64,000 nucleotides of DNA from Mytilus trossulus (taxonomy: Eukaryota). Positions 1 to 64,000 of the stretch are shown one piece after another (position 1 is the first letter of the stretch; every line of letters starts with the position of its first letter). The notes beneath the pieces were generated by a model, which saw nothing but the letters and a program-made list of their open reading frames with translations, did not search any database and was not told the DNA's origin. The DNA is taken from positions 27,404,001-27,468,000 of the forward strand of contig NC_086383.1 in the NCBI RefSeq assembly GCF_036588685.1, written 5' to 3'. A program made the position numbers and the translations under genes.

Positions 1-3000
1 AAACATACATCAGAGATAAAATTCGGAAAATATATATCCAAATATGTGTTGATTACCTTATTTGTTGTTAGTTTCGTTGTGTTTTGGGTACTGTTGTTTG
101 TATGTTTCATTTTGCGTTAAGCAACGTCGTTTATTTCGACTTATGACTTTAAAAATAAATGTTTAATATGTTGTGTTGTTGGCAAATCACCAATCATTTG
201 GATTTATGATACCCTCGGGGACATACAGGCGGAATCACTCAGTGCTTAAAAATGAAAATAATCCTTTAAGTATATTTGGTGCACCAGAAGCCTTTGTAGG
301 TTAAAATAAACCATTAGATTGTATGGGCGCAGACATTATATGAACATTTCAAGCAAAACATGGTATTCAGAATAAAGAGTATGGCTAATCCTGATTGGTC
401 GATATATGCGACCGTTTTTTTTTTTTATTATTAGAGACTTTGTGCACTCTGCATTATACCAAAGACCAAATAAATTATTTTCCTTAGCACTAACGGAACT
501 GAGACGTCTTTTCAACGCACGAATTTTAAGTGCAAAATTGATAGGCATTGGAGATAGTACTAATTACGTCAGGAAAAGAAACGTGAATCTATATTTTTTG
601 GACTAAAACATGCTGTCCTAATAACATATCTTCAATTCTATCAAGGTTTGGTTTAAAAAATATACTTTCTGTATCTCGAAAAAGGCTATCATTGTCGCCT
701 ATGAGGAAATTAATTGTTTATTTCAATCTCTAAATTTACCCGCTTCATCAGGAAATCTCGAATCGTACACAAATCAATATTTAAACATATTTGAAAGAAA
801 TCGCCTACAATGTTCTTTTTTCATAAAACAAATTAAAACAGGTAGTCAAATAAGACAGAAATGAAGTTTTAATATATAAATTTAGCATTTAAAGACATCA
901 AAATAAAAATAAAAGTCAAAGTTTTATATTCTTTCTAACTTAAACAGATTCTCTAGAATTTGTTGAATACATTGACATTTTTGTCAAACGCATTAAAAAG
1001 ACAAACGTCTAAACATTGTTTTTTTTTCATGCTGGATTTCACGTAAAATATTATACGCTGAATACCTATTTGTTTAAAAAGAAATAATTCGTCATCGTTA
1101 GTTTGAAAACATTTGACACAATAGCTATAATACAAAAAAAAATCAATTCGTTGTTTAAGTCGTTTACTAGTACATATTTTGATCGTTAACAGCGACTTAT
1201 TTGTACAGACACAGTTTTTCTTTCCCGAAATCTTTTTTATTTTTTGGTTTGTAGATTGTATATAAAATGAGAGTTAGTGGTATATATAGAAAAGAAGATT
1301 TGGTATGATTACAAATGAGACAACTCTTCACTTAGACAAAAATGACACAGAAATTACCAACTATAGGTCACTGTATGGACTACAACTATGGGATAAACTG
1401 AAACTACATAGTCAGCTATAAAATGCCCGGAAATTTCAAATGTAAAACAATTCAAACGAAAATACTATGTACAGAATAGTGAACGAAATACAAATATGTA
1501 ACACAGTAACTAACGACAACCAATGAATTACATGCCCCTTACATGGAACAGGCACATACAGCATTCGGTGGGGGAAACAAGTAAGCGGGATCCCATTCAT
1601 TCCATAACCTTTGACAGTGGTATAACAGAATAACATAAGAACAAACTATTATAATAAAAAACAGTTTAAAAAGGCCGAATTTATCAGATGGATACAAATA
1701 GAAATATATCTAACAAAAACACAGAGTGGACGTGGGCGGGTACTTGTACATCCCAACACCCTAAAGCCACGTGGGCGGGTACTTGTACATCCCAAAACCA
1801 AAAAGACACTAAATACAGATCTGAGGGTACTCAGCAGTATAGTTAGCAAGTGCAGACCCAATAACAACTAATGAAAACAGGTCAAACATGTATTTCTCAT
1901 TTCCCCTGTATTCGGTTCTCTCACATCACAAAATCAAAAGTTGTCAAACTTCATAAAATTTGAATAAAAAGGGTCATGATCATATTCTAACAATAAAAAC
2001 TCTAATAATGTTATAAAAAAGTTAAATAACAAAAATATGGAACTCAAAAGTAAACATATAAAATCAAATGGCTATTTAAATCAAAAGATCATGCGTGCAA
2101 ACACACCAAACGTCATATTGACTTGGTACAGGCATTTCCTTATGTAGAAATTGAAAACTACAGGAGTGCTTTATACATAATTGCATTTTACATTTTTTTT
2201 TTTTAGCAAAACTGTGCATCAAAGTATTTTTATAACAATCACGAGTTTAATTGTATCCATCAAACAATATAAAGTATCTAGTCCATTAAAAAATAATTTT
2301 GGTTCTAAAAATAAATTCAATGTCGTATACACATACATGTATATATCATATAGATACATTATATTAGTTTTTGTAGACAAAAGGCTCGTGCAGCTTTCCA
2401 AGTCGGGTATAATATAACCAGTCATTTAAGAATAATAAACTGCTAACACATAGTAATTTAATGCCAAAGGAGAAAAGCCACTATGCTTACTTAACTTTGT
2501 TTTTTTCCGCAGCTAAACAATAACTTGCTACTTAATTGGAGAAATTGGTATTTCATTACGATGTAATTTCTCGACATTAGTCACAGAGGCGGAGCAAAGG
2601 TTAATAATTAATGCGATCTTCGGTTACGATGTATGCGCCTACGGATTTCCAGTATTGTTTATAGTTGAGTAAGAGGGCTTGAACAGTCTTTGAGAAGCGG
2701 GTCTTGAAAGCAAAAGTCCAAGAAACTAGAAGGTAAGGTTTGAACACTATTTGAAAATAATTATTTTAATATACTTGTACATCTTTAGGAAAAAGACTGT
2801 TTTCTTGAGAGATAGTTCCTAAAATGAAAAAAAAAGAGTATATCATAGGATTTATCCCGTTTATGTCAATTGTTTGATATGAAAATACTGTTTACAAATA
2901 ATTTGATACACACCAAACTATCTTTTTAATATTCAAATTTAAAAAATAAATAATCACATACCGTATTTGGTCGTTTGTAGTCCGCATTTTTTGCCATGGC

Positions 3001-3382
3001 GTTGTCAGTTTGTTTTAGATTTATGAGTTTGACTGTCCCTTTGGTATCTTTCGTCCCGCATTTTTACCCAAAAATATATAGTAAAGTTTGTTTCCAGCAA
3101 AACCGATATTGGAAATCAAAGTTAAAATTAGATATACAGAAGTACTTATTAGTTTATATTTCATTATATTTTCAAAACAATTAATCTGTTCTTTTGGGGC
3201 AGTGCAATATTTTTTGGCACAATTGATACATTGGTTGGGCGCATATGATGTATTGTAGGGATGCAATTGAATGATACATTTGACGCTGATGCAGATTGCT
3301 TTTATTTTCGTTTTTTTGTGTCGTAAAGTTGGTGACACATTATATAATTAGTTATCAAAGGTACCATTATTATAATTGAGTA

Positions 3383-3424
3383 CGCCAGACGCGCGTTTCG
3401 TCTACACAAGACTCATCAGTGACG
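3383..3424 (-). ncRNA. Minimal type I hammerhead ribozyme with intact core, in a 5'-truncated retrozyme-like copy (3349-3425)
   Basis: Minus strand: CGUCA-CUGAUGA-GUCU ugugu AGAC-GAAA-C GCGC G-UC^UGGCG. Stem I 5 bp, stem II 4 bp, one-bp stem III closed by a palindromic loop, GUC cleavage triplet. Confidence 0.85.
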
Positions 3425-4727
3425 ACGATAAATGTCTATTTAGTTTAAATCGAGGTCAACTTATTTGATATTAAAAAAAAATGAAGAGATTATAAACCAG
3501 AAGGACAAAAAGTATAGCAAAATACGGACAAGAAATCAGAGTTTTGTAGGATTGAGATATATATAATAATTCCTTAATATAAAGATATGATATTTTTTTT
3601 TATGAAATACCTGCATATTCAGTCCATTACCAAAGTACTGGTTACTGGGTGTTTGATACTCTTGGGGACTAAGGTCAAATGGTAAAAATGCCAACACTTA
3701 TACACTAATAAGGTTAATAATTCATGTATCTATATTACCAGTTATTGTAGTTTTTAGTGCCTAAACTCATACAATGTATTCATACATAATAAAATCTCAG
3801 AAATTTACCAGAAAAAATTATATTCGGTGTTGGCATGAATATCTAGGATGTAATGGTTTTTTTTTCTAAAAAGTTCTTAATTTGATGAGAGAGAAAAAGC
3901 TGGTCAAGCAGCTGACAAAAACACTGAACCCTTATTTTCATTATACCTTATAGTGTTAAATTTTGAAAAACAAGACATTAACTTGATCGAAAGCGATGAA
4001 AATCTAAATACAAATGTTCTGAATCAGACAAATTTGTATTTTGTTGAACATTTGAATACGTGGTTCTTCTGTACCCACGAAATCCACGAAAATTGGTATC
4101 CAACGAAAATTAATAAATCCGCAGTATTTAACAAGAGCTTCGACAAGTAAACGTATACCGTATTCGTAGTAGTCTCATACTGGTACCGAGTGCAATCGGG
4201 TCAAACCATTGTTATTATATTGTTATCCATTGCTTCTCCCCAAAGTACTAATTATTTTGGAGTACGGACGAAACCAGAATCAGATGACGTGTCCTGCCGA
4301 AGACTTCCTTCTGAGTGCGCACATTTAAATCCGACTCTTGTATAAAGGAGGCTATTAACAAGAGACTACTTTTTGAATGAGGAACTATTTGTATAAACAA
4401 CATACTCAATTGGCGAGCAAAGTTTTTTTTCACGATTTTATAGTATAAGTCTTAAAAACATAATATATAACATAATGTCTTGGCGATTAAAAGGGAGATG
4501 AACGCATTTCACTTCTCCTTTATCTACAACTGGATCATATTCATATTAATTCATGTAGCAACTTAACGGAATCTCGCACGCTATTCCAATTAAAATATGA
4601 TACTTCCTGTGACCACTTTGCACCAAGACAAAACCAACCCTGTAACGCGATACAGATCCAGACAAACAAATCCAGGGATATAAAAAAATGGATAGTGATG
4701 CAAAAACGTGATCCTTGTACGTAGTAA

Positions 4728-5042
4728 GGGAGCTACCATTTGATTTTTAGGGGGGGGGGGGGGGGCTAGGATGAAAAATGTTGCCCTGCCTTTTTTTTTT
4801 TAGCTGTAATCTATGTCCTGCCTTTTTATTTTTCACTCTGTTCGGTCCTGCCTTTTTTTTTAAGTTTGTCCTTACTTTTTTTTACCTAAATTGTCGTCCT
4901 GACTTTTTTATTTGCAAGTGTTTCATCCTGCTTTTTTTGCAAGTGTCTCATCCTGCCTTTTTATTTTTACTCAAAACTCCTGTCCTGCCTATTTTTTTCA
5001 AATTTCATCCTAGCCCCCGATAAAAATCAAATGGTAGCTCCC
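4728..5042. mobile_element. PIF/Harbinger (Tourist-like) MITE
   Basis: TIRs GGGAGCTACCATTTGATTTTTA..GGGGGCTAGGATGAAA / TTTCATCCTAGCCCCC..TAAAAATCAAATGGTAGCTCCC, TAA on both flanks (4725-4727, 5043-5045), and internal TCCTGCCTTTTT repeats. Confidence 0.85.
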
Positions 5043-5616
5043 TAAATGAAAGTCGTGTTCTCATTTTCTCTAGTAAGTTTTCCATTCCAATGTTTATAGA
5101 ATTACATGTCATAGTATACTAAACGGATGTTCATATCGAATTTAGATCGAAAATATAATATACATATCAGTTGAAGGATGAGGATTGGAAGAATAAAAAA
5201 GACAATTATATCTTCATCCGGAATCTATATTGGAATCAATTACATACTTATCCAATACTAAAATTATAGTATTCTTCTTTCTATGTAATCTACATCAGTA
5301 CAGTTTCATTTCATTTGTGCGCGTCATGGCAACGCCCCAAAAACTAATAATATCGTATCTTAGCCTGTGTCTTCACGTCACACGAGTTTAAATTTCTGTA
5401 CAGACGAATTATAATTTTGCAAATGTTTTGATCTTGGCTTACTTTGCATTATATTGCATTGGTATTGTTAATTAAAAATGTTATTTTGAAAGGTTATTGA
5501 TGTATAAATTATAGAATGCTATCGTTTGTAAAAGAAAATGTATCATTTGTCTAAGAAAGATAATGTGTGCACGAATAAAAAATATTTTTTTCATCTAAGA
5601 ATAGATGTCTTTTGCG

Positions 5617-6031
5617 AGATACTTTAAATTAGTTTAAACTCTGCCTTTTAACTTAAAATCGAGATATTTTAAATAAGCTTAAACTCTGCTTTTTAATTTA
5701 ATATCATGATACTTTAAATAAGCTTAAACTCGGCCTTTTAACTTAAAATCGAGATATTTTAAATAAGCTAAAACTCTGTCTTTTTAACTTGATATCGAGA
5801 TACTTTAAATATGCTTAAACTCTTAAGGGCCGTTCTTTAACCTATAATGGTTTACTTTTTAAATTGTTATTTGGATGGAGATTGACACTTACACCACATC
5901 TTCCTATATCTAAACTCTGCTTTATAACTTAATATCGAGATACTTTAAATAAGCTTAAACTCTGGATTTTTAACTTAATATCGAAATACTTTAAATAAGC
6001 TTAAACTCTGTCTTTTCACTTAAATATCGAG
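5617..6031. repeat. ~44-bp minisatellite, interrupted at ~5825-5910 by a dispersed-repeat fragment
   Basis: Unit ATCGAGATACTTTAAATAAGCTTAAACTCTG..TTTTAACTT. Confidence 0.8.
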
Positions 6032-7512
6032 GTGCGGATACTACCAAATAGGCGTTTAAACGCATAAGTCGTAATATAACTTAAAAAAAACAAAAACGCA
6101 AAAAACAGCAGAAAAACAACCTACAAAAAATTAAGACTGAAAATGTAAGTCTTGTAAATACGGGGTTATCTCATTTGCTCGACGGGTAAGCCGATCTTGC
6201 TCTTCTTGTGGCACCTGTCGAACAAATCGCTTATAATTTTTATCTTATTAAATATCAATAACGGTGAACTATCAACGAAAGGCTTGATTATTTCCATATG
6301 TTCCATTTCATTTTCATGCTACGCTCACAAGTAATTCGAATTAAACGTAAATTCTAATTCGAATTGCAATGCGCGTCCAAACGACGGTAACTTTTAATTC
6401 GTATCAACAAAAACGGATTTCGTTCATCAAATTAGCCAATTCAAATCAATTCGAATTAAAAAGGAAGATTGTGTGAACGCGATTAGCGATTTCGATTTGC
6501 ATTCGATTCGATTGAAATGTACGTTATGTATACGTGTAAACTAGGCATCATTTTCAAATAAATGCTATTCGTTTTACAATTATTTAATGAAGGAGTAACT
6601 ATTATATATTGGCTCTATCACACACCTCCTCTCTTTCATAAAGAAAATATAAAAAAAGTCATCAATGATGTTAAAAAAAGTAAAATTACTTCCTTTACAG
6701 CATTTGAAAAAATGCAATTACTGTACAAAAAAGTAATTAAATACAGGTTACGCATATAACACTATATAATCATTATTAGGTGACAGAGTTTTCTCGAAAG
6801 AAAAAAAACACCTTACATTAATATTATTTACAAAGTAATAAACAGTTTTAGTAATAAATAATATTGTTGAATCGTGTTTGTACTTTAAGTTCAAAGAGCA
6901 AGTGTTTTTAGGTTAAATGTTATTATATGGTAGAACGCTGAAGGTCTCGTTAAAACATTGTATCAAAAACAAATAAAATAAAACTTTAAAGGTTATAGTA
7001 GTTTATAAGGCATACTTGTCGTTTGTTTATGTGTTACATATTTGTTCTTTATCTTTCATTTTTTTACATAAATAAGGCCGTTAGTTTTCTCGTTTGAATT
7101 GCTTTACATTGTCTTATCGGGGCCTTTTAAAGCTGACTATGCGGGATGAGCTTTGCGTACGGTGATCTATATTTGTTAATGTCTGTGTCATTTTGGTCTT
7201 TTGTGGATAGTTGTCTCATTGGCAATCATACCACATCTTATTTTCTATATATACCCCAATTAAAGTGTATTTTTCAGAGGCAAATCAAAGCAAACAGTTG
7301 CATATTCAAAACTATCATTTTATTTTAGATGAGATCCCACATTAAAAACGAAATGGATAAAAATAAAAATTCCGCCATAACGAAACTTGTATGAGTACTC
7401 CTACATAATAGTTACTTCAAGACTTTTTTGTTTTTTGTGCTTATTACCTTTCGGAAGAATTAATGCTTACTTTAAGCAAGGATTTGTATAAATATACAAA
7501 TCCTTGCTTTAA

Positions 7513-7911
7513 GGATGTACTTAGGTGAGGTTAGGGGAAAATTAATAAATTAAGAAGTGAAAATTGATACAATAAGCTGGTAGAGCATCAATTGAGGATA
7601 CAAATAATCTAAAAATATTGATAGGTCATGGACCTCCTTTTCGAGATATTTGAGATTTAAAATATGGCAGGAAAAGGCTGACTCGGACTTTTACCTTATA
7701 TTTGCATAGGTATTATTGGGTCTCAAAAGAAAAGAAAGAAAATCAAGAATCTTCTAAAATTTGGGTAAATGACCTTTCATTAGCTATTAAGTCTTATATG
7801 AAAAAATAAATGGGTGTTATGGGGCAAAATATTTAACATTGTATTGTATGGAAAAACTCCAAGGAGTCCGAACATTTGACACAAATTCCAAAACCTCACC
7901 TAAGTACATCC
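7513..7911. mobile_element. Non-autonomous TTAA-target DNA transposon (Kolobok-like MITE)
   Basis: 20-bp TIR GGATGTACTTAGGTGAGGTT / AACCTCACCTAAGTACATCC with TTAA on both sides. The purine-purine start favours Kolobok over piggyBac. Confidence 0.8.
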
Positions 7912-8974
7912 TTAAAAACTATTTTTTACAGTTGTATACGCCAATGCATTTACGGGATGAATTACGGTATAACTTTGTATTTCTATCTGTTCGGATGCAC
8001 CTTATGTTCAAGATTTACGGGATGACTTACGGTATAACGTTGTATTTCTGTCTGTTGGGATGCACCGTATGTTCAGACAAAAAATAAATAAATACAAAAA
8101 CAATATCTAAAGACAGATTATGTTATAAGGTTATAATTGTTTGTGTTTATAAATGGGAATGTGTTTGACCCAAACCACAATTTCAATCAATATTGTGTCC
8201 ATTAGATAGTCATAAGAAAAGACACATGCATGTTATAAATATTGATCATGGAAATATTATTAGTAATTTTCTTTAATAAACCTAATAACCGTTGCTGAAT
8301 TTTCCGTCTATATTATTGATTTATTAATGAAATGCACATTTATACCCCGAGGAGTTGAATGCATATAAACAATATAAGTAATTGCACGTATCCGGCACAA
8401 ATGTAAACTACATTAACTTAGGTCGATTGTTTTTTTTCTCGTTTGAAATGTTTCACATTTTTCATGTCAAGCCGTTATAGCTGACTTATGAATTTTTGTT
8501 ATATTGGTTAAGGTACCTATTGAATTGCTTATATTCACGTCGAATGAACTCTGGTGGATGGTTGTCTCATTTATAATATACACGTACAACAAAATGGAAA
8601 ATGTAAATCCCTACTACTAAAAAGAAATGGGTCTTCTCAAATTTGATCATTTTGATAATGCTTGAATATATATTCTGAAATAAGAATATCGGATTCTTTC
8701 TTAAAATAAATATTGATAATAAAAAAAATATTATATTATTCAGTATACCTAATATTTAAGCAATGATTAAGCAAAGATGCTTTTGGTGTGTGATGGAAGT
8801 TTAGTACCACAAAGTGGACAGCAACATTCCACAATAACATAACACCCAGTGTTGTTCAACGACATTGTAAGGTTGAACATTTTTAGACCAATATTTTGAA
8901 GCCACATATTTGGAATGTTATTGACCAACACATTCTCTCTGTGACTTTTTTCAATCTTTATTCAGCTGTTCAAT

Positions 8975-9298
8975 ATCCTCACATTTATGACATTCGTGCG
9001 TGAAATTTTATCCTCACATGTATGATTGTGTGTGAAATTTTATCCAAAAGTTGATGACATTCGCGTATAAAATTTTATCAGGACATGTATGACGTTCGTG
9101 TCTGAAATTTTATCGAAACGTGGATGACATTCGTGTATTAAATTTTATCATGACTTGCATGTATGACGTTCGTTTGCGAAATTTTATCCTAACATGTATG
9201 ACATTGGTGTTTGAAACTGTATTCTAACATGTGTGTTATTCATGTGCAAAATTTTATTCTGACATGTATGACATTCGTATGTGGAATTTTATCCTAAC
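8975..9298. repeat. ~35-bp degenerate minisatellite
   Basis: Unit ATGTATGACATTCGTGTGTGAAATTTTATCCTAAC, about 9 copies. Confidence 0.8.
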
Positions 9299-10929
9299 CG
9301 TTTCCCTCGGTTTGGGTGTGTGACCCGGATTTGTTTTTTTTTCTATCGATTTATTAGTTTTGAACATTGGTATACTACTGCTGCCTTTATATATGACACC
9401 TGTTTTTGAAGTTTTATTATCACATGAACGATATTCGTTGTATGACATATTCGATCATTATAAAAGCATAAGCAGATATGTAAACTATTATAATGAAGAA
9501 GAAAAAAAGATTATTCGTTTCTATTTGGTATAGCATGCAAGTTGTTGTCCACCATTTCTCTAATTTTAAACTTTAAAATCATTATTTTCTATTCTTAATT
9601 TGTTTGTTTGTTTTTGCTTTTCTTTTATATGCCGATTTTTTTCTATTCTTTTTTTTTTTTATTAAGCACTTTTGCCATTATCCTTATTTCGTAAACCCAA
9701 GGAGGTTACTAGTATATGAGATATCATATAACCCCCTTGGTAAAACCAATCCAGTTTCTCATAAAATGCATACAGAAATCTATCTATATATCTATCGATG
9801 GACGGTAGATTTAATATTCGTTTGTAGTATATCATGTACATTCTGTTAAAAACGAGAACGTAGAAGATGTTTGCTGTTACAACTTTATATAACAAGCAAG
9901 TTCACATTCCCCTTTTCAGTTGACTGTCGTATGATTCGGGCATTAATTTCTGAAAAAGAAGCGATTATCAACACTTTATAAATATTTCATTTGATCCCAA
10001 TATAATTCATTTGATTTAAAATGACAGATTCGTAACAATGCACCTTTTTAATCAGAAAACTTACAAAATTAAATTATCAAATGCGAAAAAATGAGTTTGC
10101 AATAATCATGTTCGAGTACGAAATAACATCAAATGATTACTCGGAGTTCAGTATTTTTGTGATTTTACTTTTAAGTATAATTTCTTTGTGGACTAATTGT
10201 GCCCTGTAATTGCCAATTCATTGCTATACATTTATGATTCACAGTTTGTGGGTGAAAACTTCAAAACACGACCAAAGGTAATAAAATTGAGATCGTTAAA
10301 GGGGAAGACGTCAAAGAGACAACAACCCGACCAAACAGCAGATAAAAGACGATAAAAGGAAACACTACTCGATTTTTCGCTCCACTCATTTCACACTACT
10401 AACTCGATGTTTCGCTCCATACATTTCACACAACTAGCTTGACTAACATCACACAATTTTATACCCATTCAGTAATTTAACAATACTTTCAGTTTCTTTG
10501 AATAAATGTGTTTTTCGAAAAACAATCCTTTTTTTTTTTTTAGATAAGTATGTTAGTTGATGCATGTCTCAATATAAGAAAAAGACAGACAAATAAAGAC
10601 AATTATTGCTATTTAATAAGAAAATGAGTAATGAAGTCTTCATATAGACACATATGATACCCAATGGCCTCGTTTTGATTATAAATTATAATTCTTTAAT
10701 GGAAGGACATAGATTTTGTTCAAACTAAACAGCTTAAATGTAACTGTAAAAAGCATCATCATAATCAAAGACATTTTCTTTTTACAAATGCAAAAAACTG
10801 CGCGTAAAAGAAAATCCTGTTTTTAAGGATAAAGAAATCTCAAGAGGCTTTTTCTCCTCCGCTAAGTTAACTATAATTGATGGCATATTTTTATTTGTGT
10901 TATTTCTGTTGTACCTTTTGTTAGATATA

Positions 10930-11331
10930 TAAACTCACCATAGATACCAGGATTGAAATTTTACATTTACACCAGACACGCGTTTCGTCTACAAAAGACT
11001 CATTAGTGACGCTCGAATCCAAAAATGTTAAAAAAGCCAAATAAAGTACGAGGGTGAAGAGCATTGAGGACAAATAATTCCTAAAAGATTTGCCGAATAC
11101 AGCTAAAGTAATCTAAATTAATCAAGTAGAATAGCCTTAGTATTTTAAAAATTCAAAGTTTTGTTGAAAGTCAATTTATAATTATGAACATATTAATGAT
11201 AACTCGTAGTCAACACAGCAGTGCTGACTACTGGGCTGATGATGCTCTCGGAGTAATTAAATCTCCACCAGCAACTAAACTAACTCATCATAAATACTAG
11301 GATTGAAATTATATATTTTCGCCAGACGCGT
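10930..11331 (-). mobile_element. Retrozyme-like repeat, subfamily B, full monomer plus partial; hammerhead core mutated (CUAAUGA)
   Basis: The terminal sequence taaactca(c/t)catagataccaggattgaaatt occurs at 10930 and ~11281. Hammerhead remnant at 10970-11013. Confidence 0.7.
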
Positions 11332-12539
11332 ATTGCATTTTTATTTGTCTTTTGCATCACAGCAATTCCCCCCGAACCATAAACAATAAGAGAAAAAAAA
11401 TCAGAATATTTTGTGTAGTACATACAATGAAACAGAATAAGCCAGATCAATATTTAGTAATATTCACGAATCATTGCAATCATGACCTAATTTTGAAGTT
11501 AAATAATTCATACTTTCGATAATTTATATAGTGATGAACAATTGCCATGTTTTAATACGTTTTCGCATTACTTAGTCGCCGCTGTTGCTGTTGTAAAAGC
11601 GAGTCCCGTTAAAATCAACAAATGATTTAACAAAACATATGGATACACATTTAAAACTGTTAGCTGCATTTGGTGAAAAAGAATGGAAATTTGGGTCCCA
11701 AAAGCTCTTCCACTTCGTATTCTATTTTGTCGTTTTTCAAATTTTGATTCGAGTGTCGCTGATGATTCTTTTGTAGATGAAACGCGCTTCTGACATAAAA
11801 CCATCATCTGTTGTATCAGGGATCTATAATAATACTTCCATGGTTCTATGAATGCAATTTTAGGTTTATTCATTCCTATTTTGTTTAAAAGTGTTTGTAA
11901 GACAAGTGTCGCAATTCAGACAAAAAACGGTTTAGGAAATCCATGTACTTCAAAAGCATGTACCCAACACGATTTGCTTTCTCGTTAGTATCAAATAATT
12001 TGCATTAATCAAATATTTGCTGGCGTATCCGTATCGACGTATCGTATAGCACAAATGTGAGGAAAGGATAAATTAAGTCAAGTTGGTCCCGATGAAAATA
12101 TTTTATAATGCATAAAATTTTAATTGAGATCGGGGTTAAATCATTATTATAAACAGATCTGTCCAGTACGTATACGTCGATCCGTGTACGTATTCTGATA
12201 CGTGAATAATGCAAATGCTCCACTAAATCGTAAAGATGATGAGACCTACATAATTATCAGAGTTATTACCTGGATTCCAGACGTATTAATTCTAGTTGTT
12301 CGACATAATTTACACGTCTATCAACAAATTGAATACAAGATGTTGAAAAATTGCAATATCTTTGAAGACAATATATAATTAGTTTGTTTTGTCAACGTTG
12401 AAAAATATGACTACTATGGTTTAAGCAGGTGTTTCGTGAGATATTCAAGATAGAAATAAAGTGAAAAGTTATATCATTTCGTAATAAAAACAAAATAATT
12501 GTGTACCATGTGGTTGCTTGATAAGTCATTGATGACTAG

Positions 12540-12976
12540 TTATAAGAATAATTAGCACGATTGTTGTTCTGAGTTATTAAGGTAATAGCAAGTTCGTTGT
12601 TCCTTTCGTTATAATGGTAGTAGCAAGTCAATTGTCCCTGAGTTATGAGGGTAAAATCGAGTATGTTGTCTTAACGTTATGAGGGCAGAAGCAAGTCAAT
12701 TGCAGTCTGTGGGTTAGGAGGGTTATATAAGCAAGTTTATAATCCTGGTACTTTTGATAACTATTATTGTGGCTGAGTTATGAGGATACTAGTTTGTTTG
12801 TTTTTGCCGAATTTATGAAATAAAGTGAAAAAATATATATCATTTCGTAATCATGTTAGCAAGTTTGTTATCTCTGTTTTATGAGAATTTGAGGGTAAAA
12901 TCAAGAAGGCTGTCCCTGCATTATGAGGGTAATAGCAAGCAGTGTTTTCCCTTAGTTATGAAGCCAATAGCAAGTT
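12540..12976. repeat. Degenerate ~35-40-bp minisatellite
   Basis: Recurrent GTTATGAGGGTAATAGCAAGT motif. Confidence 0.6.
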
Positions 12977-14491
12977 TCTATGATTAGTATAGGTTGTCCG
13001 TGAATGACACTGCTTGAACGAAAGCACTATTATGTAATTCAGTGCATGGTTAACGATATTATATTTTTATTTTTCGTTTATTGTTTTGTAAATAAATCAG
13101 ACTGTTAGTTTTCCAGTTTGAATTCTTTTACATTTTTTTTTATCAGTTTAGAACCTTTTATAGGTTGTTATCCGGTATATGTTTTACTCATAGTCGAAGT
13201 CCGTATGTTAACCTACACCAATATGGTATCTGGTAGATTGTGGTCTAATTGGCGATCATACTTTGATTTTTAAACTATCTATTGATATATAATTCTCTTC
13301 TGAACATGGTTAAAGTTGAGGAAATGATTTATCAGTAGCGTCTGCTTTGAATATATACTAGTAATGAAAAATACAATATTCAATGCAAAGTGGACACAAC
13401 GCGTATCATACCATTCATCGGAGATCAACTCCGTTTTTGTGTTTTGTTTTAGTTTTCAAGGTTGTGTTTTGTTGGCTGTTGCTTATGTTTTGGTCGTTTG
13501 TCATTTTTCACCATGTCGTTGTTAGTTTATTTTTCTACGTCCTATACATTTGAATACTAGTATCCCTTTTGACCTTAGGGAATTCTTTCAAATTTCCTTG
13601 GTTACGCTAAACTGAGATTCTGAACGTATTTTTGGTATTTATGCATCCTTGACCCTTCAATATTTAGAGGACTATTTTGAGCCTGTTCTTAATATATTAA
13701 ATGAAAAAAAAAATAGAATAAAAGAAAAGACTTATATTTCCCCTGACTATAATAATAAATAACCTCAAAAATGTGGTGCACACTTTCGAATATTCAAGTA
13801 TTTCAAAGATTTTATCGAGAGTAAAAATCAGAAGTCATAATAATATTGTTTCCGTTGCAATACATGCAACATGTAACAGGTCATTAAAATCTTTTCAAAC
13901 TAAAACGAATTATTTTACTGAAAATGTCAACGATACAGAAATACCTCAATTGAGAATTTATCTTTAATCATTGATCAAAAGCAATTAATTAAATTGTAAG
14001 TAGGTTCATAGCCCGGAGAAACCTGATTATTCATTAAGAGTCATTTTTCTAAATATTTCATGGAAATTGACACTGTATACTGCTGATTTTAATGACTGAC
14101 ATGTCTAGATGAAATGTCAATGTTTGTCGATTTCTTTATCACGTGATCCCTAAAGAGAAAACGCATACAAATTCCCGCACTTTTTTTATCTTCTGGGACT
14201 CATCTATGACAAAACAATGCCAAGAGTCATTTTTATCTTGAAGCATGATGATGTATTGGGAAGCTAAATTGTACCATTCACTTTTGTCTTATTTGTTTAC
14301 GCTAATGAAATAATATGAATTCTAAAAGAAACATATGGCGTGTTTATTTCTGAAACGTATATGTATGCATTGAAAATGAAAATGACATTTTATCAAACTT
14401 TTACATCATAATCGCTTTGAAAAAAACCGAATGCATAAATGTGCATATATGTCAAGGATGTATAAAGACGTTTAAACGTTGAGAGCAATAA

Positions 14492-14657
14492 GACCAATAT
14501 TGACCACAAAGGAATAGTCAAATTCCTCTCAATGACCAATATTGACCACAAAGGAATAGTCAAATTCCTCTCAATGACCAATATTGACCACAAAGGAATA
14601 GTCAAATTCCTCTCAATGACCAATATTGACCACAAAGGAATAGTCAAATTCCTCTCA
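14492..14657. repeat. 42-bp minisatellite x~4
   Basis: GACCAATATTGACCACAAAGGAATAGTCAAATTCCTCTCAAT repeated perfectly. Confidence 0.95.
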
Positions 14658-26100: not shown

Positions 26101-29100
26101 ACATTGTTGTTTGGAGGATAAGAACGAGCCGGTCTATGGGGAGGCGGAGGTAGCTACTGTTGCTTGTCATACTTACAATTCGTGACATTGTAGAGGTAGA
26201 ACTGGTGCACTGGGTTGTACATTGTTGTTTGGAGGATAAGAACGAGCCGGTCTAGGGGGAGGCCGAGGTAGCTACTATTGCTTGTCATACTTACAATTCG
26301 TGACATTGTAGGGTAGAACTGGTGCACTGGGTTGTACATTGTTGTTTGGAGGATAAGAACGAGCCGGTCTAGGTGGAGGTGGAGGTAGCTACAGAGAAAA
26401 AAGTAGTAAATTAAACGTCATATACTTGTGCCTCTCACTCAAAGTGTCCAAATCCTTTTTGAATCGTTCCTGCAAGCTTTGTGTATGTCAGCTGTCGGTA
26501 CATTTTGTGGAGAACTTACATGTTTGACTGAAATTATGTGTGTGTTTTGAAAATAATTATACGACTGAAATAATTGTAAGACTTGATAAATGATTTTCGA
26601 TTACTTTTCGATTGAATTCGATACTGTATGTGAACAAGAAAAAACTCGGGTAATCATTTCATAAACAATAAACATAATATATGACTACAGCTTAATAAAT
26701 ATATGTGAATTTAAATAGCTATGAAAATCATGTGCAAAGCTTTGTCAAATTAAGACACGAGTGCACAGTATTGAAATATAAAAATATCTAAATAATAATT
26801 ATCACGTTCCCCCTCCCCCTCCCCTAAAAAAAATATGAGAAGAAAAACCCCCAACAACATACAAAATACGACATGCGACATTTATCATCTCATTCATGAA
26901 TTGTATGTTTATGTATATACTTAAAACTGCCGAGCAAATATATTTTTACTTACAGTTGCTTTAATAGCTTCCAACCAGGCTCTGTAAATAAATATGACGG
27001 TCAGAGACATGAGCAAATACTTGAATTTAACACATGCTTGGTCGATTGGTCGAGGGTGTTTGACGCCATTTGCATCACACTCGGCTACATTATAAACTAG
27101 TTGACTTTTTGAATCACAAATACACCAACGAAAACTTCAATTTTGATTTTCTAAAATTATTGCAGAAAGCCGATCGAACTCAGTCAAGCAAAGTTTCCAC
27201 TAATGGACATGTATAAAACTATATTTTTTCCCGTTTTCAAATCGACATGTAGGATTCCATGGAAATCAGCAAAGACTGAAATTATACTTTAGCAAAATTC
27301 TTATGAATTATCAAAATCAGAGAACCGCTTCTCATTATATAACGTTGAATTGCTTCAAACGTAGTATAAATAAAACGGTTTCGATTCATTCAAAACTTCA
27401 TATCTTTAAGCAAACAACTGTCTATAGTGGAATTCTGTAAGTTGTCCTATACATACATTTGTATTTTTTTTTATTACGGTAGAAAGTCTTCATTTGCATC
27501 TGAATGTTAATGAAAGTCAACATTCTAGATATTATATATCACAATATTTCTCCTTTGGCGGGGATCAGGGGCGGATTAAGAGGGGGATATGGTCCAGAGG
27601 GCCGCACCCCCTTTTCTGAGAAAAACATGATTGATTATATAGGGAATCATTGAAGCATGACCGGAGCGGGCCCCTTCTTAGGCAGTCAGCGGATCCCTTC
27701 TTAGGCAGTCAGCCCCCACCACTTATGAAAATTGCTGGATCCACCCCAGGGGATACGAGAAAGATGAAACTTCAAACTTTGACCTGAGTCATACACTCAC
27801 TTCATATCTTCATCGCCTCCATCAAATAAAATCCAGCTCATGTTAATGTTTTCTTTTCTGGTTCCCCTCTTGAATATATTTGGTATTCCCATCAGATGAA
27901 CTACCTGTCTGCCTTTCGGAAGTTTAGGAAATTTACTTGTATGAAGGCACATTGGGCCAACCGCCATAAAATTAGCAACCATCTAGAATGGAAAGAAATA
28001 GTTTGATTAATACATATATTCCCGAAATATTTTGAAAGTATTAGTACTTAATTTCAAAACATAAGAAATCTCAACAAAAGGTGCCTATTTCTAGTAATTC
28101 ATTATATGCCATAACATTCTGTTATTTTCACCAAATTTAAAAAAGAATGGACAATCAAATAACTAAAAGCGAAACATAACACATTTTGAACTTCTATTTG
28201 ACCATGGTTTTTAAATAAAAATGTGCCAACTTGTATGTACATGTTCAAAGAACAAATGTAGTCGTCTTGTAGGTTGCATCACTGTTCAGGGTTTAATTCG
28301 CCGTTTTAGAATCTAAAGAACTATATCGCATAGTTCGTATACCAAAATGAAAACAACGTTACTTCATTGGTTGGATTTCTATTGTTTATAACGTTTTAAA
28401 CCAATCACAACGTTTTGGTGTAAGCTTTTGGAAATATTACACAGGGTGCATAAGATTCTGAAACGGCGAATTATGTACCTGTCACGATGTTGTGACATCA
28501 ATATACATGAGACGTGGTTTAACATGACAAGACGCAAATTCACTTGAATGCATGCGAAACGTTGTCATGCAGTATCAATTAGAGATATAAACTACATTTT
28601 GTATATCAAATATTTTTTTTACCGAAAAGCAAGATTAAGCATTTGCCTGTTTCTAGATTTACCTTTAATTTGATGCCTCCTTTGTGGTGGTAACTATTTT
28701 GGTTTTCATACCATAATAAACTACTGTCCTCAAATAACACAAAGAACCGCGAGTTCCATCCGTCATATAGACACCCTCCTTTAAAATAGTGCAAAAAGGG
28801 ATTCAAAGCAATGACTATTATGAAATGATCTGAAATTTCGTCTATCCCGCTAACATGTTTAACCCCGCCACATTATTAAAATATGCACCTGTCCCAAGTC
28901 AGAAGCCTGTAATGCAGTGGTTGTCGTTGGTTTATGTGTTACATATTTGTTTTTCGTTCATTTTTTTCATATAAATAAGGCCGTTAGTGTTTTCGTTTGA
29001 ATTGTTTTACATTGTCTTATCAGAGTCTTTATAACTGACTATGCGGTCTGGGCTTTGCTCATTGTTGATAGCCGTACGGTGACCTATATATAGTTGTTAA

Positions 29101-30746
29101 TGTCTGTGCCATTTTGGTCAGTTGTCTCATTGGCAATCATACCACATCTTCTTTTTTTTTTTATAATACCTACTTCTAATGCAAATAAAGATTTATTTGC
29201 ATTATAAGTATGCAAATAAAAACAAATTAAAATTAAGATTAAAGGTGGATATATTAAAGATTTATTAGTAGCTTTATTTATAACATGTATATCCTCCCTA
29301 TATATACAAAGAAAATACAACTAAGTTTATATGGCAACATCTATCAACAATATGTATCGATAGTTCCGTGTGTTTCATATACATAAAATAAGCCTGGTAC
29401 CATTGCTAACTTTTTACATCACTGGGTCAATACCACTGCCCAGTAGTCAGCACTTCGGTGTTGACATGAATATCAAGATATATGGTCATTTTTATAAATT
29501 TACTGTTTGCAAAAGTATATGTTTCCTTTTAAACTTAGTTGTCTCTTCTTTGTATTTATAAAGAGCATATACATGTTATGAATTATTCAAAATACTAAGG
29601 ATTTTCTTATCCCATGTATAGATTACCTTTAGTTAGCTGTATTTGGCACAAATGTTTGGCATTGCTGGTTCTCAATGCTTTTTAATTTTGTACTTGTTTT
29701 GCCTTTCAAACGTTTGGATTTGAGCGTCACTGTTGAGTCTTATGTAACCGAAACGCGCGTCTGGCAATTACCGTTCATAACTATTTACACCACCGGGTCG
29801 ATGCCACTGCTGGTGGACGTTTCATCCCAAAGGGCGTATAAAATTATAAGCCTAGTACCTTTGATAACTATTATACTAAGGAATATACTGTTATAGAAGA
29901 ATGCATGTCGTTATTTTCCTTCTTATGGTTGGTCCCCAATTTATCTTAATTATCATAACTTCATAACGCATGCTTTCCCAAATCTCTTTGCATATCTAAT
30001 ACTGCTCCATCACATATACACTATACTGTGTGTAGTGGTGTTTTGCCTATAGCTAATACGGAACGCAAAGAGATTTCTAGAGAATATGAATTCGTCGATG
30101 AAAATTAGTTTGGTCATCGCGCAGCAAATCAAAAGAACCTTGCTCTTTTTGAAGAATAAACTCAGCATAGATAATAGAATAACGTTGTGTACGTCAGAAT
30201 CGCATCTACTCATCAATGAAGTTTGCTATAATATATTTCAGGACTTTTTTGCAAATAAATGATTTCAGGGGAATAAGTCACAGCAAAAAGCAATGAGAAC
30301 ACGATAACTATCAATTCAATTAAAAGTTCACTGAAAGATTTATTTTGTTTGCGCATTTCTTTAAACAAGTATTTGTTCTTTTTTAAACGTTTTCACACAA
30401 TTCCAAAACTAAACAAATTTGTTACTTGTAGTGCTCTCCAAATCGTATAAGGATTCGTCTTTCTCAATATTTAGCTTTTAATAATCGTGTTTTGTTTTGC
30501 CATTGTTTGTCTGACTTTGTTTCGACTTATAATAGTTAATCATCTCATCTCAATGTTGAACCCCGTTCTTAAACTGGTCCACACAAATGTCCATGTCTTA
30601 AAACTACTCAAAGGTACAACACAATGTTTCATTTGTCCTAAATAATGTTACATACAATTTAACATACATTTGTGTATGTACTGCTCAAAGATACGTACGT
30701 TCATAGATCTTCAGGTAACCTTTTTTGACCACTCGTGCGTTTGGTT
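23169..30746 (-). CDS. PH-domain protein, PLEKHB/evectin-like, paralogue A (spliced, ~354 aa with the tentative first exon); Gly/Asp/Tyr-rich C-terminal tail
   Basis: Phase-consistent GT-AG exons: 30746-30699 (PNARVVKKGYLKIYE), 28778-28663 (RGCLYDGWNSRFFVLFEDSSLLWYENQ...GGIKLK), 27982-27801 (MVANFMAVGP...WILFDGGDEDM), 26981-26954 (KAWLEAIKAT, PH C-terminal helix Trp), 26388-26295 (LPPPPPRPARSYPP...YNVTN), 24924-24844 (YHPPNE...ASNLAT), 23668-23169 (GMLVGAAIGYGLGG...WGWGWG...GGCGGGCGGD*). The motif LATGMLVGAAIG resembles the PLEKHB C-terminal hydrophobic segment. Confidence 0.88.
24567..24778. repeat. Dispersed repeat family (...GTTCAGTATTTTTGTGATTTTACTTTT)
   Basis: Reverse-complement match at 61241-61415; partial copies at 36130-36300 and 10140-10172. 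Confidence 0.65.
25686..26391 (-). repeat. 117-bp tandem repeat x6 (exon 5 of paralogue A plus the first 23 nt of intron)
   Basis: AGCTAC anchors at 25801, 25918, 26035, 26152, 26270 and 26387. Confidence 0.95.
27566..27749. mobile_element. GC-rich MITE (CAGGGGCGGAT...ATCCACCCCAG termini)
   Basis: Imperfect TIRs, GC-rich subterminal region, and GGGAT on both flanks. Confidence 0.6.
28296..28470. mobile_element. MITE with TA flanks and internal CCAAT motifs
   Basis: TA|ATTCGCCGTTTTAGAATCT ... AGATTCTGAAACGGCGAAT|TA. Confidence 0.7.
29415..29872 (+). mobile_element. Degenerate retrozyme-like repeat, more than one monomer, in an intron of paralogue A
   Basis: Aligns with the 37180-37538 monomer. 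The hammerhead is mutated (CTGTTGA at ~29730). Further degenerate copies lie at 11700-11830, 25490-25645, 44445-44527, 48265-48400 and 59235-59370. Confidence 0.6.
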
Positions 30747-32971
30747 CTATAAATAACATACAAATTGATTAACATGTGGAAAATATCAAAACAAATATTG
30801 TAGAAATGCAAAAAAAAAAAATCATCATAAACTCTAACAAAAAGTTGGTTTACGTCACCTCGACTTCTCAAGCCCAAAACCACAAAACTCTCTTAAGGGG
30901 CGTTTCTTTGGCTGTTGTTGAATGTACGATACTTTAGATTCTTAGTACAACAAAATGATAACTCACACTTGATATCACATGTGATTAGGGATCGGCGTTT
31001 TCTGTAAACCCTTGCAACAACCATTTAAGGGATTAGTAGGAACACGAGTATCATGTGAGTAGGCAATATTTCAGCCCATCTAACATACATTTTTTACAGC
31101 TTGGATCAAAAACGTTTTATCTTTCATACAGCACTCGTAACAAATATGCAGAATCTGTCATTTGACATCTTTTTCATTTGTCTTCCTAAATATATACATT
31201 ACATACATAGTAGGTACTGGACGTTACTTACCTGTTTAGAACTGAAAATAAATAGCCTCGCCCAAGATAAAATTTAAAGAAATATTTATGTAATAAAACA
31301 TAGGAAACAGTTGTTTACTAAATTAATTTAGCAAAACGCAAAAGCCGACAATGAAACGTGTTAACTTGGACTGTGGCTTTTATTGATCTTTGTATTTTTT
31401 TGTCTAAGTTCCAAACTGATGAGACAAGCCAGTTCCAATTATTATATTGATATTAGTTTCACCACTGTTCCACGTAAAGCTGAGGTGTGAATGCTAAATA
31501 AAGGCAACATTAGTATACCGCTGTTCGAAGATCAGAAATCGATTGAGAAAAAACAAATCCGGATTACAAACTAAAACCGAAGGAAACACATTAACTATAA
31601 GAGGAAAACAACGAAACAACAGAAAAACTGAAGTGAAACAAAATTAAAAGACAATGCAACACACACAACTGTCATTTTTTTACTTGGTACAGGACATTTT
31701 GAGAAAACAAATAGAGGGTTTAACCTAGTTTTGTGTCTAGCTAAACCTTGTGCCTTTATGACAATGTTATCTTTAACAGTTAACAAACAACATTACAAGA
31801 CAGGACTAGAGAATAAATGAATGCAATGCCAGAAAATTCAGGACTGAGATCTAGATGTACACAAATATACAATACAATTATACATTTCGACATGCTGATA
31901 ATTTAATACGATAACAAACATGTTAAACATCACTCCAACATAATCTTTATGTAACTATTCCAAGCAGCGAATAATAATTAATTGGTTTATGTCATCCATA
32001 TTTGACTTTTATTTTCAGTAGTCACACATTGTCCTTCAGGGAAAAAGTAGAAAGAGGAAGTCCATACCAATTGACAAAATCACACGACGTACAATTTTAT
32101 CTACCAACTTAAAAAAAGGAAAACAACTGTCATAAATTTCTAGCTTTGTTAAACAATTTCTGAAGAAAAGGATGGGTTATATTTACCCTCACTAATCGAA
32201 CTGCAAACTTTTTATTGTTTCATTATACCAGTATTGTTTATAAAAAGGAGCAAATGAGATCATCCCCAGTTTTTGGTGGGGTTCGTGTGGCTTAGTCTTA
32301 AGTTTAACCATGTTGTGTCTTGTGTACTATTATTTTTCTGTCTGTATTTTTTATATTTTGACATGGCGTTGTCAGTTTATTTTCGATCTATGAGTTTGGC
32401 TGTCCCTCTGGTATCTTTCGACCCTTTTTTTGAACAAATCACTTACGATGTTTGTTTATTCAAGCTTATGCTCATCATCTTAACTGAATTAAGATTATGC
32501 TAGAGAAATGAAAAAATGAAGATATTTTTTCCAATATTTGAAATTATTTTATACACGGCATCTTATAAAGCTACTATATGATATGAGTTTTGTTCAGGTT
32601 GAATGCCTCACAGGATTTGTATATCTGCCTACATCTTTATCCATGGGATTTATTGAACAGTTGTCTCATTTTATATGATGCAAAAGCCAGCAGTGTCCGA
32701 GATGTCTTAGTAGTCACAATTTAATTAGAGTATCACTTGCGTAACAACAATGAGGGATGAGTACGAATCCTACACATGGCAGGTGTGTTCGTCTCCAATC
32801 TATATTTACTGGGATTGTCAGTTTTCGTACCGAATATCGATAGGTCTTCCTGGAAACTCTAGCTATCTCGTTTTCGTACCGATTATCAATAGTTCTCCCT
32901 GGAAGCTCTAGCAATCTCGTTTTCGTTCCGATTATCGATAGTTCTCCCTAGGCCCTGCTATCTCGCTTTCG

Positions 32972-33124
32972 AGCATTGAGGAATTTTGGATCCTCAATGA
33001 TCTTCAACTTTGTACTTGTTTGGCTTTATAAATATTTTGATATGAGCGTCACTGATGAGTCTTATGTATACGAAACGCGCGTCTGGCGTACTAAATAACA
33101 ATCCTGGTACCTTTGATAAATATT
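32972..33124 (+). mobile_element. 5'-truncated retrozyme-like copy inserted into a ~48-bp minisatellite (32820-33170)
   Basis: CTGATGAGTCTTATGTATACGAAACGCGCGTCTGGCG at 33052-33088. The unit tttcgttccgattatcgatag resumes after 33123. Confidence 0.7.
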
Positions 33125-33513
33125 TCGTTCCGATTATCGATAGGTCTCCCTGTACACTCCAGCTTTTTCGAAATAATAACTGACCGCCACGAAATAGCAC
33201 AATAGTGCTGAAGTGGCTTTAAACACCAACCAATCAATCAATCACACGATGCAATATCTTAAAACAGAAACAATGCATTTTTAAGATCCTCCTTGTAAGT
33301 TGGTACACATATTGAACTGTCAAACACTTAACTTATAACTGAGTTTATGACGCAGTTTACAAAACGGTGATATTTTCATGATGTTGACATGATTGATGCA
33401 CTTTTAATTTTAGTTAAACTAAGTTATCTTTATTTTCTAACAGAGATCGTTTCATGTTTATCTGATTGTAAAGAGTGATCGAATAACATATACTGAGTTA
33501 TTATAAAACTTAC

Positions 33514-33529
33514 TTTTAATTCTTATCAT
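33514..33529 (-). CDS. Tentative start-codon exon of PH paralogue A (MIRIK)
   Basis: ttctttgtcgtag|tccaaaaATGATAAGAATTAAAA|GTAAGT: acceptor, A-rich ATG context and a consensus phase-1 donor that matches the phase of exon 30746-30699. Confidence 0.45.
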
Positions 33530-35256
33530 TTTTGGACTACGACAAAGAAAACAATCCATTTGTATATGATTAGGAAATCCGTTGTGTTAAGTGACTGTCA
33601 AATTTTACATACAATATTGTAAATATTATAAACCGGAATTTATAAATAGAATTATTGTCGTAAAGTTAATATTTCAGCACACACATATATACATGTATGT
33701 GGTTTTTACCAAACGGATTCAACAAGCCCATGTTTCTCACCTGACTTATACTATATGATCATATGTTATTGACATCATCACTTATCCAACGAACACATCA
33801 CTGTTATATTTTGGTGTATAATTTTCTATTTTACCATTCAAAAACAATTTACAGTTAGTCAGTCAATGTATTACGAAAGATAACTCTTATTTGATCTTGA
33901 TAATATATTTAACCTCATTCACATTTTAGGCATAAATACCTGGACACATTTTTCAGGATCTAAGATTAATGTCTAACACTATTGAAGCAATATATCTACT
34001 GCCTATGCGTCAGCCTTTTGCCTAGAATTTAATCTTAATGCTTATTTCACTTATTAAAATTGAGAATGGAAATGGGGAATGTGTCAAAGAGATAACAACC
34101 CTACCATAGAACATACAACAGCCGAAGCCCACCAATGGGTTGTCAACGCAGCGAGAAACCTCCGCACCCAGAAGCGTCCTTCAGCTGGCCCCTTTGTATA
34201 CTAGTTCATTGATTGTGGACGTCATACTAAAATCCGAGTTATACACAAGAAATATGTCCAAATTAAAATTGTACATGTCTAACAAAGGTCAGAGGCCCGT
34301 GACTTGCCACTAACATATATATAAACATGCGAGAAACAAAATTATACAATGATTAAATGTTTAATTACATTTACTAGGAAGCATACACATAAACGTCATG
34401 CAGATAAATGTTACAGCTATATACATGTATCATCTCCATTGCACGGCCTTCGATGTATTCAGTCTAAGTTGTAATAGAAAATTAGAATTAAAACGAACAT
34501 TATAAAATAAAAAAAAAATGCAATTGTACCAGACTATTCATTCTATGTGTTTATAGAATATATAGATAAGTGAATTGTTTGATTCTTCTCCATTTTCAGA
34601 TGTTAAGGGAAAATAGAAAGATAAGAAAGAAATTTATATAAACCTTGTAACTCACATAACATGCCTCTGCTGGCGGACTGAAGTCATCGAAGGTATCACC
34701 AGCTCAATAGCCAGTTCCTATGTACTGACATGATTAAATCATGTAAATGTTATTCAAAATTACAAAATTTCGGTAATTATTTAAAATTCTGAAATGTGTA
34801 TCTCCCTCATTTAAAGCTATGATTCCTTGACCGACTTTGACTATAATTTGTTGTCCTTTTAGGTTTATCATTCGGCATCGTTTTAAAATTCACATTGCGA
34901 TAAGACGTATCACGGTACTTGTCTATCCCAAATTGATGTATTTGGTTTTGATGTTATATTTGTTATTCTCGTGGGATTTTGTCTGATGCTTGGTCCGTTT
35001 CTGTGTGTGTTACATTTCAGTGTTGTGTCGTTGTTCTCCTCTTATATCTAATGCGTTTCCCTCGGTTTTAGTTTTTTACCCCGATTTGTTTTTTGTCCAT
35101 GGATTTACAAACATCTTTGTATTTTCAAATAAAATGACTCGAACATCACTAAAACGGTTTAATTTATCGTTTACATTTTGAATGTGAAAAGAAATAATAC
35201 GTTTAAAAGCGATATTTGAATATAAATCTAACCCTGTCGTTCTATTTATGAATACA

Positions 35257-35660
35257 AAATTGAGAATGGAAATGGGGAATGTGTCAAAGAGACAACAACT
35301 CGACCAAATGAAAAAAACAACAGCAGAAGGTCACCAACAGGTCTTCAATGTAGCGAGAAATTCCCGCATCCGGAGGCGTCATTCAGCTGACCCCTAAACA
35401 AATATATACTAGTTCAGTGATAATGAACGACATACTAATTTCAAAATTGTACACAAGAAACTAAAATTAAAATAATACAAGACTAACAAAGGCCAGAGGC
35501 TCCTGACTTGAGACCGGCGCAAAAATGCGGCGGGGTTAAACATGTTTGTGAGATCTCAACCCTCCCCCTATACCTAATGTATAAAAGTAAACGCATAACA
35601 ATACCCACATTAAAATTCAGTTCAAGAGAAGTCCGAGTCTGATGTCAGAAGATGTAACGA
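35257..35660 (-). mobile_element. Dispersed SINE-like family ending ...GTCTCTTTGACACATTCCCCATTTCCATTCTCAATTTT
   Basis: Related copies at 16420-16690, 16806-16945, 19820-20071 (opposite strand), 34057-34306, 50378-50610 and 55141-55350, with one shared end and a variable other end. Confidence 0.7.
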
Positions 35661-36624
35661 ATTGTTCCGTTGTATTTCAATTTACTTCACCAAAGTAGCT
35701 TAACTTCCATGTATTTCAAATTATTATTATGTCTTATAAGAGACAAACGAGGGACGATTTATACTAAAGGGACAGTCAAACGTTTAGATAATATATAAGC
35801 TAGTTTTACTAACAACGCAATGGCAAAAAATGAGAGAAAAAGACAAACAAACAAACAAACAACGGTACACAAGACAAAACATAGAAAACTAAAGACTGAG
35901 CAAAACGAACCCAACCAATAACTGGGGATGATCTCAGGCGCTCTCGAAGGGTTTATAGATCCTGCTCTTAATGTTGCACCCGTTGTATTGTTTATGTCAT
36001 TACAAAAAGTTTATCGATATTCAAATCTCGAGAATCCATTTAGAAAGTATATCCATAAACGTCAACCGGGGCGTGAAAGGTGCGCTATAAACATATTGAG
36101 AATAGACCACCAACGATGCAAAAATTATAAATAAAATCAAAACGAACCTCCGAGGAAAAGTCAAAATTGAACGTTCCTAATCAAATGACAAAATCAACAG
36201 CTCAAACACATTAAAAGAATGGACAACAGTTGTTATATTTCTGTCTTGATAAAAGCGTTGACTAATGTAGAAAATGAAATGAAAATATTGTTTTATAACT
36301 AGCTTACACAATCATTTGTATATCAGTCAAATAAAATTCCATTATATTTACCACGATGTTTGAACAAAACAAACAGACAAAATAGATCAAAATGACAACA
36401 CTCACACTAAGTCAGAATATCACAATAGGAAATCAGACAGCAGTGTCTACCTGCCTGATCAGACGTATATTTTGGTAAAGGGACATTTATGTTTTTCACA
36501 TTATGGACAATGGTGTATGTATAAGCCTTTAGAATACATATATTTCATCAAGGTAAAAGAATATACATATATTTATATAAATTGGCGATTGAGACATCAT
36601 TTCATAGATGAAATAATAAATATT

Positions 36625-36755
36625 TGTCGAGTGGTCTAGCACGTCGGGCATAGTGCAAGGCGATTTGGTTCCACGATATCATGAGTTCAAATCCTTGCCA
36701 GGGAAGAACACAAATTTCCTTCCGCAAATTTACAATCTAACATTGTTGGGGTGAT
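36625..36755 (+). mobile_element. tRNA-derived SINE head
   Basis: Box A-like GAGTGGTCTAGC and box B-like GAGTTCAAATCC with non-tRNA spacing, followed by GGGAAGAACACAAATTT. Confidence 0.55.
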
Positions 36756-36889
36756 ATAAATACGAATAACATATTTATTTATATATTTATAAATAATAAT
36801 AAAGCATCCATATACTGATATAATATTTTGAATCTCATGATTGTAGTTACAATAAAAAAAAAATACTCAGAAATATGTAACTATTTTAT

Positions 36890-37538
36890 GTTATGTAGAC
36901 GAAACGCGCGTCTGGCGTACTAATATAAGTTATATGGTTCGCTACTGACACCCTACGGATCCATAGAGGGTAAGTAAAATCCATAGGGGGTGAGGCCGGA
37001 GGCAATGAAACACAACATTATTAATAGATGACGTCGCCATTAACGCGTCATGAACCCCATATGAAACTTACTAACCCCATACGGTCTCATAGGGGGTCAC
37101 CACGTGACGGCGTTTAACCAATCACAACGTGATAATTTATCTGTGGTCCGATAAATTATAATCCTGGTACCTTTGATAATAATTTACACCACTGGGTCGA
37201 TGCCACTTCTGGTAGACGTTTCGTCCCCGAGGGTATCACCAGCCCAGTTGTCAAATCTTCGGTGTTGACATGAATATCAATATTGTGGTCATTTTCATAA
37301 ATTTTCTGTTAACAAAACTTTAAATATTTCGAAAAACTAAGGATTTTCTTATCCCATGCATAGATTATCTTAGCCGTATTTAGCACAACTTTTTTGAAAT
37401 TTTGGATCCTCAATGCTCTTCAACTTTGTACTTAATTGGTTATATAAATATTTTGATATTGGCGCCACTGATGAGTCTTATGTAGACGAAACGCGCGTCT
37501 GGAATACTTAATTATAATCCTGGTACCTTTGATAACAG
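36890..37538 (+). mobile_element. Retrozyme-like (Penelope-associated hammerhead) repeat: partial plus full ~355-nt monomer, interrupted by a ~232-bp insertion at 36923-37155
   Basis: Two GAAACGCGCGTC motifs at 36901 and 37488 (587 nt apart, minus the insertion, gives ~355). The sequence aligns with 44650-45490, 29415-29872, 21320-21540 and 22247-22468. Confidence 0.8.
37462..37503 (+). ncRNA. Minimal type I hammerhead ribozyme (core intact, stem I reduced to 3 bp)
   Basis: GCGCCA-CUGAUGA-GUCU uaugu AGAC-GAAA-CGCGCG-UC^UGGA. Confidence 0.7.
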
Positions 37539-38387
37539 TTATAAAGTAACACATGACTTTAAGTACGTTTTGACGAAAATACACATTACAATTGTATAAA
37601 GAGTATCTTACATTTCCTATGATATGAACAATTAATGAATTGTTTGTACAAAAAAATAATAAAATGTTAAAAAAATATGTAAATTATGCATGGAAAATTA
37701 CATTGAAATAAAAAATATGTATTTGGAATTAACATATACAAAAATAAGACAATATAACATAACATTCCATCACAAATAAAAAAAAATCTGATATTTTTAA
37801 TAACAAACATGTACACTAAGGAGGACCCGTATTTATTTATAACACAAATCACATGAGTTTTTGGATCACTCAGTCGCTAACAGTGAATTAGTCATTCGCT
37901 TTGATATTGATGTGCAGCAGAATTTTATTCAATTTATTTGTAACTGATAACAGAACAACTAGATCAGACAGAAATAGAAAACGTAGTATAATGGGGAAAG
38001 AATACATTGATCGTGCATAATATTTACTGTTAAAATTCATTTCACAAGTATAAACAAAGTGCATGAAATACATAAAGTTTATATTTCAACTCCATTTTTT
38101 TCCCTATTGAAATGTTTCACAATTATGAAATATCACATCATCATATAATAAAAAAAAACCCAGATGTTGAGGGAGCAAAAAGAATGGGGGTTATGGTTTA
38201 TGTCCCAGTTAGAAATAATGGATTGTTCTTCAAAATTTAACACTTATACGTATTGGAAAAATCTAGATTCAGAATATTTTGGGTCATCTATTTAAACAGA
38301 AATATTTTTCAATCAAATTGGGGATAACAAATTTGTTTTTAGGAAAAAAACCTTGAAGTTAAAATGATGTTGTCTTACTACAAAATA

Positions 38388-41300
38388 TTAACCTCCACAA
38401 CCTCCACAACCACCACAACCTCCACAACCACCACAATCTCCGCCGCATGCTCCACCATCCGCACCGTCATCACCAGGACGGCCGTCTCCATTGCCATTTT
38501 TACAGCAACCAGTTCCAAAGCAACCATGTTTACCGCAATCTTCTCCACAGCAACCAACTTCACAGCAACTCTCTTGACAACTATGATCACAACAGTATTC
38601 ATCGTCACAGCAATTATCATCACCACAGCCATCACTGGTACCGTTACTAAAGTTTCCTCTTTCAAAATCCCCAATATGATTTATATCATAGCCGTAATTG
38701 TTGTTTTTTTGACACAAATCGCCGACAATACTATCGATGTTTACACTCCCAAAGCCACTAACGTCATTCCAACTTCCCCAGTATCCACCGTAGGGATTTG
38801 GTCCCCATCCCCATCCCCAACTCCATCCAATACCTGGCCCATAACCATCAATACCACAACCTAGCGGTCCTCCAAGGATAACACCTAAAGAACATAATGA
38901 AACAGCATCATATGCAAAGGCTGTACACATGTAAGTACTTTATTTTGATAAAGTAGATATACTTCAGTTTCTATTGATGCATTAATTCAATAAATACCCG
39001 ATGTTTTGTGCATTGTGAGAGAATGACAATACCCTTGTCTTTCAATAGAAATTTCTTTCGAATCTTTCTGTTTTACCATCTGGTATTGATATTTATAGTT
39101 TTCAGCAACACTTTAACTAAATATACTCCTTTTGCAACTGATTTTTATAGTTCGTTTCTTATGCTGTACTGTTATACCACTGTCCCAGGTTAGGGGAAGG
39201 GTTGGGATCCCGCTTACATGTTTAACCCCGCCACATTATTGATGTATGTGCCTGTCCCAAGTCAGGAGCCTGTAATTCAGTGGTTGTCGTTTGTTTATGT
39301 GTTACATATTTGTTTTTCGCTCATTTAAAAAATAAATAAAAATAAGGCCGTTAGTTTTCTCGTTTGAATTGTTTTAAATTGTCTTATCGGGGCCTTTTAT
39401 AGCTATCTATGCGGTATGTGATTTGCTCATTGTTGAAGGACGTACGTTGACATATATATATATAGCTATAGTTGTTAATGTTTGTGTCAATTTGGTCTTT
39501 CGTGGATAGATGTCTCATTGGCAATCATACCACCTTATTCTTTTTTATATTCTTGGTGCCTTTCTGCACAACAAATCATTAGATATGTACCATATACTTT
39601 TATTGCTCAGAAACTCTTTCACTCACGCCTCAAAATACCTTGATATTGAACACGGCATGTGTATGGTACATAACATTTCTAGAGCAATACATCGTAATGG
39701 AAGTAACGAAGGTGTGAAATGTATTATGTTCTAGGATTTAAACATTAAAGTTTACCGGTTAGGATTACAATTTTTTTTTAATCGAAAAACAGTAAAACAT
39801 GCAAAATACAATACAAAGTCGAAGATCATTGAGGTATCAAAATTATAAAACAGATTAAAGTCATGAATAAAATGAACAAACCTTTTGTTTCTCTTTCAAT
39901 TATTATTTGCTATTGAAAAGACATCTCACATCATTTTATTTGTTACATATTGCCTTACCCCTTTGAATGCCTGAATATGTTCTTTCGTCTCTAGTGTTTA
40001 TATGTTGACATTCAGGTTGGTCTGAAATTAATATAAATAAATTTAAAACTGAAAAAAAAACGTTGTGTGCATTACAATTACTCCAATGGGAGAGCAAATA
40101 CATTGTCAAATTAACCTCAGTGTAAATATTTTATTGCATTTAGTTGAAGATCATTTCCGAGAACATTTACGTAAAATATTTACAGATTTAAAAAAAAAGT
40201 GTTTATGATATAGGATAATGTTCCATGCCTGCACCAATCGTTTAACGTAACTATCTGGAAAGTCAAGTGAAAGGTTAAATACGCTTTCAATACGTTTGTA
40301 ACCCGGATGTTTTTTTTGTTTTGCAGTCGATGTATGACTTTTGAACACCTATATTCAACTGTTGCATTTATTCAATACTGTGCAAACAATGTTGTATTGT
40401 AACAAGATGGCCGAAATGAATAAAAAATACACATTATGCATTTGTTGTATGGAAAAAGATAAACAATCGGAAATAGAAGTGTTTCTCATAAAAAATTAAA
40501 ACTCGAACTTCACAAAAAAAATCAGTAAGACAAAACAAAACGCACACACTTGGTCTGTAAATTGTAATAATACACATTACCTATGCTAACACAGTCAGAA
40601 TTAGAACAGAGAAGGGTAATGGGGAATTTAACCAGAAGATAAAAACCCGATCAAAGATCAGAAAACGGACAAATATTACAGATGGGTTTTGAAGAAGAGG
40701 CATTATACGAAGTAAAATGGTTTAACATGTATTTTTATTCCAAGGGCGGTAATTTCACCACAAGTCACATCAATCTGATAGTCAAAATCGACTAAATCGT
40801 TTGTCGTCATTATAAACATTTTAAAAGATAATGTCTGTAAGTCAATAGATGGTTTGCTATAAGAGAACGAATACATGCAGTCTCCTACTAACTTAGAATA
40901 TATTAGCTCCAACATGTTCATTGTGTACTTTTCATTGTCTTGTGGATGTGTCATGTAATTTTTCTATACATGATTTTTTTATAACGAGAACGGTCTTTCA
41001 ATTTTTTTAATACTTTTATTTTTAGTTCAATGTAACGTATTAGGTTATTCAGACTTACATCGTACTACATTAACTGTTGGGTATAAGTTAACCTGGTCAC
41101 CATTGCTTGATTAAGAAGCATTCGCTGGTGTAAACTGATTACCATTGCTTGAATGTTGAGCATTCTCTGGTATATCCTGCTTACAATTGCTTGAATAGTG
41201 AGTTTTCTCTGGTCTAACCTGCTTGCCATTGCTTGAATGGTGAGTATTCTCTGGTTCATCCTGCTTGCCATTGCTTAAATGGTGAGTATTCTCTGGTCTA

Positions 41301-44300
41301 TCCTGACTACCATTACTTAAATGGTGAGTATTCTCTGGTCTAACCTGCTTGCCATAGCTTGAATGGTGAGTATTCTCGGATCTATCCTGTTTGCCATTGC
41401 TTGAATGGTGAGTATTCTCTGGTCTATTCTGCTTGCCATTGCTTGTATGGTGAATATTCTCTGGTCTTGAAGGAGGAGAAGGCAGCTACAACAATTCAAG
41501 TTCAAATTTCATGGTGAAAGGGCAACTTTCATACTACATATCATATGAAAAAACTCATCATAGATGTATTTCCTCTAATGTGACGAAACTTAAATTAAAT
41601 GTGAACAAAACAAGAAAAACGTCAACAGTTACTTTACTACATATTTTTTTTAGACCGCTCATTTTGTCATCTTATCATAAAAAGATTTAATCATCTCAAT
41701 TAGTCAATAATAAAACTTATATTATAAAAAGATTAATTTTGAAAAGATATAAAGTAAAAGTTAAGTGCTAGTGGCACAGCCATTCGCTGCACATTTCAAA
41801 TGGGCTTGTTATTGTACCTACCGTTGGTTTAATAGCCTCAAGCCATGCTCTGAAAAATATAATGAATAAACATAAATAGTATATAATGCTGTGCAATATA
41901 GTACCTGTTTATAATGCAATACTCCAAAAACTAGTCGACTCCTTTCAAGTGTCCGAAACCTGTCACAAATATCCACACGTGCCCGATTCCATTCCACAAA
42001 ACGTGTCCAATTTCACTTCCCCAAAATATGTCCGTTTTTTTCTGCTAAAACTGTTCGAGTTGCACCTTTCTCAAACGTGCCAAATTTAAAACAGGTGTAT
42101 GTCTCAAAATGCTATGTGTTGATATATCTTTTTGACGTCAATTAGATCATAAGGGAATCAATTGGGAACATCACAATTTTGTCGATGCATAAAAAGGGAG
42201 ATTCAGTGTTTGCTTTATAATATAAATAAAAAATTGTAAAATAAAAAATAAAAAATATACACTGTTAGAAATTATTTTAAATTACGGAATATATAGCACT
42301 CATGCAATGTTTCTGGTAATACTATTTTGTTCTTTTTAGTCAATAAATTTCAAATAAGTTAGCTCGAATAGCACTGAAGAGACATGTCAAAATGCGCATA
42401 TTCAGCATAAACATTGATATCATTAATTTCCACGTAAATCACGTAGTACTACATAAATGCATTTTGGTGTTAATCTAATATAATAAAGTTTCTCTAGTAA
42501 ACATTTTTAGTTATAAACTAATATTTGTAGTCATAGTGACAGATAGTTCGAGGATGTCTTCTAACACAGATTTTAAGAGGGTTTACAACTGATCCCAACT
42601 GTATGATAAGTGTTGTAATTACATACTGCATGTCCCCTTCATACGTTGGGAATAAAATCCAGTTCATTTTAAGGTTTCTTCTTTTAGTTCCCTTTTTGAA
42701 GATATCAGGAACACCCATCAAATGTATGACATGTCTGCCTTTTGGAAGCTTTGTGAAACCAACTGTATGAAGACACATTGGTCCAACTGCAATGAAATTT
42801 GCTACCATCTGAAAAAAATGTCATATAGTCAAATAGTTTTTTTTAAGAAATCCCCCAAAATACCGATTTTAAAAAATAATTCAAAAATTAATGATTCATC
42901 ATCGCAGTTATAGGGAAACCTCACTCAGACATATTTATCGGATATCAGATGCGATTTGGTATTATCACGATATTCTCGAGTTCCATTCTAATTTTTTGAC
43001 TTGCTACAAATGTAGAAAGAGATTATAAATTCTCAGTAGAAGGGCGATACCGCTAATGATAGGCTGTCAGTCTTGGATAGTAATAGTATATTAACCTTAC
43101 TTGAAAGAAATCAATTTGTTATATTTTAAATAATAATTTGTAAAAAAATATGATTTTAAATTTATACGTACATATATTTAGATTTTAGAAACCTGTTGAT
43201 CAGTGTTTTTCGTTTGTCGATGTGGTTCATAAATGATAATAAAATAGTAAAATTTTACATATTAGGACTTCGATGGAGAGTTGTCGCATTGGCTTTCTTA
43301 CCACATCTTCTTATAACTAACTAAAATTTATCCCTTTTGTTGATTCTCTACAAAAGTGTCTTTTCAGAATCTAAATTGATGAGTTTAAATAAGTTTTACA
43401 ATTGTGTGATAAGTTTGAATACATATACACAACTGTATGTGGTGCTCCATAATTGGAAAAAAAATATATTCATACAATAGTACATTAGTATGAGAAGATT
43501 ACCTTAAGCCTTATACCACCCTTGTGGTGCCCATCGTCGTTTCCATGGTACCATAAAAGACTGCTGTCGGCATACAGTTTAAAATAACGGTCTTTCCATC
43601 CGTTGACGAAAAATCCTCCTGTATAATACCAAAACATATATAATAGACGAGCGTCTACAGTAACGAATTGAAAATGCTTTCTTTAATATGTCTACGCCAT
43701 GTTTTTAATATATTGTGAAACAACCTTTGCATATGAAATTTTGATATGCAAAGGTTGTATCCCAATATATATTTCGTCAGTTACTGAACTTGTAATTATT
43801 ATTGAAGATGCATAAAACAAAATAAAAAAGCATTACATTTTGTGTTCATTTCAATAATTCGAAATATATTATGTATATGTTTGCTTTTTTGGTTATGCTT
43901 TTCTAATTATTTAACCCTCTTACAGTAAAGAATTAAAAAAGGGATCGCTCGAAGTGACGCTGTTAAAATGATGAGATGCATAAATAGAGATTTAAGAAAT
44001 ACCCTATATGACTCAAGAACATGGGATGAACAAATTATAGGGGGGTTGATTTCAGATGCTGCGAGAAGGTTAACAGATAAACAACATCATAATAATTTAA
44101 ATAACAATATCTGAAATTAAAGTGAAAAACAAATGTCAGGACACAGGATAAACAAGAAGTTATTCGGTAGATTTTAAACAGACAATCATGCACAAGATCG
44201 TCCCAAAACAACACCGGAACCTTAATTTTTTTTATACAAGAACCAATTTAAAACAAAACTATGATCCATCGCAGTTACTTTGAAAGTGTATAATTGAGTC

Positions 44301-45991
44301 AAATTTATTGATATTAATTAAAATGTATGTACATGGATGTAAAAGTGGAGCAAACACTACTGACCTTTTCGATGAGCTCATCCCTATTTTTTTGTGAGGT
44401 TTTGTGTTAAATGTTTTGTTTCTTTGTACTGGTTAGATTAATTGATTTGAGCGTCACTGACGAGTCTTTAGTTGCCAAAACGTAAATCTGGATCTCATCT
44501 AAGACTTATATCTATGATGAGTTTATTATGAACTTAAACTTGTAATGTTGTCCCTTTTGGTAAAATGTGTTTTAATTGCTCCTTGGTTTCATCTTACTAT
44601 TTTGTTATCGTCATGTATCGGTTAAATTCATAGTTTACAGTTACGTTTTTAGACTGCTGGTGGAATTTTCGTCCCCGAGGGCATCACCAGCCCAGTAGTC
44701 AACACTTCGGAGTTGACATGAATATCAATAATGGGTCAATTTCCTGTTTACAAAACTTTGTATTTTTCAAAACAATGAGGATTTTCTTATCCCAGGCATA
44801 GATTACCTTAGATGTATTTGACACAACATTTTGGAATTTTGGATCCTCAATGCTCTTCAACTTTGTACTGGTTTGGCTTTATAAATATTTTGATATGAGC
44901 TTCCCTGATATTTCTTATGTATACGAAACGCGCGTCTGGCGTACTAAATTATAATCCTGGTACCTTTGATAATTATTTACAACACTGAGTCCATGCCACT
45001 GCTGGTGGACGTGTCTTCCTCGAGGGCATCACCAGCCCAGTATTCAACACTTCGGTGGTGACATGAATATCAATAACGTGGTAATTTTTATAAATTTCCT
45101 GTTTACAAAACTTTGTTTTATTAAAAAAACTAAGGATTTTCTTATCCCAGGCATAGATTACCTTTAATGTATTTGGCACAACTTTTTGCAATTTTGGATC
45201 CTCAATGTTCTTCAACTTAGTAATTGTTTGGCTTTATGAATATTTTGAAATGAGCGTCACTGATGAGTCTTTTGTAGACTAAACTCATCATAGATACCAG
45301 GACTAATTTTTATCAATACGCCAGACGCGCGTTTCGTCTGCAAAAGACTCATCAGTGACGGTCGAATCTAAAAAAGTTATAAAAAGCCAAATGAAGTACG
45401 AAGTTGAAGTGCATTGAGATCCAAAATTCCAAAAATTGTCCAAACGCGCGTCTGGCATTATAAATTATAATCCTGGTACCTTTGATAACTATTTGATCTA
45501 CTTAAAATTAAGCCAAATAAATGAGGTTAAATGTTCGACCAATTATTTTCTCAGTATGACTTGATTTGCGTGTCAATTGACAAGTGTTTATTTAATTCAC
45601 TAGACATTAATCTCCAAGGAAATAAGTATAGTGTTTTGAAGACTCATATTATCCTTAATGTACTATATTTTTCAAAGCCTTTATGTTACCAGGTGAATGA
45701 CCTATATTTTTTGTTCAACATATCTACTTTCAGGAAAGAAATTTTTTTTTGAGGTATATGACGTCATTATGCAGTGTTTTTATGTCACTTCACGTGTACA
45801 CTTGTTGATTTTCTCAATTCTAACTAATTTTCGAACAGTCGAGGACAGTTAAAATGAAAGCCCTTTGTATGATATTTAGTCAGAATATGAAAATTCAATG
45901 ACAATGTTTAACGGTTTGTAAATGTTCTTCTTATCTAACATACGTTCATAAATAGTAAGGTAACCAGTCTTCACTACTCGACTTGTTGGCT
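38388..45991 (-). CDS. PH-domain protein, PLEKHB/evectin-like, paralogue B (spliced), with His/Asn-rich 14-aa repeats and a Cys-rich acidic tail; in-frame TAA if the distal exon-5 donor is used
   Basis: Exons 45991-45944 (PTSRVVKTGYLTIYE), 43618-43503 (RGFFVNGWKDRYFKLYADSSLLWYHG...GGIRLK), 42808-42627, 41849-41822 (QAWLEAIKPT), 41485 to 41185/41143/41059 (LPSPPS + repeats), 40021-39959, 38884-38388 (GVILGGPLG...WSWGWGWGPNPY...CC-rich...CGG*). The first four exons are 48/116/182/28 nt with the same phases as paralogue A. A possible start exon is 46084-46075 (ATG ATA GGT G|GTAAAT), uncertain. Confidence 0.82.
39138..39550 (+). repeat. Dispersed repeat family (AAATAAGGCCGTTAGTTTTCTCGTTTGAATTG...GGCAATCATACCACATCTT)
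   Basis: Copies at 28830-29163, 7017-7250, 20420-20520, 25040-25240, 13090-13265 and 1288-1650 (opposite strand). Confidence 0.75.
41090..41467 (-). repeat. 42-bp coding tandem repeat x9 (RPENTHHSSNGKQD) in exon 5 of paralogue B
   Basis: Nine in-frame 14-codon units; unit 9 carries TAA at 41113-41111. Confidence 0.92.
44650..45492 (+). mobile_element. Head-to-tail dimer of the ~355-nt retrozyme-like repeat with an antisense copy inserted at 45280-45441
   Basis: Hammerhead core positions at 44905 and 45260 (period 355). Both monomers end in CCTGGTACCTTTGATAA. Confidence 0.8.
45319..45360 (-). ncRNA. Minimal type I hammerhead ribozyme with intact core, second repeat subfamily
   Basis: Minus strand: CGUCA-CUGAUGA-GUCU uuugc AGAC-GAAA-CGCGCG-UC^UGGCG, followed by the subfamily-B 3' end ...CCTGGTATCTATGATGAGTTTA. 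Confidence 0.85.
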
Positions 45992-48900
45992 CTATAATAA
46001 AAAAAAACATATATATAGTATAATATAGGTTACATGTAGCAATTTGAGATTCTTATTTAATTTGTACCATTTACCACCTATCATTACTTTTCCTTGAATA
46101 ATATTGAACGAACGCAAAATAGAATTTGAACATGCTCTATAGTGAAGCAGGTACCTTTCTGTGCGACATGAACTCACCCGCGGTTTTGGACGGGTTATTT
46201 TGATTAGTGTGGTGTTGGCTATGTTGTGTTTAGGAAACGTTTGTTTTTTCATTTTGTCGTCGTGTTTCGTGTTACCATGACGTTGTCAGTTTGCCTTAAA
46301 ATCACGTCAGTGTTCTCTTTTGAGTGTTTTTCTTCAGCAACATATAATATATTCGTTCCTATAAAGTAATTTGTATCAGCAAAATTGCACCAACTATTTT
46401 ACTTAATCTTATAATTAGTGAAGATATGTGAAATGTAGAGCAGGCTTTTTTATAAACCATCTTAACTCAACACTATGATGTACATTTATAACCTTTTGGT
46501 CCTTTAAGGGGTTCGCGGGTCTAAATCGTTTTTTTTCTTAGTATAGGATTTCGCTATATTTTTCTATAAATGAACTTTATCTTATACTTGTGTTTGAAAT
46601 TTTTATACCCTGGAGTCTCCTTTATGTTGTTTTATGTTACCCACATGTACATTTGCCTGTTCATAAGTTATGTGCATACAAATGTATAAAGCATCTAAAA
46701 TATAGCGACACATAGAAGTAACAGGATGATATTTCCAACAGATTTTTTGGTCACCGATCCTCAACGATAAAGCAAAAACACTATATATCATTTCGTGTTT
46801 TGTGTTTAAGGTTTAAAATCCTAACATAAATCGTCGTTTATCAAATTCATTTTTTCAATACATAAGTATTAGAATATCTTGTAAATATTAAAGAAAAGAC
46901 AAACAAATACCAACCGAGAACCACCCACATAACTGAGGCACAGTACTTATTTAATTAGCAACTAAATATGAATAGAGTTTAAATGTCACATAAATCATAA
47001 AACGCTAATGTACCATAAAATGATGAGTAGATTGTTTTCGAATATATATTCTTAAATATATAATAAAAGTATAATAAATATTTAATAAAAGTATTTGTAT
47101 ACTCAAAATGCCGCTTCCGGGTGCGGTATACTCTTGCTGTGTTCAATACCGATTGATGGCTTTTGACTTGTCATTTTACTCTAATGATGGGTTATTGTCT
47201 CTTTGAGTCATTAGCCATTTTCATTATCTATTTTATCTGATATTTGTCCAACTTTTTGTATCAGACATCTAATAGTTTATATGAAATTCCCTTTAATTCG
47301 TATAGGATCTGGATCACAACACTCCATGGTTTGTGTATAGATTCAAGTGTAGTAAACGATCGTTAAATATAAATTGTAAACAACTATTGTAGGAAGAATA
47401 CTTAAAATAAAATGCGTATCAAATAAAGGGCACTAGTACTTAAACACCCGAAATGAGATACGACCACGTGTTCGTTGAAAATGTTATAACAAAAGAATTG
47501 GAACTCCTATGGGAATTTAAAAAAATCCATAAAAACTGTCAAAATTAATCATTTTCAACAAAACGAGTTAACAATAACTGATAAAAGTCTGATTAGATAC
47601 AGCCTTTTTTCCAATGAAAATGAAACTATATAAAAAAAATATTGAAATAAGATAGCAGAAAAAAGTATGAATGTATTAAATAACACGATATGAATTTTAC
47701 ATGGTCCAGTAGAGATAGGGAATACTATCCAATAGAGGAAGTATACATTTTAAAGTAAGCAATGATATTGACGTACATTTAAAATATAGTGCGTATTAAA
47801 AAAACATAAGTATTTCCAAACAGACGATTCAATTAAAATCTATATTTCAAAATATCAAAATACCTGGTGGAGTAAAAAATACTATCTAATTTCAAAAGTG
47901 TATACACTTACTAAAAAATATATAGTAAACAACAATATGGACGTAAATTTAATTTAAACATAGTTAAAGGAAAATGCGTATCAATTAAGACACAAATATT
48001 TCTATATCAAGTATGATAATGGCATATTAGTAAAAATAGGTATTTCAAATATTGAAGTTGGATAATAAAACCAAAATAATGAAAAGATAACAAATAATAT
48101 AACAAAATTGTTACATGAATGAGTAGATATCTGGAAATTGAATTCAAAAAAATACTACACGTTAACTTATCAACATAATAGGATTTGAACATGCATGGGT
48201 TGAGATTGGGAACACTATCGAAAATAAGAACGTGTATAAATCATAATAAACAACAACCATCATGCTCTTCAACTCCATGCCTTATTTGGCCTTTTTAACT
48301 TTTTTTTATTCGAGCGTCAGTGATTTGTTCTTTGTAGACGAAACGCATGTTAGCGATAATACAAAATTTCAATTCAGGTATCTTGGATTAGTTTATTTAG
48401 TACATTTCAAATAAAGTGCGTATCAAATAAGACACAAGTATTCAAACACATATATTAAAAAGATGACGCGTTAGTTAAAAAAACATATTTCAAAATATTA
48501 AAAATAGATGATAAAAATAAAATATTGAAAATTAACTGATCAAAATGAATGAATTTTATACGAAGTGTATAAATCATAAAAAAAACAGCAATCACCATGC
48601 TCCATTCTTTATTTGGCCTTTTTAACTTTTTTTTTATTCGAGCGTCATGTCACTGATTTGTTATTTTGTAAATCAAAAGAAAAGAATGATAAATTAATTA
48701 CTTAATCTGAAATAATTGTAACATGGTGAAAACTATCGATTATAAGGAGTGTACACCATTATAATAAAAGACAATCATGAATAACATTACAAATGAAGTT
48801 CGTATAAAAAAAAAAATGTATTTGAAGACAAAATATGATACTATGGTGTATTATCAAAAAAAATATCAACATATTTTTAAAATAAAAAGAAACAATATTC

Positions 48901-50843
48901 CTATGAGTTGTCCAAATCTTGAAGCTACAACAGCATTGCCCATATCATTGACCTGAACTTGAAAACTAAACAGATGAAATTCGTATGCAGGCAGTTTGAT
49001 TATTTCCATAAAAATATTAATGAAATCATTCATGTGATAGAAAAATTAATTAGTTATTTGCAATTGTTTTTTTGTGAGTTACAAAATGACTTCGTGTTGT
49101 AAATGGTGATTTTCAACTGTCTTTGTGACATTGATCCGCATCTGATTTTCCTCAGGTGCAAACGGATTTGTTAAAAAGATGGGGAGGTGCCTGGCAATTT
49201 AATGTTTTGAATGATACCTATACAGGGTTTGAATTTATCATTTATCCATAATCATATCCTCTTCCTGAATTATCGTCATCATAATTTACTTTTACATTTG
49301 CAAATAATCCAGATAAAGATGTGAAAAAGACAAGAGGGCCTGGGTTTTTTGAACAAAATTTTTAACAAAGACAATTTACCTATCTAATAAAATGGTGTGA
49401 GCCAAAATATCCTATCTTAATTTTAGCTACTTTTGACCAGGTCAAACCAGTTTGACTAATGAAGTGTAAACAATTTCACTAGCACAAAAAAATCACATAA
49501 TATAATGGCTAAATTTTAAGACCTGTCAGATGAATGCATATTAATACTAAGAATATAATTAAGAAACTACTTTATACCAAGAATAAATCACTAAATATAC
49601 ATACATTCTAAACTTCATTTATTGCCTAAAATCATGTTCGGCAATAGGTTGAATAATCATCATCAGATTTCAGTTAATAAGCTTAACACATGATTTATGC
49701 CTAAAAATTTCAGGCAATAACTTAATGTCTATGATTTAAGCTTAATGCCTAATTTCACTTATTGCCGCAAACATATATATGCAAACGAATAAGGCAAGCG
49801 TTCATACCTGTAATCGAAAATAAATAACTAATGACTTTGATATGGCATAAAACACATAACAACATTTTTTGTCCTTTTTAAATATTCCTAGAAGACCATC
49901 ACTGCTGGATGACTTTTATTAGTGCCTCGTTTTTAACCCTATTCAGGCTGTCTGTTGTTTAAAATAAATACTTGGACTTGTGCAGTTGAGCAATTTTTAC
50001 AGTATATAAACTTTCTATGAATCATTGTACTATGATACCGAGTTATTATCAAGTGACAGATGAAGAGGGGAGGGATGGCACACATAGTTTAAGTTGAAGA
50101 AACAATTAAATACGTTTGATATAATAGCAACAATTCACAAAATAAACCAGCAAAAAAAATAAAGGAAACAAATATTTCTAAACTTTTTAAAATTAGTCAA
50201 ACCAGATGTCTCAGTCACAAAGGCGCGCCAAATGCATCTAAGAACTGAATTCGATGAACGAAAGTTACCAGGGCTATGAGAAACGTAATAACAACATATC
50301 GATGAACGATTATTTGAAAAAAGTCGAACCTCAGTAGTTTCCGAGAAAATATACAACCATTTAAAGAATAAACTAAAAAAATGAAATGGGGAATGTTTCA
50401 ATTAGACAACCCGACAAATAAGAAGAAAACAGCAAAAAGGCCATCAATGGTTCTTAAACACAGCAAGAAAATCCTGCATCCGTAAGCGGCCCACTAAACA
50501 AAAAATGTGTAATAATTCAGAAAAAATCGACGTCATACTAACTCGAAATCGTGTAAACGAACTAAAATCATACAGGACTAACAAAGAACAGACGCTCTTG
50601 ACTTTTGACAGGGATAAAATGCTGGTCAAAAAATAAAATGTGAAAAAAATATATTATTTTTATTTTATCTTTCATTTCATTTTCCATGAAACAATAAATA
50701 GATTTTTTTTAAATTGTGTAACATATGTTTATTCTGCAAAAACACGCAATATCGTCATTATGACCCGATGTGTAAGGAACCCTTTTAAACATTTTACACC
50801 GTTTCACTTCACATTTCCTATGACACAACTGTATGTAAACAAG

Positions 50844-53800
50844 ATGTTGAAGTTACAAGTATCTATATATAGTATCTGCATGGTGTTGACTCTGATACTG
50901 CATGATGAAGTGAAAGCTGAATCATGCACTACGCTAAGTAAGTTTTCATATTTACAGCAAAATCGAGCAATCTTATCCATTTATCTTGAAAATGTTAATT
51001 TTGATTTTATTAAAAGTAGAACTAGTTACCGTTTAAATAAAATCGACAATATGCACACCTTAAACATGTTATAGTGAAAGTCACGCGGAACATAAATAAC
51101 AAAAATACACGTGCATTTATTATCTAACAATGAAAAAACAAATAATGACTTTTATTACAATTTTAGAAAATGTTGCATACAAAATTCAGGATACCAATCT
51201 CTATTTTTGCAGTAAAAATAAAATCACAAAAATTTCCGAATTTACAGCATTTGGTCCGAGTACACAGTTATCGTCCTTTGATTTTCGTTGTCCACGAATA
51301 TAGTCCTTAGTGTGGACAGTCTGTGACTTGTCAATTTTTGTTATACCCCTTCCAAATTTATTTCTTCATGTTTTATGCCTCATATAGCAAGTTGGGGGAT
51401 GAAATGACACTGTAAAAAAATTTGGGTCATAAATATTTAAGTAAAGTAGTGATTAGGTCCAGCTGAAAAAGGTAAAAAATTAGCACTTCGGAAGCTGTCA
51501 AAAGATTTCAAGACCCCCTTAACATAAAATTGTCCATATTTTGAGTTAGAGCTGATGAAGTTTTCTATACTTTTGATATAATTTGTCCCAAAAGTAGTAC
51601 AACACACTGTAAGAATATTATTTAGAAAGCGCAGGTGGGATTTTTTTTATTTTCATTTATTGTCTAAAAGAAATGCACTACGAAATAACTGTGTACTCGG
51701 ACCTAAGAGGTGAAATCAGGAAATATAGAATTTGTACTTTGGAAACTTCCCTGAATGATTTGATGGTGTCACTTTGTCAAATAGCATAACACTAAAGGAT
51801 TTTTACTTTTATTTGATAGAATTTCTGCAAAAATTACCATTTTTGGCATTATATGGTCAAAATAAGCATTTCATAGCTTTTTCAATTTTGATGCATAAGT
51901 GGCATTCCGACTTTCTATCTGACATGTTTTCATGTGTCAATTTTTGTGTTTCTGTGCTTTAATCCAGTTGAATTACTCATTTGTGAACCCTGAATCTACA
52001 GAAAAGAAGATTATCTCAGACAATATGAGCAAAAAGTGTTGTATAAATGACCCTCGTCTAACGCCCTGTTTGGATCAAGTTAAATGTGAGGAGCATGGCA
52101 CATAAAAGTTGGAAGTCCATAATAAAGACTTACTAAATTTTTATAAAAAACACTAAACAATGTCTTTTGTACCTATTACATTTCACATAATATCTTTCTT
52201 TACTTCTGTAGGATACCATGTGGTTCACATATAAGCCTGTTGAGACTAAAATTGCATGCAAGTTTTTCACTAAAAAGTGAAAAATCTTTGTATCAGACCA
52301 TATTGTCTGCTAAAAAAGTTGAATGTAAAAGCCTTTTTGTGCTCAGATTTATTGTATCATGTCACATGAGTATAGAGATGATAGAAAAGACACAAATTTT
52401 TATTTCCTATAGCTTCAATGTGCATTTTTAAATGTAAATATGTGCGACGGCCTAAATTGACCCTAAATTATTTTTAGTCTTATTTGACCTAAGACCCATT
52501 TAAACTAATATGATATGTTATTTGTAAGTTTTCTTTCCATTTAAAGTACATTAAATACATATGTAAGGATTATTTATAATCAAAAAGCTTCACAAATTTA
52601 AAATTGCTGGAAAATATTACATCTTCATATAAGGCCCCCCTTCATTGGAAAACCTGCATTTTTAGGCACAGGCTCATATAAATTTGACTTTTGAAAAATT
52701 ATGCTAAGTCTGATATATCAAATGAGTACTCTATTGCTTTAAATACATGATATTTTGTATATTAAGGCATTTTAAAAGTATTGTTTTGCAATATTTTAAT
52801 TTTAAAAGCCCCAAATGTTGTTAGTTGAAATTTATCAATTTTAACATCAAAATTTAACACGCAAAGTTGAATATAGAATTAATCATAGTATCTATAATAT
52901 ATATCCAATTGTTATCAAACTTTGTTAGCAGTTTTATAATATATTAAGCTTTTGTCATACCAAGTTTTATTAAGATTTGGCAACTTTTTCTATCCTATTA
53001 GGTCCGAGTACACAGTTATCGTCCTTTGATTTTCGTTGTCCACCAATATAGTCCTTAGTGTGTACAGTGTGTTACTTGTCAAGTTTTGTTATACCCCTTC
53101 CAAATTTATTTCTTCATGTTTTATGCCTCATATAGCAAGTTTGGGGATGAAATGACACTGTAAAAAAATTTGGGACATAAATATTTAAGTAAAGTAGTGA
53201 TTAGGTCCAGCTGAAAAAGGTAAAAAATTCGGAAGCTGTCAAAAGATTTCAAGACCCCCTTAACATAAAATTGTCCATATTTTGAGTCAGAGCTGATGAA
53301 GTTTTCTATAATTTTGATATAATTTGTCCCAAAAGTAGTACAACACACTGTAAAAATATTATTGAGAAAGCGCAGGTGGGATTTTTTTTATTTTCATTTA
53401 TTGTCTAAAAGAAATGCACTACGAAATAACTGTGTACTCGGACCATTTTTGTTAATAGCATTATTATCGAAAATTCTTCTTTATAAATTTAAAAAAAATG
53501 AAAAACAAAATCCATTTAGCAGGTTTGAGCAAAGATGGATTTCGATAGTCTTTTGAGATAGTCTTTTAGTCATTAAATTGTTTTTGAAGTTTTAAAATAA
53601 CACCCTTTGCTGACATTGTTTGTGTATGATCGTGCTTGATTAAGATACATCGATGAGCTAGGTGAAATATAAACAGACACATTTCATTGTGCGGCCGTTA
53701 GTAATAAGCATATGACTATATTGATGTCCGAAATTTTTTGTGATAAGTTAAATTGAGAAGAACTTGACACAGCATGACCCCAAGAAACTGATACGCAAAT

Positions 53801-56564
53801 TTTATCAACAAATGAACTGTTATGCAATAAATGACATTGTTATAAAAAATGTGTATAAATTGATTAGTGTACATCATTGTACAATAAAATGAAAAACTAC
53901 AAACTTATCACATATGAAGTACATGTATCGATTGTTTGAGCCGATGGTTGATTTTTTCATATTTACAACATCTGATTACCAAAGATTGTTTTTCCAAATC
54001 GAACTAATTATTAAATTCAATCAATTCAAGGGTCATATCATTTATTACGTACAACCAAATGCCAAGACTTAGCACGCTTATTAAAAAAAAGTAGTTTAGA
54101 TGAAATTATCCTGGCTAAAAAAGCATACTTTATTTATAATATTTTTTTCATTGTCGTTTTGTAAACATTATGTTTGTAAGTTAAGATCCCGAATATACCC
54201 ACCGTAAGCTAGAGTGAAAGTTTCTGGTCAATTCAAATCTTAGTTCAAGGTTTTACCCACAATTGTCTTCGGTAAATGTATTTACTAGGTCATAAAAACA
54301 TGCAAGACACATTTGAGACAGTGTATTTTACTCTTTCCGTTGGTTGGCAACGTTAGATTTACTGGTCTGCTTACCCTTTCAGGAGCACCTGAGATCACCC
54401 CCAGTTTGTGGTGGGGTTCTTGTTGTTCAGTTTTTTTTTTTTCAATTTGTGTCTGGTTTACTTTCATATGGCTCTTTGTCTATATCATTTTTAGCCATGG
54501 CTTTGTCAGTTATTTTGTTCTATGAATTTGACTGTCCCTCTGGGATTTTACCCACCTCTTTTAAGTACGCCTCCTTTCAAAAGTTTGCTTTCTGTTTTGG
54601 GTTTTTGTCAAGAAGTTGCGATACGACAATATTTTAAACCTAATGAAGAGTTGTTTTATTGGCAATTACATCACATGTTCTTATCTTTATAATGCTAAAA
54701 AAAGGAATATACAAAGGGATGGGATGGTTTCTAATTTTTTTTAACAAAATGCAATGCTGAAAGGGGAAAGCATGTGGAATGTATGTCATAGGAAGATTGC
54801 TATCTATACTAAGGACAATGATATATACACTATTGTCTTTACTAAACAAATTGTTATATACAGAACATTAAAATATACGGAAATTCAACATTTGAATATG
54901 GCAAAATCTTAAAACAATGGTATAACACCCACCGGCATGTCCCACGTCACAATATGATGTGGAGGGTTGTATAATATTGTATCTTCAACATACGTCAAGT
55001 GTGGTTATCACTCATTTTCAGAAAGGAAGATAGTTGACAACTTACGGGAAATGATGATTCCCTTCAGATGTGGACCTCAAACATTTGGTAAATAGTGCAT
55101 ATTTCACATACTTGTATTTAAAATAATTCTGCATGCGATCAAATTGCGAATGGAAATGAGGAATGTGTCAAACAGACAACAACTCGACTGAAGAACAGAC
55201 AACAGCCAAGGCCACCAATGTTTTTTAAATGCAGCGGGGAATTCCTGCACCTAAAGGCGTGCTTCAGCGGTGCATAAAAACAAATATACTAATCCAGTGA
55301 TGGACGACATACTTAACTCCGAAATATATAAAAGCGTCTAAAATTAAAAATCCACGCTAAGATCATGAAATCATAAGAAGGACCTTCAAAGACATTAAGG
55401 TTTACTTTAATCCTAATATGCATGCATACTATTGCAGATAACTTTTTATCTATCACATTAACAGTACATGGACAGGCAGTTCCTTATCTATGCTACCCTC
55501 TTCCCTTTCCTTTACTCTCCCTCGACCCAAACTTATTAAATAGCATGTTATCAGAATACATAGATTGGTATTACCCATCATCCCCATTTCCACCTTTGAA
55601 TCCGATTTTTTACCTCTTCCTCCCCTTTCCCGACCAGCATTATGAGGTTTTATCCATGTCCACTGCTTCTTCATGTACAGTAGCTACAGTGATTTGAAAT
55701 AAAAACAAGGTCCAACGGAATTATCACAATTAACTCTGGAATTGTTTTCCGTTTTTTGGCAAAAGTGCATGGGTGACATCCGGAAATAAAACTTGTTTTG
55801 TTGAAATACAGATAAAGGTAAAATTTTCTACTATCAATCGTGCATGTTTTGGGTATTTTTATGATTATTTTGTGAAGCCTATCTCTAAATTTGTTTAGGT
55901 CTTTGATCATTGATGTTTGATGTGATCTTTATTTATATACATGATTGTATGATTGAAAAATATACCATTCTTTTGTGTTTTTTTATTATTACATTTATTT
56001 TCAAATTGTTAAATAATATAACAATGTATCTGAACAGAAACGATAGGTTTGACGTACGAAAATATTGGTGTTTTTGGAAATTAAAGCTTCCTTTCTTATT
56101 GTTTTTTTTTTTATCTAAAACTTTATTCCATATTTCAAAATTAACAACAATTTTAATTATTTATAGGTGTCAGTGATGATGAAGACAGACCTGCTTTCAC
56201 AGCTACACTAAAAAGTCCTATAAGTCTCACTAATGGTGCTGCAATTATATTTGACACAGTAATTTTGAACCGTGGTGGGGGATACAATCCCAAGACAGGA
56301 ATATTTACAGCAACAAAGAAAGGAATATATCAAATATCTGCGACAATCATGTCACAAGGTGGAGATCAAATGATTTGTTACATTACTAAAAATGAACGTA
56401 ATATCTTGAGCTTGTATGGTCCAAGGCTCCATGGCGCATCAGAAACTGCAAATCCCGTGCTAGAACTTGAAAAGGGAGATATTGTTTCTGTGAAAAGCTA
56501 TGGTTCACAACAAATAAATGGGGATCATTATTCTTATTTTTCAGCAGTATATATAGCTCAGTGA
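50844..56564 (+). CDS. Secreted globular-head C1q-domain-containing protein (C1qDC), 3 exons, 185 aa
   Basis: Exon 50844-50937: signal peptide MLKLQVSIYSICMVLTLILHDEVKA-ESCTTL, donor A|GTAAGT. Exon 55022-55087: KRKIVDNLREMMIPFRCGPQTF. Exon 56167-56564: PAFTATL...IIFDTVILNRGGGYNPKTGIFTATKKGIYQIS...VLELEKGDIVSV...YSYFSAVYIAQ*. All introns are phase 1 and the gC1q motifs are canonical. AATAAA follows at about 56590. Confidence 0.92.
51253..53444. mobile_element. Composite element: two direct ~450-bp TIR-bounded units (51253-51703, 53001-53444) around a 1.3-kb core, in C1qDC intron 1
   Basis: Each unit starts GGTCCGAGTACACAGTTAT and ends ATAACTGTGTACTCGGACC. The units are near-identical. ATTT flanks the outer ends (51249-51252, 53445-53448). 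Confidence 0.8.
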
Positions 56565-59500
56565 TATATTCAAAGGAAAGCAAAACAAAAATAAAAAAAA
56601 TAAAGAAATCAAGTTTTTATTTTTTTTATTGCCCCTATCAAAATTAGTATTATCAATTGAATATTGATAGATAAAGTGTCCTTGAAGTTAAATGTTGATT
56701 CAGATCAATTTCAGATTGATCATGTTTAAAATCGCTTTGCATTTAACATGTTTAACACGTATGAATGATAACCGCAATACATGATTATCAATAAAAAATA
56801 TTGTATTAAAATATTGAAATAAAAAAACTATTCGACAGAACATTGCAGAACCAGAAAGTTAGAATAAAACAAGTGTGCATAAACTCTCACTTGTAATAGC
56901 TTTATATGCAAAATAAGGTAACCTTTCTAGTCATTGGGTTAATAATTAATCCTCAAGGAGGGACAATCAATTTAAATACCGAACTCTGGAATCAAATGAA
57001 CTTCATAAATTATGTGAACAGTAGTATACCGCTGTTCAAAACTCATAAATCCATGGACAAAAAACAAAATCGGGGTAACAAACTAAAACTGAGGGAGACT
57101 CATTTAAATATAAGAGGAGTACAACGACACAACGTTAAAACGGAACATAGAAATAAATTATTGCTATTATATGCAACTTTAGTTCTATTTCGTCACATAA
57201 GTCGGAAAAAAGTAGAACTATGCATTATTGTCTTACTCATTTTAATATGTAGTCCTGCAACTTTTATTCTATCTATTATTCGAATAGGTTCATGAGATCA
57301 AGAGGTGGTTAACTTTCCGGAAAGAAGACAATGTCAACATTTGTAAGAAAACGTGTCACTTGGCAAGTTTTTTTCAAAACTGTGGCAAAAGGGGATAACT
57401 TTTTTTTCCTTTTATTAATTGTTGATTATAAGATAGAGAGCAAAAGAAAAGCAGCCACACAACGGAAAGAATTTCATGCTGTTGAAAAATACCTATAAAC
57501 TAAATAACTATATTTCAGTATTGATTTTACACTAGACAAACAATTATAAACGACAGGTATTATTTATAGCTTAGCAAGGAATTCCAAACACTATAAATAT
57601 AATTTTGTGAAATCATGTCTCAAAATAGCAAAACTTATAAACACAAAGGAATATGAAATTATTGTCTATATGTGTGTGTCTAGAAACATGAGTTTGAAAC
57701 AAGAAAGTGTCAGTTTATACACAAATGGACAAATAAACTTGATATTTCTTTTACCTTTGTGCAAATGCAAACTCTTTAGCACACTTTCGAATGATTGATA
57801 TACCCAGTCAACAGTATAGTTCAAATGTTATTAACTATAAAAGGCCTTTAAATGCTTTGCAAAAATGTTTCACTTTTCCAATATCACCGAAAGTCATTTG
57901 ACTATGTTCCTATCAACACTAATTTATTGACAAGTAACATGTATCAACAAAAAATAGTTCAATGATTTTATTTTGAATTGTAAAGTAACTTTTGTGTCTT
58001 TGCAATCAACGTCAGATGATATATGTTTAGTTGTTATTTAAAAGAGGGATGAAAGATACCAAACGGACAGTCAAGCTCATAAATGTAAAATAAACTGACA
58101 ACGCCATAGCTAAAACTGAATATTGAGGTCTTGTCATTCAAGTACATGTTAGCTACAATTGTCTGTCAAGCACGGAAAACAATTTTCAAAAATGGTAATG
58201 ACCGACCTTAAAATCAGTTTAACTCTTTTGTTTCAATGTTTATTAATTTAATATCACCAAAATACAAGAACAATATATATGAGGAATCCCTTTTTCGGAG
58301 TTGCATTATCAAAGCAGTGTTGAGTTGCTTATGCCTTCAAATTCACAAGTCAAGGACTATCGTTTTCACTCGAGTTTCCAGTCGAGACCAGTATTTACTA
58401 CGATCGTTTTTTAAACAGTTGCACAATAAAAGTACCGTCTTTTTCTCACGAATAAATGATAATACATTATTTTCTACAGCTGCAATGATGAAACATGACA
58501 TTCTGCATAACATTTGTAAAAGGTAGAATTTGTTGTACTGACGAAGGTTTTAAGAAAATCCAAGACTTATTTAGATTGATTGTTTCTCTTTCTTATCTCC
58601 AAACGAGGACAATAATCGCATATTGTAGATTGTAAATAATTATCGAAAAAGTAAGGGTTCAGTTTGTAAAAGGTAGAAGTTGTTGTTCTGAATACCAGTT
58701 TTTATTGAACTTAAAAACTTATTCAGATTCGTGAACAAGCAGTGCATTTTACCATGGCAGAAATATAACAGATTTTTTGTCATTCAATGGATGTGTTCGA
58801 GCTTTTAATTTTGTCAATTGTTAAGGACTTTTTGTATTGTGGTTGTTTTATAAGTGTAGTTTGGTGTCGAAAAATGAATCTGTTGACTGATGATTTTCAT
58901 TATCAACGGGTTTATATTGATATGAGCAACACGACAGGTATCATATGTGGAGCAGTATCTGCTTACCATTGAGGAGGACCTGTGACATCCCTTATCCTTT
59001 TCTTTTATCAATTGCTTTTAAACAAACTATTCGAATTAAGATTATTGGAAGAACTCTTGATATTTTTAAGATTAAACTTTGAAAGGCTTGGAAAATCTGG
59101 TGATATTCCTGAAAAAACATTTAGTCATTCACTATCGGTAATCCCAAATATTGCGACAACGAGTCGTGTTTCTATCATTGATTTCTATACTCTATCAATG
59201 TTTAACATTTTGCATTTGAAACGGTATTATTGACAAATTTTAGATCCTCAATGCTCTTTAACTTTAAACTTGTTTGACATTTTAAATATTTCGATCTTAG
59301 CGTCACTGATGAGTCTTATTTAGACGATACGCGTATTAATTTATTAGCCTGGTATCTGTAATAACTATTTCGTAAGAGCATTTATGTACATCCGCTTTGT
59401 TTCTCCCATACTATCGAATGGTGCTATGTAGAATTACTCAAAATGATGTAAAGCCTTTTCCTACAAATTGATTGCTTGATAAATATCTTAATGTAGCTGC

Positions 59501-62500
59501 AACATTGAAATTACGAGAAATTTATTTTGAGAAAAGCTTTCTTAAAGTCCACCATGTCAATATATGTATGGTAACATAGACATTTATTCTTGCACTGAAA
59601 ACACGGTCTGATAAATTCTAAATATTAAACTATTGAGAAAAAGATGATGGTACAAAGGTTTTTTCAAAATTCTTAGACATGTAATTTTTTAATCATTTTA
59701 TATACTTTTTGTTCTAAAATAGAGAAAATTCAAAATTAAAAGCATGGTCAATTTGACAAGTAAAAATTACAAAATGTTATAAAACTTTCCAATATCAATA
59801 AGCATCCTTTTTTAGTTAAATATATTCAAAAGACCAATCCAGAAAATTTCACGTTTTTATGAAATTTTGATTTATCATTTGCCGAGAAAAAGGTATTTCA
59901 CTAGTGAGGAGGACTTTTTTCTCACACCGTTTAAGAAATGTGAAAAGAGCGCAAACAAAAGAGAAATAAAAGTTTAAAACATAATCTTCAATTTCAATGC
60001 TAATATTCATAATACATACATTGCTTACCTTACCGTTTTCGGCACTTTTTTCAGTCATTTTGTCTGAGTATTAAGAATAGGTGAATAACTTTAATAACTA
60101 ATTACCATGTTGCAATATATACTAGTCAACAAAAGAAACGATACACGACTTTGCAATAAAATTTATCAAAAAGTATTAAATATAAAAAAAAATAAAGTAC
60201 ACTTTTTTTAAAAGCTTTCATTTGGAATGTATGCGCATATGATAATGAGAATCTAATCCTGTCGATAACAAAATTTCTGGTAAACGATCTTAGGGTGCAA
60301 ATTATTTTTTCGGAAAGTTGGATCAAAAATCGACATCCAATTTTCAAAGTATCATATAAATTTTCAAATTTCTTTAAAAATATTCAATATGCTAATCAAG
60401 TCATGTACATATTGTTACTAATGGGTTGAAATAATGTTTTAAAATTTTTGGTAAAAAGTGCTTTTTGAAATCTAAAAAAATACAGAAAAAGACAACAATG
60501 CTTTCCTCTCAAATCAATGCTTTAGATATGAGAACAATACACTGTAAATTTTGCACCGTTCGGAGTAGTTTTAAGATTGTAATAGGTTTTTTTAAAATTC
60601 CCCTTACACATACTGTCTATGGTAAATCAATGGATAATGCATACGACTGAACGATTTCTTGTGGGACTCAACTTTGTTTTTTTTAAATACAAAACGAAAC
60701 TGTACAATTAAAAAAAAAAAAAATGATGGCAAACATTGTCTAAACCTTTCAATGAGAGGTTCGCATCAATAGTTGGAACTTCTGTTTTTTGAAATTGTCG
60801 TTTTATTTAAGTTTTGTCAAAACAATAATTTGCCAAATGACGTCATAAACGGAAAACTTCATCTTGAAATTTGAAAAAGTCTTGTATCGTTTCTTTTTTT
60901 TTGACTTGTATATGTTAAGGGTATTCGCTTGTCATGTTTTTGAAATTCTGTCAGATTTTCGGAATCCTCTGGTCTTATCCATTTAAATTCCTTTAATAAA
61001 TTTGCCCATTAACCCATTTTTCTTTTTAATAATATTTTAATAGTTTTTGAGAACTTCAACTTGTGAATGATTAAATTATAAAAGATCAAGAGAAAAACTT
61101 ATCCCACTAAAATTTCAATGACTTATATCTCGAAAAACACACTGATCTATATATTCTGTTCGCTATCTTATTGTTTTTAATACCCTTATCACTATGTTAT
61201 ATTTTTATGAAAAGCTTGTTATTTTGAAACTAAGAAGCGAAAAGTAAAATCACAAAAATCCTGAACTCCGAGGAAAATTCAATCGGAAAGTCCCAAATAA
61301 CGTGGCAAAATCAAATGACATCAAACGAATGGACAACAACTGTCATATTCCTGACTTCGTACAGGCATTTTCTAATGTAGAAAATGGTGGATTAATCCTG
61401 GGTTTATAGCGCCAAACATTAATTTCAAATACTGCAAAACTGTCAAAACCAGCTGTTAACTGAAGTCTCTTACTTGAAACAGACTATACTTTCTAAAAAC
61501 GTAAGGAGGTGGAAGTCAATCAATACTCTACAGATATGGTACAAATGCGAAAGTAAACCAAAATGTCCTTCTAGTTGACAAGTAGGATTTAAGATAATTC
61601 AAACATTATGAAAGGATAAATATGTATTAAATAGGATACACTTTTAACATCTGAAGTAGCTTATTTATGCTATAACTATGTTCCCGTAATAAGCAACTGT
61701 GCAAAAGTGAAAGTAAGTATCACGTAGTCTCGCAAAATAATATAAACAGGGAAATGTGAATTAAATGAATGAATCAATTTTGATACAAACATAATATCAT
61801 TCAACCATCAAGGCACAACATAGCCATGATAGTAAAACCAAAATAATTTAATGCACATTGAGTCTGTGCAAAAAAAAAGATATATACCTGTATTTAACGT
61901 TTATCAAAACGTTGTGAAATTTGTATATATAGAAAAGACATTTGCCACCGGTTTTAATGGAAGTAGACTTAATTATCTTTTGGTTTGACTTCCTGTGAAG
62001 GTATGTCTTTAATCCTTGTTCCTGGACCTTATATATTATTGACTATTGTTGGAATATTTCGATCACTATTGTTTAACAACTGAAACATATATTGTACATG
62101 AAGGAATATAATTCATGCTTTATCTCATGGTCTGTAAATGCTGGGAAACAGTATGAAGAAAACAAAATGAGATCTATTCTAGCGATCGGTGAAAAACTGC
62201 GTAGTATGTCAGTAAAAACAAGAGTTCGTGGTAAATTGTAAGCACGTTTATGTAGCTTGTCCATCATGCATTACATTCATTAATTGGATCGATCAAGTAC
62301 TCAAGTGAAAACAAATATCATTTTATGTAAACAAACGAATGTTTTTTGGGGGAATATTATCATGCTTTGTAAGACATACCTGTATAAGTACACCCGACCT
62401 GTTCAAGAGATCCTCAACATTTTGAAATGAATAAAAACTAATAGTATCATGATGCTATTTACTTGCACGCTTCTTTTCATCTGAATATGAACATTTTCCT

Positions 62501-63014
62501 TGTGACGTTTTAAAGCAAATTTAATAATTTATCAGCATTAATACAATTTGCATTAGTTGTGATTTTAACTTATTTTGACTAATTATCAAAAATCTTATAA
62601 GATATCGACAAATTTTTTTGGATAAATTGTTAGTTGCCACATGTCGAAACATATTAATTTTGGTTGAGAGTAGACAATAAATGGGAGTTTTCGCCCATTT
62701 TATATTTAGAATTATGCGTAAAGAAATATAGCTCATTAACAATACATAATAAAGAACAATGGTCTTGGATTTGAGATCCCTGGTTTATGACATTGAAATT
62801 GAGGTCAAGGTCACTGGTTGATTAGACGTTCTAGATTTTTACTTTTGCTTTAAATTCATTTTTATATATCATAAAGCCATATAAACTAACATTTAAAACT
62901 GAATTTTGATGTTTTCCTATCAAAATATATTGTTACTGGTGGAAACCCTTCAATTGTTTTCTGAACAATTGGCTTTTAATAAAAAAAAATATTGTTTATT
63001 GTAGTTCATCAGAT

Positions 63015-64000
63015 ATGAATCCATGTGTATTTACTTTTTATTTTCCACTGCTGATGTTTATACTGCAATTGACAGGTAAGTTCAGAGTTTTGTTTTTAAT
63101 ACGGTTAGTTTAGAAATTATTTCGAGGTATTTATAACTGCAAAAATTGAGATTGGGTCAGTAGCGCTTTAATAAGCAATCACATTTTGAAAATGTTCATA
63201 TACATTTCTAATAATGATTATTCCTCTTTAGCTTTTGTGCATACTTCAAACATTGCAAGACTTGGTGTGATACATAATCTATTTTTTTCCTACATTTACA
63301 GCACAGATACTCTGAAACCAAGAGGATTAAAATGGTCGTTTATATATTATAATATCAGAAAGAAAAATATTCAATTAGTTTATTATGTCAGTAGATCCGC
63401 ATTAGGGCCATTTTAACTTCGTTTTTTTTAAGGAAAAGTCAATCTGGTTAATTAAGTTGGGGAATTATCTTTTTTTTAGGGGGGAGGGGGTATTCCTAGT
63501 CGGAATGAGACAATTATTTGTTTACTAGGCATGCGAAAATCTGATGGGTAGATAGCTGATATTTACTCTTTAAATTAATATAAATAGATTGAACGTTAAC
63601 GTATGCCAACACAATGTCAGCTTGGGAAAAAGGTCAGATTACTTAGTATTAATAAAATGTTATTTAATATGTTATTATATGTTTACTTTCTCGAAAGTAG
63701 GACCAATCTTAGTATATTTTCATGCAGTTCAATACTACTTTTAGATTCATTAAGATGGACAGTAGAACACAAAGTAACTGACTATGGACAAAACTTAATA
63801 TTGTTATGTAGAGTGTCGAACTGTTGTATGAAAGATGCAGGATGGTATTTATGGACTCCTACAAAACGCACAATTCTTAAAGACGTAAAAACTGCTAGTA
63901 TATCAGTCCCAAAGAAGTATTCGGGATATATTCGAACAGATGGTTTTAGTCTTATTATCAATAATCTTACACGAGCTGATATGAACGTTAGTTACTCTTG
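63015..64000 (+). CDS. Immunoglobulin-like domain protein, 5' part (signal-peptide exon plus Ig exon running off the window)
   Basis: Exon 63015-63075: MNPCVFTFYFPLLMFILQLT, donor G|GTAAGT. Exon from 63745: DSLRWTVEHKVTDYGQNLILLCRVSNCCMKDAGWYLW...KKYSGYIRTDGFSLIINNLTRADMNVSYS(C). It has the B-strand Cys, the C-strand Trp, an LxIxNL E strand and a DxxxxYxC F strand. Confidence 0.85.

What the first reader, a model, noticed from the sequence alone, without database searches (positions are those of the whole stretch)
41059..41485. Paralogue B exon 5: nonsense codon before the ancestral donor, bypassable by donors arising inside the repeat
Seen: the exon from 41485 to the consensus donor T|GTAAGT at 41059 is 427 nt (phase 1) but has TAA at codon 125 (41113-41111). 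Its end (LYPTVNVVR-Y) resembles paralogue A's end (PVLPYNVTN-Y), suggesting this is the ancestral donor. Each 42-bp unit contains a donor-like site in the same phase (AATG|GCAAGC). Unit 7 reads AATT|GTAAGC (exon end 41185) and unit 8 AATG|GTAATC (41143). Both lie upstream of the stop and restore the frame. All other exons are intact. Inference: the gene is either rescued or regulated by alternative donors, or this is a recent null allele.
Basis: partly seen in the sequence, partly recalled or inferred. Interest (0 to 1): 0.7.

Follow-up and report, generated by a model that had tools for sequence, protein, structure and literature searches.

The report
Mussel gene allele with early stop
A mussel PH-domain gene carries an early stop codon in this genome copy, but six other samples read lysine there and all five RNA samples splice at the normal site, so it is likely an ordinary broken allele and not a stop bypassed by new splice sites.

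Summary
The coordinates are right: a 427-nt exon (41485-41059, minus strand) with nine 42-bp units has TAA at codon 125, and GT sites at 41185 and 41143 are in phase. The gene is a Mytilus PH-domain paralogue. The TAA stands in 1 of 7 runs laid (DNA run X1, identical to the window and probably its source). The other 6, from 6 studies, read AAA (Lys). All 5 RNA-type runs join 41059 to 40021. No joint from 41185 or 41143 appears (complete table for 2 runs, truncated for 3). Both GT sites also sit on the AAA alleles, so they predate the stop, and sites of that quality are common by chance. The window haplotype has two more suspect changes: intron 1 begins GG instead of GT, and an invariant Pro reads Thr. 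Verdict: likely a segregating null allele of a redundant, normally spliced gene. Not excluded: low-level use of the repeat donors in a TAA carrier, for which no RNA was seen; contigs also drop minor isoforms. Ordinary; interest low.

The parts
47291..47327 (-). Paralogue B coding exon 1 (ATG at 47327, 37 nt, phase 1)
   Evidence: tblastn 12 of 12 residues to P0012; model
47289..47290 (-). Intron 1 donor dinucleotide reads GG instead of GT: candidate second lesion on this haplotype; not checked in other samples
   Evidence: sequence; paralogue A has GT at the same place
45944..45991 (-). Coding exon 2 (48 nt)
   Evidence: loose ends of X8 and X9 behind 43618 match it
43503..43618 (-). Coding exon 3 (116 nt), PH domain
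   Evidence: PF00169 E 0.0075; joint 42808-43503 in 4 of 4 runs
42627..42808 (-). Coding exon 4 (182 nt), PH domain; codon 86 (42754-42752) is Thr in the window where RNA contigs and all relatives have Pro
41903..41905 (-). Alternative donor in intron 4 (CAG|GTACTA, exon end 41905) joined to acceptor 41485 in some RNA contigs; skips the 28-nt exon
   Evidence: X13 loose end located; pieces starting at 41905 in X6, X9, X11
41822..41849 (-). Coding exon 5 (28 nt), end of PH domain
   Evidence: joints 41485-41822 and 41849-42627 in X6, X8, X9
41059..41485 (-).
   Evidence: joint 40021-41059 in 5 of 5 RNA-type runs
41090..41467 (-). Nine 42-bp (14-aa) tandem units inside exon 6
41183..41185 (-). 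In-phase GT site in unit 7 (ATT|GTAAGC); no use seen
41141..41143 (-). In-phase GT site in unit 8 (ATG|GTAATC); no use seen
41111..41113 (-). Premature TAA (codon 262 of 465); AAA in 6 other runs, Glu in related species
41053..41058 (-). Ancestral, used donor GTAAGT
39959..40021 (-). Coding exon 7 (63 nt)
38388..38884 (-). Coding exon 8: Gly/Trp-rich segment and Cys-rich tail, with the normal stop
   Evidence: joint 38882-39957 in 4 of 4 runs

Best explanation
The TAA is a real single-base nonsense variant on one haplotype of a mussel PH-domain gene that in other samples reads AAA and is spliced at 41059, so this copy is likely a null allele, and the GT sites in the repeat are likely incidental. 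Shown: the variant, the AAA alleles, splicing at 41059, and the presence of both GT sites on AAA alleles. Inferred: a TAA transcript spliced at 41059 would give a 261-aa product lacking the 204 C-terminal residues or be degraded by nonsense-mediated decay (stop ends 52 nt before the next junction and 115 nt before the last; whether mussel decay follows the junction rule is not known to me). Inferred: the haplotype was tolerated because close paralogues exist, and it has gathered further damage (GG at the intron 1 donor, Pro86Thr).
For:: DNA run X1 matches the window without a difference over 39940-41870 (one 1749-nt contig, depth 45, spans the TAA); DNA run X2 (9.65 of 9.65) and RNA-type runs X9 (275.5 of 275.5) and X13 (73.9 of 73.9) read AAA; the complete joint table lists only 40021-41059 and 41485-41822. 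X6, X8, X9, X11 all show AAA and joint 40021-41059. Contigs across 41059-41252 differ from the window at one base only in X8, X9, X11, X13, and X2's only difference there is 41113, so both GT sites exist on AAA alleles. All 9 related proteins with this repeat type run to the ancestral exon end and have Glu at the stop's place. Donor at 41059 matches 8 of 11 consensus bases, the two repeat sites 6 of 11, a level met 10.8 times per kb. Further damage on the haplotype. Redundancy: at least four clades of paralogues; a related but distinct contig (35 differences in 314 nt) is in RNA.
Against: No RNA from a TAA carrier was seen, so loss of product is inferred. All runs are contigs, which drop rare forms, so minor use of the repeat donors cannot be excluded; the joint table was truncated for X6, X8, X11 (67 rows hidden). 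RNA may under-count a TAA allele if it is degraded; only one independent DNA run was laid, and it bears another organism label. In one search part of the depth at 41113 (81.8 of 224.1 in X6, 12.8 of 63.4 in X8, 10.9 of 40.9 in X11) comes from other contigs whose base is not shown; I read them as a paralogue, but did not see the letter. The consensus score is crude: real donors of this gene also score only 6-7. X1 shows no second allele, which would mean a homozygous or hemizygous carrier (or a collapsed bubble); a homozygote would imply the allele is not very rare. The GG donor was not checked in any other sample.
Confidence: 0.85

Rival explanations
1. Latent rescue: in TAA carriers a share of transcripts uses the in-phase GT at 41185 or 41143, skips the stop and gives a shorter full-tail protein (42 or 28 codons fewer).
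For: Both sites are in phase and upstream of the stop; repeat number varies among relatives, so losing units is probably tolerated; such cryptic-donor rescue is described for ABCA7 at about 10% of reads (PMC5563332, passages); the gene does splice loosely elsewhere (donor 41905).
Against: No joint from either site in the complete table for X9 and X13 or in the rows shown for X6, X8, X11; the sites predate the stop; the stronger donor at 41059 is intact; use would delete the conserved exon end kept in all 9 relatives; the intron 1 GG donor would probably disable the allele anyway.
Confidence: 0.05
2. The TAA allele makes a stable, working truncated protein (PH domain plus repeats, no tail), i.e. 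a soluble variant rather than a null.
For: The PH domain lies wholly upstream of the stop (PF00169 residues 18-135 in the orthologue); stop-bearing transcripts via donor 41905 reach high contig depth in X13 (63.8 against 73.9), which hints that decay may be weak; X1 shows no second allele.
Against: GG at the intron 1 donor and Pro86Thr at a position that is Pro in 29 of 29 relatives point to decay; 6 of 7 runs keep the tail.
Confidence: 0.05
3. The TAA is a sequencing or assembly error.
For: It is seen in no run other than X1, which may be the source of the window.
Against: X1's contig, assembled separately at depth 45, carries the same base and matches the window throughout 1931 nt.
Confidence: 0.03
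4. The locus is a fixed, silent pseudogene in this species.
For: Three suspect changes in the window copy; in 2 of 5 RNA-type runs (X11, X13) the normal joints around the 28-nt exon are not listed.
Against: AAA and normal GT-AG joints between exons 3-8 in X6, X8, X9; exon 7 is 19 of 21 and exon 8 128 of 157 identical to the M. edulis orthologue.
Confidence: 0.02

Closest known systems
Segregating loss-of-function alleles and dispensable genes in Mytilus (PMC7653742, passages)
   Same: Highly heterozygous genome (1.73% in M. galloprovincialis), many hemizygous regions and dispensable genes; a broken copy of a tandem paralogue in one animal fits this background.
   Different: That paper deals with presence or absence of whole genes; whether this locus is hemizygous or dispensable was not measured here.
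Rescue of premature stops by cryptic donor or exon skipping: ABCA7 (PMC5563332, passages); zebrafish mutants (PMC5716581, passages)
   Same: An in-frame cryptic donor in the same exon as the lesion could remove it; in ABCA7 such isoforms also occur without the mutation.
   Different: There the rescue junctions were observed in RNA (2-10%, up to 30%); here none was seen, and no carrier RNA was available.
Mytilus PH-domain proteins XP_071141540.1 and CAG2248891.1 (M. edulis; P0012, P0003)
   Same: Same clade (100/100 support), 130 of 136 identical over the PH part to P0003, same exon end, same Cys-rich tail.
   Different: Fewer and differently worded 14-aa units (exon 72 and 114 residues against 142), Glu at the stop's place, no stop.
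PLEKHB1/2 (evectins)
   Same: N-terminal PH domain, Pro-rich middle, a weakly hydrophobic Gly-rich segment after it.
   Different: Profile match to PLEKHB2 is weak and not best (E 0.0075, rank 4 of 29); the segment is below usual membrane-helix hydrophobicity and is followed by a long tail. A lead only.

Membership tests
Segregating nonsense (null) allele | The stop is real in the genome | tested here: met
   X1 contig, depth 45, identical to the window; X1 may be the source sample
Segregating nonsense (null) allele | Other individuals carry a sense codon | tested here: met
   AAA in 6 of 7 runs laid, 6 studies; 4 of these share X1's organism label
Segregating nonsense (null) allele | Sense alleles are transcribed and spliced in frame | tested here: met
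   GT-AG joints between exons 3-8 in X6, X8, X9; joint 40021-41059 absent from DNA runs
Segregating nonsense (null) allele | No working product from the stop allele | not testable with these tools
   No RNA or protein from a carrier; GG donor and Pro86Thr are indirect hints
Premature stop rescued by a cryptic donor (ABCA7 type) | In-frame donor-like site upstream of the stop | tested here: met
   41185 and 41143; chance level 72% for one, 38% for two
Premature stop rescued by a cryptic donor (ABCA7 type) | The site is used in RNA | tested here: inconclusive
   No joint in 5 RNA-type runs, all from AAA alleles; contigs drop minor forms; table truncated for 3 runs
Premature stop rescued by a cryptic donor (ABCA7 type) | Donors arose with or after the stop (compensation) | tested here: not met
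   Both GT sites are on AAA alleles in X2, X8, X9, X11, X13
Fixed pseudogene | Lesion shared by all individuals, no spliced transcript | tested here: not met
PH-domain protein (PF00169) | Pfam PH score above the curated cut-off | tested here: met
   Orthologue P0003 28.1 bits against 25.1; single window exon alone 17.2 bits, below cut-off
PLEKHB / evectin | N-terminal PH domain (PMC8463983) | tested here: met
   residues 18-135
PLEKHB / evectin | Single membrane-spanning segment (PMC8463983) | tested here: inconclusive
   Best 19-residue hydropathy after the PH domain 0.59-0.87 in the B clade, 1.07-1.34 in the A clade
PLEKHB / evectin | PH domain closest to PLEKHB among PH families | tested here: inconclusive
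   PLEKHB2 rank 4 of 29 at E 0.0075; Atlas score 0.85, a lead only. Not filed as a member.

The most novel reading that the evidence does not exclude
An expanding exonic tandem repeat has spawned in-frame splice donors that lie dormant on normal alleles and become the surviving route in animals carrying the stop, so the repeat acts as a built-in bypass that lets a nonsense allele persist, even without a second intact copy.
Probability: 0.04. Interest if true: 0.5.

Novelty: new member of a known kind. Interest (0 to 1): 0.1.

Why it matters
As found, it matters little: a broken allele of one paralogue in a very polymorphic mussel genome. Practical use: annotation of this assembly will truncate or mis-splice the gene, and the allele here should not be taken as the species' sequence. 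If the bypass were shown in carriers, it would be a neat natural case of a coding repeat supplying rescue donors.

Tried and rejected
No whole genome is held for the window. A homologue search with the repeat exon alone found nothing among 1750 candidates; the repeat is too divergent and low in complexity. The run search listed no holder on record as RNA (no evidence either way); the RNA nature of X6, X8, X9, X11, X13 rests on their spliced joints. An exact search of metagenome contigs for the exon 1 end, to check the GG donor elsewhere, found 0 stretches. dN/dS was not computed: no orthologous DNA was available and the difference table was truncated (186 rows hidden); protein identity was used instead. 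Searches had off-by-one exon limits (B exon 2 in 24; several A exons in 24 and 29) that gave false stops; corrected for B and for A; the codon effects and scores quoted are for exons not touched by the slip. Single-sequence search of solved structures gave only weak PH hits. Earlier scan notes: nothing by place, words or sequence. Rejected: that the same phase in each unit is meaningful (forced by the 42-nt period); that GC sites in the units are donors (no joint).
Full report
Observation. On the minus strand the exon runs from the acceptor at 41485 to the donor GAT|GTAAGT at 41059, 427 nt, phase 1, with TAA at 41113-41111 as codon 125. It holds a 42-bp array (8.3 copies by TRF; nine units by hand). 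GT sites at exon ends 41185 and 41143 are in phase 1 and upstream of the stop. The motif AATG|GCAAGC is exact in 3 of 9 units; it spells Asn-Gly-Lys-Gln, and its constant phase follows from the 42-nt period.

The gene. A search with the exon at 42808 returned 6 proteins, 5 named as Mytilus and one unnamed; cluster look-ups and a search with paralogue A brought the set to 29. tblastn with five of them finds two genes in the window, A and B. B has eight coding exons from ATG 47327 to stop 38388; the joined frame has 466 codons with stops only at 262 and 466, so the finding's exon is coding exon 6. A tree of the PH part (19 rows) puts B with P0001, P0003, P0004, P0009, P0010, P0012, P0013 at 100/100 support. 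The orthologue P0003 scores above the Pfam PH cut-off. Likeness to PLEKHB/evectin is weak and I do not file it there.

Ancestral donor. Of 29 relatives, 22 could be read across this exon's end and all 22 run to the equivalent of 41059; the other 7 are truncated or too divergent for the pattern. The 9 with a B-type exon have Glu where the window has TAA; their exon length varies (28, 58, 72, 114 residues against 142 here), so the repeat number is labile while the exon end is kept.

Is the stop fixed? One search listed 20 runs; 7 were laid. DNA run X1 matches the window with no difference across 39940-41870 and carries the TAA in a 1749-nt contig of depth 45. It may be the window's source, so it argues against an assembly slip but is no independent carrier. 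DNA run X2 differs at 18 listed bases and one deletion and reads AAA. Runs X6, X8, X9, X11 and X9, X13 read AAA. That is TAA in 1 of 7 and AAA in 6 of 7 runs, from 6 studies; 4 of the 6 share X1's organism label. At the looser likeness, part of the depth at the site in X6, X8 and X11 comes from other contigs whose base is hidden; their structure (35 differences in 314 nt in X11, fewer repeat units in X6) marks them as a close paralogue by inference. RNA could under-count a stop allele, and only one independent DNA run was seen. X1 shows no second allele although X2 kept a small bubble; the carrier is homozygous, hemizygous, or had isolated differences collapsed. Hemizygous regions are widespread in mussels (PMC7653742, passages).

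Which donor is used? All 5 RNA-type runs join 41059 to 40021 (depths 142.3, 50.6, 275.5, 36.7, 73.9). The complete joint table (X9, X13) has no joint from 41185 or 41143, nor do the 15 rows shown (67 hidden). Contigs show presence, not absence, so this rules out major use on AAA alleles only. More telling, contigs across 41059-41252 differ from the window only at 41113 in X2, X8, X9, X11 and X13, so both GT sites are older than the stop and are passed over by the spliceosome in the assembled transcripts. By a simple count against the donor consensus (recalled), 41059 scores 8 of 11 and the repeat sites 6 of 11; sites of 6 or more occur 10.8 times per kb, 15 times in the next intron, and a random stretch of the same length has two in a given phase 38% of the time. 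The score is crude, as real donors of this gene also score 6-7.

The haplotype. Two more changes suggest decay. Intron 1 begins AAAG|GGAATT, where the frame of the relatives demands a donor and paralogue A has GT; read-through meets a stop at codon 17. I could not check this base in other samples (one search found nothing). Codon 86 is Thr in the window, Pro in RNA contigs of 4 of 4 runs and in 29 of 29 relatives. Downstream exons remain conserved in protein (exon 7 19 of 21, exon 8 128 of 157 identical to P0003), as expected for a young allele of a working gene.

Mechanism. Shown: a point change AAA to TAA, normal splicing of AAA alleles at 41059. Inferred: a carrier transcript would end translation after 261 residues, keeping the PH domain and eight repeat units and losing the Gly/Trp segment and Cys-rich tail, or be degraded (52 nt to the next junction, 115 nt to the last). 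With several paralogues in the family, loss is probably cheap. Confidence 0.85. Rivals: latent rescue in carriers 0.05, working truncated protein 0.05, error 0.03, fixed pseudogene 0.02.

Comparison and novelty. Rescue of premature stops by cryptic donors is known (ABCA7, PMC5563332, passages; zebrafish, PMC5716581, passages), but there the junctions were seen. High genetic load in bivalves is reviewed in PMC5804265 (search listing and abstract start only). I found no paper on this gene among the 10 listed of 101 hits, which is a narrow search; no supplements were read. The finding is a new member of a common kind. One real oddity lies upstream: a donor at 41905 in intron 4 is joined to acceptor 41485, skipping the 28-nt exon, with a stop at 42520-42518 if exon 4 is read through. 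It is the only route into exon 6 listed for X13 (depth 63.8), probably also for X11, and minor in X6 and X9. It truncates rather than rescues and may mark a second broken haplotype.

Noticed in passing
window 47289-47291 (minus): Paralogue B intron 1 starts with GG, not GT. Either a second lesion on the stop haplotype or a shared non-canonical donor; not checked in other samples.
   Followed up: partly
window 41905 to 41485 (minus): Alternative donor in intron 4 joined to the repeat exon, skipping the 28-nt exon and leaving a stop at 42520-42518. Only form listed in X13 and probably X11, minor in X6 and X9; the retained-intron contigs of X6 and X11 share nine differences from the window. Relatives P0002 and P0013 also end in read-through of introns 4 and 5.
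   Followed up: partly
window 25700-26388 (minus): Paralogue A has six head-to-tail 117-bp copies of its whole exon 6 with donor and a 23-nt spacer ending in AG. Only the first copy has a pyrimidine tract; each spacer holds in-frame stops; copy 2 has a 1-nt insertion. Using the first copy gives an open 364-aa frame; annotated relatives have one copy.
   Followed up: partly
window 42752-42754 (minus): Thr in place of a Pro that is invariant in 29 of 29 relatives; RNA contigs have Pro.
   Followed up: yes
contigs of X6, X8, X11 over 41059-42810: A close, expressed relative of paralogue B with fewer repeat units is in the RNA runs but not in the window.
   Followed up: no
window 39000-39600 and 43226-43426: High-copy repeated elements in introns (contig depth in the thousands at 39206-39607 in RNA-type runs).
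   Followed up: no
window 56157-56561 (plus): Open frame of 135 codons that resembles a C1q domain by eye (recalled, not tested).
   Followed up: no
window 63600-63998 (plus): Open frame whose end resembles an immunoglobulin-like domain by eye (recalled, not tested).
   Followed up: no
window 16850-17530 and about 50800-50900 (plus): Short frames with signal-peptide-like starts followed by Cys residues, and a 63-bp tandem repeat at 17381-17529; possibly small secreted Cys-rich peptides (by eye).
   Followed up: no
window 14492-14658: A perfect 42-bp tandem repeat, 4 copies, 100% matches, unrelated in sequence to the exon repeat.
   Followed up: no
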